DNA from: a virus
Virus genome (UHGV): UHGV-1300782
Reading direction: 5' to 3' (one strand)
DNA length: 12,558 nt
Shown here: piece after piece, positions 1-12,558 of the stretch
How positions within the stretch are numbered: position 1 is the first letter of the stretch
How the letters are laid out: the number at the start of each line of letters is the position of its first letter
Translations under genes and position numbers: made by a program
Notes under the pieces: model-generated
What the model was told of the DNA's origin: nothing
The model's input: only the letters and a program-made list of their open reading frames with translations
The model's database searches: none

Positions 1-147
1 GGCGTCCGCTGGGTTATCGTTGGCCACATCGCGAGCTTCTTTGCTGACGAAAGCCCACTTAATGCCTTCCTGTAAGGTGCGGAACTTCCAGCTCATGAAT
101 CCGCATGCAGTAACGCAGTACCAACCGTTGATGATTTTCCACTGCAT
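1..147 (-). CDS. Hypothetical protein, N-terminal 49 codons only (gene runs off the left edge); first gene of the leftward early transcript
   Basis: Minus-strand ATG at 147-145 with GAGGT 8 nt upstream; reverse-complement translation MQWKIINGWYCVTACGFMSWKFRTLQEGIKWAFVSKEARDVANDNPADA stays open to position 1. Lies directly downstream of the PL-like promoter. Absent from the ORF track because it is truncated. No family recognised. Confidence 0.45.
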   Translation of the reverse strand, partial: MQWKIINGWYCVTACGFMSWKFRTLQEGIKWAFVSKEARDVANDNPADA

Positions 148-166
148 AACTTGTTACCTCGGTCTG

Positions 167-243
167 TTACCGTTGAGGTAATAATTATGCTTATTTGGTT
201 TGGTGTCAATAGATATGAGTTAAAAAAATTACCCGTAAGGTAA
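167..243 (-). promoter_or_regulatory. PL-like leftward early promoter bracketed by two operator palindromes
   Basis: Read on the minus strand: -35 TTGACA (plus 204-209), 17-nt spacer, -10 AATTAT (plus 181-186). Perfect palindromes TTACC-GTTGA-GGTAA at 167-181 (abutting the -10, over the start site) and TTACC-CGTAA-GGTAA at 229-243 (20 bp upstream of the -35). Operator centres are 62 bp apart. Confidence 0.6.
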
Positions 244-250
244 TCTATCT

Positions 251-280
251 GGCAATAAAAAAGCCGCCATGAGGCGGCTT
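251..280 (-). terminator. Intrinsic terminator of the repressor gene
   Basis: GC-rich hairpin AAGCCGCC-atga-GGCGGCTT (261-280) followed on the minus strand by TTTTATTGCC (reverse complement of 251-260); lies about 20 nt past the repressor stop codon. No U-tract on the plus strand, so unidirectional. Confidence 0.7.
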
Positions 281-300
281 ACTTGCTGAAAACTATAGTT

Positions 301-885
301 TTATTGTTTGCTTTTTTCGTTCTGGTTGATGACAAATTCAATGTAACTTTCGATCTTTGCTTTCTCGGTTTCGGGTAACAATGCGTAGCGCGAGCGGTCA
401 TAGTTGATGGTCGCAGGGTCGTGCGGGTGAATCAGTAATTCATAGCCGTGACGCCCGAATGCGGATGCCACATTCTCCAGGGTGGAAATGGAAACGCTAA
501 CCTCATTGTTTAACAGGCGGCTGATTGTCACCTGGGCGACGCCGGATGCGCGGTGAAGTTTTCCCTGTGTTGAAAGGTCGCGGCTTTCGCTCATCCAGCG
601 TTCCAGGTTGTGAGCCGCCAGCTGACCAATGTCGCTTGGGCCGACAGGCTGAAAACCTTCCTGAGAAAGCGAGCGATCGATATCAAGCCAGTTACGGGGT
701 TTATTGGCGGCAGCTTCAATTTTTCGCGCAACCTGGTCGCCGATAACCTTCTTGCCAAGAGCCCAGCGGTTTACCAGATTTGCCTGAGTTCCAAGTTTTT
801 CTGCCATCCGCGTCTGAACACCATTGAATTCACGGTCGATCAAGTCGTTGAGATTTTGCCTGCGGACGTCCTGGATACTTTTCAT
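301..885 (-). CDS. Prophage immunity repressor, tandem helix-turn-helix, no recognisable S24 autopeptidase domain
   Basis: 194-codon ORF divergent from the cro-like gene, with operator palindromes on both sides. N-terminal segment QTRMAEKLGTQANLVNRWALGKK and C-terminal segment SGVAQVTISRLLNNEVSVSISTLENVASAFG both read as HTH units. No Ala-Gly cleavage site or Ser/Lys dyad motif seen. Own terminator at 251-280. No SD before the ATG. Confidence 0.7.
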   Translation of the reverse strand: MKSIQDVRRQNLNDLIDREFNGVQTRMAEKLGTQANLVNRWALGKKVIGDQVARKIEAAANKPRNWLDIDRSLSQEGFQPVGPSDIGQLAAHNLERWMSESRDLSTQGKLHRASGVAQVTISRLLNNEVSVSISTLENVASAFGRHGYELLIHPHDPATINYDRSRYALLPETEKAKIESYIEFVINQNEKSKQ

Positions 886-940
886 TTTCTGGAAAATCGC
901 CTCATATATGAATCAGTAGATGATTCAATTTAAAGCAATA

Positions 941-1014
941 TTACCCAACAGGTAAATGCACCTCATAGGTAACTATCCTTGATTTTTGTTACCTTATGGG
1001 TGAATATTTATTAT
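941..1014. promoter_or_regulatory. OR-like operator cluster with candidate rightward promoter
   Basis: Three sites between the divergent genes: TTACC-CAACA-GGTAA (941-955, perfect), GCACC-TCATA-GGTAA (958-972), TTACC-TTATG-GGTGA (989-1003). Candidate rightward promoter -35 TTGTTA (986-991), 17-nt spacer, -10 TATTAT (1009-1014), overlapping the third site. The leftward repressor promoter could not be placed with confidence. Confidence 0.55.
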
Positions 1015-1039
1015 CTGAAATAAATATCAGGCAATAGCT

Positions 1040-1270
1040 ATGAGCGATAACGGACATTTCGATTTCAAAAAGCACTGGCTTGCACTTACTCCGGATGAGC
1101 GTGAAGCCTTCGCACAGGAAGCCGGAACGACGAGTCACTATATCCAGACTCACTTAACAGGTAAGCGCAAAATGCCAGGTAAAGTATTGATGAATGGGCT
1201 TTTTAAAGCCTGTAAAACAAGACAATGGCTGCGCTCAAAAGCAGAACTGGCATACTTCTTCTACTCATGA
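1040..1270 (+). CDS. Cro-like small HTH DNA-binding protein
   Basis: 76-codon ORF divergent from the repressor; HTH-like stretch REAFAQEAGTTSHYIQTHLTGKR. Assigned mainly by position and size; no clear SD upstream. Confidence 0.6.
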   Translation: MSDNGHFDFKKHWLALTPDEREAFAQEAGTTSHYIQTHLTGKRKMPGKVLMNGLFKACKTRQWLRSKAELAYFFYS

Positions 1271-1292
1271 TATCCAGCCACAACCCTCTGTA

Positions 1293-1314
1293 GACCGCCA
1301 TCCGGCGGTCTTTT
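1293..1314 (+). terminator. Intrinsic terminator downstream of cro-like gene (tR1-like position)
   Basis: Hairpin GACCGCC-atcc-GGCGGTC (1293-1310) followed by TTTT (1311-1314), 23 nt after the stop at 1270. The U-tract is short, so termination may be partial. Confidence 0.55.
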
Positions 1315-1325
1315 CATATCTATTC

Positions 1326-1340
1326 GCACCTTAAAGGTAA
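1326..1340. promoter_or_regulatory. Degenerate operator-like site GCACC-TTAAA-GGTAA
   Basis: Shares the GCACC left half-site with the 958-972 site and the exact GGTAA right half with 5-nt spacing; lies just after the terminator and upstream of the replication genes. Confidence 0.3.
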
Positions 1341-1420
1341 CAAAAAACCAAATATGGTTGATCTTTTTTTTGTGTCAGCACAAAATAACCGTAATCCCAA
1401 TACTAATAACAGGGATTACC

Positions 1421-1621
1421 ATGGAAATCATTACACGTATTGATGCCGCAAAGCGCGGACTTAAACGCTACTACACCGGAAAAACATGTAAGCACGGACA
1501 TGACAGTGAACGCTGGGTTTACAACGGACACTGTGTTGAGTGCACCATGGAATCAAACCGTCGTATCAGGGCAGAGATTAAGCAGATCATGATTAATTCC
1601 TCCCCACAACATTCAAGCTGA
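1421..1621 (+). CDS. Small zinc-ribbon protein in the cII position
   Basis: ATG 1421 with GGGA 7 nt upstream; the 1358 start in the ORF track only adds a hydrophobic run. Cys/His pairs CKHGH ... HCVEC suggest a zinc ribbon. Function not recognised. Confidence 0.55.
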   Translation: MEIITRIDAAKRGLKRYYTGKTCKHGHDSERWVYNGHCVECTMESNRRIRAEIKQIMINSSPQHSS

Positions 1622-1636
1622 TAGCGGAGATTAATC

Positions 1637-2452
1637 ATGAGCAGACATGCAACAGATTGGGCCTGGGAGACAGATCCAGGTAGCTCGTCATTAAAGCTCA
1701 TACTGCTCTCGATGGCTGACAGAGCCGATGAATATAACCTCTGCTACCCCAGCATAGAACGCCTCGTTAAAGACACTTGCCTGAATAAAAAAACCGTGCA
1801 GGCCGGGCTTATATCGCTCATGAAAATGGGGCTTATTTCAGATACCGGAGAGAGAAAGGGAGCGACGAAAAGAGTGCGGGTTTTCTCTCTTAATATAACC
1901 AAAAACGGGAACATTAAAGGCAACCGGGAAGGGGGTAATGAACCCGAAAACGGTAATGTTACCGAAAACGGGAATATACCCAAAAACGGGATGTTGAATG
2001 ATCCCAAAAACGGGATGTTGAATGATCCCAAAAACGGGATCCAGAACCAGTCATATAACCAGTCATTTAACCAAGAGAGGGAGAGCAGGACAAAAACCGG
2101 GGATTCTGTTCCTCATGACCCCGGCGCAAACAACGCCGTGATGAATAACTTTGTTCCTCCTGGTGGGCCAGGGCAATTAGGCAAATTTGTCATGCATGAA
2201 CAATGGCAGCCATCAGATGACTTTCTTCGGAAAAGCTCATTGCAGGGGATCTACCTGGACAGTCTGCCAACGGCACAGGAACTTGCAGAGTTCAGAATTT
2301 ACTGGATGGCTGAGGGTAAGGCATACCATCAGGCACAGTGGGAGCAGAAGCTGGCAAGGCGGCTGCAGATTAGCAGACAGAAGCAATCAACATTACCTGA
2401 TAACAACGTTCCGCACTGGAACAGCCCTGAAGCGTGGGAGGATTTCTTGTGA
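1637..2452 (+). CDS. Replication initiator (lambda O-like role), N-terminal winged-helix replication-protein domain, iterons embedded in the coding sequence
   Basis: GGAG 7 nt before ATG 1637. N-terminus LKLILLSMADRADEYNLCYPSIERLVKDTCLNKKTVQAGLISLMKMGLI matches the HTH pattern I associate with phage replication initiators. The central region is low-complexity (PKNGMLNDPKNGMLNDPKNG) because it is encoded by the iterons. Stop overlaps the next gene's start (GTGA). Confidence 0.7.
   Translation: MSRHATDWAWETDPGSSSLKLILLSMADRADEYNLCYPSIERLVKDTCLNKKTVQAGLISLMKMGLISDTGERKGATKRVRVFSLNITKNGNIKGNREGGNEPENGNVTENGNIPKNGMLNDPKNGMLNDPKNGIQNQSYNQSFNQERESRTKTGDSVPHDPGANNAVMNNFVPPGGPGQLGKFVMHEQWQPSDDFLRKSSLQGIYLDSLPTAQELAEFRIYWMAEGKAYHQAQWEQKLARRLQISRQKQSTLPDNNVPHWNSPEAWEDFL
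1898..2041. repeat. Iteron array, probable origin of replication
   Basis: Six copies of CC(A/G)AAAACGG(G/T)A at about 1898, 1943, 1961, 1978, 2002 and 2026. The last three sit in an exact 24-bp tandem CCCAAAAACGGGATGTTGAATGAT (1979-2002, 2003-2026, partial third to 2041). Followed by a short direct repeat CCAGTCAT (2049-2056, 2063-2070). Confidence 0.75.
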
Positions 2453-3234
2453 ACAACGTTTTTACCGCGATACAAAACCGTGACGGAGAAGCCCTTTCTC
2501 GCATGTCAGGTTATGAGCATCAGTACGTCAACAATGACAATGTGGTGAACATGTCAGCAGAGAGGCTTGTTGATGCCCTTTTCAAACAGCTGAAACAACT
2601 GTTTCCGGCGGCAGTGGTAACCAACCTGAAGACGCCAGAGCAGGAAGTTGCTGCAAAACAGCAGTGGATTGCTGCGTTTGCCGAAGGGGGAATACGTACC
2701 CGTGAACAGGTTTCTGCTGGTATGCGCCACGCCCGCGCCAGTGAATCTCCGTTCTGGCCGTCGCCAGGGCAATTCATCAAGTGGTGTAAAGACAGCAAGA
2801 TGGTTCTTGGCGTCACCATTGACGATGTGATGGCGGAGTTTCACCGGTACAGCAAGGAAAAAAGTTTATATCCTGGTGGTCCCGAAAGATTCCCGTGGCG
2901 GCATCCGGTTATGTACTGGGTCGTATGTGATACACGCCGTGCAATGTATCAGCGCCAGCTTAGCGAGATTGAGGTTGAGAAACACGCGCGCAGGCTGCTC
3001 GATGATTGGGCGAAAAAGGTGGCTTCCGGACAGCAGATACCCGATCCGGTGATCAGCATACAGGCAAAGCCAGAACCCATGAGTACACCTCCGGACACAG
3101 GGAGAGACGTTTACCATCCACCAGGGCGAAGTTTCGGGTGCATGCCTAACGCCGCCACCCTGGGGGGAATAACACCGGCGCAGTGGCTGATGGAGGAATA
3201 CAGGCGGGGAAAGGCGGCAGGATTTATCAAGTAA
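2449..3234 (+). CDS. Lambda P-like replication protein (helicase loader)
   Basis: GGGAGGA (2436-2442) 6 nt before GTG 2449, overlapping the upstream stop; the 2434 start in the ORF track is the same frame. Stretch QQWIAAFAEGGIRTREQVSAGMRHARASESPFWPSPGQFIKWC closely resembles, as I recall it, the lambda P region containing PSPGQF. Confidence 0.65.
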   Translation: MNNVFTAIQNRDGEALSRMSGYEHQYVNNDNVVNMSAERLVDALFKQLKQLFPAAVVTNLKTPEQEVAAKQQWIAAFAEGGIRTREQVSAGMRHARASESPFWPSPGQFIKWCKDSKMVLGVTIDDVMAEFHRYSKEKSLYPGGPERFPWRHPVMYWVVCDTRRAMYQRQLSEIEVEKHARRLLDDWAKKVASGQQIPDPVISIQAKPEPMSTPPDTGRDVYHPPGRSFGCMPNAATLGGITPAQWLMEEYRRGKAAGFIK

Positions 3235-3239
3235 TACCA

Positions 3240-3259
3240 GCGCGATGGCGCATTTTTTT
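3240..3259 (+). terminator. Weak intrinsic terminator after the P-like gene
   Basis: Short stem GCGC-gatg-GCGC (3240-3251) followed by a T7 run (3253-3259). The stem is only 4 bp, so strength is uncertain. Confidence 0.4.
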
Positions 3260-3270
3260 ACGTCTCGATG

Positions 3271-3348
3271 ATTACCTTCTAGGTAATAAAATATTCTAAA
3301 ATCTATTGATTTCGTGTCTTATGTGGTTTTTAATTACCTCAGAGGTAA
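3271..3348 (+). promoter_or_regulatory. Second promoter-operator cassette, rightward, in front of the accessory gene block
   Basis: ATTACC-TTCTA-GGTAAT (3271-3287), -35 TTGATT (3306-3311), 17-nt spacer, -10 TTTAAT (3329-3334), then TTACC-TCAGA-GGTAA (3334-3348) abutting the -10. Operator centres are 62 bp apart, as at PL. The right half-site GAGGT also serves as the SD for the ATG at 3352. Confidence 0.6.
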
Positions 3349-3351
3349 ATC

Positions 3352-3696
3352 ATGAGAAAACAGATACAGGCTCTTGGTCGACTCAAAACAGGCCAGATGA
3401 ACAAAACAGAATCTGCGTATTGCCAGCACCTTGAGCAGCGTAAACGTGCAGGGGAAATCGCCTGGTATCGATTCGAGGGTATCAAGCTGCGGTTAGCTGA
3501 CAACACGTTCTATACGCCCGATTTTGCTGTGATGCTCGCCACCGGCGAGATGGAACTGCACGAAGTGAAAGGTTTCTGGACCGACGACGCCAGAGTGAAA
3601 ACCAAAGTCGCCGCAGATCAGTATCCGTTCCGAATCATCGGGGTAACGGTTAAACCAAAGAAAGCAGGTGGTGGCTGGAACATCGAAGAGTTCTGA
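3352..3696 (+). CDS. DUF1064-like protein with a PD-(D/E)xK nuclease-type motif
   Basis: 114 codons; GAGGT 4 nt before the ATG. Segment YTPDFAVMLATGEMELHEVKG fits PD ... E-x-K spacing. The DUF1064 family assignment is from memory. Confidence 0.6.
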   Translation: MRKQIQALGRLKTGQMNKTESAYCQHLEQRKRAGEIAWYRFEGIKLRLADNTFYTPDFAVMLATGEMELHEVKGFWTDDARVKTKVAADQYPFRIIGVTVKPKKAGGGWNIEEF

Positions 3697-3757
3697 ATCG
3701 ACGATCTTTTTAGTTATCAATGTAATCAATAAGTTATGTGGATAAGCGAGGGTAAAG

Positions 3758-4318
3758 ATGGAAAGTAATATCAAAGGGTTAGTTTACGCCGGGCATGAGA
3801 TGGCTTCGGAACTGAAAGCAGAATGTGGTGCCGTTGATATGCGTAGTGTGGCAAAGCTGATCAGCGATTTGGCAACGCAACTGGAAGTGCAACTGGTGCG
3901 TGCTAATGCGATGGCGTCGGAGAATGAGGCGTTGAAGTCGAACCTGATTTACTGGGGCGGCGAAGATTCAGGGGCTGTCAGAAGTCCGCTTGATTACGCC
4001 CGTGCAGCCGGGCTGGAATCTGGAGAGGAGTTTGAGATGCAAGTGGCAGCCAGAATGCCGAACCTGACTTATCGCGTTGTGTCGAATTCCCGATTCAGAA
4101 CAACAATAGAACTGGTTGACGGATCATTGCCGGAAACCCCAGCCACCGATGCTTTTCTGGCTGAAGTACGGGCGCAGGCGTTTAATGACCTTTGCTCGGC
4201 GTTCGTTAAACACGCGAATCTCGCGGGAATGGATGATGGTGAGCTAGTGAGTCTTAAATATGCGACGGACGCCCTGCTGCATTGTGCGGAACAGCTTCGC
4301 AAAGGAGGCAACCAGTGA
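3758..4318 (+). CDS. Hypothetical protein (186 aa)
   Basis: GAGGGT 4 nt before ATG 3758; stop overlaps the next gene's start (GTGA at 4315-4318). No family recognised. Confidence 0.6.
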   Translation: MESNIKGLVYAGHEMASELKAECGAVDMRSVAKLISDLATQLEVQLVRANAMASENEALKSNLIYWGGEDSGAVRSPLDYARAAGLESGEEFEMQVAARMPNLTYRVVSNSRFRTTIELVDGSLPETPATDAFLAEVRAQAFNDLCSAFVKHANLAGMDDGELVSLKYATDALLHCAEQLRKGGNQ

Positions 4319-4860
4319 GTGTAACGGTTGAAAAGATTGATGTGTTGTCATTCGTTATAACCGGTGCAGAGCGACTAGATCCGGTTCGAGTGATGATTGA
4401 AAACTACGAACCTGGTAAGGGAAGAATCACCATCACCAGCTACGGAAAAGCGTGGACTGCGGCTTGGTTTGCTATGGGCGGTGATGATGTGCAGACGTTC
4501 ATTAAGCGAGTCAGCAACGACTATCTAATCGACAATTTCGACCCTCAACTGCTAAGCACGGTCGACGATGACAACGATGCAAATCTGCTTTTCGTGAAGT
4601 CAGAAATCATAAAGTTACGAAGAGAGAGAGAAATCGACGCTGTACAGGCTCGCGAAATGTGGGACGAGGCGGAAAACGCCGATGACGTAAAAGAAAGCTG
4701 CTGCTGTTTCGGCGTCGGTAACAAACTACTGAATCTCTTTGGTGATGATCCGTGGTATGCCAACTGGCCAACGATACCAAACCCGAAATACCAGTATCTG
4801 GAACGCGTACTTAATGCAGTGAGAGACGGTCTTAAGCAAATAGAGAAGGTGGAACCATGA
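4315..4860 (+). CDS. Hypothetical protein (181 aa) with a Cys triplet (ESCCCFGVG)
   Basis: AGGAGG (4303-4308) 6 nt before GTG 4315; the TTG at 4282 in the ORF track is the same frame but overlaps the upstream gene. Stop overlaps the next ATG (ATGA at 4857-4860). Confidence 0.6.
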   Translation: MSVTVEKIDVLSFVITGAERLDPVRVMIENYEPGKGRITITSYGKAWTAAWFAMGGDDVQTFIKRVSNDYLIDNFDPQLLSTVDDDNDANLLFVKSEIIKLRREREIDAVQAREMWDEAENADDVKESCCCFGVGNKLLNLFGDDPWYANWPTIPNPKYQYLERVLNAVRDGLKQIEKVEP

Positions 4861-5156
4861 CTGTATGTCTTATTGATAAACGTCGACGTGGGCAACAAAT
4901 ACCATCTGTTGAAATGCCGAATCACACATGGTTTTGCGTACTTGATATCGATGGTATGGATACGTTGGTTGACACTCGTCATTACTGCGATACCGCAACA
5001 GCTACTCCGGCGAAAGCAAAGAAAATGGCTGCTCTGATAGAAAACTGGACTCCACCTGATGGTTGGTGCAATGGGAATGATCGAGATTGGCACGAAAAAA
5101 TGAAGGGCTATATCTGCGATTTTTTACGTAAATGCAACGGCTTCAGGGTGATGTGA
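4857..5156 (+). CDS. Hypothetical protein (99 aa), Cys/Trp-rich
   Basis: GAAGGTGG 4-5 nt before ATG 4857, translationally coupled to the upstream gene; stop TGA 5154-5156 is followed one base later by the next ATG. Confidence 0.6.
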   Translation: MTVCLIDKRRRGQQIPSVEMPNHTWFCVLDIDGMDTLVDTRHYCDTATATPAKAKKMAALIENWTPPDGWCNGNDRDWHEKMKGYICDFLRKCNGFRVM

Positions 5157-5157
5157 C

Positions 5158-5442
5158 ATGAGCAAGATTGACTATCAGGCACTGCGTGAAAAGGCAGAGA
5201 AAGCAACGTGTGGTGTGTGGTCGCTCGAATATGGAGAGGGCCGATTTGATGGTGATGATGCACTAATTCATCGCGAGGCTGCTGGGTATATTCCCATTTG
5301 CAGAATTGAAGGAGCGCATCCAGAAAGCGGTTTCGATGAAGATTTCCAAATGGATTCGAAAGAATGCATTGACGTAATTCGTGAAGAAGTAAAGCGATGG
5401 AATGATTCCCGCGCCGCTGGTATTCGCATCAAAGGAGAGTGA
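5158..5442 (+). CDS. Ead/Ea22-like family protein (tentative)
   Basis: AGGGTGA 6 nt before ATG 5158. N-terminus ALREKAEKATCGVW resembles the LRELAEKATPGPW-type motif I associate with Ead/Ea22-like prophage proteins. Confidence 0.5.
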   Translation: MSKIDYQALREKAEKATCGVWSLEYGEGRFDGDDALIHREAAGYIPICRIEGAHPESGFDEDFQMDSKECIDVIREEVKRWNDSRAAGIRIKGE

Positions 5443-5443
5443 G

Positions 5444-5635
5444 ATGAACGGACAAATATCAATTGTTCGACCAGGAGCATGTGACGATCGCGAAATACGA
5501 ATGATTATTCGTCTGGCGAGGGGGAAAACAATAACTGCTCTCATTACTCCAGAAAATCTCGCATTAGCATTAACCGGAAAGTCAGACCTGCCAGTAGAGC
5601 TAAAGCTGCGAAATGTTGAGATTAAGGTGAAATAG
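5444..5635 (+). CDS. Hypothetical small protein (63 aa)
   Basis: AAAGGAG 6 nt before ATG 5444, one base after the upstream stop; the 5402 start in the ORF track would overlap the previous gene. Confidence 0.55.
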   Translation: MNGQISIVRPGACDDREIRMIIRLARGKTITALITPENLALALTGKSDLPVELKLRNVEIKVK

Positions 5636-5637
5636 TT

Positions 5638-6390
5638 ATGAATACTCTTACCAAAGAATGGTTACAGAACACGATTACCGGAATTGAGTCGATAATAGAC
5701 GATAAATCGTTTGTATGTAGTGAAATAGCATTCGAAATAGGTGTGGTTAACAACATACTTACCGCATTTAAAATTGCACTGGCATCGCTGGCAGCAGTAT
5801 CGGATGAACGGGCAGCCTATGAATTATTTATGGAGAAGCGTTTCGGGGAATCTGTAGATCGCCGCAGGGCAAAAAATGGTGATAGAGAATACATGGCATG
5901 GGATATGGCGCTTGGCTGGATTATCTGGTGTCACCGCGCCGCCATGCTTCAGGGAGGCCAACCTGTAAACCAAACTTACAACTTGCCAGAATTAATCGAA
6001 GGCATGGAAGTTTCCATTGATGTAAGCACTTGTGATGCTGATTTAGGTAATCGCTATTTCGGCACCGTCACCGAGGCGTTAGAACTTGATACTGCCAAGA
6101 ATGGTTACATCCTCCTGGTTCAGGACGCAGAGCCAAACTTCGATGTAAATGGCAACTCTCCGGCAACTCCGGATAGTTGGATAAGCTGTAGTGAGCGAAT
6201 GCCGGAAGACACCAAAATGTTACTGGCATTTAGTCAAGGTGAAATCGTGGCCGCATATTGGAACTGGGTTGTAAATCCAATTGATTACAAAAAATACAGA
6301 GCTTTCACGTATTTATCAGGAAATATCCTAGATGACGTAACCCACTGGATGCCGCTGCCAGAACCGCCGCAGGAGGTTAACCGTGGCTAA
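5638..6390 (+). CDS. DUF551-like protein (tentative, C-terminal WMPLPEPP motif)
   Basis: AAGGTGA 7 nt before ATG 5638. C-terminus SERMPEDT ... THWMPLPEPP resembles the conserved tail of DUF551 prophage proteins as I remember it. Confidence 0.55.
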   Translation: MNTLTKEWLQNTITGIESIIDDKSFVCSEIAFEIGVVNNILTAFKIALASLAAVSDERAAYELFMEKRFGESVDRRRAKNGDREYMAWDMALGWIIWCHRAAMLQGGQPVNQTYNLPELIEGMEVSIDVSTCDADLGNRYFGTVTEALELDTAKNGYILLVQDAEPNFDVNGNSPATPDSWISCSERMPEDTKMLLAFSQGEIVAAYWNWVVNPIDYKKYRAFTYLSGNILDDVTHWMPLPEPPQEVNRG

Positions 6391-6664
6391 CCTGCAACTT
6401 GCCGTCAAAGGTGAATACTTCGATGCCATGATTCGCGGAGATAAAACGGAAGAGTATCGCCTGTGTAATGACTACTGGGAAAAGCGAATTATGTTCCGGG
6501 AATATGACCGCCTGATTATCACAAAGGGATATCCGAAGCGTGACGATTCCAGCCGCAGAATTGACGTTCCGTATGGCGGCTATGAAATCAAGACAATCAC
6601 ACATCCGCACTTCGGCGATAAACCGGTAAAGGTATACGCGATAAAGGTAAATATTGATGGCTAA
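6383..6664 (+). CDS. ASCH/PUA-like small protein (tentative)
   Basis: AGGAGG (6371-6376) 6 nt before GTG 6383, overlapping the upstream stop. N-terminus LAVKGEYFDAMIRGDKTEEYRL matches the ASCH-type pattern (I..I.....GKKT.E.R). Confidence 0.5.
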   Translation: MANLQLAVKGEYFDAMIRGDKTEEYRLCNDYWEKRIMFREYDRLIITKGYPKRDDSSRRIDVPYGGYEIKTITHPHFGDKPVKVYAIKVNIDG

Positions 6665-6995
6665 ATCAGCAGCAGAGCGCAAAGCCGCTCAGAGAGCCAG
6701 ACAAGCTGCATCTGGTGTACGTAAGCTGGAGATTGTGCTTGATGCTCAGGAAATTGAAATGCTGGAGCGTAACTGTGCCACACGTCGCCCCGGGCGTGCG
6801 CCTTACGAATTTGGTGAGTATATAGCGTTACTGATCCGCCAGGATGATGCACGCGTGCGCGGGCGTATAAAATCGATCAGCAGAAAACGTTGCGGTAAGT
6901 GCGGCGAGAGAGTTCCTGTGAATTCATGCCCGTGTAATGGTGACTCGCAATGCTGGGTAACCAAAGGCTGGCATGAAACGAAATTAATAGTGTGA
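6657..6995 (+). CDS. Basic protein with a C-terminal Cys cluster (CGKCGERVPVNSCPC), candidate zinc-binding regulator
   Basis: AAGGT 8 nt before ATG 6657; basic helical N-terminus AERKAAQRARQAASGVRKLEIVL; Cys cluster C-x2-C-x9-C-x-C. Last gene before the terminase operon. Function inferred from composition only. Confidence 0.5.
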   Translation: MAKSAAERKAAQRARQAASGVRKLEIVLDAQEIEMLERNCATRRPGRAPYEFGEYIALLIRQDDARVRGRIKSISRKRCGKCGERVPVNSCPCNGDSQCWVTKGWHETKLIV

Positions 6996-7003
6996 CATGT
7001 CAC
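6991..7003. repeat. Palindrome TGTGACATGTCAC, copy 1
   Basis: The 13-mer recurs exactly at 9442-9454; the 12-bp core GTGACATGTCAC is a perfect palindrome. It spans the stop of the 6657-6995 gene. Confidence 0.7.
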
Positions 7004-7012
7004 GAAGGTGTT

Positions 7013-7225
7013 ATGCCAAAAATACGCTACGACCTTGAAGATATGAGAGATAACTCAGCAAATTTTCCGAAAGAGGTTAAATTTCTCATGCATAAGTATG
7101 GTTGCGCCAGGAGGGATATAGTTATCGACAGTCAGCACCCTTGCGGCGAGGATGTAATTTTCATTCGCGGTAAATGGGAAGGGTATCTTGACGAGAGTTT
7201 TTACGATGAATTTGATGGACTTTGA
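7013..7225 (+). CDS. Hypothetical small protein (70 aa)
   Basis: ATG 7013 preceded by GAAGGTG; the ORF track's GTG at 6992 is in frame and cannot be excluded. Stop at 7223-7225 is followed by a terminator. Confidence 0.5.
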   Translation: MPKIRYDLEDMRDNSANFPKEVKFLMHKYGCARRDIVIDSQHPCGEDVIFIRGKWEGYLDESFYDEFDGL

Positions 7226-7230
7226 ATACT

Positions 7231-7257
7231 GCCGCCAACTATGGCGGCTTTATTTTG
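7231..7257 (+). terminator. Intrinsic terminator between accessory block and terminase genes
   Basis: Hairpin GCCGCCA-acta-TGGCGGC (7231-7248) followed by TTTATTTTG (7249-7257). Confidence 0.7.
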
Positions 7258-7260
7258 CAT

Positions 7261-7292
7261 GGTACTATTACCACAACGGTAACTATTACCAC
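7261..7292. repeat. Direct repeat GGTA(A)CTATTACCAC x2 upstream of terS
   Basis: Exact 10-mer CTATTACCAC at 7265-7274 and 7283-7292. Each copy forms an inverted-order palindrome of the operator half-sites (GGTA-CTAT-TACC at 7261-7272; GGTAA-CTA-TTACC at 7278-7290). Confidence 0.65.
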
Positions 7293-7302
7293 GGTGGTTA
7301 TG

Positions 7303-7896
7303 ATGCCTGCTGAACCTAAAACCTATAAACGCAAATCAACGCAATTTAAGCCACTAACAGCAATGCAGGAGGCTTATTGCCAGTCATACATCAAAACGCC
7401 TGAAAACCAGACTCAGGCAGCGATTAACGCAGGATTCTCCCCAAATACAGCGGCAGTTAAAGCCAGTGTCATGATGCGCGATGAACGCATTCAAAAACGG
7501 ATTGCCGAGCTGATGGAAGAGCGCAACAAACGAATGCGCGTCAGTGCTGATTACGTTCTCATGCGCCTGGTGGAGATCGACCAGATGGACGTGATCGACA
7601 TCCTCAACGACGATGGGAGCCTTAAGCCAATCCGCGAGTGGCCGAAAATCTGGCGCACTACGCTTAGCGGCTTTGATCTGTCATCGACCATCATGAACAT
7701 GAACGAGGATTCGATAGAGACAATCCTCAAAAAAATTAAATGGCCTGACAAGGTGAAGAACCTCGAACTGATTGGTAAGCACGTCGACGTCAACGCATTC
7801 AAAGAACGCCTGGATGTTAATGTGAATGTGACAATTGCTGATCGCATAGCAGCAGCCAGGAAGCGACTCAAAGAACGTCAGGATGGTAATCAGTGA
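7303..7896 (+). CDS. terS: Terminase small subunit (Terminase_2-type)
   Basis: Segment LTAMQEAYCQSYIKTPENQTQAAINAGFSPNTAAVKASVMMRDERIQKRIAELM matches the small-terminase pattern (LT..QE.FC.EY ... QAAI.AGYS). Start placed at ATG 7303 (or 7300) after GGTGG; the TTG 7222 extension in the ORF track reads through the terminator and repeats. Stop overlaps the terL start (GTGA). Confidence 0.7.
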   Translation: MPAEPKTYKRKSTQFKPLTAMQEAYCQSYIKTPENQTQAAINAGFSPNTAAVKASVMMRDERIQKRIAELMEERNKRMRVSADYVLMRLVEIDQMDVIDILNDDGSLKPIREWPKIWRTTLSGFDLSSTIMNMNEDSIETILKKIKWPDKVKNLELIGKHVDVNAFKERLDVNVNVTIADRIAAARKRLKERQDGNQ

Positions 7897-9368
7897 CAGA
7901 TACAGCGTTATCTCCTGAAGAGCAGTTGATCGAGGATATTGCAGGGTTCACTCACGATCCGCTTGGCTATGCTCTCTATGCGTTCCCGTGGGGGGAAGAG
8001 GGGACTGAACTGGCACATGCTACCGGCCCACGTCAATGGCAGGCTGATGCGTTCCGAGAGATACGTGATCACCTGCAGAATCCAGAGACGCGCTATCAGC
8101 CGCTTATGCTGGCACGCGCTTCTGGTCACGGTATTGGTAAATCCGCATTTATCTCAATGCTGATCAACTGGGGCATGTCCACTTGCGAGGATTGTAAGGT
8201 CGTGGTGACCGCCAACACCGACAACCAGCTACGAACGAAGACCTGGCCGGAAATTATCAAGTGGTCAAACCTTGCTATCACGAAAGACTGGTTTACCTGT
8301 ACCGCTACCGCGATGTACAGCAATGACCCTGGGCACGACAAGCGGTGGCGAGCTGACGCAATCCCCTGGTCTGAGCACAACACTGAGGCATTCGCCGGAC
8401 TACACAACGAGCGCAAACGCATCATCGTGGTATTCGATGAAGCGTCGAATATTGCCGATCTTGTGTGGGAGGTAGCAGAGGGTGCGCTGACGGACGAAGA
8501 CACCGAAATCATCTGGGTGGCGTTCGGGAACCCGACGCGTAACACCGGGCGTTTCCGTGAATGTTTCCGCAAGTACAAACACCGCTGGAAGTGTGCGCAG
8601 ATTGACAGCCGGACGGTGGAAGGCACTAACAAACAGCAGTTGCAGAAATGGGTTGATGACTACGGGGAAGACAGCGACTTCGTTAAAATCCGTGTGCGCG
8701 GCATATTCCCTGATGCATCTGAATTGCAGTTTATCCCTACCGGTCTTACTGATGAGGCAATGAAACGGGTGGTAACCGCTGCGCAGGTTGCACATGCTCC
8801 GGTGATAATCGGCGTTGACCCGGCATACTCAGGCGTTGATGACGCGGTGATATACCTGCGGCAGGGGCTGCACAGTAAGGTGCTGTGGACTGGCAACAAG
8901 ACTACTGACGATCTGATTATGGCGAAGCGTATCGCTGACTTTGAAGACCAGTACCAGGCTGACGCAGTGTTCATCGACTTCGGTTACGGAACTGGTCTGA
9001 AGTCAATCGGTGACGGCTGGGGTCGTACATGGCAACTTGTTCCGTTCGGTGGCGCGTCTACTGACCCGCAGATGCTCAATAAGCGCGGGGAGATGTTCAA
9101 CTCATGCAAGACATGGCTGAGGCTGGGCGGCATGCTGGATGACCAGGAAACAGCGGACGACCTGTCGGCGGCAGAGTACAAAGTTCGAGTGGACGGTAAA
9201 ATCGTTATCGAACCGAAGGAAGATATCAAGGAGCGGCTTGGGCGCTCGCCGGGTAAAGGCGATGCGCTACTGCTGACGTTTGCTTTCCCTGTGTCGAAGC
9301 GTCTGCGAATTCCCGGGCAGCAGAACCAGCAAGGCAAGGCCATCACAGATTACGATCCCTATGATTAA
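7893..9368 (+). CDS. terL: Terminase large subunit
   Basis: 491 codons; AGGATGG 6 nt before GTG 7893. Walker A-like ARASGHGIGKSAF, Walker B-like IIVVFDEAS, acidic nuclease-type motif VIIGVDPAYSGVDDAV. Size and position after terS fit. Confidence 0.85.
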   Translation: MTDTALSPEEQLIEDIAGFTHDPLGYALYAFPWGEEGTELAHATGPRQWQADAFREIRDHLQNPETRYQPLMLARASGHGIGKSAFISMLINWGMSTCEDCKVVVTANTDNQLRTKTWPEIIKWSNLAITKDWFTCTATAMYSNDPGHDKRWRADAIPWSEHNTEAFAGLHNERKRIIVVFDEASNIADLVWEVAEGALTDEDTEIIWVAFGNPTRNTGRFRECFRKYKHRWKCAQIDSRTVEGTNKQQLQKWVDDYGEDSDFVKIRVRGIFPDASELQFIPTGLTDEAMKRVVTAAQVAHAPVIIGVDPAYSGVDDAVIYLRQGLHSKVLWTGNKTTDDLIMAKRIADFEDQYQADAVFIDFGYGTGLKSIGDGWGRTWQLVPFGGASTDPQMLNKRGEMFNSCKTWLRLGGMLDDQETADDLSAAEYKVRVDGKIVIEPKEDIKERLGRSPGKGDALLLTFAFPVSKRLRIPGQQNQQGKAITDYDPYD

Positions 9369-9418
9369 TCCGCTGGTGGGGATAATGTCGTTGATATCCT
9401 CTGATGAGGATAAAACAA

Positions 9419-9445
9419 AGCCAGCTCATCGGCTGGCTGTTTGTG
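9419..9445. terminator. Bidirectional terminator between convergent terL and the reverse-strand gene
   Basis: Hairpin AGCCAGC-tcatcg-GCTGGCT (9419-9438) with TGTTTGTG downstream on the plus strand and an A-run upstream (T-rich on the minus strand). Confidence 0.5.
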
Positions 9446-9455
9446 ACATGTCACA
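9442..9455. repeat. Palindrome TGTGACATGTCACA, copy 2
   Basis: Perfect 14-bp palindrome; the 13-mer is identical to 6991-7003. Sits between the terL stop and the reverse-strand gene. Confidence 0.7.
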
Positions 9456-9458
9456 GAG

Positions 9459-9866
9459 CTAGAAAATAATTTCATCAAATGCAGCATTTATTGCCTTTGC
9501 TTCGCTAATGGCGCCTTGTTTATCGACAATAGCTTTTTTACCAAGCACCTCGGCAAGGCACTGTAGCTTCATGTTGTATAAGTGTTCGCTCATGTAATCA
9601 TTATCACTTTTTGCTTTAGCGCAAACAGAGCGAGAAATATCAAACACATCGCCTTTTTCCATTTCAGAACGTTGTGCTGTTATCCAGTCATGGAACGTAA
9701 CGCTAGTACCATGGTCTTCTCTAAGAGTTAACCCGGTCAGCCCCTCACTCTGAATTACTTCGTAATGCATTTCATTACCAGCAAAAACGCCATAAAAAAT
9801 GCAGTCTTCAGCCTGAACGATACGAGAATATTTTAATGGCCATTCATTTAGATACTTAGCCAACAT
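9459..9866 (-). CDS. Hypothetical protein (135 aa), reverse-oriented AT-rich insert gene (moron candidate)
   Basis: Minus-strand ORF. Start placed at ATG 9866-9864 (MLAKYLNEWPLKY...) because the longer TTG-initiated version (9929) translates the upstream terminator hairpin. No good SD. My hand count over 9461-9640 gives about 37-42% GC against about 48% in a terL sample (8401-8460). No predicted membrane segment by eye; no family recognised. Confidence 0.5.
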   Translation of the reverse strand: MLAKYLNEWPLKYSRIVQAEDCIFYGVFAGNEMHYEVIQSEGLTGLTLREDHGTSVTFHDWITAQRSEMEKGDVFDISRSVCAKAKSDNDYMSEHLYNMKLQCLAEVLGKKAIVDKQGAISEAKAINAAFDEIIF

Positions 9867-9891
9867 ATCAATTGTCTTGATAATCTCACCT

Positions 9892-9916
9892 AAAAAAAAT
9901 GCCCGGCGAACCGGGC
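9892..9916 (-). terminator. Strong intrinsic terminator immediately upstream of the reverse-strand gene
   Basis: Minus strand reads GCCCGG-TTCG-CCGGGC-A-TTTTTTTT (plus 9916 down to 9892): 6-bp GC stem, UUCG tetraloop, U8 tract. Ends about 25 nt before the ATG at 9866. Confidence 0.75.
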
Positions 9917-9993
9917 GAACTGGAAGCAATGAGTTATGCCTTCCGTGGCTGTACTGGTTTACAGCATGAAGTCATCGCAATGGCGTCCTGCTG

Positions 9994-10036
9994 TAAAAAG
10001 GGCGGTGATAGTCCTTCAAGGGAAACCATCACCGCC
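9994..10036 (-). terminator. Candidate terminator of the tRNA
   Basis: On the minus strand a 9-bp stem GGCGGTGAT / ATCACCGCC (plus 10036-10028 and 10009-10001) around an 18-nt loop, followed by C-TTTTT-A; about 44 nt after the tRNA 3' end. Confidence 0.45.
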
Positions 10037-10080
10037 AAGCCCCCTGGAACTTCTGGCATCACGGTCCTTAGGCGTGATTC

Positions 10081-10157
10081 TGGCGTGGCATGCAGGATTC
10101 GAACCTGCGACCAACCGCTTAGAAGGCGGTTGCTCTGTCCAGCTGAGCTAATGCCAC
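10081..10157 (-). tRNA. tRNA-Arg (anticodon UCU)
   Basis: The reverse complement folds by hand into a 77-nt cloverleaf: acceptor GTGGCAT/ATGCCAC, D-stem GCTC/GAGC, anticodon stem ACCGC/GCGGT with loop CTTCTAA (anticodon TCT), variable loop TGGTC, T-arm GCAGG-TTCGAAT-CCTGC, discriminator G, encoded CCA. Confidence 0.85.
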
Positions 10158-10479
10158 AACGCTGAGAGCACTTAGCCTGTTAAGGCGCCACACTTTGTCG
10201 CGGCTCCATAAATGCTCTCATCGTTGTACCCTCGTCTCTTCCGAGGTGTCACACCGAATCGCCTGGATGGTGAATCCCCGTGCGCGGAATAAAACCGCTC
10301 GACTTGCACATTCCGGCTACCTGGTTCGTTTGCCCGAGCAAGGGAGGGTGCCCCTTAAACGTATCCAGACCGCTATCGGCGCATGTGCCATACGCCGTAC
10401 TGCTCAAAATAAAAGCTCACTCCACCTGTTCAATTTAACGACAAGCCAGTCAGGTTAGTAACCGGAATGAACTCTTTGG

Positions 10480-10523
10480 TTACCTGAAAGGTAATAATTC
10501 GTGCGTTAAATGTCAACTGTCTA
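10480..10523 (-). promoter_or_regulatory. Third promoter-operator cassette, leftward, feeding the tRNA/insert unit
   Basis: Minus strand reads TAGACA-G-TTGACA ... AATTAT-TACC-TTTCA-GGTAAC. Operator TTACC-N5-GGTAA at plus 10480-10494 abuts a -10-like AATTAT (plus 10494-10499) exactly as at PL. -35 candidates are TAGACA (plus 10518-10523, 18-nt spacer) or TTGACA (plus 10511-10516, spacer too short). A lone GGTAA half-site sits at 10552-10556, where a second operator 62 bp away would lie. Confidence 0.45.
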
Positions 10524-10584
10524 CGATAAATAAATCATATGTGGTTAAATTGGTAATAATTTAATTGCGTACGGAGTCATTGAT

Positions 10585-10791
10585 ATGTGCATGGGTAGCT
10601 CACCATCAGTGCCTGCAACACCAGAAGTTCAGGCAGCACCACAGGAGCAGGATGCCGCCGTTGTTGATGCCCGCGACGAAGAAACTCGTCGCCGTCGCGC
10701 TGCTGCTGGTCGTAGTTCTACGCTGCTTACCGGTTCTCAGGGCGACACATCAACCGCTAATACCAGCGGTAAAACGCTGCTTGGTCAGTAA
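10585..10791 (+). CDS. Hypothetical small protein (68 aa), low-complexity and Arg-rich, upstream of portal
   Basis: GGAG (10573-10576) 8 nt before ATG 10585. Codon choice (CGT/CGC, GGT, CTG, ACC) looks like expressed enterobacterial genes. The overlapping TTG-initiated frame at 10565 has no SD and was not called. Confidence 0.55.
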   Translation: MCMGSSPSVPATPEVQAAPQEQDAAVVDARDEETRRRRAAAGRSSTLLTGSQGDTSTANTSGKTLLGQ

Positions 10792-10805
10792 CCGGAGTCA
10801 TTGAA

Positions 10806-12470
10806 ATGGCGGAAACAACTAAAGAGCGATTGAACAAACAGTTCGCACAACTTGAAAGCGAGCGTCAGTCGTTCGAGCCGCACTGGCGCGAGTTGAGTGA
10901 TTACATCAACCCGCGTGGTTCCCGCTTTCTGACTTCTGAGGTCAACCGTAACGATCGACGCAATACACGCATTATTGATTCGACCGGGACTATGGCGGCG
11001 CGCACTCTCGCCAGCGGCATGATGTCAGGCATCACAAGCCCCGCGCGTCCGTGGTTTCGCCTGGCTACGCCAGATCCTGAAATGATGGATTATGGCCCTG
11101 TTAAGTTGTGGCTTGAGGCGGTGCAGAACCGCATGAACGATATGTTCAATAAGTCGAATCTCTATCAGTCGCTGCCGCAGTTATACGGAAGCCTCGGCAC
11201 ATACAGCACTGGTGCAATGGCAGTGCTGGAGGATGACGAGGACATCATTCGCACAATGCCATTCCCGATAGGAAGTTACTACCTGGCTAACTCACCTCGT
11301 GGCAGTGTGGACACCTGTTTTCGCAAGTTCTCTATGACTGTTCGTCAGCTTGTTCAGGAGTTCGGGCTAAATAACGTCAGCGAATCCGTAAAAAGCATGT
11401 GGGAAAGCGGCACCTACGAGAAGTGGATTGAAGTGATGCATTCGGTTTACCCGAACATTGACCGCGATACATCGAAGCTGGATAGCAAGAACAAGCCATT
11501 CAAATCGGTTTATTACGAGGTTGGTGGCGATAACGACAAGTTGTTGCGTGAGTCCGGATTCGATGAGTTTCCAATTATGGCTCCGCGCTGGGAAGTTAAC
11601 GGCGAAGATGTTTATGGATCATCATGCCCGGGTATGCTGGCGCTTGGACCTGTTAAGGCATTGCAGCTTCTCCAGAAGCGCAAGTCGCAGTTGATTGATA
11701 AAGCCACCAATCCGCCGATGGTTGCTCCGACTTCCCTCAAGAATCAGCGCGCCTCCCTTCTTCCTGGCGACATCACGTATATCGATCAGATTACTGGTCA
11801 TGATGGTTTCAGGCCTGCTTATCTGGTTAACCCCAGTACAGCAGATTTGGTGGCAGACATTCAGGACACTCGTCAAATCATTAACAGCGCCTACTTTGTC
11901 GATCTGTTCATGATGTTGCAGAACATCAATACCCGCTCGATGCCTGTTGAAGCGGTGATCGAAATGAAAGAAGAAAAACTTCTGATGTTGGGGCCGGTTC
12001 TGGAGCGTCTGAACGACGAATGTCTTAATCCTCTCATTGACCGCGCTTTCTCGATGATGGTGCGTAAAAACATGCTGCCGCCACCGCCTGACGCGATGGA
12101 AGGTATGCCCCTGAAGGTCGAATACATTTCCGTCATGGCTCAGGCGCAGAAGTCTATCGGCCTGTCCAGTCTGGCGTCTACGGTCAACTTCATTGGTCAA
12201 CTTGCGCAAGCGAAACCAGAAGCTCTCGACAAACTCAACGTTGATCAGGCGATCGATGCATTCGCTGATATGTCCGGAGTGTCTCCAACCGTCATTGTTC
12301 CGCAGGAACAGGTTGAGCAGGCTCGCCAGCAACGGGCACAGCAACAACAGCAGCAACAAATGATGGAGATGGGGATGGCGGCGGCACAGGGTGCCAAGAC
12401 GCTAAGCGAAGCTAAAACTTCGGATCCGAGTGTTTTGTCAGCTATGGCGAATGCAGTTAGTGGTCGCTGA
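10806..12470 (+). CDS. Portal (head-to-tail connector) protein, T7-type family
   Basis: 554 codons; GGAG 9 nt before ATG 10806. N-terminal pattern (ERQSFEPHWRELSDYINP ... ARPWFRLATP) and the Gln/Met-rich C-terminus (QQQQQQQMMEMGMAAAQGA) parallel the T7 gp8 connector as I recall it. Confidence 0.8.
   Translation: MAETTKERLNKQFAQLESERQSFEPHWRELSDYINPRGSRFLTSEVNRNDRRNTRIIDSTGTMAARTLASGMMSGITSPARPWFRLATPDPEMMDYGPVKLWLEAVQNRMNDMFNKSNLYQSLPQLYGSLGTYSTGAMAVLEDDEDIIRTMPFPIGSYYLANSPRGSVDTCFRKFSMTVRQLVQEFGLNNVSESVKSMWESGTYEKWIEVMHSVYPNIDRDTSKLDSKNKPFKSVYYEVGGDNDKLLRESGFDEFPIMAPRWEVNGEDVYGSSCPGMLALGPVKALQLLQKRKSQLIDKATNPPMVAPTSLKNQRASLLPGDITYIDQITGHDGFRPAYLVNPSTADLVADIQDTRQIINSAYFVDLFMMLQNINTRSMPVEAVIEMKEEKLLMLGPVLERLNDECLNPLIDRAFSMMVRKNMLPPPPDAMEGMPLKVEYISVMAQAQKSIGLSSLASTVNFIGQLAQAKPEALDKLNVDQAIDAFADMSGVSPTVIVPQEQVEQARQQRAQQQQQQQMMEMGMAAAQGAKTLSEAKTSDPSVLSAMANAVSGR
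12262..12356 (+). repeat. Direct repeat, copy 1 (inside portal coding sequence)
   Basis: 95 bp, 94/95 identical to 12464-12558 (offset 202 bp); the single mismatch is C at 12301 versus T at 12503. Confidence 0.85.
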
Positions 12471-12558
12471 TATGTCCGGAGTGTCTCCAACCGTCATTGT
12501 TCTGCAGGAACAGGTTGAGCAGGCTCGCCAGCAACGGGCACAGCAACAACAGCAGCAA
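12464..12558 (+). repeat. Direct repeat, copy 2 (spans the portal stop codon, truncated by window end)
   Basis: Copy of 12262-12356. It contains the portal stop TGA (12468-12470) and an ATG at 12472 that opens a frame re-encoding MSGVSPTVIVLQEQVEQARQQRAQQQQQQ to the window edge. Confidence 0.85.

Follow-up and report, generated by a model that had tools for sequence, protein, structure and literature searches.

What does the inverted repeat TTACC-N5-GGTAA, which recurs around the repressor gene of a prophage, mark, and how far does the family extend? The DNA analysed here, a 12,558 nt stretch of the virus genome UHGV-1300782 (the window), belongs to an epsilon15-like (Uetakevirus) Escherichia coli prophage and is 97–98% identical to vB_EcoP_PAS61, phiV10 and TL-2011b. 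An initial annotation, made from the sequence alone, had described six copies and read them as operators that organise the immunity region. All six are present, three of them perfect (167–181, 229–243 and 941–955) and three near-copies (958–972, 989–1003 and 1326–1340), and to these we add four perfect sites, beginning at 3272, 3334, 7268 and 10480, and one with a single mismatch at 7286. The sites had been called perfect 15 bp palindromes; as the 5 bp spacer is not palindromic, each is instead a 5+5 inverted repeat flanking a non-palindromic spacer. The extended consensus is approximately ATTACC-N5-GGTAAT.

The earlier statement that the motif exceeds chance expectation holds by a wide margin. 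The window contains seven perfect matches (167, 229, 941, 3272, 3334, 7268 and 10480), compared with 0.00 in 200 dinucleotide-preserving shuffles of the window and an analytic expectation of 0.012 (12558/4^10). Four near-copies (958, 989, 1326 and 7286) were accepted on the basis of conserved position rather than match count, the equivalent positions being occupied in related phages. The remaining 11 two-mismatch matches in the window all lie within genes and are background, because host E. coli DNA yields approximately 7.3 matches with up to two mismatches per 12.56 kb (28–30 per 50 kb). This abundance of loose matches is all that favours reading the motif as random or as a widespread host repeat, the latter raised in the initial annotation. 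We consider that reading extremely improbable, as 150 kb of host chromosome and 10 kb of prophage flanks contained no perfect site, while nine were found in the 39 kb of a sister prophage. All 11 accepted sites are intergenic, as had been stated for the first six, although intergenic DNA makes up only 11.2% of the window; this count presumes that terS starts at the conserved ATG at 7303 and not at TTG 7222, the start annotated in some relatives. Phages with hosts in four genera also agree in the position and spacing of the sites. Together, the shuffles, the host DNA control and the intergenic placement refute the chance and host-repeat reading.

A scan of related genomes, which the initial annotation had suggested, found the motif at orthologous junctions in six relatives, namely epsilon15, phiV10, SPC32H, Tyrion, the Klebsiella phage BUCT711 and the EC5654 prophage, whose hosts are E. 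coli, Salmonella, Enterobacter and Klebsiella. When the intergenic regions of the relatives were aligned, the conserved islands were the operators and the −35/−10 blocks. Across eight sequences, the spacings within the groups of sites described below were 62 (or 63) bp for the PL pair, 17 plus 30 or 31 bp for the OR triplet, 62 bp for the post-replication pair and 18 bp for the terS pair.

The initial annotation had not recognised the sequence from lambda, P22, 434 or HK022. However, the GenBank record of epsilon15 (AY150271.2) includes seven features labelled 'protein_bind: repressor', all of which contain the TTACC-N5-GGTAA core; they lie at PL, after the replication genes, and at the terS, portal and tailspike positions. 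Two of these, at 12–27 and 2931–2947 of epsilon15, are the orthologues of the sites found here at 7268 and 10480, respectively. The operators are thus already known, on the basis of this annotation and of secondary citations. In a full-text literature search, the consensus string ATTACCWDWWNGGTAAT was unmatched, and ATTACC/GGTAAT combined with 'repressor' returned only unrelated papers. The window resembles epsilon15, the repressor of which is gp38, in the core motif with flanking A/T, in the presence of a 62 bp PL pair, a rep/cro-like region, a 62 bp post-replication pair and terS and gp3/portal sites, and in gene order and genus. It differs in its repressor, which is only 43% identical, and in two sites, those at 958 and 1326, that are off consensus (GCACC). 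The spacers also differ between groups, being more G/C-rich in the E. coli group and A/T-rich in the Salmonella and Klebsiella group.

The repressor gene, rep, occupies 301–885 on the minus strand and is followed by an intrinsic terminator (261–280, minus strand) with an 8 bp stem that includes six GC pairs and a T-run. Its 194 aa product is predicted to consist of an N-terminal helix-turn-helix (HTH) domain and a C-terminal tetramerisation/Ant-binding domain. Rep is 99.5% identical to the ORF21 repressor of ZX5 and is homologous along its whole length to the SPC32H Rep (PDB 5D50_A; phmmer E=3.5e-42, residues 1–190), though only 43% identical to the Reps of epsilon15 and SPC32H. The alignment is colinear with the Reps of epsilon15, SPC32H, Tyrion and BUCT711. 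A Pfam search of Rep returned only HTH families (HTH_3) and no Peptidase_S24 domain. Its best relative of solved structure is the Rep of SPC32H, a tetramer under antirepressor control, and not CI; lacking the S24 domain, the window's Rep is not lambda-CI-like. Residues 1–72 are the most conserved part of the protein (53% identity, compared with 38–39% for the C-terminal domain) and include NLVNRW (residues 36–41), which is invariant across the family. NLVNRW is a candidate recognition helix, the conservation of which would fit the unchanged half-site.

Overexpression of the ZX5 repressor blocks lytic growth, abolishes free phage and reduces holin transcription by 99.97% (PMC9782041). According to a secondary account, the Rep of SPC32H binds palindromic DNA as a tetramer in which the DNA-binding pairs come from different dimers, and is inactivated by a tetrameric Ant (PMC9638917). 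The C-terminal domain of SPC32H Rep resembles a DNA-looping tetramerisation fold (PMC9986798). We infer, with a probability of roughly 85%, that the TTACC-N5-GGTAA sites serve as operators for Rep, the repressor that this epsilon15-like prophage encodes, and that the N-terminal HTH domains of Rep would read both TTACC half-sites.

The leftward promoter beside rep illustrates the arrangement. As the initial annotation had proposed, two sites bracket this promoter, the sigma-70-type PL (181–209, minus strand), for which TTGACA (209–204) and AATTAT (186–181), separated by 17 bp, are the putative −35 and −10 elements; both are kept in relatives, and PL would drive the gp37-like/recombination operon. 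PL matches the consensus at 10 of 12 positions in a promoter scan that overall returned 12 promoter-like sites, compared with 16.4 in shuffled sequence, and so has little discriminating power; the promoter positions given here are therefore putative and rest on consensus and conservation. OL1 (167–181; TTACCGTTGAGGTAA) is perfect and overlaps the −10 and +1 of PL; on the minus strand the two elements share position 181, where the −10 has its final T and the operator its first. Its position is conserved in Tyrion, epsilon15, SPC32H and BUCT711, and the CTATTGACA block and the −10 are kept across five genomes. OL2 (229–243; TTACCCGTAAGGTAA), also perfect, is 19 nt upstream of the −35. The two are 62 bp apart, centre to centre, as they are in all eight sequences compared (63 bp in two cases). 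In epsilon15 a third operator on the PL side lies beside the gp37 ribosome-binding site, in a segment that is deleted from the window.

Three sites lie between rep and a divergent gene for a small HTH protein, as had been described. OR3 (941–955) is perfect, is closest to rep and overlaps a candidate −10 for rep (TAATAT, 943–938, minus strand). OR2 (958–972; GCACCTCATAGGTAA), 17 bp from OR3, has two mismatches; at the same position epsilon15, SPC32H and BUCT711 have a perfect site, with TTACC, and Tyrion has GCACC. OR1 (989–1003; TTACCTTATGGGTGA) has one mismatch and is within the core of the presumed rightward promoter PR (979–1014, plus strand); a one-mismatch site (TCACC or GGTGA) is found there in every relative too. 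TTGATT (979–984) of PR is conserved and a TGATTTTT block is invariant in five genomes, while the promoter scan also gives TTGTTA (986–991) and TATTAT (1009–1014) 17 bp apart, and the exact placement of the −10 is uncertain. The 17 plus 30/31 bp spacing of the triplet is found in all eight sequences. The three sites would control PR, with OR1 inside it, and probably, through OR3 and OR2, the promoter of rep itself. In the window the best-matching OR site is the one closest to the repressor gene. In every genome the site that deviates from the consensus is the one inside PR, which is opposite to the OR1 affinity order of lambda and counts against the reading of the sites as Rep operators.

The divergent gene (1040–1270, plus strand) is followed by an intrinsic terminator (1292–1311, plus strand) and encodes a gp39-like protein that is a candidate Cro-like lytic regulator. 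Its earlier designation as cro-like has moderate support: the protein matches phrog_35 ('transcriptional repressor') at 5.6e-13, but Pfam and PDB sequence searches of it returned no match. Its predicted structure has five helices (pLDDT 81.6) and resembles the HTH domains of YdaS and the 434 repressor, with fold matches that are weak (E of at least 1.1). The sites, or the OR subset, could be bound mainly or additionally by this protein, in the way that lambda Cro shares the operators of CI. The gene lies immediately downstream of the three OR sites and is transcribed away from rep, and its position is conserved in all relatives. However, nothing links the protein to the sites outside OR, and in the epsilon15 record it is the repressor that is named as their binding protein. 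We consider binding by the Cro-like protein unlikely, and it would be compatible with, rather than exclusive of, binding by Rep.

Further sites show that the operator family is a genome-wide regulon and does not organise the immunity region alone, as the replication, DUF1064, terS and gp3/portal operons are also preceded by the motif. The variant site at 1326–1340 (GCACCTTAAAGGTAA) is 17 nt upstream of a conserved promoter-like element, TTGATC (1358–1363) and CAAAAT (1381–1386) separated by 17 bp, before the replication operon. Its position is kept as GTACC, ACACC or ATACC followed by N5-GGTAA in phiV10, Tyrion, epsilon15, SPC32H and BUCT711. The GCACC half-sites at 958 and 1326 were considered as a second specificity class, which was rejected. 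As relatives differ at both positions (TTACC or GCACC at the first; GTACC, ACACC or ATACC at the second), GCACC reflects ordinary drift of weak sites.

The DUF1064 operon has a pair of perfect sites, at 3272–3286 and 3334–3348. The upstream one is 19 nt before the −35 of a putative promoter (3306–3334, plus strand) read from the sequence as TTGATT (3306–3311) and TTTAAT (3329–3334) with 17 bp between them; this promoter is omitted by the scan, which requires A at position 2 of the −10. Five genomes share both CTATTGA and the −10, and the geometry is the same as that of PL. The downstream site overlaps the end of the −10, the +1 and the Shine–Dalgarno sequence of the DUF1064 gene (ATG at 3352). 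The distance between the two sites is again 62 bp in all eight sequences.

Before terS, operator 1 (7268–7282) is perfect and the extended −10 TGgTACTAT (7260–7268) ends on its first T, while operator 2 (7286–7300; TTACCACGGTGGTTA), 18 bp away, has one mismatch and overlaps the terS Shine–Dalgarno sequence (ATG at 7303). The pair is kept in PAS61, phiV10, Tyrion, epsilon15 and the EC5654 prophage; in SPC32H only the first site is found at one mismatch or fewer. PL and the DUF1064 and terS promoters thus share a geometry in which the −10 ends on the T that opens an operator, and at PL and DUF1064 a partner operator lies 62 bp upstream. The perfect site upstream of the gp3/portal operon (10480–10494) does not have this geometry. 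A possible cryptic operator 62 bp downstream of it (TGGTTAAATTGGTAA; 10542–10556) was discarded, as only its right half matches and the tailspike-side counterpart of this element in a sister prophage lies 50 bp from its operator instead of 62 bp. In complete relatives the motif also precedes the antirepressor/tailspike and lysis genes.

The sites at 3272/3334, 7268/7286 and 10480 could instead be promoter elements, or sites for a phage-encoded activator of middle or late genes, that merely look like operators. They precede late operons (terS and portal) where the promoters are poor sigma-70 matches, a second conserved motif, ATGTGGTT, is nearby (3321 and 10539) and also occurs before the tailspike gene in relatives, and PerC-like and AlpA-like regulators are encoded by the relatives' left operon. 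Against this, they have exactly the core of the OL and OR sites, the geometry of PL recurs at the 3272/3334 pair (a 19 nt gap to the −35, a −10 that ends on the operator and 62 bp spacing), and the orthologous late sites are annotated as repressor-binding in epsilon15. The loss of holin transcription on overexpression of the ZX5 repressor points the same way, though this effect may be indirect (PMC9782041). An activator or promoter-element role for these sites is thus quite improbable, and we retain Rep as the protein that would bind them.

If Rep does bind, then at the PL, DUF1064 and terS promoters an operator that begins at the last base of the −10 would cover the transcription start, and bound Rep would therefore exclude RNA polymerase. 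At PL and DUF1064, the second operator, 19 nt before the −35, is 62 bp upstream, which is about six helical turns and would place both operators on the same face of the DNA. As a Rep tetramer has two DNA-binding pairs, a single one could span the pair of operators and clamp the promoter, though 62 bp is short for a DNA loop. With one or two sites ahead of each of the replication, terminase and portal operons, one repressor would be able to silence each lytic unit directly.

The OL/OR-type layout described earlier is right locally and too narrow in scope, as operators precede operons across the whole prophage. As in lambda, the repressor gene with its terminator is followed by a leftward promoter that has a pair of operators, a further three separate the divergent repressor and small HTH genes, and the operators overlap core promoters. 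However, the operator sequence is unrelated to that of lambda, Rep lacks an S24 domain and is not homologous to CI, N/Q antitermination genes are not evident within the window, and no fewer than six transcription units, rather than two, have operators. In lambdoid switches the operators are confined to OL and OR and late genes are controlled by antitermination, whereas here the sites at 1326, 3272, 3334, 7268, 7286 and 10480 precede other operons. Dispersed operators are also a feature of P1 C1 and N15 CB, where one repressor silences individual lytic operons through many operators and antirepressors take part in induction. The P1 C1 operators are asymmetric 17-mers. C1 is probably unrelated to Rep, and the window's sites are symmetric 5-N5-5 inverted repeats that would be read by a member of the HTH-containing SPC32H Rep family.

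The closer parallel is the Rep-Ant-LexA switch of SPC32H (PDB 5D50/5D4Z), with which the window shares full-length Rep homology, the same motif in the same places and, apparently, a Rep without a self-cleavage domain; sister prophages of the window have an Ant homologue behind a LexA box. The ant gene and its LexA box lie outside the window, and the C-terminal, Ant-binding domain of Rep is only 38% identical to that of SPC32H, so Ant specificity may differ. The tetramer and the 'trans' mode of DNA binding are carried over to the window's Rep from the literature on SPC32H (PMC9638917). The Ant homologue is preceded by a perfect LexA box, CTGTATATTTATACAG, in the sister prophage EC5654, and a LexA box is found beside it in epsilon15, SPC32H and Tyrion as well. 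A search of the window for LexA boxes returned a single match (9949–9964), which adjoins neither an operator nor rep. Induction would proceed without self-cleavage of the repressor, through a LexA-controlled Ant, encoded outside the window, that disassembles the Rep tetramer; for this prophage, we infer that route from its relatives.

Among phages of four host genera, Rep identity has fallen to 43% while the half-site has stayed identical, and immunity specificity may therefore have moved from operator recognition to the interface of the C-terminal domain with the antirepressor. We put forward only tentatively the combined proposal that each 62 bp pair is clamped by a single Rep tetramer and that specificity has shifted to this interface. 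If specificity has shifted in this way, cross-repression would be expected among epsilon15-like phages of E. coli, Salmonella, Enterobacter and Klebsiella.

In biological terms little is added to what is known from epsilon15 and SPC32H; of specialist interest are the strict 62 bp promoter-clamping geometry and an operator core that is unchanged despite strongly diverged repressors. For annotation, Rep operator is the appropriate label for these sites in E. coli prophages of the phiV10 type; the phiV10, PAS61 and RefSeq records do not annotate them, although the region is present in approximately 10% of complete E. coli genomes (561/5426). The operator map also sets out the transcription units of the prophage and corrects the start codon of terS.

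By megablast, the window is an epsilon15-like podovirus of the genus Uetakevirus. It is 97–98% identical to Escherichia phages vB_EcoP_PAS61, phiv142-3, ZX5, TL-2011b and phiV10, and approximately 80% identical to epsilon15, SPN1S and SPC32H across the terminase/portal part. Of 5426 complete E. coli genomes, 561 carry the first 3.4 kb at 95–99% identity. The sister prophage in EC5654 (L007) adjoins guaA, a location also published for ZX5 (PMC9782041). The terminal part of a gp37-like gene (to 147) and the predicted repressor gene rep (301–885) are on the minus strand, and are followed by a small HTH gene (cro-like, 1040–1270), a gp40-like gene (1421–1621), a DnaT-like initiator gene with HTH_36 (1637–2452), a lambda-P-like gene (to 3234), a DUF1064/Holliday-junction-resolvase-like gene (3352–3696), a run of small genes, and terS and terL (to 9368). 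Beyond these are a leftward ORF of unknown function (phrog_4846, likely start near 9881), gp3 (10585–10791) and the portal gene (10806–12470). A tRNA-Arg gene (anticodon tct, 10081–10157, minus strand) lies between terL and the portal operon, as in SPC32H and the EC5654 prophage, with a strong terminator (10036–10001) downstream on its own strand. The initiator gene contains tandem iteron-like repeats (1934–2073; an 18-bp unit ×3.1, the exact 24-bp unit CCCAAAAACGGGATGTTGAATGAT ×2.6 and a 12-bp unit ×2.4). They are probably the origin of replication, much as the lambda ori is located within gene O.

All six copies of TTACC-N5-GGTAA reported in the initial annotation were found. Those at 167–181 (OL1), 229–243 (OL2) and 941–955 (OR3) match the motif perfectly. 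These had been called perfect 15-bp palindromes, but the sites are inverted repeats (5+5) flanking a 5-bp spacer that is not itself palindromic. Those at 958–972 (OR2), 989–1003 (OR1) and 1326–1340 are near-copies, as described. Four further perfect sites (3272–3286, 3334–3348, 7268–7282 and 10480–10494) and a one-mismatch site (7286–7300) had been overlooked. The seven perfect sites compare with 0.00 in 200 dinucleotide-preserving shuffles, far above chance as had been proposed. Match count alone is insufficient for accepting near-copies, and the four accepted (958, 989, 1326 and 7286) are intergenic and occupy the same positions in relatives. As E. coli DNA yields 28–30 matches with up to two mismatches per 50 kb, or about 7.3 per window length, the remaining 11 two-mismatch matches, all within genes, were considered background. 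Intergenic DNA makes up 11.2% of the window and contains all 11 accepted sites, as had been claimed for every copy.

The initial annotation did not recognise the operator sequence, but it is already annotated in epsilon15. The GenBank record (AY150271.2) includes seven protein_bind features with the bound moiety given as "repressor, lysogeny", and when extracted all seven contained the TTACC-N5-GGTAA core, most as ATTACC-N5-GGTAAT. They are located before terS, before gp3/portal, in the gp19-tailspike gap, on the PL (leftward promoter) side of the repressor gene (three) and after the replication genes, the same junctions as the window sites. This annotation is itself the evidence that the motif is a known repressor operator. 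Kropinski and colleagues reportedly gave a 17-bp consensus for the epsilon15 sites in 2007; a full-text literature search for a consensus string had no match. The motif was found at orthologous junctions in all six relatives checked, with 11 perfect sites in epsilon15, 10 in SPC32H, nine in Enterobacter phage Tyrion, 10 in Klebsiella phage BUCT711, eight in phiV10, and nine plus seven one-mismatch sites in the 39 kb EC5654 prophage. A host control of three 50-kb EC5654 chromosome segments plus 10 kb of prophage flanks contained no perfect and only five one-mismatch sites, and the motif is therefore not a common host repeat.

The product of rep is a full-length match to Rep, the repressor of SPC32H (PDB 5D50, E=3.5e-42), and Pfam returned only HTH families and no S24 peptidase domain. 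PMC9638917, citing Kim et al. 2016, describes SPC32H Rep as binding palindromic DNA as a tetramer whose DNA-binding pairs are drawn from different dimers, and the tetrameric antirepressor Ant as splitting it into dimers. The C-terminal domain of SPC32H Rep has been classed as a DNA-looping tetramerisation fold (PMC9986798). The window Rep is 99.5% identical to the ZX5 repressor, overexpression of which abolished free phage and reduced holin transcription by 99.97% in a study that did not map operators (PMC9782041). Identity to the epsilon15 and SPC32H Reps is only 43%, and is highest in the N-terminal 72 residues (53% versus 38–39% for the C-terminal domain), where NLVNRW is invariant. This conservation is consistent with an unchanged half-site.

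A simple promoter scan had no statistical power in the window (12 found versus 16.4 expected), and promoters were called by consensus matching and conservation. When the intergenic regions of five genomes are aligned, conservation is concentrated in the operators and promoter hexamers, the intervening sequence drifts, and one promoter cassette recurs. OL2 and OL1 bracket predicted PL, as had been proposed: OL2 is 19 nt from the -35 (TTGACA, 209–204), a 17-nt spacer leads to the -10 (AATTAT, 186–181), and OL1 (181–167) begins with the T that ends the -10. Likewise, operator 3272–3286 is 19 nt from TTGATT (3306–3311) of the predicted rightward DUF1064-operon promoter, and after a 17-nt spacer operator 3334–3348 begins with the T that ends TTTAAT (3329–3334). 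The latter operator extends over the Shine-Dalgarno sequence located 4 nt ahead of ATG 3352. Both pairs are spaced 62 bp centre to centre, and this spacing was 62 (63 in two cases) in 8/8 sequences compared. In epsilon15 (L002 32479–32494), SPC32H (L004 33528) and BUCT711, a third PL-side operator by the gp37 ribosome-binding site is separated from the PL operator by a leader of approximately 60 nt. The window (~148–166) and the rest of the E. coli and Enterobacter group have lost this segment, which places the PL operator immediately next to the Shine-Dalgarno sequence.

The three sites reported between the divergent rep and small HTH genes are OR3, OR2 and OR1, with spacings of 17 and 31 bp; in epsilon15 and SPC32H these are 17 and 30 bp. 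OR1 lies within the predicted core of the rightward promoter PR, which has a conserved TTGATT (979–984), and OR3 appears to overlap a candidate rep -10 (TAATAT, 943–938, minus strand). A Cro-like role is plausible for the putative HTH protein encoded by 1040–1270, which matches phrog_35 "transcriptional repressor" (5.6e-13) and had no Pfam or PDB sequence match. Its single-sequence AlphaFold model (five helices, pLDDT 81.6) most resembles YdaS, 434 repressor and C-protein HTH domains (TM 0.56–0.62, E≥1.1).

The initial annotation saw the operators as organising the immunity region, but they also precede the replication, terminase and portal operons. Downstream of the cro-like gene's terminator, site 1326–1340 is 17 nt before a conserved TTGATC-17-CAAAAT element (1358–1386) ahead of the replication genes. 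Upstream of terS, beyond a terminator (7231–7248), a predicted extended -10 (TGgTACTAT, 7260–7268) ends on the first T of operator 7268–7282, and the second operator, 18 bp further on, overlaps the ribosome-binding site of conserved ATG 7303. In phiV10, PAS61 and RefSeq, a 224-aa terS is annotated from the TTG equivalent to 7222, a frame that crosses the intrinsic terminator and both operators. ATG 7303, with a GGTGG Shine-Dalgarno, is conserved and agrees with the epsilon15, SPC32H and Tyrion starts (~197 aa); terS has probably been over-extended in the annotation of relatives. Site 10480–10494 is approximately 90 nt before gp3, and between them is a 28-nt block (10537–10564) with an extended -10-like TGgTTAAAT. 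This block, ATATGTGGTTAAATTGGTAATAATTTAA, is invariant across E. coli, Salmonella, Enterobacter and Klebsiella phages. Its core, ATGTGGTT, recurs just upstream of the DUF1064-promoter -10 (3319–3334), ahead of the tailspike genes of phiV10 and EC5654 (L007 38298–38320) and ahead of the epsilon15 gp23/holin gene cluster; it could act as a common promoter element or be bound by a second regulator.

The window system would work like the epsilon15/SPC32H Rep-operator system and belongs to it by every sequence test run. The repressor family is on record, as are the motif and its positions, and the window adds a further near-identical member, so we consider the system already known. An explicit operator map and promoter-cassette geometry for phiV10-type E. 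coli phages are absent from the phiV10-type public records examined. The OL/OR-type layout that had been proposed holds for the local arrangement, and likeness to lambda ends there: the repressor is not CI-type and lacks an S24 domain, and operators also occur outside OL and OR. In contrast to lambda, the OR site inside PR deviates from the consensus in every genome, with the perfect site closest to rep, so the occupancy order may differ from OR1 > OR2 > OR3. The dispersed operators of P1 C1 are alike in logic only.

Binding, transcription starts, bridging and induction are inferred here, and the most likely reading is as follows. Rep tetramers would occupy these operators and block RNA polymerase directly where an operator covers the -10 and start site, and with a partner operator 62 bp (about six helical turns) away, a single tetramer could hold both sites. 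The OR triplet would govern rightward transcription and rep autoregulation, and the remaining sites would silence the replication, terminase and portal operons individually. Induction would follow the SPC32H route, via Ant. In every complete relative checked, a perfect LexA box (CTGTATATTTATACAG in EC5654) is immediately upstream of the small homologue of Ant, epsilon15 gp19 (EC5654, L007 38198–38213; epsilon15, L002 19841; SPC32H, L004 19958; Tyrion, L005 21721). The module is outside the window, and its arrangement is consistent with SOS induction via the antirepressor. Within the window, where 0.17 LexA-box-like matches are expected by chance, CTGTACTGGTTTACAG (9949–9964) is upstream of the leftward phrog_4846 ORF, with a terminator-like hairpin (9916–9901) between them. 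This box is conserved in phiV10 (2722) and EC5654 (CTGTACGGGTTTACAG).

Follow-up and report, generated by a model that had tools for sequence, protein, structure and literature searches.

The immunity repressor encoded at positions 301 to 885 of the window, by which we mean the whole 12,558-nucleotide stretch of viral DNA analysed here (UHGV-1300782), most likely owes its inactivation to a small antirepressor under LexA control, and not to RecA-stimulated self-cleavage; this reading follows the best-studied relatives of the protein. We call the gene rep and its product Rep. We consider it very probable that Rep serves as lysogeny repressor in a phiV10/epsilon15-like E. coli prophage, a temperate podovirus of the genus Uetakevirus, that it is the orthologue of Rep from the Salmonella phage SPC32H, and that its induction runs through the antirepressor Ant. 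Three lines of evidence are considered below: the relatives and domain layout of Rep, the operators that surround its gene, and the ant genes of closely related phages.

Identity and genomic setting of Rep

The rep gene (301..885, minus strand) is a clean open reading frame that starts with ATG, ends in a stop codon at 301-303 and encodes 194 amino acids. An intrinsic terminator with an 8-bp GC-rich stem and then a T run follows it (261..280, minus strand). Taken whole, the window shares 97-98% identity with the E. coli phages PAS61, phiv142-3, HEMP4, ZX5, TL-2011b and phiV10, all of which are epsilon15-like podoviruses assigned to the genus Uetakevirus. At the protein level, the HEMP4 repressor is 100% identical to Rep, and those of phiV10, ZX5 and PAS61 are 99.5% identical. 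Identity is 75-78% in Enterobacter phages, approximately 45% in Klebsiella phages, and 43% in epsilon15 and SPC32H (the SPC32H value by tblastn).

Homology to the SPC32H protein extends over nearly the whole chain. In a phmmer search of PDB sequences, Rep residues 1-190 matched residues 2-197 of 5D50_A, a chain named 'Repressor', at E=3.5e-42, and Rep matched 5D4Z, the C-terminal fragment of the SPC32H repressor, at E=3.6e-20. Both entries come from the Salmonella temperate phage SPC32H; 5D50 is the Rep-Ant complex and 5D4Z is Rep(92-198). A Foldseek comparison of the Rep model with the PDB likewise placed 5d50 and 5d4z on top, followed by XRE/HTH_3 proteins, and the C-terminal half of the model matched 5d4z_H with a TM-score of 0.79. 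Judged by this full-length homology, by the operator layout and by the lack of an S24 domain, Rep belongs to the SPC32H Rep family.

The genes around rep fit a lambdoid-style immunity and replication region, with a divergent Cro-like gene, a DnaT/O-like initiator and a lambda P-like loader; the terminase and portal genes come after these. The cro-like early regulator gene (1040..1270, plus strand; 76 aa) matches phrog_35, 'transcriptional repressor', at E=5.6e-13, and its product is 76% identical to SPC32H_042. The first leftward early gene (2-147, minus strand, with its start at 147) matches phrog_898.

The best PHROG matches of Rep itself are generic regulator families, and NCBIfam matches to RstR, HigA and TreR were dropped as a family assignment, being generic and sub-threshold. 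The weak HigA and RstR model matches could be taken to mean that Rep is some other XRE-type regulator or an antitoxin and not an immunity repressor, a reading to which we attach almost no probability. It is at odds with the position of rep, which faces away from a cro-like gene across a stretch of operators and promoters, with the orthology of Rep to the experimentally defined Rep of SPC32H, and with the annotation of the epsilon15 orthologue as a repressor. It is also at odds with experiment on a nearly identical protein: overexpression of ZX5 ORF21, which is 99.5% identical to Rep, shut off the lytic genes, reduced lysis-gene transcription by more than 99.9% and abolished free phage (PMC9782041).

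Domain organization of Rep

The first-pass annotation, made from the sequence alone, described Rep as an immunity repressor that consists of two helix-turn-helix (HTH) halves and lacks an autopeptidase domain. The second part of this description is borne out. Pfam searches yielded no Peptidase_S24 match in Rep even at E<=1, no Ala-Gly or Cys-Gly dipeptide occurs anywhere in its 194 residues, and no S24 fold is present among the Foldseek PDB matches of the model; the domain search and structure prediction that had been suggested as a check thus place no S24 peptidase fold in the C-terminal half. The first part holds only in so far as there are indeed two HTH units, which are recognized both by Pfam (HTH_3 at E=1.2e-9, matched in two stretches of which the better covers residues 106-147, and an HTH of the Cro/YdaS type over residues 21-61, E=3e-4) and in the model, but the protein appears to divide into three parts and not two.

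The AlphaFold2 model, built with 37 homologues and having a mean pLDDT of 75.9, contains helical bundles at residues 4-59 and 85-151, a disordered linker at 74-82 and C-terminal helices at 164-193. Together with the sequence, it suggests a basic N-terminal HTH domain followed by a linker, an HTH_3 unit resembling the domain termed MDD in SPC32H Rep, and a short C-terminal domain. The predicted N-terminal DNA-binding domain (NDD; residues 1-72, 670..885 on the minus strand, with approximate model boundaries) is of the Cro/YdaS type, with modelled helices at 4-19, 24-31, 35-43 and 50-59, and its residues N36, R40 and W41 are invariant in the family alignment. The flexible linker (residues 73-84; 634..669, minus strand) has pLDDT values below 50 at 74-82, carries indels in the family alignment and is the least conserved segment of the protein, with a column conservation of 0.36. 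The second HTH_3-like unit (residues 85-152; 430..633, minus strand), which includes the HTH_3 match at 106-147, is the apparent counterpart of the SPC32H Rep MDD. The remaining residues (153-194; 304..429, minus strand) align with the C-terminus of 5D50 and 5D4Z and would, by homology, form the domain for tetramerization and Ant binding (CAD). Residues 156-162, where the CAD strands are expected, have pLDDT values below 50 and are modelled without the beta strands reported for the crystal. With approximate segment boundaries, identity to SPC32H Rep is 53% over residues 1-72, 33% over 73-84, 32% over 85-152 and 50% over 153-194.

This predicted layout parallels the one given for SPC32H Rep in PMC9986798, namely an N-terminal DNA-binding domain, an MDD that dimerizes, and a CAD that both tetramerizes and binds Ant. 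Since Rep is only 43% identical to the solved protein, and 32% in the middle domain, its own tetramerization and Ant binding are predictions made by analogy.

Could Rep nonetheless be a cryptic self-cleaving repressor that depends on RecA and carries a divergent protease domain beyond detection? Nothing speaks for this beyond the general frequency of the mechanism in temperate phages. Besides the missing S24 match and cleavage dipeptides, the C-terminal half consists of helices only and resembles 5D4Z rather than the S24 beta fold, and members of the Rep family are nearly always found alongside a LexA-controlled Ant. Kim and Ryu reportedly found in 2013 that SPC32H Rep is not cleaved, which counts against self-cleavage as well. 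We regard this explanation as extremely unlikely.

Operators and promoters

The symmetric TTACC/GGTAA half-sites to which the first pass had drawn attention far exceed what chance would give. With at most one mismatch allowed, the window holds nine copies of TTACC-N5-GGTAA where 0.22 would be expected; none of 200 shuffles reached nine. On the strength of their sequence and placement, the (A)TTACC-N5-GGTAA(T) palindromes are real operators that lie on both sides of rep and recur before other transcription units.

On the left side of rep, OL-a (TTACCCGTAAGGTAA, 229..243) is located just upstream of the -35 element of a leftward promoter and OL-b (TTACCGTTGAGGTAA, 167..181) abuts its -10 element. 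This PL-like sigma-70 promoter (181..209, minus strand) reads TTGACA, 17 nt, AATTAT and agrees with the consensus at 10 of 12 positions. The two operators that bracket it are exact sites 62 bp apart, a spacing that is kept in ZX5, SPC32H, epsilon15, and E. coli and Raoultella prophages. This strong promoter lies between the rep terminator and the first leftward gene and would serve the leftward early genes.

Three sites occupy the rep/cro intergenic region on the right side. The distal operator (TTACCCAACAGGTAA, 941..955) is followed by a degenerate middle site with two mismatches (GCACCTCATAGGTAA, 958..972), placed as in SPC32H and epsilon15, and by a proximal operator with one mismatch (TTACCTTATGGGTGA, 989..1003) that overlaps the -35 element and spacer of the rightward promoter. 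The latter, a PR-like promoter of the cro-like gene (986..1014, plus strand), reads TTGTTA, 17 nt, TATTAT and matches the consensus at 9 of 12 positions. The same three-site layout, with spacings of 17 and 30-31 bp, is seen in SPC32H and epsilon15.

Further sites precede other transcription units. A pair 62 bp apart (3272-3286 and 3334-3348) lies upstream of a DUF1064/resolvase-like gene and has syntenic counterparts in ZX5, SPC32H and epsilon15, where the annotation is protein_bind 'repressor'. A second pair, 18 bp apart (7268-7282 and 7286-7300), immediately precedes the likely terS start at 7303; ZX5 and epsilon15 have syntenic counterparts, of which that in epsilon15 is again annotated as a repressor site. 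The operator upstream of the portal operon (10480..10494) is syntenic with the epsilon15 site at 2931-2947, also an annotated repressor site. In all, seven ATTACC-N5-GGTAAT sites carry the feature protein_bind 'repressor' in the GenBank entry of epsilon15; they precede terS, the resolvase gene, the tailspike gene and the portal operon or lie on the PL side. The sites between the repressor and cro genes and the second site of some pairs are unmarked there, yet visible in the sequence. In ZX5, where 91.4% of the genome is coding, all 14 of the 14 operator sites fall between genes. Prophages of Raoultella and E. coli with Reps of 54-59% identity repeat the layout flanking rep, and in a Serratia prophage the same operator sequence flanks rep.

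From these arrangements we infer that Rep is the protein bound at the TTACC-N5-GGTAA sites of the window, and the Cro-like protein probably shares them. A comparison of the N-terminal recognition helix with the operator for covariation (Serratia, Raoultella and a variant from E. coli, 54-59% identical) was uninformative because the operator is the same in all homologues compared. A full-text literature search for the operator sequence ATTACC/GGTAAT returned nothing relevant.

The presence of two HTH-type units in one chain had led the first-pass annotation to propose that a Rep monomer reads both half-sites, with one of the tandem units on TTACC and the other on GGTAA. The invariance within the family of R123, in helix 3 of the second unit, would suit this proposal. 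The half-sites are exact inverted repeats, however, and thus call for two identical reading heads related by two-fold symmetry. Rep's two units are without detectable similarity, giving no BLASTP alignment at E<=100, and they differ in charge: across 38 family members, the mean net charge is +4 for the N-terminal domain and approximately neutral for the second unit. In the solved homologue, the second unit dimerizes; PMC9638917 describes SPC32H Rep as tetrameric on DNA, with weak binding by dimers and with the pairs of DNA-binding domains coming from different dimers. A tandem monomer is thus very unlikely. The second HTH unit of Rep is real at the level of the fold, but in the solved relative it is a dimerization module, and by analogy it may be one here.

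LexA boxes and the antirepressor gene

No LexA box (CTGT-N8-ACAG) is present in the immunity region, positions 1-1700, as the first pass had also noted. The sole near match in this region (1210-1225) has one mismatch and lies inside a coding region, at chance level; the whole window holds five one-mismatch matches against 4.07 expected. An exact match at 9949-9964 was not counted as part of the switch, as it has neither an adjoining Ant-like gene nor a convincing promoter. The 12.5-kb window contains no Ant homologue because the expected locus lies approximately 16 kb beyond its right end. The only candidate within the window, the C-terminal CAEQLRK of the open reading frame at 3758-4318, was rejected since its 8-residue match is too short (E=0.026 in a set of four sequences). 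Both ant and its LexA box would lie outside the window; that this prophage has them is deduced from its relatives.

The ant gene of SPC32H encodes 86 amino acids (19676-19936, minus strand) and is divergent from the tailspike gene. At the same locus, ZX5 (L005 2095-2343) and PAS61 encode homologues that are 88% and 87% identical to SPC32H Ant. In ZX5 and PAS61 the gene is immediately preceded by a perfect LexA box, CTGTATATTTATACAG, and the box of SPC32H ant, CTGTATAAACATACAG, is placed likewise. HEMP4, with a Rep 100% identical to that of the window, also has Ant and a LexA box, TACTGTATATTTATACAGTT. The box, approximately 20 bp upstream of ant in the relatives, is kept in HEMP4, phiV10, Tyrion, BUCT554 and epsilon15, with one mismatch in a Klebsiella phage. 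In SPC32N, the spontaneously lytic sibling of SPC32H, the ant LexA box differs from the SPC32H one by a change of CTGT to CTTT. This agrees with the findings reported for these phages by Kim and Ryu (2013) and with the review statement that production of Ant follows cleavage of LexA (PMC7380047).

The association of the two genes holds over a wider sample. An Ant homologue, 58-100% identical to ZX5 Ant, is encoded in 35 of the 36 phage records that carry a full-length Rep, and the one exception is a record holding only a fragment of a phage. Among 5426 complete E. coli genomes, rep is present in 537 and ant with a LexA box in 529, and the two genes have a matching split between chromosomes and plasmids. 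That the prophage would elsewhere carry a LexA-boxed antirepressor gene had been anticipated in the first-pass annotation; such a gene was found in every complete close relative. The accompanying expectation, that induction proceeds by an antirepressor and not by self-cleavage, is the most likely reading given these LexA-boxed homologues.

Some phiV10-like phages also carry a Bro-N antirepressor, which could contribute to induction. One could envision that in these phages the larger Bro-N protein (ZX5 ORF4, phiV10 p23) replaces or supplements the small Ant. Overexpression of ORF4 lowered the prophage titre 1000-fold and rep transcription by 75% (PMC9782041), the C-terminal 80 residues of ORF4 are Ant-like (41% identity, E=8e-19; phrog_450), and a Rep operator (L005 2043-2057) separates ant from the ORF4 operon. 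On the other side, no LexA box adjoins ORF4, and the small Ant is found in every complete member of the group. PAS61 and the Salmonella members each have a single Ant-like place, so the second gene is absent from them, and SPC32H is inducible through Ant alone (PMC7380047, PMC9638917). We consider such a role for the Bro-N protein unlikely on balance, though with a real share of the probability, and favour the small LexA-controlled Ant as the inducer.

Proposed route of induction

The evidence suggests the following scheme for the small Ant. In the lysogen, Rep would be a tetramer whose N-terminal domains, acting in pairs, read the palindromic operators, as in the solved homologue. One tetramer could hold operator pairs at the fixed spacings observed (62 bp; 17 plus 31 bp; 18 bp), and such tetramers would repress early, and probably also late, transcription. 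During the SOS response Rep itself would stay uncleaved. DNA damage would inactivate LexA, which would then leave the box approximately 20 bp upstream of ant, a small gene (85-86 aa) predicted to lie divergent from the tailspike gene, approximately 16 kb past the right end of the window. Ant would bind the C-terminal domain of Rep and split the tetramer into dimers, the DNA would be released, and lytic growth would follow.

The later steps of this scheme are modelled on SPC32H. As presented in PMC7380047, which cites Kim and Ryu 2013, Ant is made after LexA cleavage and the repressor is inhibited by protein-protein contact. PMC9638917 describes a tetrameric Ant that takes two SPC32H Rep dimers and so breaks the Rep tetramer into dimers.

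Relation to known systems

SPC32H Rep/Ant (Kim and Ryu 2013; Kim et al. 2016) is the closest system. It has in common with the phage of the window its genus, the position of the repressor gene, full-length Rep homology, a Rep layout apparently in three parts, the operator sequence and spacing, and a Cro-like neighbour that is 76% identical, and the window's close relatives have an Ant 87-88% identical to that of SPC32H at the same locus behind the same LexA box. The two differ in host, which is E. coli here, and in the middle domain of Rep, only 32% identical. Some phiV10-like relatives have in addition a fusion of Bro-N with an Ant domain, whereas SPC32H lacks it.

ZX5 ORF21 is a single residue apart from Rep (99.5% identity) and occupies the same genomic context. 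The ZX5 paper assigned DNA binding to a C-terminal 'TreR-like' HTH and named the Bro-N protein ORF4 as antirepressor, and it gave the small, LexA-controlled homologue of Ant no name beyond hypothetical protein (PMC9782041); the small Ant seems to have been overlooked there. The major repressor of epsilon15, gp38, is 43% identical to Rep, and its GenBank record notes an HHpred match to 5d50_A.

The first-pass annotation compared the mode of induction with that of Gifsy-type and P2/186-type prophages. The logic is indeed the same: in 186 CI/Tum and in the Gifsy/Fels-2 pairs, a non-cleavable repressor is matched with a small LexA-controlled antirepressor, as outlined in PMC7380047. The likeness is mechanistic only, and the closest system is SPC32H Rep/Ant. 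These are other phage types with another oligomeric architecture and no sequence relationship to Rep, and no 186 CI or Tum-type chain appeared among PDB sequence matches at E<=10 or by Foldseek. Like lambda CI and LexA-type repressors, Rep has an N-terminal HTH, leftward and rightward operator/promoter flanks and paired operator sites; unlike them, it has no S24 domain, cleavage site or Ser/Lys dyad, and its C-terminal part is helical.

Implications

The observation that this repressor has no autopeptidase domain is real but ordinary, and it is already known, since the literature or GenBank already contains the mechanism, the operators, the structure and an E. coli protein of 99.5% identity. 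Studies published from 2013 to 2016 on the same phage genus are said to have established the architecture, the lack of self-cleavage and the route from LexA to Ant to Rep. The 99.5% identical E. coli protein was tested as a repressor in 2022.

The prophages concerned are nevertheless widespread and sparsely labelled. Approximately 10% of complete E. coli genomes (537/5426) carry rep, and RefSeq labels rep a 'helix-turn-helix domain-containing protein' and ant a 'hypothetical protein'. No NCBIfam or Pfam family covers Ant or the rep/ant pair. Correct naming of the two genes would help to predict the SOS inducibility of these prophages.

One operator sequence, one spacing pattern and a highly conserved Ant are found across the sampled Rep family, in which the Reps are 43-100% identical and the hosts are Escherichia, Salmonella, Klebsiella, Enterobacter, Serratia and Raoultella. 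This pattern, if functional, raises the possibility, which we put forward tentatively and hold somewhat short of probable, that Rep-family prophages form a single immunity and induction group in which Rep clamps nearly all transcription units through approximately 14 operators. Lambdoid phages, in contrast, have many immunity types. If the prophages do form one group, direct control by Rep would include the late operons, and the Ant or Rep of one prophage would cross-induce or cross-repress any other member.

Putative operators for the 194-aa immunity repressor Rep (TTACC-N5-GGTAA palindromes) lie upstream of nearly every transcription unit, the terminase and portal operons included (window 167-243, 941-1003, 3272-3348, 7268-7300 and 10480-10494). 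Their spacings are fixed, with pairs at 62 bp and one pair at 18 bp. Given this distribution and regular spacing, the sequence suggests that late genes are directly repressed by the same repressor, from the operators that precede the terminase and portal operons. The operators themselves are already known: the GenBank record of phage epsilon15 marks the sites as repressor sites.

The operators also bear on the start of terS. As listed, this ORF (window 7222-7896) encodes 224 aa from a TTG at 7222. Because two operator sites (7268-7300) fall within its 5' extension, and because the annotation of the E. coli phage ZX5 gives a shorter product of 197 aa that begins directly after the equivalent sites, the terS start is probably the ATG at 7303. 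A tRNA-Arg gene with anticodon TCT (window 10081-10157, minus strand) lies between the terminase and portal genes, an arrangement shared with Salmonella phage SPC32H.

Operator sequence is constant where Rep is not. It is the same in Serratia, Raoultella, E. coli variant and Salmonella prophages whose Reps are merely 43-59% identical, and operator spacing is likewise the same in all but the Serratia prophage. Conservation of the antirepressor Ant (88%) and of the Cro-like protein (76%) is far above that of Rep (43%). Nothing in these comparisons points to a split into different immunity types.

The window contains a single exact LexA-type box (9949-9964, CTGTACTGGTTTACAG). Its sequence also satisfies the stricter form CTGTA-N6-TACAG (chance expectation, about 0.012 matches), and the box is kept in ZX5 and in the close relative PAS61; SPC32H has no counterpart. 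Along the minus strand, the box sits between terminator-like hairpins at 10036-10001 and 9916-9901, with the tRNA-Arg gene upstream and a 135-aa ORF (9459-9866, phrog_4846) downstream. A search for a convincing promoter at the box found none.

Complete E. coli genomes carry rep in 537 cases and ant in 529, about 10% for each gene. In NC_017646.1, for example, the ant region is at 2946237-2946588 and the rep region lies within 2971232-2975160. RefSeq names the products 'helix-turn-helix domain-containing protein' and 'hypothetical protein', respectively, and Pfam and NCBIfam both lack a model dedicated to either gene. In the window, the C-terminus of ORF 3758-4318 includes the octapeptide HCAEQLRK (4280-4303), which resembles the Ant C-terminus YCAEQLRK. 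At 8 residues the match is too short to count as homology to Ant; the likeness may reflect chance or a mosaic joint.

The small LexA-controlled Ant of ZX5 (L005 2089-2346) is annotated merely as a 'hypothetical protein'. ORF4 (L005 1078-1773), the Bro-N protein that the ZX5 study tested as an 'anti-repressor', has a C-terminal domain that shares homology with the small SPC32H-type Ant, at 41% identity across 74 residues. Upstream of ORF4 is a Rep operator (L005 2043-2057) rather than a LexA box. With an Ant-like domain encoded behind a Rep operator, a feed-forward release of antirepressor is possible, in which lifting of Rep would free ORF4 and, in turn, more antirepressor would be released.

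Follow-up and report, generated by a model that had tools for sequence, protein, structure and literature searches.

The window, that is the whole 12,558-nucleotide (12.5-kb) stretch of DNA analysed here, belongs to a temperate E. coli phage, a podophage of the genus Uetakevirus (epsilon15/phiV10/SPC32H-like). Its closest matches are the Escherichia phages PAS61, phiv142-3, ZX5, TL-2011b and phiV10, with the Salmonella phages epsilon15, SPN1S and SPC32H as more distant matches. The genes and terminators on which the following is built are:

147..1, minus strand: start of the leftward early operon
301-885, minus strand: rep, coding for a 194-aa repressor
1040-1270: cro-like gene
1637-2452: O/DnaT-like initiator gene with internal iteron-like repeats
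2434-3234: gene of a P-like helicase loader
3240..3261, plus strand: weak hairpin (GCGC-GATG-GCGC, then A-T7-AC), a candidate for a leaky terminator of the replication-gene transcript
3352-7225, plus strand: ten small, tightly packed accessory ORFs (from the ORF list), the putative Pmid operon
3352-3696, plus strand: DUF1064/resolvase-like protein (Pfam DUF1064)
6654-6995: ninth of the ten ORFs, phrog_536 'transcriptional regulator'
7231..7256 (hairpin 7231-7248), plus strand: strong intrinsic terminator closing the block (-16.2 kcal/mol, z = -4.1)

A 66-aa ORF separates the cro-like gene from the initiator gene. The accessory block also encodes Eae/Ea22-like proteins, and all ten of its ORFs match PHROG families; for the phrog_536 product no match was found in Pfam, NCBIfam or PDB. 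On the 3' side of the block follow terS and terL, then a leftward ORF, a tRNA-Arg and the portal gene. An RNA-family search of the window returned tRNA only, and no ant gene is present in the window.

Stems of 7-8 bp and fold z-scores of -4 to -5 characterise three terminators, namely those following rep (261-280), the cro-like gene (1292-1311) and the accessory block (7231-7248). At each of these three, the U-tract ends 11-14 nt before an operator, as it does upstream of the accessory block. The hairpin at 3240-3259 has a stem of 4 bp, all G-C, with a fold z of -1.8; it carries a U7 tract and was not called by the terminator scan. Its orthologue in the phiV10 record (35038-35057) is labelled 'putative terminator', and in 14 aligned genomes the stem and the T7 are invariant while the loop varies, with O1 (see below) always 10 nt downstream. 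Because the stem measures only 4 bp, read-through is likely once upstream promoters fire. As predicted from these structures, the accessory block is closed firmly at its 3' end but is leaky at its 5' end.

The segment 3271-3348 lies between this hairpin and the first accessory gene, and the putative promoter within it is named Pmid here. A preliminary description had seen in it the architecture of the PL cassette, and when the sequence was re-read all of the elements proved to be in place. They are listed together with the two early regions to which they are compared:

3271..3287: O1, the upstream (auxiliary) putative Rep operator ATTACCTTCTAGGTAAT; 15-mer core 3272-3286, perfect match
3306..3311, plus strand: -35 hexamer TTGATT with a conserved CTA in front
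3329..3334, plus strand: -10 hexamer TTTAAT, overlapping the start of O2 by one base (its final T) and without an A at position 2
3334..3348: O2, the downstream (primary) putative Rep operator TTACCTCAGAGGTAA; perfect match, spanning about -7 to +8
167..244, minus strand: PL cassette with O1 at 228-244, -35 TTGACA at 209..204, -10 AATTAT at 186..181 and O2 at 167-181
941..1003: OR region with three operator copies, 941-955 (perfect), 958-972 (2 mismatches) and 989-1003 (1 mismatch)

The 15-mer core of O1 is followed by a gap of 19 nt, the -35 hexamer, a spacer of 17 nt and the -10 hexamer, and the O1 centre lies ~62 bp upstream of the predicted start. PL, whose upstream operator reads ATTACCCGTAAGGTAAT at 228-244, shows the same order on the minus strand: operator (243..229), 19 nt, TTGACA, 17 nt, AATTAT and, fused to the -10 by its last T, operator TTACCTCAACGGTAA (181..167). 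The two operators are 62 bp apart in both cassettes (starts 167/229 and 3272/3334). A repeat finder independently paired 206-245 with 3270-3309 and 167-182 with 3333-3348. The further claim that PL had been duplicated holds for the layout but at best marginally for the sequence, given that only 16/36 positions are alike outside operators and hexamers, most of them in ATCTA beside the -35, and that 948/20,000 shuffles (~5%) equalled this number. A recent duplication of PL was rejected on account of this too marginal flank identity, which leaves at most an ancient or partial common descent. The repeat finder also placed the O2-proximal half of Pmid closer to the reverse complement of 1328-1354 than to PL. 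The DNA between O1 and O2 is low in G+C (21% vs 49% for the window). Some further candidates in the cassette were discarded: a possible IHF site at the loop apex (AATCAATAGATTT, minus strand, 3299-3311) appeared by eye to be unconserved in the Salmonella and Citrobacter relatives, and a minus-strand promoter-like sequence (AAGACA-16-TAGAAT, 3320..3293) has a -10 unconserved beyond the E. coli clade and was treated as chance. Motifs of sigma-54 or other alternative promoters, looked for by eye in the cassette, gave no match.

The palindrome TTACC-N5-GGTAA is present in 7 perfect copies in the window where ~0.012 would be expected, so that a chance origin of the operator sites is excluded. Sites with up to 2 mismatches number 22, against 3.2 +/- 1.8 in shuffled sequences. 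The perfect sites are located at PL, at OR, at 3272/3334, before terS and before the portal region, and a scan of the window found identical operator arms at 167, 229 and 941. The OR operators occupy the rep/cro intergenic region and overlap PR (TTGTTA-17-TATTAT, 986-1014). This comparison of sites supports the view that 3272-3286 and 3334-3348 are operators of the same type as those of PL and OR. At least six operator-bearing modules can be counted in the window (PL, PR, the unit after tR1, Pmid, terS and the tRNA/portal region), with 3271-3348 among them; from its sequence context this segment is one of several such modules and not a singular copy of PL. The fusion by which the last T of the -10 serves as first T of an operator is found at PL (AATTAT), at terS and at a leftward promoter (10494-10523) as well. 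In the terS module it is a conserved extended -10, TGnTACTAT (TGgTACTAT in the window), that is fused to the operator. Related genomes carry 8-11 copies each, and 120 loci (1.17 Mb) together hold 588 perfect sites where ~1 would be expected. Distances between neighbouring sites in these loci are quantised (17/18, 20, 30, 48, 61-63 and 75/76 bp, with 81 bp seen twice); 198 neighbouring pairs are 61-63 bp apart, 187 of which at 62 bp.

The conservation of the pair was followed in two samples. One consisted of ten complete phage records, nine of them distinct (typing phage 9 equals phiV10 in the region), plus six prophages; these 15 elements come from Escherichia, Salmonella, Enterobacter, Klebsiella, Citrobacter, Scandinavium, Superficieibacter and 'Ca. 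Erwinia dacicola'. In all 15 distinct phages and prophages, from seven genera, the operator pair was found at the orthologous place, directly 5' of the first post-replication gene, be it of the DUF1064 type or a RuvC-type resolvase gene. The spacing is 62 bp in 14/15 and 61 bp in the Scandinavium element, whose PL pair is also 61 bp apart. The other sample was drawn from IMG/VR by scanning for the upstream hairpin (GCGC-N4-GCGC-A-T7-AC), a search blind to operators, and gave 107 distinct cassettes. Two perfect operators exactly 62 bp apart are present in 102 of these, two perfect sites in any layout in 104. The 62-bp layout with one arm mismatch accounts for 2/107 cassettes, and another two-operator layout, in one case with a mismatch in the second site, for 3/107 (L024, L060, L086).

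Within the 102 cassettes the operator arms are invariant, and the centre of O1 occurs in 38 variants (0.5 bit per position). The centre of O2 varies only within T-N-A-G-R, so that the Shine-Dalgarno sequence is kept. The TTG of the -35 is invariant and its A nearly so, and the distance from O1 to the -35 does not vary either. In 104/104 cassettes with two perfect sites O1 starts 32 nt after the start of the hairpin. These patterns support strong purifying selection on the arrangement of O1, O2 and -35, and judged by this selection the cassette is functional. In the three cassettes with the other layout the promoter sequence is TTGCAA-17-AATTAT; O1 lies within its spacer, and O2 is joined to its -10. 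Since this is a good promoter, what is conserved at the locus would be a Rep-controlled promoter and not one particular sequence.

The protein expected at these sites is the product of rep. It matches SPC32H Rep (PDB 5D50_A) with a phmmer E-value of 3.5e-42 over residues 1-190, and is 43-78% identical in alignment to the Rep proteins of SPC32H, epsilon15, BUCT554 and Tyrion. Pfam assigns HTH_3 only, and no S24 peptidase domain. Among species-representative genomes, six further full-length Rep homologues (41-74% identity) are all accompanied by the same TTACC/GGTAA arms; the remaining hits of the alignment are alike in the N-terminal 70 residues only and come without TTACC-N5-GGTAA sites. We infer that Rep binds O1 and O2. 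A tetramer is known only for the SPC32H homologue, which according to PMC9638917 is inactivated by an antirepressor and not by RecA-promoted cleavage. In Rep homologues palindromes are bound by pairs of DNA-binding domains from different dimers, and the antirepressor Ant disassembles Rep, according to PMC9638917 and PMC9986798. The tetramerisation domain is of a DNA-looping type with a fold in common with Rco, and how repression works structurally 'has not been extensively characterized', as stated in PMC9986798.

With TTGATT-17-TTTAAT, Pmid agrees with the promoter consensus at 9/12 positions and has a T at position 2 of the -10. In a rough sigma-70 weight matrix, PL ranks 3rd, PR 4th and Pmid 17th of 125,270 configurations in the window. 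A consensus promoter scan omits Pmid because it requires an A at -10 position 2. This A is missing family-wide: in the 17-nt register the -10 of the 102 cassettes is TTTAAT in 62 and TTAAAT in 33, and A never stands at position 2. If the -10 is shifted by one base it becomes TAAATT in the Salmonella/Citrobacter type and only TTAATT in the E. coli type. Measured from the operators, the -35 of Pmid occupies the position that TTGACA has in PL. As this near-essential A is missing, Pmid might be weak or in need of help; we take it to be a real promoter, but a weak or factor-assisted one. A literature search on any member of the group, conducted outside the primary SPC32H and epsilon15 papers, returned no mapped transcript start, footprint or reporter data. 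For phage ZX5, 97.7% identical, overexpression of Rep lowers holin and endolysin mRNA by >99.9% (PMC9782041). Neither operators nor a Pmid-like promoter are mentioned in that paper.

The preliminary description had further held that the block 3352-7225 is separately repressed rather than reached by antitermination from PR. The former part is the best reading: the block has its own operators and bounding terminators, and no N or Q antiterminator was detected. The latter part does not stand in this form, as the weak 4-bp hairpin leaves read-through from upstream likely. The search for N- or Q-family antiterminators covered the Pfam and PHROG hits of the window ORFs, among which small ORFs with no assigned function remain. 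In addition, the strong terminator after cro is followed by a degenerate operator (1326-1340) and a conserved rightward promoter (TTGATC-17-CAAAAT, 1358-1386). Such a promoter after a terminator suggests that each unit has a promoter of its own and does not depend on antitermination.

We consider it likely that 3271-3348 is a Rep-controlled delayed-early promoter, Pmid, whose primary operator covers -10/+1 and whose auxiliary operator lies near -62. An occupied O2 (3334-3348) would cover the -10 and the predicted start and exclude RNA polymerase. O1 near -62 is too distant to occlude the polymerase, and it stands in a fixed 62-bp phase; this suggests an auxiliary operator, with O1 and O2 probably bridged by one Rep tetramer so that the occupancy of O2 would be raised. 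The 62 bp correspond to ~5.9 helical turns, a near-integral number, and this spacing is under constraint in the relatives. The promoter DNA (79% A+T) would then be looped out between O1 and O2 over ~6 helical turns. With 47 bp between the operators such a loop is very tight. Once Ant inactivates Rep, Pmid would fire and the ten genes 3352-7225 would be transcribed up to the terminator at 7231-7248, and read-through across the weak upstream hairpin would probably add to this transcription. By this proposal most transcription units would be under direct Rep control through such terminator-operator-promoter modules, and there would be no need for lambda-style antitermination.

A different explanation would dispense with an autonomous promoter altogether. 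The block would be reached by read-through from PR or from the promoter at 1358-1386, and the Rep sites would act as roadblocks or insulators, O1 being placed to stall the polymerase on the U7 of the weak hairpin. We regard this as unlikely, albeit with some points to recommend it. The weak hairpin makes read-through plausible, the -10 lacks an A at position 2 throughout the family, and the distance from the last U to O1 stays at 12-13 nt in 104/104 cassettes with two perfect sites; a roadblock-halted polymerase has its active site ~13-14 bp upstream of the block. However, roadblocks would not need an O2 that sits exactly over -10/+1, nor an invariant -35 TTG and -35/-10 spacing that follow PL position for position, and they do not account for the variant layout, where a good promoter is found at the same locus. 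Moreover, the upstream promoters are repressed in the lysogen too, which would leave a roadblock alone with little to do. Alternatively O1 might be an activator site at which the Cro-like protein, or Rep at low occupancy, recruits the polymerase, while O2 represses. A position of the O1 centre ~62 bp from the predicted start is the classic class I position, and the conserved yet weak -10 as well as the invariant distance from O1 to the -35 would fit an activated promoter. However, PL has the same geometry and is a strong promoter that needs no help, and O1 and O2 are equally perfect, with no differential occupancy evident. An activator role thus seems improbable to us.

Two more proposals can be given far less weight. 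The preliminary description had correctly noted that the right arm of O2 supplies the Shine-Dalgarno sequence GAGGT (3342-3346, 5 nt before the ATG at 3352), and this overlap inside O2 is conserved; from this it had concluded that a protein bound there could also block ribosome loading. Against this conclusion stands that Rep is a helix-turn-helix protein acting on duplex palindromes, with no RNA-binding domain detected, and that the mRNA, being single-stranded, does not contain the second arm of the palindrome, which belongs to the opposite DNA strand. A repressor that binds duplex DNA cannot keep ribosomes off the mRNA, and we hold such an effect to be very improbable. Flanks that are only marginally PL-like outside the functional elements (16/36) would agree with the idea that the cassette has no function and is left over from a PL duplication, or that it resembles PL by chance. 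This idea is effectively refuted by arms, spacing and -35 that are invariant in more than 100 cassettes and across seven genera, next to neighbouring positions that vary freely.

For the Rep-controlled Pmid, a more elaborate form is also conceivable, although we rate it as rather doubtful, below even the plain roadblock. Here one Rep tetramer would serve two purposes, as a microloop clamp of ~6 turns on the promoter and as a roadblock at O1 that makes the weak hairpin with its U7 a Rep-dependent terminator. Polymerase coming from upstream would be stalled at bound Rep with its active site at about the end of the U-tract, and termination would become efficient. If this were true, a single repressor would shut the promoter and at the same time insulate the operon from upstream transcription, and removal of Rep by Ant would open promoter and read-through together. 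The remaining terminator-operator modules in the genome might then work in the same way, and there would be a rationale for a Rep tetramer that pairs DNA-binding domains across dimers.

Parts of this arrangement have been noted before. In the epsilon15 record (NC_004775), 35906-35922 is annotated as 'protein_bind: repressor' and is the orthologue of 3271-3287. The same 17-bp palindrome, ATTACC-N5-GGTAAT, is marked there at PL, before terS, before gp3 and before the tail fibre gene, and this repressor-site annotation appears to be computational. The record leaves the downstream partner (35969-35983) unannotated and makes no mention of the paired 62-bp layout, the identity with PL or the conservation across genera. 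It reportedly goes with Kropinski et al. 2007. SPC32H carries the same pair at 35972/36034, 62 bp apart, before a DUF1064-type gene. The Rep/Ant switch of SPC32H is said to have been worked out by Kim & Ryu 2013 and Kim et al. 2016, with structures PDB 5D50 and 5D4Z; as far as checked, the published SPC32H work reportedly concerns the protein and the lytic switch.

In lambda, too, the immunity repressor acts on palindromic operators that overlap the early promoters (PL/OL and PR/OR), and the gene order is alike, with repressor, cro-like gene, replication genes and accessory block. The lambda nin region, however, lacks a promoter under CI control and is transcribed from PR by way of N antitermination, whereas the accessory block here is preceded by an operator pair of its own, and no N or Q homologue turned up among the Pfam and PHROG hits of the window ORFs. 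One repressor acting at many scattered sites, located at the start of most transcription units or shortly after it, is known from the C1 operators of P1 and from the gp71 stoperators of mycobacteriophage L5. Those sites are asymmetric, and in L5 they are orientation-dependent elongation blocks. Here, in contrast, the arms are perfect palindromes, so the asymmetry and orientation correlation of L5-type stoperators are not seen; the sites are merged with -10 elements, and two promoters have them as phased pairs. Looping between operators has precedents in lac O1/O3, gal OE/OI and the cooperativity of lambda CI at 5-6 helical turns. In lac, gal, lambda CI and Rco of pLS20 an auxiliary operator lies whole turns from the primary one and is bridged by a multivalent repressor. 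Compared with these known loops, 62 bp is at the short end, and looping by Rep is a proposal. Hence immunity-repressor operators at secondary promoters and looping between dual operators are both already well known; a conserved 62-bp clamp common to two promoters is, as far as we checked, undescribed.

Taken at genome level, the layout suggests that epsilon15-type phages are wired unlike lambda, which relies on few early promoters plus antitermination. Most units (early left and right, replication, accessory, packaging, tRNA/portal) begin with a terminator followed by one or more operators for the same repressor. Since most units are led by Rep operators, inactivation of Rep by the antirepressor would derepress the entire genome directly. 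With its rigid spacing of 62 bp, the operator pair at two promoters offers a concrete DNA target for the Rep tetramer, which is well characterised in structure but less so in function. There is also a practical side, as epsilon15-type phages serve as chassis for reporters or biosensors and are often found as prophages in pathogenic E. coli and Salmonella; known promoters and operators, together with corrected gene starts (e.g. of terS), would improve their annotation and engineering.

The overlap of operator and Shine-Dalgarno sequence at O2 is a matter of sequence economy; the terS module and the variant layout of Pmid show it again, and the first gene of PL obtains its Shine-Dalgarno sequence from a lone GAGGTAA half-site.

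The packaging operon seems, judging from its sequence, to have a promoter of its own that would be controlled by Rep, the phage immunity repressor. In the region upstream of terS (7231-7305) a terminator is followed by an extended -10, then by two operators (TTACC-N5-GGTAA palindromes) and then by an ATG:

7231-7248, strong terminator before terS
7260-7268, conserved extended -10 TGgTACTAT, downstream of this terminator and fused to the operator pair
7268-7282, perfect terS operator
7286-7300, terS operator with one mismatch, 18 bp from the perfect one
7303, ATG after the operators

It is likely that this ATG is the true start of terS. The PAS61 annotation begins the gene at TTG 7222, and with such a start the terminator and both operators would fall within terS itself; a short form of the gene is annotated in TL-2011b and epsilon15.

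In several units the Shine-Dalgarno sequence of the first gene is an operator arm or a lone half-site, as listed here for the early leftward promoter PL, for Pmid (the putative Rep-controlled promoter ahead of the accessory block) and for terS:

154-160, minus strand, first PL gene, GAGGTAA-N7-ATG
Pmid gene, GAGGTAA-N3-ATG
7294-7298, terS, GGTGG within the imperfect operator

Leaders are predicted to be very short, about 11 nt in the case of Pmid.

A second region in which Rep control may extend to a phage gene, here a tRNA, is suggested by the following sequence elements:

10480-10494, perfect operator, overlapped by leftward promoter-like sites
10516..10488, leftward, promoter-like TTGACA-17-TACCTT with the highest matrix score in the window
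10523..10494, leftward, promoter-like TAGACA-18-AATTAT
10081-10157, tRNA-Arg(tct), about 320 nt downstream of the operator on the minus strand
10036..10001, minus strand, strong terminator in the same downstream stretch
9929..9459, minus strand, Sf6 gp66-like ORF, also in this stretch

In the epsilon15 record RNase III, IHF and repressor sites are annotated in this region.

Among relatives we found an alternative layout at the Pmid locus in three IMG/VR contigs (L024:194-270, L060:6352-6430 and L086, minus strand). The order is hairpin-T7AC, TTGCAA, the upstream operator O1 within the 17-nt spacer, AATTAT fused to the downstream operator O2, and the ATG of a RuvC-like gene, with the operators 18 bp apart. 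In a Scandinavium sp. prophage (L015) the operators are 61 bp apart at both the accessory-block and the PL pair (6561/6622 and 10640/10701), in contrast to 70 of the IMG/VR loci holding two pairs, where both are at 62 bp. The two clamps formed by these operator pairs may have been adjusted together.

The region after the cro-like gene holds a further, degenerate operator:

1292-1311, strong terminator 3' of the cro-like gene
1326-1340, degenerate operator GCACCTTAAAGGTAA after this terminator
1358-1386, rightward, conserved promoter TTGATC-17-CAAAAT ahead of a 66-aa ORF and the replication genes
1378..1351, leftward, promoter-like CTGACA-16-CATATT

The counterpart of the degenerate operator has one mismatch in phiV10 and Tyrion. 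Transcription from the leftward site would cross this operator, antisense to cro. The stretch 1328-1354 is 78% complementary to the 27 nt ending in Pmid O2 (3320-3346; TATGTGGTTTTTAA plus operator). The motif ATGTGGTT is found once more ahead of the gp3-like gene, at 10543-10550. Within the O/DnaT-like initiator gene lie four to six iteron-like direct repeats (1891-2043), at spacings of 18 and 24 bp and with AAYCCCAAAAACGGGA as approximate consensus, which probably constitute the replication origin.

Directly 5' of the -35, CTA (CTATTGA) is found in both PL (210-212) and Pmid (3303-3305) and is invariant or nearly so in all relatives; a sigma-70 promoter does not need it. Immediately 5' of the Pmid -10, a TrTGG(t/a)T block is conserved above what is expected of a promoter spacer.

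What the first reader, a model, noticed from the sequence alone, without database searches (positions are those of the whole stretch)
6991..9455. Identical palindromes TGTGACATGTCAC bracket the terminase module
The 13-mer occurs exactly twice, at 6991-7003 (end of the Cys-cluster gene, start of the terminase-side genes) and at 9442-9454 (just after the terL stop); a partial copy TGTGACATG sits at another gene junction (5153-5161). Chance recurrence of a 13-mer in 12.6 kb is negligible. The pair delimits a 2.45-kb segment containing a small ORF, terS and terL. It could be a binding site for a late regulator (the adjacent Cys-cluster protein is an obvious candidate), a packaging-related site, or the scar of modular recombination.
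Basis: partly seen in the sequence, partly recalled or inferred. Interest (0 to 1): 0.6.

Follow-up and report, generated by a model that had tools for sequence, protein, structure and literature searches.

The report
Phage protein's conserved palindromic binding site
The two identical palindromes are real: they are copies of a 12-14 bp DNA site that travels, across several unrelated groups of temperate phages, with the small uncharacterised DNA-binding protein encoded next to copy 1, and they mark gene and operon ends rather than the terminase module.

Summary
Confirmed. GTGACATGTCAC lies at 6992-7003 and 9443-9454. Copy 2 is a perfect 14-mer, TGTGACATGTCACA.

The window is an epsilon15/phiV10-like (Uetakevirus) prophage. 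Both copies are kept in E. coli, Salmonella, Klebsiella, Citrobacter and Enterobacter relatives whose flanks differ.

Complete relatives have a third copy at the end of the structural operon. Each copy follows the order stop codon, palindrome, intrinsic terminator.

The key result is co-inheritance. GTGAC-NN-GTCAC occurs in 187 of 192 loci fetched only by similarity to the Cys-cluster protein (6657-6995). These include N15-like, P2-like and Vibrio phages with 30-40% protein identity. About 2 hits were expected by chance and 287 were found. Other spacer lengths gave 0-4 hits.

That protein models as a ribbon-helix-helix fold with a 4-Cys module. It has no Pfam family, no solved relative and no published function that I could find.

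Best reading: the palindrome is this protein's operator-like site, and the protein acts on transcription at operon boundaries. The binding is inferred, not shown, and the downstream effect is uncertain.

The site equals the consensus matS minus one central base, so it is not matS.

The terminase bracket is incidental. Packaging-site and recombination-scar readings are not supported.

The parts
6991..7004 (.). Palindrome copy 1. The core GTGACATGTCAC is at 6992-7003. It overlaps the TGA stop of the regulator gene and lies directly upstream of the Shine-Dalgarno sequence and ATG (7013) of the small ORF.
   Evidence: Kept at the same place in PAS61, epsilon15, 66FD, BUCT711, Omnitron, Tyrion and the MS20659 prophage. 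Among the 80 IMG/VR relatives, 75 have it exact, 4 have it with one mismatch and 1 locus ends before it.
9442..9455 (.). Palindrome copy 2, a perfect 14-mer TGTGACATGTCACA. It lies between the stop of the minus-strand gene (9459-9461) and the hairpin at 9419-9438.
   Evidence: Kept in most relatives, sometimes with one mismatch. Lost where the terminator and minus-strand gene have been replaced.
6657..6995 (+). Gene for the 112-aa Cys-cluster protein (PHROG 536), the proposed binder of the palindrome. Predicted layout: a basic N-terminal helix, a ribbon-helix-helix core, a long helix and a 4-Cys module (C40, C79, C82, C99).
   Evidence: No Pfam family reaches its threshold, no PDB sequence match, and every database name is 'hypothetical protein'.
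7229..7256 (+). Intrinsic terminator T1 (GCCGCCaactatGGCGGC followed by TTTATTTT), which ends the early-right operon upstream of terS.
   Evidence: The same hairpin follows copy 1 in epsilon15, PAS61, 66FD and Tyrion. It is annotated as a terminator in the epsilon15 record.
9410..9438 (-). Intrinsic terminator T2 for the minus-strand gene (AGCCAGCcgatgaGCTGGCT followed by TTGTTTTAT). On the plus strand the same hairpin follows terL but has a poor T-run.
   Evidence: Annotated as a terminator in the phiV10 record.
7013..7225 (+). Small ORF (70 aa, PHROG 1541), inserted between copy 1 and T1. It is present in only some relatives.
   Evidence: Absent from PAS61, phiV10 and epsilon15. The spacing between copies 1 and 2 is 2451 nt with it and 2265 nt without it.
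7303..9368 (+). terS (7303-7896) and terL (7893-9368). They lie between the two copies but are not part of the element.
9459..9929 (-). Variable minus-strand cargo gene (PHROG 4846). Its 3' end carries copy 2.
   Evidence: At least seven unrelated alleles start 4-7 nt to the right of copy 2 in relatives.

Best explanation
The palindrome (consensus Y-GTGAC-AT-GTCAC-R, 14 bp) is the DNA site of the small ribbon-helix-helix/4-Cys protein encoded at 6657-6995. Copy 1 overlaps that gene's stop codon.

An epsilon15-like genome carries three copies. Each lies between the stop codon of the last gene of a transcription unit and an intrinsic terminator:
- the end of the early-right operon (copy 1, then T1);
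- the end of the minus-strand cargo gene (copy 2, then T2);
- the end of the structural operon (third copy, outside this window).

I propose that dimers of the protein occupy these sites once the early-right operon has been expressed. There they change what RNA polymerase does at the operon boundary. Most likely the bound protein acts as an orientation-independent block that tightens termination and insulates neighbouring or convergent units.

What is shown: the presence, conservation, exact spacing, placement and co-inheritance of site and protein, and the predicted fold.

What is inferred: that the protein binds the site (strong inference), that it binds DNA rather than RNA, and the direction of the effect on transcription (weak inference).
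For: 1. Co-inheritance. Loci fetched only by similarity to the protein hold GTGAC-NN-GTCAC in:
- 79 of 80 epsilon15-like loci;
- 49 of 49 N15-like loci (spacer TG);
- 2 of 2 Vibrio loci (spacers AC, GC, CC);
- 57 of 61 P2-like loci.
The chance expectation is 0.02-0.8 hits per group. It is also present in the phage records BUCT711, Omnitron, 66FD, Chlobot, N15, K253, a Yersinia P2-like phage, ZF40 and Tyrion.

2. Spacing is exact. In 2.26 Mb of such loci there are 287 hits with a 2-nt spacer against 0-4 for spacers of 0, 1, 3, 4, 5 or 6 nt. The everted arrangement gave 3. Five scrambled palindromes gave 0, 0, 0, 1 and 31.

3. It is not a by-product of coding.
- In Chlobot and ZF40 the site lies 7 and 2 nt after a TAA stop.
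- Further copies lie kilobases away from the gene.
- In ZF40-like phages two copies sit inside two unrelated genes.
- Flanks beyond the 14 bp are unconserved.

4. Five complete or near-complete genomes each hold three exact copies: epsilon15, Tyrion, the MS20659 prophage, N15 and ZF40.

6. Placement. 43 of 81 non-redundant sites abut an ORF end (per half-site odds ratio 3 against isolated GTGAC 5-mers, p = 1e-7). All three Uetakevirus copies precede a terminator in the direction of transcription.

7. Negative control. Among 120 hits to the 14-mer in one-genome-per-species bacterial contigs, the 3 that carry the protein are all Enterobacterales.
Against: - No binding experiment exists.
- Terminator adjacency is clear only in Uetakeviruses. 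Over all non-redundant sites it is weak: 12 of 81 against 6.7% of random positions, p = 0.012. In N15 and ZF40 two of the three copies lie inside genes.
- A block placed between a stop codon and a terminator would stall polymerase near the gene's end. This is an odd design.
- No homologous site was found in the one Aeromonas phage examined.
- IMG/VR loci within a group are close relatives. The independent evidence is therefore about six lineages, not 192 loci.
Confidence: 0.6

Rival explanations
1. Site-directed anti-termination. The protein waits on the palindrome just upstream of each terminator, transfers to passing RNA polymerase and lets it read through. This would link the early-right operon to terS/terL and link the late units to each other.
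For: The gene is the last early gene before the late region, the same position that Q occupies in lambdoid phages. The palindrome centre lies 34-38 nt upstream of the end of the T-run at two of the three sites. N15 site 28550 lies between gene 33 and a terminator that precedes genes 32-30. The C-terminal half gives weak profile hits to TraR and YbiI, which are DksA-type zinc fingers that bind RNA polymerase.
Against: The TraR similarity is not significant (E 0.2-0.5) and has no structural support. At T2 the palindrome precedes the terminator only for the cargo gene, so read-through there would give antisense terL RNA. N15 and ZF40 carry their own annotated Q-like genes. The epsilon15 record annotates repressor-operator-like sites upstream of each late unit, which suggests separate promoters.
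Confidence: 0.15
2. DNA bridging or looping. Higher-order complexes of the protein pair distant copies, as MatP tetramers bridge matS sites or lambda CI bridges OL and OR. This would fold the genome into loops.
For: There are several copies per genome, and pairs are often 2.1-3.3 kb apart: 2265 or 2451 nt here and 2.1-3.3 kb around the cI/cro region in ZF40-like phages. MatP is among the structural matches. One copy always lies beside the protein's own gene, as with many nucleating DNA binders.
Against: No coiled-coil or tetramerisation module is evident in the model. Most P2-like loci show a single full copy within 6 kb. Copy 2 is dispensable in relatives.
Confidence: 0.12
3. RNA element. The transcribed palindrome forms a small hairpin in 3' untranslated regions or before the next ribosome-binding site. 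This would affect RNA stability, processing or translation, possibly with the protein bound to it.
For: In Uetakeviruses the sites are transcribed and lie next to terminator hairpins. In this window, N15 and Chlobot the site directly precedes the Shine-Dalgarno sequence of the next gene.
Against: The hairpin alone is weak (-2.9 kcal/mol, z -0.2 against shuffles). The stems never vary, so there is no covariation to support pairing. Only the two central bases vary. Ribbon-helix-helix proteins are double-stranded DNA binders (established knowledge).
Confidence: 0.06
4. Host MatP site. The palindrome is a matS-like site that recruits the host Ter-macrodomain protein MatP to phage DNA.
For: The site is the E. 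coli consensus matS, GTGACATTGTCAC, with one central base removed (PMC8669397).
Against: The spacer is always 2 nt and never 3: 0 hits with matS spacing in 2.26 Mb. A dimer that reads both half-sites would be out of register. True matS is absent from 500 prophages (PMC3603311). Linkage to a phage protein explains the distribution without MatP.
Confidence: 0.04
5. Module-junction or recombination linker, or a packaging (pac) signal for the terminase.
For: An insertion/deletion (the small ORF) and at least seven cargo alleles begin within a few bases of the copies. Copy 1 is 300 nt upstream of terS. In Vibrio K253 a copy lies 30 nt upstream of terS. In P2-like phages the site lies between a cos-like GC-rich stretch and gene Q.
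Against: The site is conserved at unlinked places and inside genes. Sites in N15 and ZF40 are far from the terminases. The genomes are circularly permuted (PMC5754475). Copy 2 can be lost while the terminase is kept.
Confidence: 0.03

Closest known systems
Ribbon-helix-helix repressor/operator pairs (Arc, Mnt, CopG, omega, TacA/ParD antitoxins, AmrZ)
   Same: A small dimeric protein with a predicted ribbon-helix-helix core and a short symmetric DNA site next to its own gene. The heptad TGTCACA resembles the omega repressor heptad (A/T)ATCAC(A/T); that comparison is from memory and is only a lead.
   Different: The sites lie at 3' ends of genes and operons or inside genes, not at the promoter of the protein's own operon. 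The protein also carries a basic N-terminal helix and a 4-Cys module that these families lack. No Pfam RHH model reaches its threshold.
MatP / matS (E. coli Ter macrodomain)
   Different: A 2-nt spacer against 3 nt (12 bp against 13 bp). The partner is phage-encoded, has no four-helix bundle or coiled coil, and shares only 16% identity over the aligned part. The element is phage-borne, whereas true matS is avoided in prophages (PMC3603311).
Lambda Q with its DNA site (QBE) at PR'-tR'
   Same: The last early gene, followed by a DNA site and then a terminator in front of the late genes. The DNA site lies a few tens of bp upstream of a place where polymerase pauses.
   Different: There is no sequence or fold similarity to Q. 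No promoter or sigma-dependent pause element accompanies the site (and reading of the flanks). There are several sites per genome. Phages that have an annotated Q-like gene (N15, ZF40) also have this system.
P2 Ogr / P4 Delta zinc-finger late activators
   Same: A small Cys-containing phage protein and a TGT...ACA symmetric site (from memory).
   Different: The Ogr site is TGT-N12-ACA at about -55 of late promoters. Here the site is TGT-N8-ACA at gene ends. The protein has a ribbon-helix-helix core instead. It also occurs in P2-like phages, which I expect (not checked) to have their own Ogr, in the variable region after gene A.

Membership tests
matS (MatP binding site) | Half-sites GTGAC and GTCAC in inverted orientation | tested here: met
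   Consensus taken from PMC8669397 and PMC3603311.
matS (MatP binding site) | 13-bp site with a 3-nt spacer R-N-Y | tested here: not met
   The spacer is 2 nt in all 287 sites. There were 0 hits with a 3-nt spacer in 2.26 Mb.
matS (MatP binding site) | Bound by MatP and located in the chromosomal Ter macrodomain | not testable with these tools
   The element is phage-borne, and the MS20659 prophage lies beside guaA. MatP binding would need an EMSA.
Ribbon-helix-helix (MetJ/Arc/CopG) DNA-binding proteins | Strand-helix-helix core that pairs into a dimer | tested here: met
Ribbon-helix-helix (MetJ/Arc/CopG) DNA-binding proteins | Binds a symmetric or repeated operator that overlaps a promoter it represses | tested here: inconclusive
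   A symmetric site is present. No conserved -10 element accompanies it. The one good promoter-like match (9443-9470) is specific to this cargo allele.
Lambda-type Q antiterminator with QBE/qut | Q-family protein, with its DNA site inside a late promoter followed by a sigma-dependent pause | tested here: not met
   No PHROG, Pfam or PDB similarity to Q. No promoter at the sites. N15 and ZF40 have separate annotated Q-like genes.
N/nut-type RNA antitermination site (boxB hairpin) | A stable RNA stem-loop in early transcripts, recognised by an arginine-rich peptide | tested here: not met
   The hairpin gives -2.9 kcal/mol, no better than shuffles. There is no covariation because the stems are invariant.
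pac / cos packaging site | Genome ends or the first packaging cut map to the site, which lies in or beside the terminase genes | tested here: not met
   Tyrion is circularly permuted (PMC5754475). The copies in N15 (28550, 33237, 39269) and ZF40 (5125, 7622, 14944) are far from the terminases and from cos.
TraR/DksA-type zinc finger (RNA polymerase secondary-channel binders) | C-x2-C-x17-C-x2-C finger after a long helix, with significant similarity to the family | tested here: inconclusive

The most novel reading that the evidence does not exclude
The protein and its palindromes form a previously undescribed, widely shared phage system in which a DNA-site-bound factor acts on elongating RNA polymerase at operon ends. 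It would be a site-specific termination or anti-termination device unrelated to N, Q, put or RfaH. A second possibility is that the near-matS sequence is not a coincidence, and the system interferes with, or borrows from, the host MatP/MukBEF chromosome-organising machinery.
Probability: 0.2. Interest if true: 0.8.

Novelty: new variant of a known kind. Interest (0 to 1): 0.6.

Why it matters
This region is common. It is present in 936 of 5426 complete E. coli genomes. Homologues of the protein occur in Uetakeviruses, N15-like plasmid prophages, P2-like phages, ZF40-like phages and Vibrio phages.

The protein has no family name and no known function. Linking it to a precise 14-bp site turns a 'hypothetical protein' into a testable regulator. 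The test is simple: three defined sites per genome and a 112-aa protein.

How epsilon15-like phages control late transcription has not, to my knowledge, been worked out. This pair is a concrete candidate for part of that control.

The site also marks the borders of variable cargo regions in two phage groups: the gene after terL in Uetakeviruses, and the variable region after gene A in P2-like phages, which I recall as the old/tin defence hotspot. That makes it a useful landmark for annotation.

Its one-base difference from matS is a natural experiment in half-site spacing.

Tried and rejected
- CRP or FNR site: rejected. The half-sites resemble TGTGA/TCACA, but the spacing is wrong (4 nt against 6 nt). 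This is from the sequence and established consensus.
- True matS: rejected on spacer length.
- Physical genome end (cos): considered because the phiV10 and Tyrion records break inside copy 1. Rejected because Tyrion is circularly permuted and the epsilon15 and SPN1S records open elsewhere.
- Promoter: the half-site GTGACA is 5/6 of a -35 hexamer, and 9443-9470 scores 10/12. But no -10 element is conserved across alleles or at copy 1.
- Duplicated terminator module: rejected. The three terminator hairpins differ in sequence and only the palindrome is shared.
- TraR-like domain: the weak sequence hint was not backed by structure searches.
- Reverse test from the 14-mer in IMG/VR and in bacterial genomes. 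It was only partly informative, because these databases are large enough for many chance 14-mer hits and the stored stretches are short. 21 of 80 viral stretches held the protein gene, against 3 of 120 bacterial stretches.
- A scan with the Aeromonas homologue found no relatives.
- Literature searches for the sequence and for a ribbon-helix-helix/zinc late regulator found nothing relevant.
Full report
**1. The observation**

TGTGACATGTCAC occurs exactly at 6991-7003 and 9442-9454 and nowhere else in the window. The core is a 12-bp perfect palindrome, GTGACATGTCAC. Copy 2 is a perfect 14-mer.

- Copy 1 overlaps the TGA stop of ORF 6657-6995 and directly precedes the ribosome-binding site of a 70-aa ORF.
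- Copy 2 lies between the hairpin at 9419-9438 and the stop of a minus-strand ORF.

Shuffled windows contain on average 3.3 repeated 13-mers, and this window has several unrelated ones. A repeated 12-bp palindrome, however, arose in only 1 of 300 shuffles.

The 'partial copy' is at 5152-5160. It is a stop/start codon overlap with a single half-site. About 0.1 are expected by chance, and the module that carries it was found in only 5 of the 82 relatives searched. I do not count it as a site.

**2. Context**

The window is an epsilon15/phiV10-like (Uetakevirus) prophage. Its layout here is:
- the end of the early-right operon;
- the Cys-cluster protein (PHROG 536, labelled 'transcriptional regulator');
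- a small ORF, then terminator T1;
- terS and terL;
- terminator T2 and a minus-strand cargo gene;
- tRNA-Arg and the portal gene.

The same region is present in 936 of 5426 complete E. coli genomes.

**3. Conservation of the two copies**

Both copies are in the same places in these relatives:
- E. coli phage PAS61;
- phiV10, where copy 1 is split by the record ends and has one mismatch;
- Salmonella epsilon15;
- Salmonella 66FD;
- Enterobacter phage Tyrion;
- a 97%-identical E. coli prophage.

In Klebsiella BUCT711 and Citrobacter Omnitron only copy 1 was examined, and it is present.

Overall identity with the Salmonella, Klebsiella and Enterobacter relatives is about 80%, and the sequence just outside the palindrome differs among them.

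Among 80 IMG/VR relatives, copy 1 is exact in 75, has one mismatch in 4, and is off the end of 1 locus. Copy 2 is usually present, sometimes with one mismatch. It is missing where the downstream terminator and cargo gene have been replaced.

To the right of copy 2 at least seven unrelated cargo alleles begin within 4-7 nt. To the right of copy 1 the small ORF is present or absent.

**4. A third copy, and a common syntax**

Whole-genome scans show three exact copies:
- epsilon15: 39612, 2142 and 19517;
- Tyrion: 41755, 2702 and 20377;
- the E. coli MS20659 prophage: 20393, 22844 and 40242 in locus coordinates.

The third copy lies at the end of the long structural operon. It overlaps or directly follows the last stop codon and abuts a terminator hairpin. 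An example is TAG-c-GTGACATGTCAC-AGGCCGCtttcGCGGCCT-TGTTTTT.

Read in the direction of the gene it follows, every copy has the order stop codon, palindrome, intrinsic terminator. For copy 2 the relevant gene is the minus-strand cargo gene. T2 scores as a terminator only on the minus strand.

The three hairpins are unrelated in sequence, so the palindrome is not part of a duplicated terminator. In Tyrion a further gene lies between copy 2 and terL.

The terminase 'bracket' is therefore a by-product of two operon ends that happen to flank terS and terL.

**5. The decisive result: co-inheritance with the Cys-cluster protein**

tblastn found homologues of the protein, at 30-40% identity, in phages with unrelated architectures. 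In almost all of them GTGAC-NN-GTCAC is present:
- N15 gp46: GTGACTGGTCAC over the stop codon.
- Chlobot, a lambda-like phage: the gene ends in TAA and the palindrome follows 7 nt later.
- Vibrio K253: two copies of GTGACACGTCAC, one about 30 nt upstream of terS.
- A Yersinia P2-like phage: one copy 3.4 kb downstream of the gene.
- Pectobacterium ZF40: 2 nt after the stop of gp22, plus two copies inside genes that flank cI/cro.

Scans of IMG/VR seeded with the protein alone gave the motif in 79/80, 49/49, 2/2 and 57/61 loci for the four clades. Between 0.02 and 0.8 hits were expected per clade.

In 2.26 Mb of these loci the 2-nt spacer occurs 287 times. Spacers of 0, 1, 3, 4, 5 and 6 nt occur 0, 3, 0, 0, 4 and 2 times. 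The everted arrangement occurs 3 times.

Each clade has its own spacer dinucleotide, while the half-sites never change. Nothing beyond Y...R at the fourteenth positions is conserved.

N15 and ZF40 also have three copies each. In ZF40-like contigs two copies are embedded in two unrelated genes, both reading C-D-M-S. This points to selection on the DNA rather than on the peptide.

As a negative control, 120 hits to the 14-mer in one-genome-per-species bacterial contigs carry the protein gene in only 3 cases, all Enterobacterales. These hits come from many unrelated taxa and are probably mostly chance matches.

Loci within a clade are closely related. The independent evidence is therefore about six lineages, not 192 loci. 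That is still far beyond chance.

**6. The protein**

It has no Pfam family above threshold, no PDB sequence relative and only 'hypothetical protein' names. An 82-sequence alignment shows invariant R8, R13, Y50, C79 and C82, and near-invariant C40 and C99.

The AlphaFold model (mean pLDDT 87.6) has these elements:
- a basic N-terminal helix;
- an extended segment at 24-29;
- helices at 30-42 and 52-74;
- a Cys knuckle;
- a final helix.

A weak profile match of the C-terminal half to TraR and YbiI (E 0.2-0.5) is only a lead.

**7. What it is not**

- It is not matS. The published consensus is GTGACATTGTCAC, or GTGAC[AG]N[TC]GTCAC (PMC8669397, PMC3603311). The phage site is that sequence with one central base removed, and the 3-nt spacing never occurs.
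- It is not a genome end. Tyrion is circularly permuted.
- It is not a convincing RNA hairpin. The fold energy is -2.9 kcal/mol, z -0.2.
- It is not a conserved promoter.

**8. Mechanism**

The best-supported step is that dimers of the ribbon-helix-helix/Cys protein bind the 14-bp site.

What follows from binding is less certain.
- For a boundary or insulator role: the Uetakevirus syntax, the general enrichment at ORF ends (43 of 81 non-redundant sites; per half-site odds ratio 3, p = 1e-7), and the orientation-free symmetry of the site.
- For convergent junctions in particular: copy 2, the third copy, and the P2-like site between a cos-like stretch and gene Q all lie at junctions between converging genes.

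Site-directed anti-termination and MatP-like bridging remain open. Across all lineages, terminator adjacency is only modestly enriched: 12 of 81 sites against 6.7% of random positions. The boundary model may therefore be specific to this lineage.

**9. Verdict**

The guess that the neighbouring protein binds the site is supported by comparative evidence. The terminase-module, packaging and scar readings are not supported.

The protein/site pair appears to be undescribed. Literature searches found nothing. It is directly testable.

Noticed in passing
window 7264-7292: Two direct copies of ACTATTACCAC, which also form the inverted repeat TTACC-N5-GGTAA (7268-7282), lie just upstream of terS. The epsilon15 record annotates the equivalent motif as a 'repressor' binding site here, upstream of the portal operon, upstream of the tailspike gene and beside the repressor gene. 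This suggests each late unit has its own repressor-controlled start.
   Followed up: partly
window 1934-2073: Tandem repeats lie inside the replication gene 1637-2452: 2.6 perfect copies of a 24-mer, CCCAAAAACGGGATGTTGAATGAT, flanked by 18-mer and 12-mer arrays. They look like origin iterons.
   Followed up: no
window 12262-12356 and 12464-12558: A 95-nt direct repeat, 99% identical and 202 nt apart, lies at the 3' end of the portal gene and runs off the end of the window. It could be a real duplication or an assembly artefact. The annotated portal genes of relatives differ in length: 1680 nt in phiV10 and 2208 nt in PAS61.
   Followed up: no
window 10081-10157 (minus strand): A tRNA-Arg (anticodon TCT) lies between the cargo gene and the portal operon. 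It is also annotated in the E. coli MS20659 prophage.
   Followed up: no
window 9443-9470 (plus strand): This is the best sigma-70-like match in the region: GTGACA, 16 nt, AATAAT (10 of 12). Its -35 hexamer is the left half of copy 2, and it points antisense into the cargo gene. The -10 part exists only in this cargo allele.
   Followed up: partly
L091 8640-8720, and L149, L161, L166: In P2-like phages the full palindrome is accompanied by a one-mismatch copy (GTGACATGGCAC) 27 nt upstream and a half-site (TGTGACA) about 20 nt downstream. The cluster lies between a GC-rich cos-like stretch and the end of portal gene Q. Variable cargo of 0.5-4.5 kb separates it from the regulator gene.
   Followed up: partly
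L087 about 5300-5350 (Klebsiella phage BUCT711): A LexA-box-like sequence, TACTGTTTAAATATACAGTA, lies directly downstream of copy 1, in front of an ORF that begins MGFPSPAADYVEQTL and looks UmuD-like by eye. In Chlobot the regulator gene follows an annotated UmuD-like gene.
   Followed up: no
L368 200-247 (Candidatus Jettenia contig): Three copies of GTGAC-NN-GTCAC lie exactly 18 nt apart in an unrelated bacterium with no regulator homologue nearby. This is probably an unrelated repeat array.
   Followed up: no

Follow-up and report, generated by a model that had tools for sequence, protein, structure and literature searches.

The terminase genes in the DNA analysed here (the window, a 12,558-nucleotide stretch of the virus genome UHGV-1300782) probably form an insulated operon that has its own promoter and is directly repressed by a repressor of the SPC32H Rep type. 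This reading starts from the following elements in the short spacer ahead of terS.

7231–7256, plus strand: intrinsic terminator, stems GCCGCCA (7231–7237) and TGGCGGC (7242–7248), loop ACTA, T-tract TTTATTTT (7249–7256)
7260–7268, plus strand: predicted extended −10 element TGgTACTAT, TG at 7260–7261 and hexamer at 7263–7268
7268–7282: operator O1, TTACC-ACAAC-GGTAA, perfect, with the order and spacing of the immunity operators
7286–7300: operator O2, TTACC-ACGGT-GGTTA, one mismatch, centred 18 bp from O1

The window is from a phiV10/epsilon15-like temperate podophage of the genus Uetakevirus and belongs to the E. coli (phiV10-type) branch. Region 6300–8000 is about 97–98% identical to phiV10-type E. 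coli phages (PAS61, O157 typing phages 9 and 10, TL-2011b, and ZX5), compared with 77–87% for the Salmonella phages epsilon15, SPN1S, and SPC32H-type. At the protein level, TerS is 77% and Rep 43% identical to the epsilon15 counterparts. The 77-aa ORF upstream of the terminator was considered as a relative of N15 gp47 and rejected, as the proteins proved unrelated on comparison. The genes referred to below are arranged as follows.

301–885, minus strand: repressor gene rep, assigned to helix-turn-helix (HTH) repressor families by Pfam and PHROG
1040–1270: cro-like gene, between the right-hand operators and the replication genes
1637–3234: replication genes, with a run of small early genes after them
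6654–6995: gene of a Cys-rich 'transcriptional regulator' of the gp49 family (PHROG 536), last in the early-right operon
about 7013–7225: ORF of 77 aa
7300 or 7303 to 7896, plus strand: terS, from Pfam Terminase_2 and the annotations of relatives
7893–9368, plus strand: terL, forming with terS the operon served by this control region
9419–10523, minus strand: leftward ORF and tRNA-Arg between terL and portal
10806 onward: portal gene, rightward operon

The first-pass annotation had placed a good terminator about 45 bp before terS, which was confirmed. Its stem of 7 bp (six GC pairs), 4-nt loop, and 8-nt T-tract directly 3′ fold as RNA with −16.2 kcal/mol (z = −4.18), none of 200 shuffles folded equally well, and its end lies 43 nt from ATG 7300. 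From the sequence, the terminator is predicted to close the early-right operon. The orthologous hairpin of epsilon15 (NC_004775.2, 39646–39672) is annotated as a stem_loop, rho-independent terminator. Most relatives have kept it, and a different sequence is found instead in L064, L084, L085, and L089; in the last of these, from Klebsiella, the end of a gene noted as UmuD-like occupies the place of the terminator. Because the terminator is real, terS needs a start signal of its own.

Downstream of the terminator, the two previously noted repeat copies of the form GGTA(A)CTATTACCAC are present, GGTACTATTACCAC at 7261–7274 and GGTAACTATTACCAC at 7278–7292, with an exact 11-nt core ACTATTACCAC common to both (7264–7274 and 7282–7292, 18 nt apart). 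The 'inverted order' that had been ascribed to their half-sites is a register error: the canonical TTACC-N5-GGTAA is read 7 nt further on, and the unit GGTAA-CTA-TTACC consists of the right half of O1, a 3-bp linker, and the left half of O2. Measured against the model palindrome (A)TTACC-N5-GGTAA(T) of 15–17 bp, O1 matches perfectly and O2 with one mismatch. The first T of O1 is the last T of the −10 hexamer, and O1 spans about −7 to +8 of the predicted promoter. O2 overlaps the Shine-Dalgarno sequence GGTGG (7293–7297) and ATG 7300, its spacer and right half doubling as the Shine-Dalgarno sequence. The repeats are an ordinary operator in the wrong register and not a new kind of site, a plausible misreading that is corrected here, and the proposal that the spacer is a control site of the late operon using operator half-sites is borne out in that the control region of the terminase operon carries the operator motif. 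Two further candidates in the spacer were rejected. The leftmost GGTA of the first repeat copy does not qualify as a third operator, with G7262 being variable and a matching left half absent, and the potential leader RNA hairpin GGUAA-CUA-UUACC is a by-product of two abutting half-sites, with a loop that varies in sequence and length. No Rfam family matched region 6900–7400.

TTACC-N5-GGTAA occurs in the window in seven perfect and two one-mismatch copies compared with 0.22 expected, and none of 200 shuffles reached nine matches (at most one mismatch, 12.5 kb). All nine copies lie between long ORFs, mostly just upstream of gene starts. Those at 167, 229, 941, and 989 stand on both sides of rep (301–885). 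The copies beyond the terS spacer, together with the leftward early promoter, are listed here.

167–181 and 229–243: left-hand operators, both perfect, 62 bp apart, bracketing the leftward promoter
209–181, minus strand: leftward early promoter, TTGACA (209–204), 17 nt, AATTAT (186–181)
941–955 (perfect) and 989–1003 (one mismatch): right-hand operators between rep and the cro-like gene
3272–3286 and 3334–3348: operator pair upstream of the gene at 3352, both perfect and 62 bp apart
10480–10494: perfect operator, with the leftward tRNA-Arg/ORF unit on one side and the rightward portal operon on the other

Operator 989–1003 overlaps the −35 of a rightward promoter at 986–1014. The pair at 3272–3348 is predicted to give the early-right region a second internal start under repressor control, and an orthologous pair is found in epsilon15 (35907/35969) and SPC32H (35972/36034). 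The portal-side operator has orthologs at 2932 in epsilon15 (annotated 'repressor') and at 3175 in SPC32H, and a perfect site 2.7–3.8 kb downstream of the terS start (binned distances) was found in most of 80 relatives. The leftward unit next to this operator (9419–10523, minus strand) lies between terL and the portal operon and has a promoter-like site at 10523–10494 (minus strand) that abuts operator 10480–10494. It comprises a tRNA-Arg (anticodon TCT, UCU in RNA) at 10081–10157, followed by two terminator-like hairpins, and an ORF at 9929–9459 (minus strand) that belongs to PHROG 4846, of unknown function.

The complete genome of epsilon15 contains 12 perfect copies, every one between annotated genes. 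Three are to the left and two to the right of rep, where a third right-hand copy has one mismatch; the remaining copies precede terS, the portal operon, the tailspike/ant pair, the lysis genes, and the mid-early block. In the epsilon15 record (NC_004775.2), seven motif copies are labelled 'protein_bind, repressor', including the terS site at 12..27. SPC32H has 10 perfect copies in the same layout as epsilon15, but with one mismatch in the lysis-gene site, and its rep is flanked by three operator sites on each side, the third right-hand one mismatched. The perfect operator pairs of the window are exactly 62 bp apart from start to start (167/229 and 3272/3334), each pair bracketing a promoter, and this spacing is common to the E. 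coli and Salmonella branches (epsilon15 32555/32617 and 35907/35969; likewise in SPC32H), which suggests looping by a tetrameric repressor. A full-text literature search on the motifs and on Uetakevirus operators returned nothing relevant.

At 7260–7268, a TG stands one base upstream of a TAnnnT hexamer, which is the arrangement of an extended −10 element, and the predicted transcription start is at about 7275. Extended −10 promoters can work without a −35. A simple consensus promoter scan of 7200–7300 gave no promoter and no recognisable or conserved −35. TTGCAT (7255–7260) was rejected as a −35, being 19–21 nt from any −10-like hexamer and not conserved. The register of −10 and operator is alike at the leftward early promoter (AATTAT/TACC, the slash following the hexamer) and at terS (TACTAT/TACC). 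Ahead of 3352, a promoter was read by eye as TTGATT, 17 nt, and TTTAAT/TACC. The leftward early and 3352 units each follow a terminator-like hairpin, the second one read by eye. Since these other units are similar, the layout at terS is one case of a repeated design, consisting of a terminator, a promoter with operator, and a first gene.

Comparison of the spacer among relatives, proposed as a check in the first-pass annotation, separated the constrained positions from the free ones. A TerS search of IMG/VR yielded 80 loci, which together with phage records made 83 loci with 25 spacer haplotypes. The −10-like and operator bases are invariant and the leftmost GGTA half-site is not kept. The invariant columns across the 83 relatives read TG-TA--ATTACC---A-GGTAA, and variation falls on the base after TG (7262; G, T, or A), the middle of the hexamer (C/T/G and T/C), and four of the five operator spacer bases. 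Under the model of an extended −10 plus operator, 15 of 15 constrained positions are invariant and seven of eight free positions vary (Fisher p = 3.3e-5). The TG is the exact point at which conservation sets in; upstream of it the sequence is not conserved across relatives and may even be unrelated. The stretch TGnTAnnATTACC-N5-GGTAA is intact in L064, L084, L085, and L089 though the terminator is absent from them. O1 is present at −32 from terS in all 80 IMG/VR relatives. O2 is imperfect in all, with TTACC...GGTTA in the E. coli branch and TTACT-NNGGT-GGTAA in the Salmonella branch; SPC32H has two mismatches, and the Klebsiella relative L089 has no site. The spacing of O1 and O2 is 20 bp in L074, L084, and L085, and the CTA linker becomes CAA, TTA, or TAAAA among relatives. 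These elements, their enrichment, and their pattern of conservation were observed directly in this analysis.

In PAS61 (L001, 6978–7652), terS is annotated from an upstream TTG (window 7222; 675 nt), which places the terminator and the operators in coding sequence. The long ORF from TTG 7222 is non-coding in this part, because a 2-nt indel is present in the O1–O2 linker of L074, L084, and L085. We take the true terS start to be ATG 7300 or, more likely, 7303.

Another way to read the spacer is that O1 and O2 act solely as a roadblock, stopping elongating polymerase after read-through of an inefficient terminator, with no local promoter, as L5 stoperators do in mycobacteriophages. The motif clearly belongs to the repressor-type sites, the terS spacer has no −35 and received no promoter call, and four relatives lack a terminator between the upstream gene and terS, all of which a roadblock would accommodate. 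It would leave the invariance of TG-n-TA-nn-AT with variable n, which is the signature of an extended −10, without a role, however, and the leftward early promoter has the matching −10/operator register. In addition, a terminator of −16.2 kcal/mol with an 8-nt T-tract is strong, and the 21 ORFs scanned (Pfam and PHROGs) matched no antiterminator family that would carry polymerase past it. We therefore regard a roadblock without a promoter as unlikely and favour the repressed local promoter.

The repressor itself can be named with some precision. Rep of the window matches the structure of SPC32H Rep (PDB 5D50) over its full length (E 3.5e-42), with 43% identity and conservation of the N-terminal helix-turn-helix segment NLVNRW. 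According to the summary in PMC9638917, SPC32H Rep is a tetramer when it binds DNA, its DNA-binding domains forming two pairs, and it is disassembled by Ant. Searching with Rep gave hits in 36 phage records at E ≤ 1e-8, all but two or three of them Uetakevirus-type genomes. Five phages with a TerS 48–60% identical to that of the window (phiES15, ES2, Aeromonas phage 56, vB_EcoM-689R2, and Morganella IME1369_01) have no TTACC-N5-GGTAA upstream of terS, and the 36 records hit by Rep include none of these five. The motif thus follows the repressor and not TerS, its restriction to phages with a Rep hit being a direct observation. Rep and this TerS always occurred together in the collections searched, which offered no heteroimmune swap for comparison; L033 and L047 have long upstream flanks without Rep and probably end before the immunity region. 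Taking the annotator's label in epsilon15 together with the genomic logic, the motif in the terS spacer most likely represents predicted Rep operators. In the ZX5 paper, overexpression of the repressor lowers holin and endolysin transcripts by 99.97–99.99%, and no sites were mapped. About 130 nt upstream of terS in Aeromonas phage 56 (L087; TerS 59% identical; a myovirus), we observed a terminator-like hairpin, TGgTATATT, and TTACC-N14-GGTAA, a similar layout with a different half-site spacing that could be due to homology or coincidence.

It had also been suggested that the repeats are an activator site or an antiterminator target, in which case they would be bound by a late regulator such as the Cys-rich product of 6654–6995. 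The gene of this protein belongs to the 'transcriptional regulator' family PHROG 536 and is the last of the early-right operon, and an activator could be required where a promoter lacks a −35. Several findings speak against this. The repeats are the motif of the immunity operators, the sequence upstream of the −10/TG, where an activator of the P2 Ogr or Mu C type should have left a conserved site, is unconserved in relatives, and the gp49-family protein has a different and strongly linked candidate site, GTGAC-N2-GTCAC. Nor does the spacer resemble a lambda-type Q unit: none of the 21 window ORFs matched a Q or N antiterminator family (Pfam and PHROGs), the terminator is upstream of the promoter-like element, and, because it is also upstream of the repeats, these are absent from any RNA in the course of reading through it. 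Activation or antitermination through the repeats is accordingly very improbable, and of the two routes first envisaged for terminase expression, an own promoter or antitermination, only the own start signal is retained.

The candidate site of the gp49 family is a perfect 12-bp palindrome, GTGACATGTCAC, at 6992–7003, and the PHROG 536 gene uses the TGA within it as stop codon; a second GTGACATGTCAC copy is found at 9443–9454, just beyond terL. Epsilon15 (L005) has three perfect copies (2142, 19517, and 39612) and SPC32H (L092) likewise three (2145, 19634, and 38629), compared with an expectation of about 0.04 copies per genome. In both phages, one copy is at the gp49 stop, another follows terL, and the third coincides with the end of the long structural operon or lies slightly beyond it; each adjoins a terminator-like hairpin, and only some of these hairpins are annotated. 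N15 (L099) has three copies genome-wide (28550, 33237, and 39269). The central dinucleotide is uniform within each genome (AT in epsilon15 and SPC32H, TG/CA in N15). GTGAC-NN-GTCAC also ends the family genes of N15 (gene 46), N15-like Klebsiella and E. coli phages, and P2-like Yersinia phages, whereas the copy that ends the family gene of an Aeromonas phage is degenerate. Among 69 prophage loci from many genera, found with an alignment of three gp49 sequences, the palindrome lies over the stop codon in 34 and within 40 nt in 15 more (49/69), with about 0.2 chance copies expected in all 222 kb. No mention of the palindrome was found in the literature searched. It may be the cognate site of the PHROG 536 protein, for which it is a candidate. 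The N15 copy at 28550–28561 has gene 33 on one side and, on the other, the leader terminator annotated for the antirepressor operon (genes 32–30), which hints at a possible regulation of this operon by the gp46/gp49 family. As a fixed-distance activator site for terS, the palindrome was rejected, with its distance varying from about 100 to 450 bp.

The packaging recognition sequence that had been offered as a further explanation, with the repeats as TerS recognition boxes like SPP1 pacL or lambda cosB, is hardly tenable: TerS does belong to the Terminase_2 (SPP1/SF6 G1P) family, in which the pac region is at the start of gene 1, and in several GenBank records from this phage group the sequence has been opened no more than a few tens of bases away. 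The motif, however, has seven further copies elsewhere in the window and a total of 12 in epsilon15, always in regulatory positions, and the five TerS homologues in phages without a Rep hit have no such site. The epsilon15 record is cut exactly where the annotated terminator ends, apparently by convention and not at a mapped end. The opening 45 nt of terS contain, at 7325–7344, a 10-bp direct repeat in tandem (ATAAACGCAA / ATCAACGCAA) that is largely kept in epsilon15; it may be due to chance or coding constraint.

For the repressed terminase promoter, we infer the following mechanism. Transcription arriving from the early-right operon would halt at the terminator (7249–7256), and polymerase would restart at about 7275 from the extended −10 TGgTACTAT, three bases past the terminator and without a recognisable −35. 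An active −10 and this start point are predictions, as are the steps that involve Rep, which would bind O1 over the −10 and the start point and, more weakly, O2 over the ribosome-binding site, with cooperation between the two sites 18 bp apart probably helping to shut the promoter. The terS-terL operon would be silent in the lysogen through Rep, and inactivation of Rep, whose SPC32H homologue is inactivated by an antirepressor, would open it directly, with no antiterminator involved. Several points run counter to this scheme. The consensus scan called no promoter here and no −35 is recognisable, and O2 is imperfect throughout and missing from one Klebsiella relative. Rep as the sole control leaves the late expression of the packaging genes unexplained, and in the four relatives without a terminator, read-through from upstream may feed terS. 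The cro-like protein might share the operator sites.

More tentatively, and with considerable doubt, one can imagine that these phages have no late activator or antiterminator at all, and that all lytic units are insulated by terminators and opened by the loss of one tetrameric repressor. Such a flat regulon would comprise the early left, early right, mid-early, terminase, portal-to-tail, tailspike, and lysis units, with the terS site as one node, and the sole determinants of timing would be how strong the promoters are and how tightly the operators are bound. A second layer might come from binding of the gp49-family protein to the GTGAC-N2-GTCAC palindromes where operons end. Under the proposed model, the packaging and structural genes of this phage group would be under direct repressor control and not part of a lambda-style antitermination cascade, which is of relevance for the engineering of phiV10-type reporter phages and for predicting which prophage genes stay silent in lysogens.

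The control region can be compared with several known systems. With SPP1 pacL and G1P it has in common the TerS family and short repeats at the start of the terS gene; it differs in that the motif is common to the immunity operators, is distributed genome-wide, and is absent from TerS homologues in phages without a Rep hit. The PR′-qut-tR′ region of lambda is likewise a control point with a terminator at the junction of early-right and late genes. In lambda, the terminator comes after the promoter and Q lets polymerase pass, whereas in the window the order is the opposite and the 21 ORFs scanned matched no Q family. The gp71 stoperators of mycobacteriophage L5 resemble the present sites in that many repressor sites are located outside the immunity region, including in structural-gene operons. 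L5 stoperators are 13-mers that lack symmetry and affect elongation in a single orientation, whereas the sites described here are palindromic and placed on predicted promoters. In phage P1, one immunity repressor, C1, directly gates many operons via scattered operators. The P1 operators are asymmetric 17-mers, in contrast to those of the window, the late genes of P1 need the activator Lpa and are not under direct C1 control, and C1 and Rep are unrelated.

Closest to the present case are the Uetakevirus phages themselves. The SPC32H Rep/Ant lysis–lysogeny switch was reportedly described by Kim and Ryu in 2013 and by Kim and colleagues in 2016. SPC32H (Rep/Ant structures PDB 5D50 and 5D4Z) has the operator motif at matching places, including before terS, and differs in the two mismatches of its O2. 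The tetramer with two pairs of DNA-binding domains, as summarised in PMC9638917, would suit paired sites. In epsilon15 (NC_004775.2), the arrangement is the same, with a hairpin, TGnTACTAT, a TTACC-N5-GGTAA that lies 32 nt ahead of terS, and, 18 bp further on, a copy with one mismatch; the difference is in the annotation, which marks only O1 at terS, with a label that is apparently predicted, and neither a promoter nor a second site. With its terS site and terminator already annotated in this reference genome of the genus, the feature is known, and what the present analysis contributes is the right register, a conserved extended −10, a weaker second operator that covers the ribosome-binding site, and the evidence from many relatives.

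Follow-up and report, generated by a model that had tools for sequence, protein, structure and literature searches.

The closest described counterpart of the site analysed here lies in phage epsilon15, whose record (NC_004775.2) annotates positions 2931-2947, before gp3 and the portal gene, as one of several protein_bind features named 'repressor'. Further sites of the same operator family precede terS, the tail-fibre gene, and the gene after the replication genes in epsilon15, and one is found at OL; the record assigns neither a promoter nor a direction to the site at 2931-2947. In Salmonella phage SPC32H, whose Rep/Ant switch is represented by structures (PDB 5d50/5d4z), the repressor Rep is reported to be a tetramer that binds palindromic sites (PMC9638917). 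The repressors of phiV10 and epsilon15 are reported to be only 42% homologous (PMC9782041). In the PL and PR regions of lambda-type phages, a palindromic operator covers the -10/+1 region of a sigma-70 promoter, the -35 has a second operator position upstream of it, and repression works by occlusion. The late promoters of phage P1 combine a -10 with a short inverted repeat near -22, have no -35, and depend on the activator Lpa. A search of the literature on this phage group, covering papers other than the primary ones on epsilon15 and SPC32H, returned no transcript, start-site, footprint, or reporter data.

The locus described below occupies the position homologous to that of the epsilon15 site, before a gp3-like gene, and the half-sites of the two operators are equal (TTACCTAAAAGGTAA). 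The operator is thus already on record in epsilon15, and the core finding is incremental. The epsilon15 locus differs in having no tRNA, and the IHF site in its record lies left of the operator, within sequence that is absent from our window. At the homologous locus of SPC32H, both the operator and the block downstream of it are found again (~80% identity), and the Rep encoded in the window aligns with SPC32H Rep (PDB 5d50) over its full length (phmmer E = 3.5e-42). The predicted layout also resembles lambda-type PL/PR in that a palindromic operator would lie over the -10/+1 region of a sigma-70 promoter, with a second operator position upstream of the -35 and repression by occlusion. It differs from those regions in having a single full operator instead of a tandem array, with only a half-site at the partner position, and operator pairs in this genome are spaced 62 bp apart instead of being adjacent. 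The repressor, moreover, is an unrelated, antirepressor-controlled tetramer.

The window (i.e., the whole stretch of 12,558 nucleotides that was analysed, from virus genome UHGV-1300782) was assigned by sequence comparison to Uetakevirus, temperate podophages of the epsilon15/phiV10 type, and spans the genome from the immunity region to the late genes. Across positions 9300-11000, Escherichia phage HEMP4 was 98.6% identical and phiV10 was 98% identical over three quarters of the length, while weaker matches were obtained to the Salmonella phages SPN1S, SPC32H, and epsilon15, to Enterobacter phage Tyrion, and to Klebsiella prophages. Replication genes and a set of small genes follow the cro-like gene, and a p55-like regulator is encoded at 6654-6995. 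The features discussed below are collected in Table 1.

Table 1. Features of the window; position 1 is its first nucleotide, and a minus sign denotes the leftward strand.
Feature	Coordinates	Strand	Remarks
Rep-family operator sites	167, 229; 941, 989; 3272, 3334; 7268, 7286; 10480		Five operator-bearing loci
PL region	167-243	-	Operators 167-181 and 229-243 flank TTGACA (209-204)-17-AATTAT (186-181); 10/12 promoter match
Repressor gene (Rep)	301-885	-	Presumed operator binder; phmmer to SPC32H Rep; Pfam HTH_3
cro-like gene	at 1040		Follows the Rep gene
terS and terL	end at 9368
Variable cargo ('insert') gene	9459-9929	-	PHROG 4846
Intrinsic terminator T2	9901-9916	-	GCCCGG-UUCG-CCGGGC, then U8; -12.7 kcal/mol
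Intrinsic terminator T1	10001-10036	-	14-bp stem, then CUUUUUAC; five-base U-tract; -22.8 kcal/mol
tRNA-Arg (anticodon UCU)	10081-10157	-	ARAGORN; Rfam 71.7 bits
Conserved structured RNA ('leader')	10158-10479	-	Between operator and tRNA; blocks 10211-10321 and 10363-10442 conserved across host genera
Conserved hairpin	10377-10397	-	5'-CGGCGUAUG GCA CAUGCGCCG
Rep-type operator TTACCTGAAAGGTAA	10480-10494		Perfect TTACC-N5-GGTAA; extended GTTACC-N5-GGTAAT at 10479-10495
Proposed -10, TACCTT	10488-10493	-	Inside the operator; predicted start near 10481
-10 of the initial annotation, AATTAT	10494-10499	-	With TAGACA (10523-10518) and an 18-bp spacer, 9/12 scan match
Proposed -35, TTGACA	10511-10516	-	TTG and C invariant; fixed offset from the operator
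Near-palindromic box AATCATATGTGGTT	10533-10546	+	Consensus approximately AACCATATATGGTT
Invariant 23-mer TGGTTAAATTGGTAATAATTTAA	10542-10564	+	Holds GGTAA (10552-10556) and the -10-like TAATAAT (10554-10560)
Small gp3-like gene	10585-10791	+	68 aa; epsilon15 gp3-like; first gene rightward; ORF list, PHROG 831, phiV10/epsilon15 annotations
Portal gene	10806-12470	+	Follows the gp3-like gene

The operator motif was the palindrome TTACC-N5-GGTAA, of which seven perfect and two one-mismatch copies were found in the window (0.22 copies expected). The pairs at 167/229 and 3272/3334 have the spacing of 62 bp, and the pair at 941/989 separates rep from the cro-like gene; operator copies lie on both sides of the repressor gene and over the early promoters. 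Two complete genomes, those of phiV10 and an epsilon15-like phage, likewise carry the palindrome at OL and OR and ahead of every rightward transcription unit, namely, terS, gp3/portal, the tail-fibre gene, the lysis cassette, int, and the gene after the replication genes. When operator sequence was compared with immunity type, the half-sites proved identical in all relatives, even though the repressors of phiV10 and epsilon15 share so little homology. The site at 10480-10494 thus appears to be a genuine operator of the SPC32H/epsilon15-type repressor family, and from the epsilon15 annotation, its position, and the homology of the repressors we infer that Rep binds to it.

The minus strand from 10499 to 10479 reads AATTATTACCTTTCAGGTAAC and, as the initial annotation had reported, matches the PL core AATTATTACCTCAACGGTAAC (minus strand, 186 to 166) at 17 of 21 positions. 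Sequences with at most four mismatches to the PL 21-mer were found at three places in the window only (PL, 10499, and the site before terS), compared with 0.01 expected from Markov-resampled windows. The initial annotation had taken the match for a third copy of the PL promoter-operator cassette, pointing leftward. The site is, however, one of five operator-bearing loci in the window, and its likeness to PL ends at the operator and five flanking bases. Eleven of the 17 shared bases are the operator consensus itself, and the 47 bp between the two operator positions agreed with PL at 13 positions and with the 3272-3348 cassette at 14, no better than chance. The global alignment score against the PL cassette was 10.5, below the shuffle maximum of 12.5, and comparison of the whole 10470-10566 cassette with PL and with 3262-3358, in both orientations, revealed no homology beyond the operator. 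Because most of the match is operator consensus and the sequence between the operator positions agrees at chance level, 10480 is one more operator site and not a duplicated PL cassette. The resemblance to PL holds as an analogy of layout (an operator at +1, TTGACA upstream, and a further position 62 bp away), not as a copy.

For comparative analysis, a first set of 10 annotated phages of E. coli, Salmonella, Enterobacter, and Klebsiella was aligned, and in all ten the alignment was gapless from the operator to the gp3 start codon. The 23-mer was identical in these phages while its flanks diverged, a conservation seen before the 23-mer was used as a search key. Further loci were then fetched by exact match to TGGTTAAATTGGTAATAATTTAA, which yielded more than 120 from IMG/VR and 8 from species-representative genomes (of Superficieibacter, Citrobacter, Klebsiella, Erwinia, Pseudocitrobacter, Scandinavium, and Pseudescherichia). 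The fetched loci comprised 98 distinct sequences in 20 clusters and, according to the record titles, came from phages and prophages of at least eight genera of Enterobacterales. Having been retrieved through the 23-mer, they provide no independent evidence on the 23-mer itself, whereas they are independent for the sequence left of it. No indel was present between the operator and the 23-mer in any of the 98 distinct sequences, and the half-sites TTACC and GGTAAT were invariant among them; many of these relatives are closely related, so that they correspond to about 6-20 effectively independent lineages.

Right of the operator, these sequences share a pattern of 16 variable bases, [T/G]GTCAA, four variable bases, CTACG, and an A/T-rich stretch, and from TAT(G/A)TGG through the 23-mer they are nearly invariant. 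Read on the minus strand, TTGAC(A) stands exactly 17 bp from TACC(Y)T in the 98 distinct relatives, with the full hexamer TTGACA in 16 of the 20 cluster representatives, while the 16 bases separating the operator from the -35 vary freely among the representatives. The combination TTGACA-17-TACCTT matches the sigma-70 consensus at 9 of 12 positions (3 of 6 for the -10 alone) and is below the threshold of a standard promoter scan. T-12 and A-11 of TACCTT are bases of the operator itself, and T-7 coincides with position N4 of the operator spacer. All 20 representatives have A there on the plus strand, while A, G, C, and T occur at N4 in the other operators of phiV10 and epsilon15. Transcription is predicted to start near 10481, where the minus strand has an A. 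Promoters typically show just this combination of a conserved -35, a fixed distance of 17 bp, a drifting spacer, and a constraint at -7. The invariant A at N4 could instead reflect an A-tract preference of Rep, since spacer position N3 is also nearly invariant. The motif GTCAA...CTACG could likewise be a site for IHF or another protein, with two mismatches to WATCAANNNNTTR; an IHF site is the less likely reading, as both mismatches are conserved and one of them is the base that fits the -35.

Between the tRNA and the operator, no other promoter-like site matching at least 8 of 12 positions was found on the minus strand, except weak matches at 10432. In some relatives, moreover, the conserved hairpin described below lies only 10-29 nt from the operator (10 nt in three loci), conserved structure starts 0-30 nt from the operator in several, and a long-range stem directly adjoins the operator in phages of Klebsiella, so that a further promoter would not fit between structure and operator in those genomes. 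A leftward sigma-70 promoter overlapped by the operator is therefore a well-supported prediction, a start at or within the operator is the best reading of where leftward transcription originates, and the site probably controls a leftward promoter for the structured RNA and tRNA-Arg. The initial annotation had proposed an operator-controlled promoter in the same direction, and the invariant -35, the leftward RNA, the tRNA, and the terminators lend it comparative support; its -10 and its start near 10487 did not hold up. It had placed a TTGACA close upstream of both cores. The hexamer is indeed present on the minus strand from 10516 to 10511, but at 11 bp from AATTAT, in contrast to 17 bp at PL, a spacing that it had itself called non-canonical. 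At this distance AATTAT cannot function together with TTGACA, and it is not conserved (AGATAT/GATATT in epsilon15 and SPN1S, AATAAT in Tyrion), and the TAGACA paired with it is specific to the E. coli lineage, being replaced by TAGGCC, TAGTGT, and similar sequences elsewhere. The conserved geometry is TTGACA-17-TACCTT, from which the start near 10481 is predicted.

The operator and the insert gene are separated by approximately 600 bp of non-coding DNA, which is conserved in blocks across all host genera, with variable insertions between the blocks. In the hairpin, 97.5% of the base-pair cells can pair among 22 distinct variants, one position is G-C in 13 variants and A-U in 9, and two further positions carry double changes in one variant. 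It also has a U·G pair present in every variant and another 13 cells with G·U, all of which become C·A or A·C on the plus strand. The consensus fold of the operator-proximal block (~10360-10480) reached -29.8 kcal/mol on the minus strand versus -17.0 kcal/mol on the plus strand, while block 10211-10321 folded equally on both (-16.7 versus -17.3 kcal/mol). Since neither of the other two blocks, 10211-10321 among them, showed a minus-strand preference in its consensus fold, the strand assignment rests on the hairpin, the terminators, and the tRNA. A covariance search against Rfam 15 with the window and five relatives (E <= 1) retrieved the tRNA only, leaving the leader without a family; a match to DicF was below threshold (22 bits versus a cut-off of 48 bits) and was not considered credible. 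The initial annotation had described a leader of ~320 nt. A leftward RNA does abut the operator, and it is more than a leader, since it is structured and conserved and occurs even where a relative has no tRNA.

The tRNA-Arg gene was present in 59 of 110 distinct relatives, always in leftward orientation, and when the remaining relatives were scanned for a tRNA or a tRNA-like gene, with introns and low thresholds allowed, only inconsistent low-scoring calls resulted. By comparison of these loci, the tRNA appears to be an optional insert within the leftward unit. Two intrinsic terminators follow, T1 in 93 and T2 in 100 of the 110 distinct relatives, both with U-tracts on the minus strand only. 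T1 has compensatory changes across relatives, and T2 has a compensatory GCCCAC/GUGGGC pair in the Salmonella phages. The insert gene has its ribosome-binding site (AGGUGAG) immediately after the U-tract of T2, so that every transcript of this gene must cross T2, and transcripts from the operator promoter would have to cross T1 as well. No function was obtained for the insert gene from Pfam, NCBIfam, or PADLOC. The cargo at this position differs among relatives, with Sf6 gp66/DUF2829-like genes in phiV10, epsilon15, BUCT554, and a Klebsiella prophage and still other genes in further relatives, and the leader, the terminators, and the ribosome-binding site are constant throughout. The initial annotation had the promoter reach the insert gene by read-through. 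As two strong and conserved minus-strand terminators lie between the tRNA and this gene, plain read-through appears doubtful, and expression of the insert gene would need leakage or some antitermination.

On the rightward side, two copies of the box within two mismatches of AACCATATATGGTT were found in the window (0.03 expected). In phiV10 and epsilon15, a box of this type is followed after 7 nt by TAATAG before the tail-fibre gene, and before the lysis genes AACCATATATGGTT is followed after 7 nt by TATAAT (TATGAT in epsilon15); a Rep operator lies 29-41 bp further upstream of each such box. At the portal locus, the hexamer TAATAA(T) is followed by GGAG at 10573 and by the gp3-like ATG. The element at 10533-10564 is thus a probable rightward late promoter for the gp3-like/portal operon, of a type that would lack a -35 and depend on an activator. 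It has no recognisable -35 and an imperfect -10, a good -10 being present only at the lysis copy, and the late-promoter reading is less secure than that of the leftward promoter; the element may need an activator or may be no promoter. In its design, it resembles the late promoters of P1, in that its box is centred ~26 bp ahead of the presumed start, a hexamer like a -10 is present, a -35 is missing, and the same arrangement recurs in front of three blocks of late genes; the likeness goes no further, as the box sequence differs and neither an Lpa homologue nor another activator was identified here. Plus-strand sigma-70 candidates (ATGTCA-17-AATCAT, the extended -10 TGgTTAAAT, and AATAAT combined with upstream hexamers) were rejected because their -35 or -10 hexamers were unconserved or lacked an A at -11.

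The GGTAA within the 23-mer stands 62 bp from the GGTAA at 10490-10494, a distance that is invariant. The initial annotation had regarded it as a lone operator half-site. It is present at those positions, but within an invariant block that is more likely part of a rightward late promoter. The pentamer may simply belong to the -10 region or may provide a weak second contact for Rep, the latter being conceivable because the true operator pairs are likewise 62 bp apart and Rep of SPC32H is tetrameric.

Considering these observations together, we favour, with somewhat better than even confidence, the interpretation that 10480-10494 is a Rep site in a back-to-back divergent promoter region, which separates a leftward 'moron' unit from the rightward head-gene operon. 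The leftward promoter, TTGACA-17-TACCTT, would have its -10 and its start inside the operator, such that bound Rep would block RNA polymerase directly and the promoter would fire only if Rep were absent or inactivated. The leftward transcript would be the conserved structured RNA, carrying tRNA-Arg(UCU) in the phage of the window, and would mostly end at T1 and T2, so that the cargo gene behind T2 would receive only the transcription that passes the terminators. Rightward, the block composed of the palindromic box, 7 nt, and TAATAAT would act as the late promoter of the gp3-like and portal genes, built like the elements that precede the genes for the tail fibre and lysis, and the half-site might allow the Rep tetramer to contact a second position weakly. 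A rival interpretation would have the operator serve the rightward structural operon only. Rep, bound ~70 bp upstream, would repress the late promoter by bridging to GGTAA, perhaps helped by a bend at GTCAA...CTACG, and the leftward RNA and the tRNA would start from some other signal. Single operators do precede the tail-fibre and lysis box/-10 elements of phiV10 and epsilon15 at comparable distances, the operator marks the exact point from which the window is homologous to epsilon15 in the rightward direction, the distance to the half-site is invariant, and Rep of SPC32H acts as a tetramer (PMC9638917). On the other hand, the tail-fibre and lysis operators have no minus-strand TTGACA at the equivalent offset, which makes this hexamer specific to the portal locus, and the portal locus is the one with a leftward RNA abutting the operator. 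The invariant G in plus-strand TGTCAA, moreover, fits a -35 and not the IHF consensus, and the operator-to-(-10) distances at the three late elements (67, 55, and 58 bp) are not in helical phase. We therefore consider control of the rightward operon alone to be unlikely, at perhaps a third of the weight given to divergent promoters.

The model of the initial annotation, in which a duplicated PL cassette with AATTAT as its -10 starts transcription near 10487 and, by reading through the tRNA, places the insert gene under the same regulation as the early genes, appears less probable still. The match to the PL core includes the TAATT flank, TAGACA-18-AATTAT gives a 9/12 promoter match in this phage lineage, and transcripts of the insert gene must cross T2 in any case; yet homology is lacking past the operator and its flank, TTGACA stands only 11 bp from AATTAT, neither AATTAT nor TAGACA is conserved in epsilon15, SPN1S, Tyrion, or the Klebsiella phages, and both terminators lie ahead of the insert gene. 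A purely architectural role, in which an isolated Rep site would take part in looping over long distances or soak up repressor and would have no promoter in either direction, would suit a tetrameric Rep and a genome with many dispersed sites. Promoter-like elements are, however, conserved at fixed spacing on both sides of the operator, and transcription units start on both sides within ~100 bp, which makes such a role very improbable. The divergent arrangement can be extended leftward in a more speculative direction, to which we attach a low probability: the leftward promoter would drive an undescribed, genus-conserved structured RNA (~300-600 nt, not in Rfam) that serves as an 'expression platform', with an optional tRNA-Arg and terminator gating of swappable cargo, DUF2829/Sf6 gp66-like genes included. 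If this were true, the gating could come about by antitermination in cis, as with the put RNAs of phage HK022, or through a role of the RNA as a processing scaffold, and expression of the cargo would be confined to certain conditions soon after infection or induction.

The wiring of the site is useful to know and mostly ordinary for phages. Its precise coordinates are of use to engineers of phiV10- or SPC32H-type reporter phages, and the analysis corrects the notion of simple read-through from the operator promoter into the insert gene. Of more interest is a side result, namely, a conserved leader RNA, absent from Rfam, and its two terminators before a variable cargo gene. Overall, the sequence comparisons suggest that one more unit, consisting of the structured RNA and the rare-codon tRNA-Arg(UCU), would be placed directly under the lysogeny repressor in a group of enterobacterial prophages with a wide distribution, and that the head-gene operon may restart from its own promoter beside the operator.

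The gap between the operator, a TTACC-N5-GGTAA palindrome of the type associated with the repressor Rep, and the variable insert gene (PHROG 4846) corresponded to a structured, leftward non-coding RNA that was conserved in every relative examined, whether or not it carried the tRNA-Arg. The RNA showed covariation, with G·U pairs that were valid on the minus strand only, and Rfam contained no family matching this RNA. In the tRNA-less relatives (L006-L009: Tyrion, BUCT554, and Klebsiella phages), other inserts of 150–400 nt were located between the same conserved flanks. At their start, some of these inserts resembled the acceptor and D-arm of a tRNA (GUGGUGAAUGCGCAGGCUGAUGCGC ... CACCAC), and ARAGORN detected no convincing tRNA in the L006-L009 inserts at this position.

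Coordinates of the features in the window and in two related phages
Feature	Genome	Position	Strand	Basis
Leftward non-coding RNA	window	9901-10479	-	
Hairpin of the leftward RNA	window	10377-10397	-	conservation
Blocks of the leftward RNA	window	10211-10321 and 10363-10442	-	conservation
LexA-box-like motif (CTGTACTGGTTTACAG)	window	9949-9964		
SOS box (CTGTATAAATACACAG)	phiV10 (L004)	~20810-20835		
AACCATATATGGTT-type box	window	10533-10546 and 1346-1359		
AACCATATATGGTT-type box	phiV10 (L004)	20918 and 24736		
AACCATATATGGTT-type box	epsilon15 (L005)	19937 and 24748		
Insert gene start region	window	9866-9891	-	
terS upstream region	window	7231-7303	+	
Tandem 20-mer (TGGGATCATTCAACATCCCG, then TTTTTGGG)	window	1987-2030	-	

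Between the two intrinsic terminators that precede the insert gene, a LexA-box-like motif (CTGT-N8-ACAG) was observed, which was the only match to this pattern in the window; at least one match occurred in 32 of 200 shuffled sequences. The motif was found at the equivalent position in 45 of 110 relatives, each time as one of three near-identical versions. Outside the window, phiV10 carries a perfect SOS box between p24 and the tail-fibre gene, directly upstream of the leftward gene p24 and adjoining a Rep operator. A LexA-controlled antirepressor has reportedly been described for SPC32H, and the phiV10 arrangement is in keeping with it. Regarding the start of the insert gene, an in-frame ATC (9881) lies at a normal distance past the RBS (AGGTGAG), and the PHROG 4846 profile alignment starts at this codon; the first ATG (9866) follows 15 nt beyond it. 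The start codon may be non-canonical, or the N-terminus may be shortened.

Directly upstream of terS, the plus strand contains a terminator-like hairpin (GCCGCC...GGCGGC, then TTTATTTT), followed by two direct, operator-like 18-bp repeats (CTATTACCACAACGGTAA and CTATTACCACGGTGGTTA) that end 2 nt short of the ATG at 7303. The mechanically called start was the TTG at 7222, as in the phiV10 annotation; because an ORF starting there would take in the hairpin, 7303 is the more likely start. Within the ORF at 1637-2452, the 20-mer TGGGATCATTCAACATCCCG, with TTTTTGGG after it, was present on the minus strand in two tandem copies spaced 24 bp apart, which could represent iterons or origin repeats.

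A second palindromic motif, approximately AACCATATATGGTT, differed from the Rep operator in its spacing (ACC-N6-GGT versus ACC-N5-GGT). Besides one directly past the cro terminator, boxes of this type were located upstream of the portal, tail-fibre, and lysis genes; they may be binding sites of a late activator.

Follow-up and report, generated by a model that had tools for sequence, protein, structure and literature searches.

The apparent duplication of the portal gene tail in the window (the whole 12,558-nt stretch that was analysed, from the UHGV virus genome UHGV-1300782) is most probably a chimeric or low-coverage contig tip and not a feature of the phage genome. The source would be an ordinary Uetakevirus-type (phiV10/epsilon15-like) prophage of Escherichia coli, with bases 13–12465 representing its true genome and the last 93 bases a displaced copy of sequence located 202 nt upstream. 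The premature stop codon, the shortened portal of 554 aa and the frame that opens at the next ATG would then be by-products of the assembly rather than genes.

Gene content of the window

The window comprises the early/replication module and the terminase–portal module of a Uetakevirus-type (phiV10/epsilon15-like) temperate E. coli phage. The gene order of Uetakevirus runs from the small terminase subunit through the large terminase subunit, (a tRNA-Arg), a small open reading frame (ORF), the portal protein, the Bbp19-family protein and the protease to the major capsid protein. The window agrees with this order up to the portal gene and lacks everything past 12465, the remainder of the order being seen in the relatives.

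The portal protein belongs to the Head-tail_con family (PF12236, the T7 gp8 / epsilon15 gp4 type; 623 bits, with a gathering cutoff of 27; E = 3.6e-187). The match spans residues 7–496 of the 554 residues and profile positions 2–488 of 489, so that residues 497–559 of the full-length protein lie outside the model. The portal protein as read in the window is identical to that of the MINF_2E prophage at 552 of 554 residues, and its gene ends with GGT CGC TGA.

Three further features are situated upstream of the portal gene. The large terminase subunit (7893–9368, 491 aa) has no Pfam match at E ≤ 1e-3; in all relatives its annotation is that of a PacB-like terminase. Between the terminase and portal genes, the minus strand carries a tRNA-Arg with the anticodon TCT (10081–10157); it is annotated at the equivalent place in the E. 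coli prophage relatives and not in the phiV10 record. Just upstream of the portal gene, an ORF of 68 aa (10585–10791) begins with MCMGSSPS, which resembles a lipoprotein signal with a Cys residue. This ORF is kept in all relatives (epsilon15 gp3-like) and belongs to no Pfam family.

Structure of the repeat at the 3' end of the portal gene

The window ends in a 95-nt direct repeat, with 12262–12356 (copy 1) recurring at 12464–12558 (copy 2) at a spacing of 202 nt. The two copies differ at one position only, which is C at 12301 in copy 1 and T at 12503 in copy 2. The initial annotation had described a repeat of this length, spacing and identity, with copy 1 encoding portal residues 486–517, and both statements are confirmed. 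It was also right that the offset of 202 is not a multiple of three and that the TGA of the portal gene is created by the displaced copy. Copy 2 starts 4 nt ahead of the first base of the stop codon, not 6 nt as had been given. An ATG does re-open a reading frame after the stop codon, as had been noted, with a single base (T at 12471) and not two bases intervening. This frame corresponds to portal codons 489 onward with one change, and the sequence ahead of the ATG at 12472 contains no good Shine–Dalgarno motif.

Comparison with the relatives places the true breakpoint at 12465|12466, after which the window reads GCTGATATGTCC, copying 12264 onward; the back-jump junction appears in the window as 12465|GCTGATATG. 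The displaced part is therefore 93 nt long rather than 95 nt, as the first two matching bases (TC) constitute microhomology at the junction. Copy 2 breaks off at the window edge after 93 of 202 nt. The repeat ends at the poly-Gln tract because the window stops there, 55 nt past the mismatch, and for no reason residing in the sequence. The expected number of exact repeated 55-mers arising by chance in 12.5 kb is about 6e-26. The coordinates of these features are collected in Table 1.

Table 1 Features of the two window ends and of the portal gene.
Feature	Position	Strand	Remarks
5' tip, GGCGTCCGCTGG	1–12	+	Non-collinear with every relative; matches start at base 13
Portal (head-to-tail connector) ORF as read in the window	10806–12470	+	554 aa, ending ...SGR-stop; PF12236 Head-tail_con
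Copy 1, authentic sequence and source of the displaced copy	12262–12356	+	Portal residues 486–517; single in all relatives, with C at 12301
TC microhomology (2 nt)	12464–12465	+	Last bases collinear with the relatives; the repeat has no further leftward extension
Displaced 93-nt back-copy of 12264–12356	12466–12558	+	Stands where the relatives have AGGGTGGGCAATCACAATGACAG; makes the premature TGA at 12468–12470
Open frame MSGVSPTVIVLQEQVEQ / MSGVSPTVIVLQEQVEQARQQRAQQQQQQ	12472–12558	+	Continues to the window edge; the displaced copy read again from portal Met-489; not a supported gene
Single mismatch, private T	12503	+	Would be Pro499Leu in the portal frame; C in all sisters
Terminal 55-mer	12504–12558	+	Identical to 12302–12356; the longest window suffix recurring elsewhere is 55 nt

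Comparison with relatives and near-identical sisters

Searches with the portal gene produced matches to 21 phage records and to 529 of 5,426 complete E. coli genomes. Among the matches inspected or listed, every record is collinear with the window only to 12465, and the alignments to phiV10, the MINF_2E prophage and Phi05_2388B likewise diverge past this base. Beyond it the relatives read AGGGTGGGCAATCACAATGA, which gives a portal protein of 559 aa ending in ...SGQGGQSQ. The portal stop codon overlaps, in the sequence ATGA, the start of a gene of 98–100 aa belonging to the Bbp19 family (PF25181), which is followed by the protease and major capsid genes. The Bbp19-family gene, with the sequence MTDYEDDQLKEEN..., shows no similarity to the portal tail. 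The 559-aa portal protein is present in phiV10, the MINF_2E prophage and the 19AR0656 prophage, as well as in all of the loci with an exact terminase match that reach the region, and in these loci (nine of nine) the Bbp19-family gene follows it. Comparison with relatives had been proposed at the outset as a check, and their portal protein is indeed longer (559 versus 554 aa), with the repeat absent.

Near-identical sisters were located by exact-protein look-ups. The closest, ACBYWY010000001.1 (GCA_054405975.1), is approximately 99.97% identical to the window and spans positions 13–12465, with three single-nucleotide differences (1415, 9879 and 9892) and one indel of a 24-nt iteron unit. The Logan contig SRR36470062_158 spans 5160–12465 with two single-nucleotide differences. 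Six sister assemblies are 100% identical to the window over the portal bases 10806–12465, and all six have AGGGTGGG after 12465, C at 12301 and a single occurrence of the 55-mer. The divergence of the window from its sisters amounts to 2.4e-4 per site.

Two independent contigs from induced phages of this group, both labelled 'UNVERIFIED' (KM389253.1 and KM389436.1), end 80 and 116 nt past the portal 3' end, respectively. Several assemblies therefore break near the 3' boundary of the portal gene.

Searches for the junction and the private base

The junction is private to the window sequence. A 30-mer spanning it is absent from the viral_contigs, genome_contigs and metagenome_contigs collections. 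An 80-mer spanning it matches 517 of the 5,426 complete E. coli genomes searched; the matches listed consist of two pieces of a single-copy gene, and none among them is a one-piece match. An exact-protein look-up of the truncated 554-aa portal in the gene-position index found nothing on record. The T at 12503 is present in none of 520 E. coli records, none of which is ≥99% identical to 12466–12558, and T as a natural allele, which could have pointed to a strain mixture, was rejected on these records.

Geometry of the window end

The distance from the mismatch to the window end is exactly 55 nt. When k was scanned from 15 to 129, only k = 55 placed the end of the first re-entered k-mer on the last base of the window, and at this k the window contains one repeated k-mer, the terminal one. 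A de Bruijn graph simulated at k = 55 consists of the edges 1–12356 and 12302–12465, a junction edge (12411–12558) and an exit edge. The window is the path along the first three of these edges, stopping where the loop closes. A chimeric read and a true duplication yield the same simulated topology.

SPAdes selects k values of 21–55 automatically and leaves overlaps of length k at contig ends (PMC5481147), and an instance of a contig-end overlap of 55 bp, in which identical ends served to call a contig circular, has been described (PMC8483715). A literature search for a general description of contig tips of this kind returned examples of circularization only. Given the k = 55 geometry and these k-length overlaps, we read the window end as the end of a whole contig and not as an arbitrary cut. 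As in the circular overlaps left by SPAdes and other de Bruijn assemblers, the last k bases of the window are already a vertex in its own path; the re-entered vertex is, however, internal, lying 202 nt upstream, and the junction leading to it is found in no relative. The path through the window is thus rho-shaped rather than a circle. An overlap of a circular contig and terminal redundancy were both rejected: the k-mer recurs inside the contig instead of at its start, and the terminase/pac region is distant. The window has two marks of a loop closure or chimeric tip, a terminal k-mer that recurs internally at a standard assembler k, with no other repeated k-mer, and a junction that is absent from close relatives and from other data sets.

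Current versions of SPAdes normally traverse a simple loop that has an exit. That the window nevertheless ends on the junction edge points to a true exit that had been lost or clipped.

The 5' end of the window

The other end of the window is non-collinear with its relatives as well. The matches to 561 of 561 E. coli records begin at base 13, before which the sister ACBYWY010000001.1 reads ...ccctcccatatctc. The first 12 bases occur neither in the 19AR0656 prophage segment nor in the whole PAS61 genome, and they have no second occurrence in the window, so that a local displaced copy like that at the 3' tip was rejected as their origin. None of the three contig collections (viral, genome and metagenome) contains a 30-mer across the boundary of the 5' tip, and to our knowledge the 12-mer matches no standard adapter sequence. 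Bases 1–12 are probably a second dirty contig tip. The ends of the contig therefore appear to be unclean in general and were probably thinly covered.

Proposed origin of the displaced segment

The assembly artefact that the initial annotation listed among its possibilities is the best-supported reading, in the form of a loop closure at k = 55 at a contig tip. Its suggested location over the CAA/CAG-rich tract does not hold, as the sequence at the breakpoints 12465 and 12264 lacks low complexity. Slippage on this low-complexity tract was accordingly rejected as the source of the artefact, both breakpoints lying outside it.

The window would be a contig assembled from short reads with a de Bruijn assembler at k = 55, the largest default value of SPAdes/metaSPAdes. 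Its last 93 bases would be a graph edge that departs from the true path at a point 15 nt short of the authentic portal stop codon and returns to a site 202 nt upstream, and the contig would halt at the first base at which an already used 55-mer is re-entered. The edge was most likely backed by one or a few chimeric reads, generated in vitro by template switching or ligation. These reads would have been located at a low-coverage end of the contig and would also have carried a base error, the T at 12503. At least one read must contain the junction, because a microhomology of 2 nt cannot yield a k-mer misjoin.

The tip shares several properties with the chimeric reads that arise during multiple displacement amplification (MDA) or library preparation, namely a non-collinear join at a few nucleotides of microhomology, confinement to one data set, a base error and a position at a contig tip. 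A local back-jump of 202 nt on the same strand represents just one class of chimera, and a chimeric origin is what we infer from these properties. Assemblers usually remove chimeric edges supported by a single read in high-coverage isolate assemblies, so that the artefact requires local coverage to have been low, as we assume. Counting against the artefact, we estimate that a random chimera would land at so benign a spot approximately 10–15% of the time.

The mismatch between the copies bears on the age of the copy. For a duplication no older than the split from the sisters, the probability of at least one difference within 93 nt is ≤2.2%; for reads with an error rate of 0.1–1% it is 9–60%. 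One mismatch is found in the 93 nt, where a genuine duplication would be expected to show ≤0.022 at 2.4e-4 per site.

Alternative explanations

The main alternative is a real, very recent and private tandem duplication of the 202 bp from 12264 to 12465, produced by slippage or template switching at TC and either fixed or sub-clonal. We regard this as unlikely, although several observations are compatible with it. The k = 55 graph of such a duplication has edges and a contig end identical to those of the artefact, and the assembler, unable to traverse the loop, would stop inside copy 2. The head-to-tail geometry, the 2-nt microhomology and the short 202-nt unit are those of a tandem duplication by replication slippage, of which a back-jump on the same strand with microhomology is the classic in vivo footprint. 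The presence of the junction in at least one read, as required above, is also what a duplication predicts. Furthermore, the breakpoint is functionally benign, as it falls past the Pfam domain (residues 7–496), with 15 nt left to the natural stop codon, and costs only the last six residues. The phage would therefore probably be viable, and a real event of this kind would be tolerated by selection. A coherent set of products is predicted, comprising a portal protein of 554 aa (...SGR-stop), a 71-aa ORF from Met-489 to the authentic stop codon and an intact Bbp19-family gene 202 nt further on.

Against a real duplication, the arrangement is missing from the six sisters whose portal sequence is 100% identical and from the other records inspected or listed among approximately 520 genomes and 21 phages, with the junction found nowhere else. 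Its copies should be identical (probability of a mismatch ≤2.2%), yet copy 2 carries a private base. The opposite contig tip is non-collinear too, and SPAdes would normally have resolved a simple loop with an exit. Two observations thus speak against the recent tandem duplication put forward in the initial annotation, namely the mismatch within a copy that would have to be very young and the non-collinearity of the 5' tip as well, and we give it a low probability.

A portal repeat of another kind is present in Escherichia phage vB_EcoP_PAS61 (OQ921333.1), in which a 528-nt stretch of the portal coding sequence is duplicated in tandem and in frame at about 16163–17218. The two copies have zero mismatches, and the portal protein is annotated as 735 aa versus 559 aa in all relatives. 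MIRA and 2x150 reads were used for the assembly, and the paper is silent on the duplication (PMC11522302). The repeat resembles that of the window in being a direct tandem repeat in the portal gene of a phage of the same genus and in being shared by no other relative. It differs in affecting the N-terminal half of the gene (query bases 227–756), in being in frame and perfect, and in lying well inside a genome deposited as 'complete'. Either a true duplication or an untrimmed circularization overlap could account for it. It illustrates a fresh duplication, or such an overlap, as a repeat with no mismatches, in contrast to the copy in the window. A propensity of the family for portal duplication was set aside as an explanation: the PAS61 repeat, which has another position, keeps the reading frame, shows no mismatches and stems from another assembler, is a possible parallel rather than evidence.

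Much less probable is that the window is an arbitrary cut of a longer, finished sequence that holds the full duplication, in which case its end would carry no information on the assembly. Such a cut would need to lie within the 202-nt copy 2 and exactly 55 nt past the sole mismatch, at a place that coincides with a loop closure at k = 55 alone, and no searched collection contains the junction.

That the next gene of the family genuinely begins with a portal-tail-like segment, with the ATG at 12472 as a real and conserved start, is refuted: its only support is that the frame starting at 12472 stays open up to the window edge, and the arrangement occurs in no relative, all of which have the unrelated PF25181 gene at the ATGA overlap after a 559-aa portal.

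Consequences for annotation

The finding matters mainly for quality control. Annotation should not include the 554-aa portal or the frame starting at 12472, neither should be treated as a gene variant, and both tips (1–12 and 12466–12558) should be trimmed ahead of comparative use. The 3' tip also provides a diagnostic that can be applied to sequence alone: where the last k bases of a contig repeat an internal k-mer, with k a standard assembler value and with an imperfection of the repeat immediately ahead of these bases, the apparent duplication is a graph loop and needs support from reads before it is interpreted biologically.

If the event were true, it would amount to a private tandem duplication of an ordinary kind, with little wider consequence. 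It would also be a snapshot of the birth of a gene fragment at a capsid-assembly locus, in the form of an out-of-frame 202-bp duplication in a live Uetakevirus prophage that shortens the portal protein by six residues and places a separately translated 71-aa peptide upstream of Bbp19; we consider this outcome improbable.

Other variable sites

Two of the three interior single-nucleotide differences from the closest sister, 9879 and 9892 (the third being 1415), lie at the minus-strand gene 9459–9881, and all sisters covering these positions show both differences relative to the window. The two sites are 13 nt apart and lie, on the minus strand, directly past a GC hairpin and a T-run (GCCCGGTTCGCCGGGC-T7/8). 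One of the changes extends the T-run, and the other turns the ATG of the 140-aa gene into ATC, with the next in-frame ATG five codons downstream. Either true knock-down mutations or sequence-specific errors in the reads could explain these changes.

An array of iteron-like direct repeats of 18–24 nt with the core CCCAAAAACGGGA is located at 1891–2043, inside the ORF 1637–2452 that encodes a DnaT-like/HTH_36 replication initiator. The window has one 24-nt unit more (1979–2002) than the closest sister, and Logan contigs assembled at k = 31 break at this array. Versions of the initiator with 263, 271 and 279 aa are present among the relatives, and the iteron copy number therefore varies naturally.
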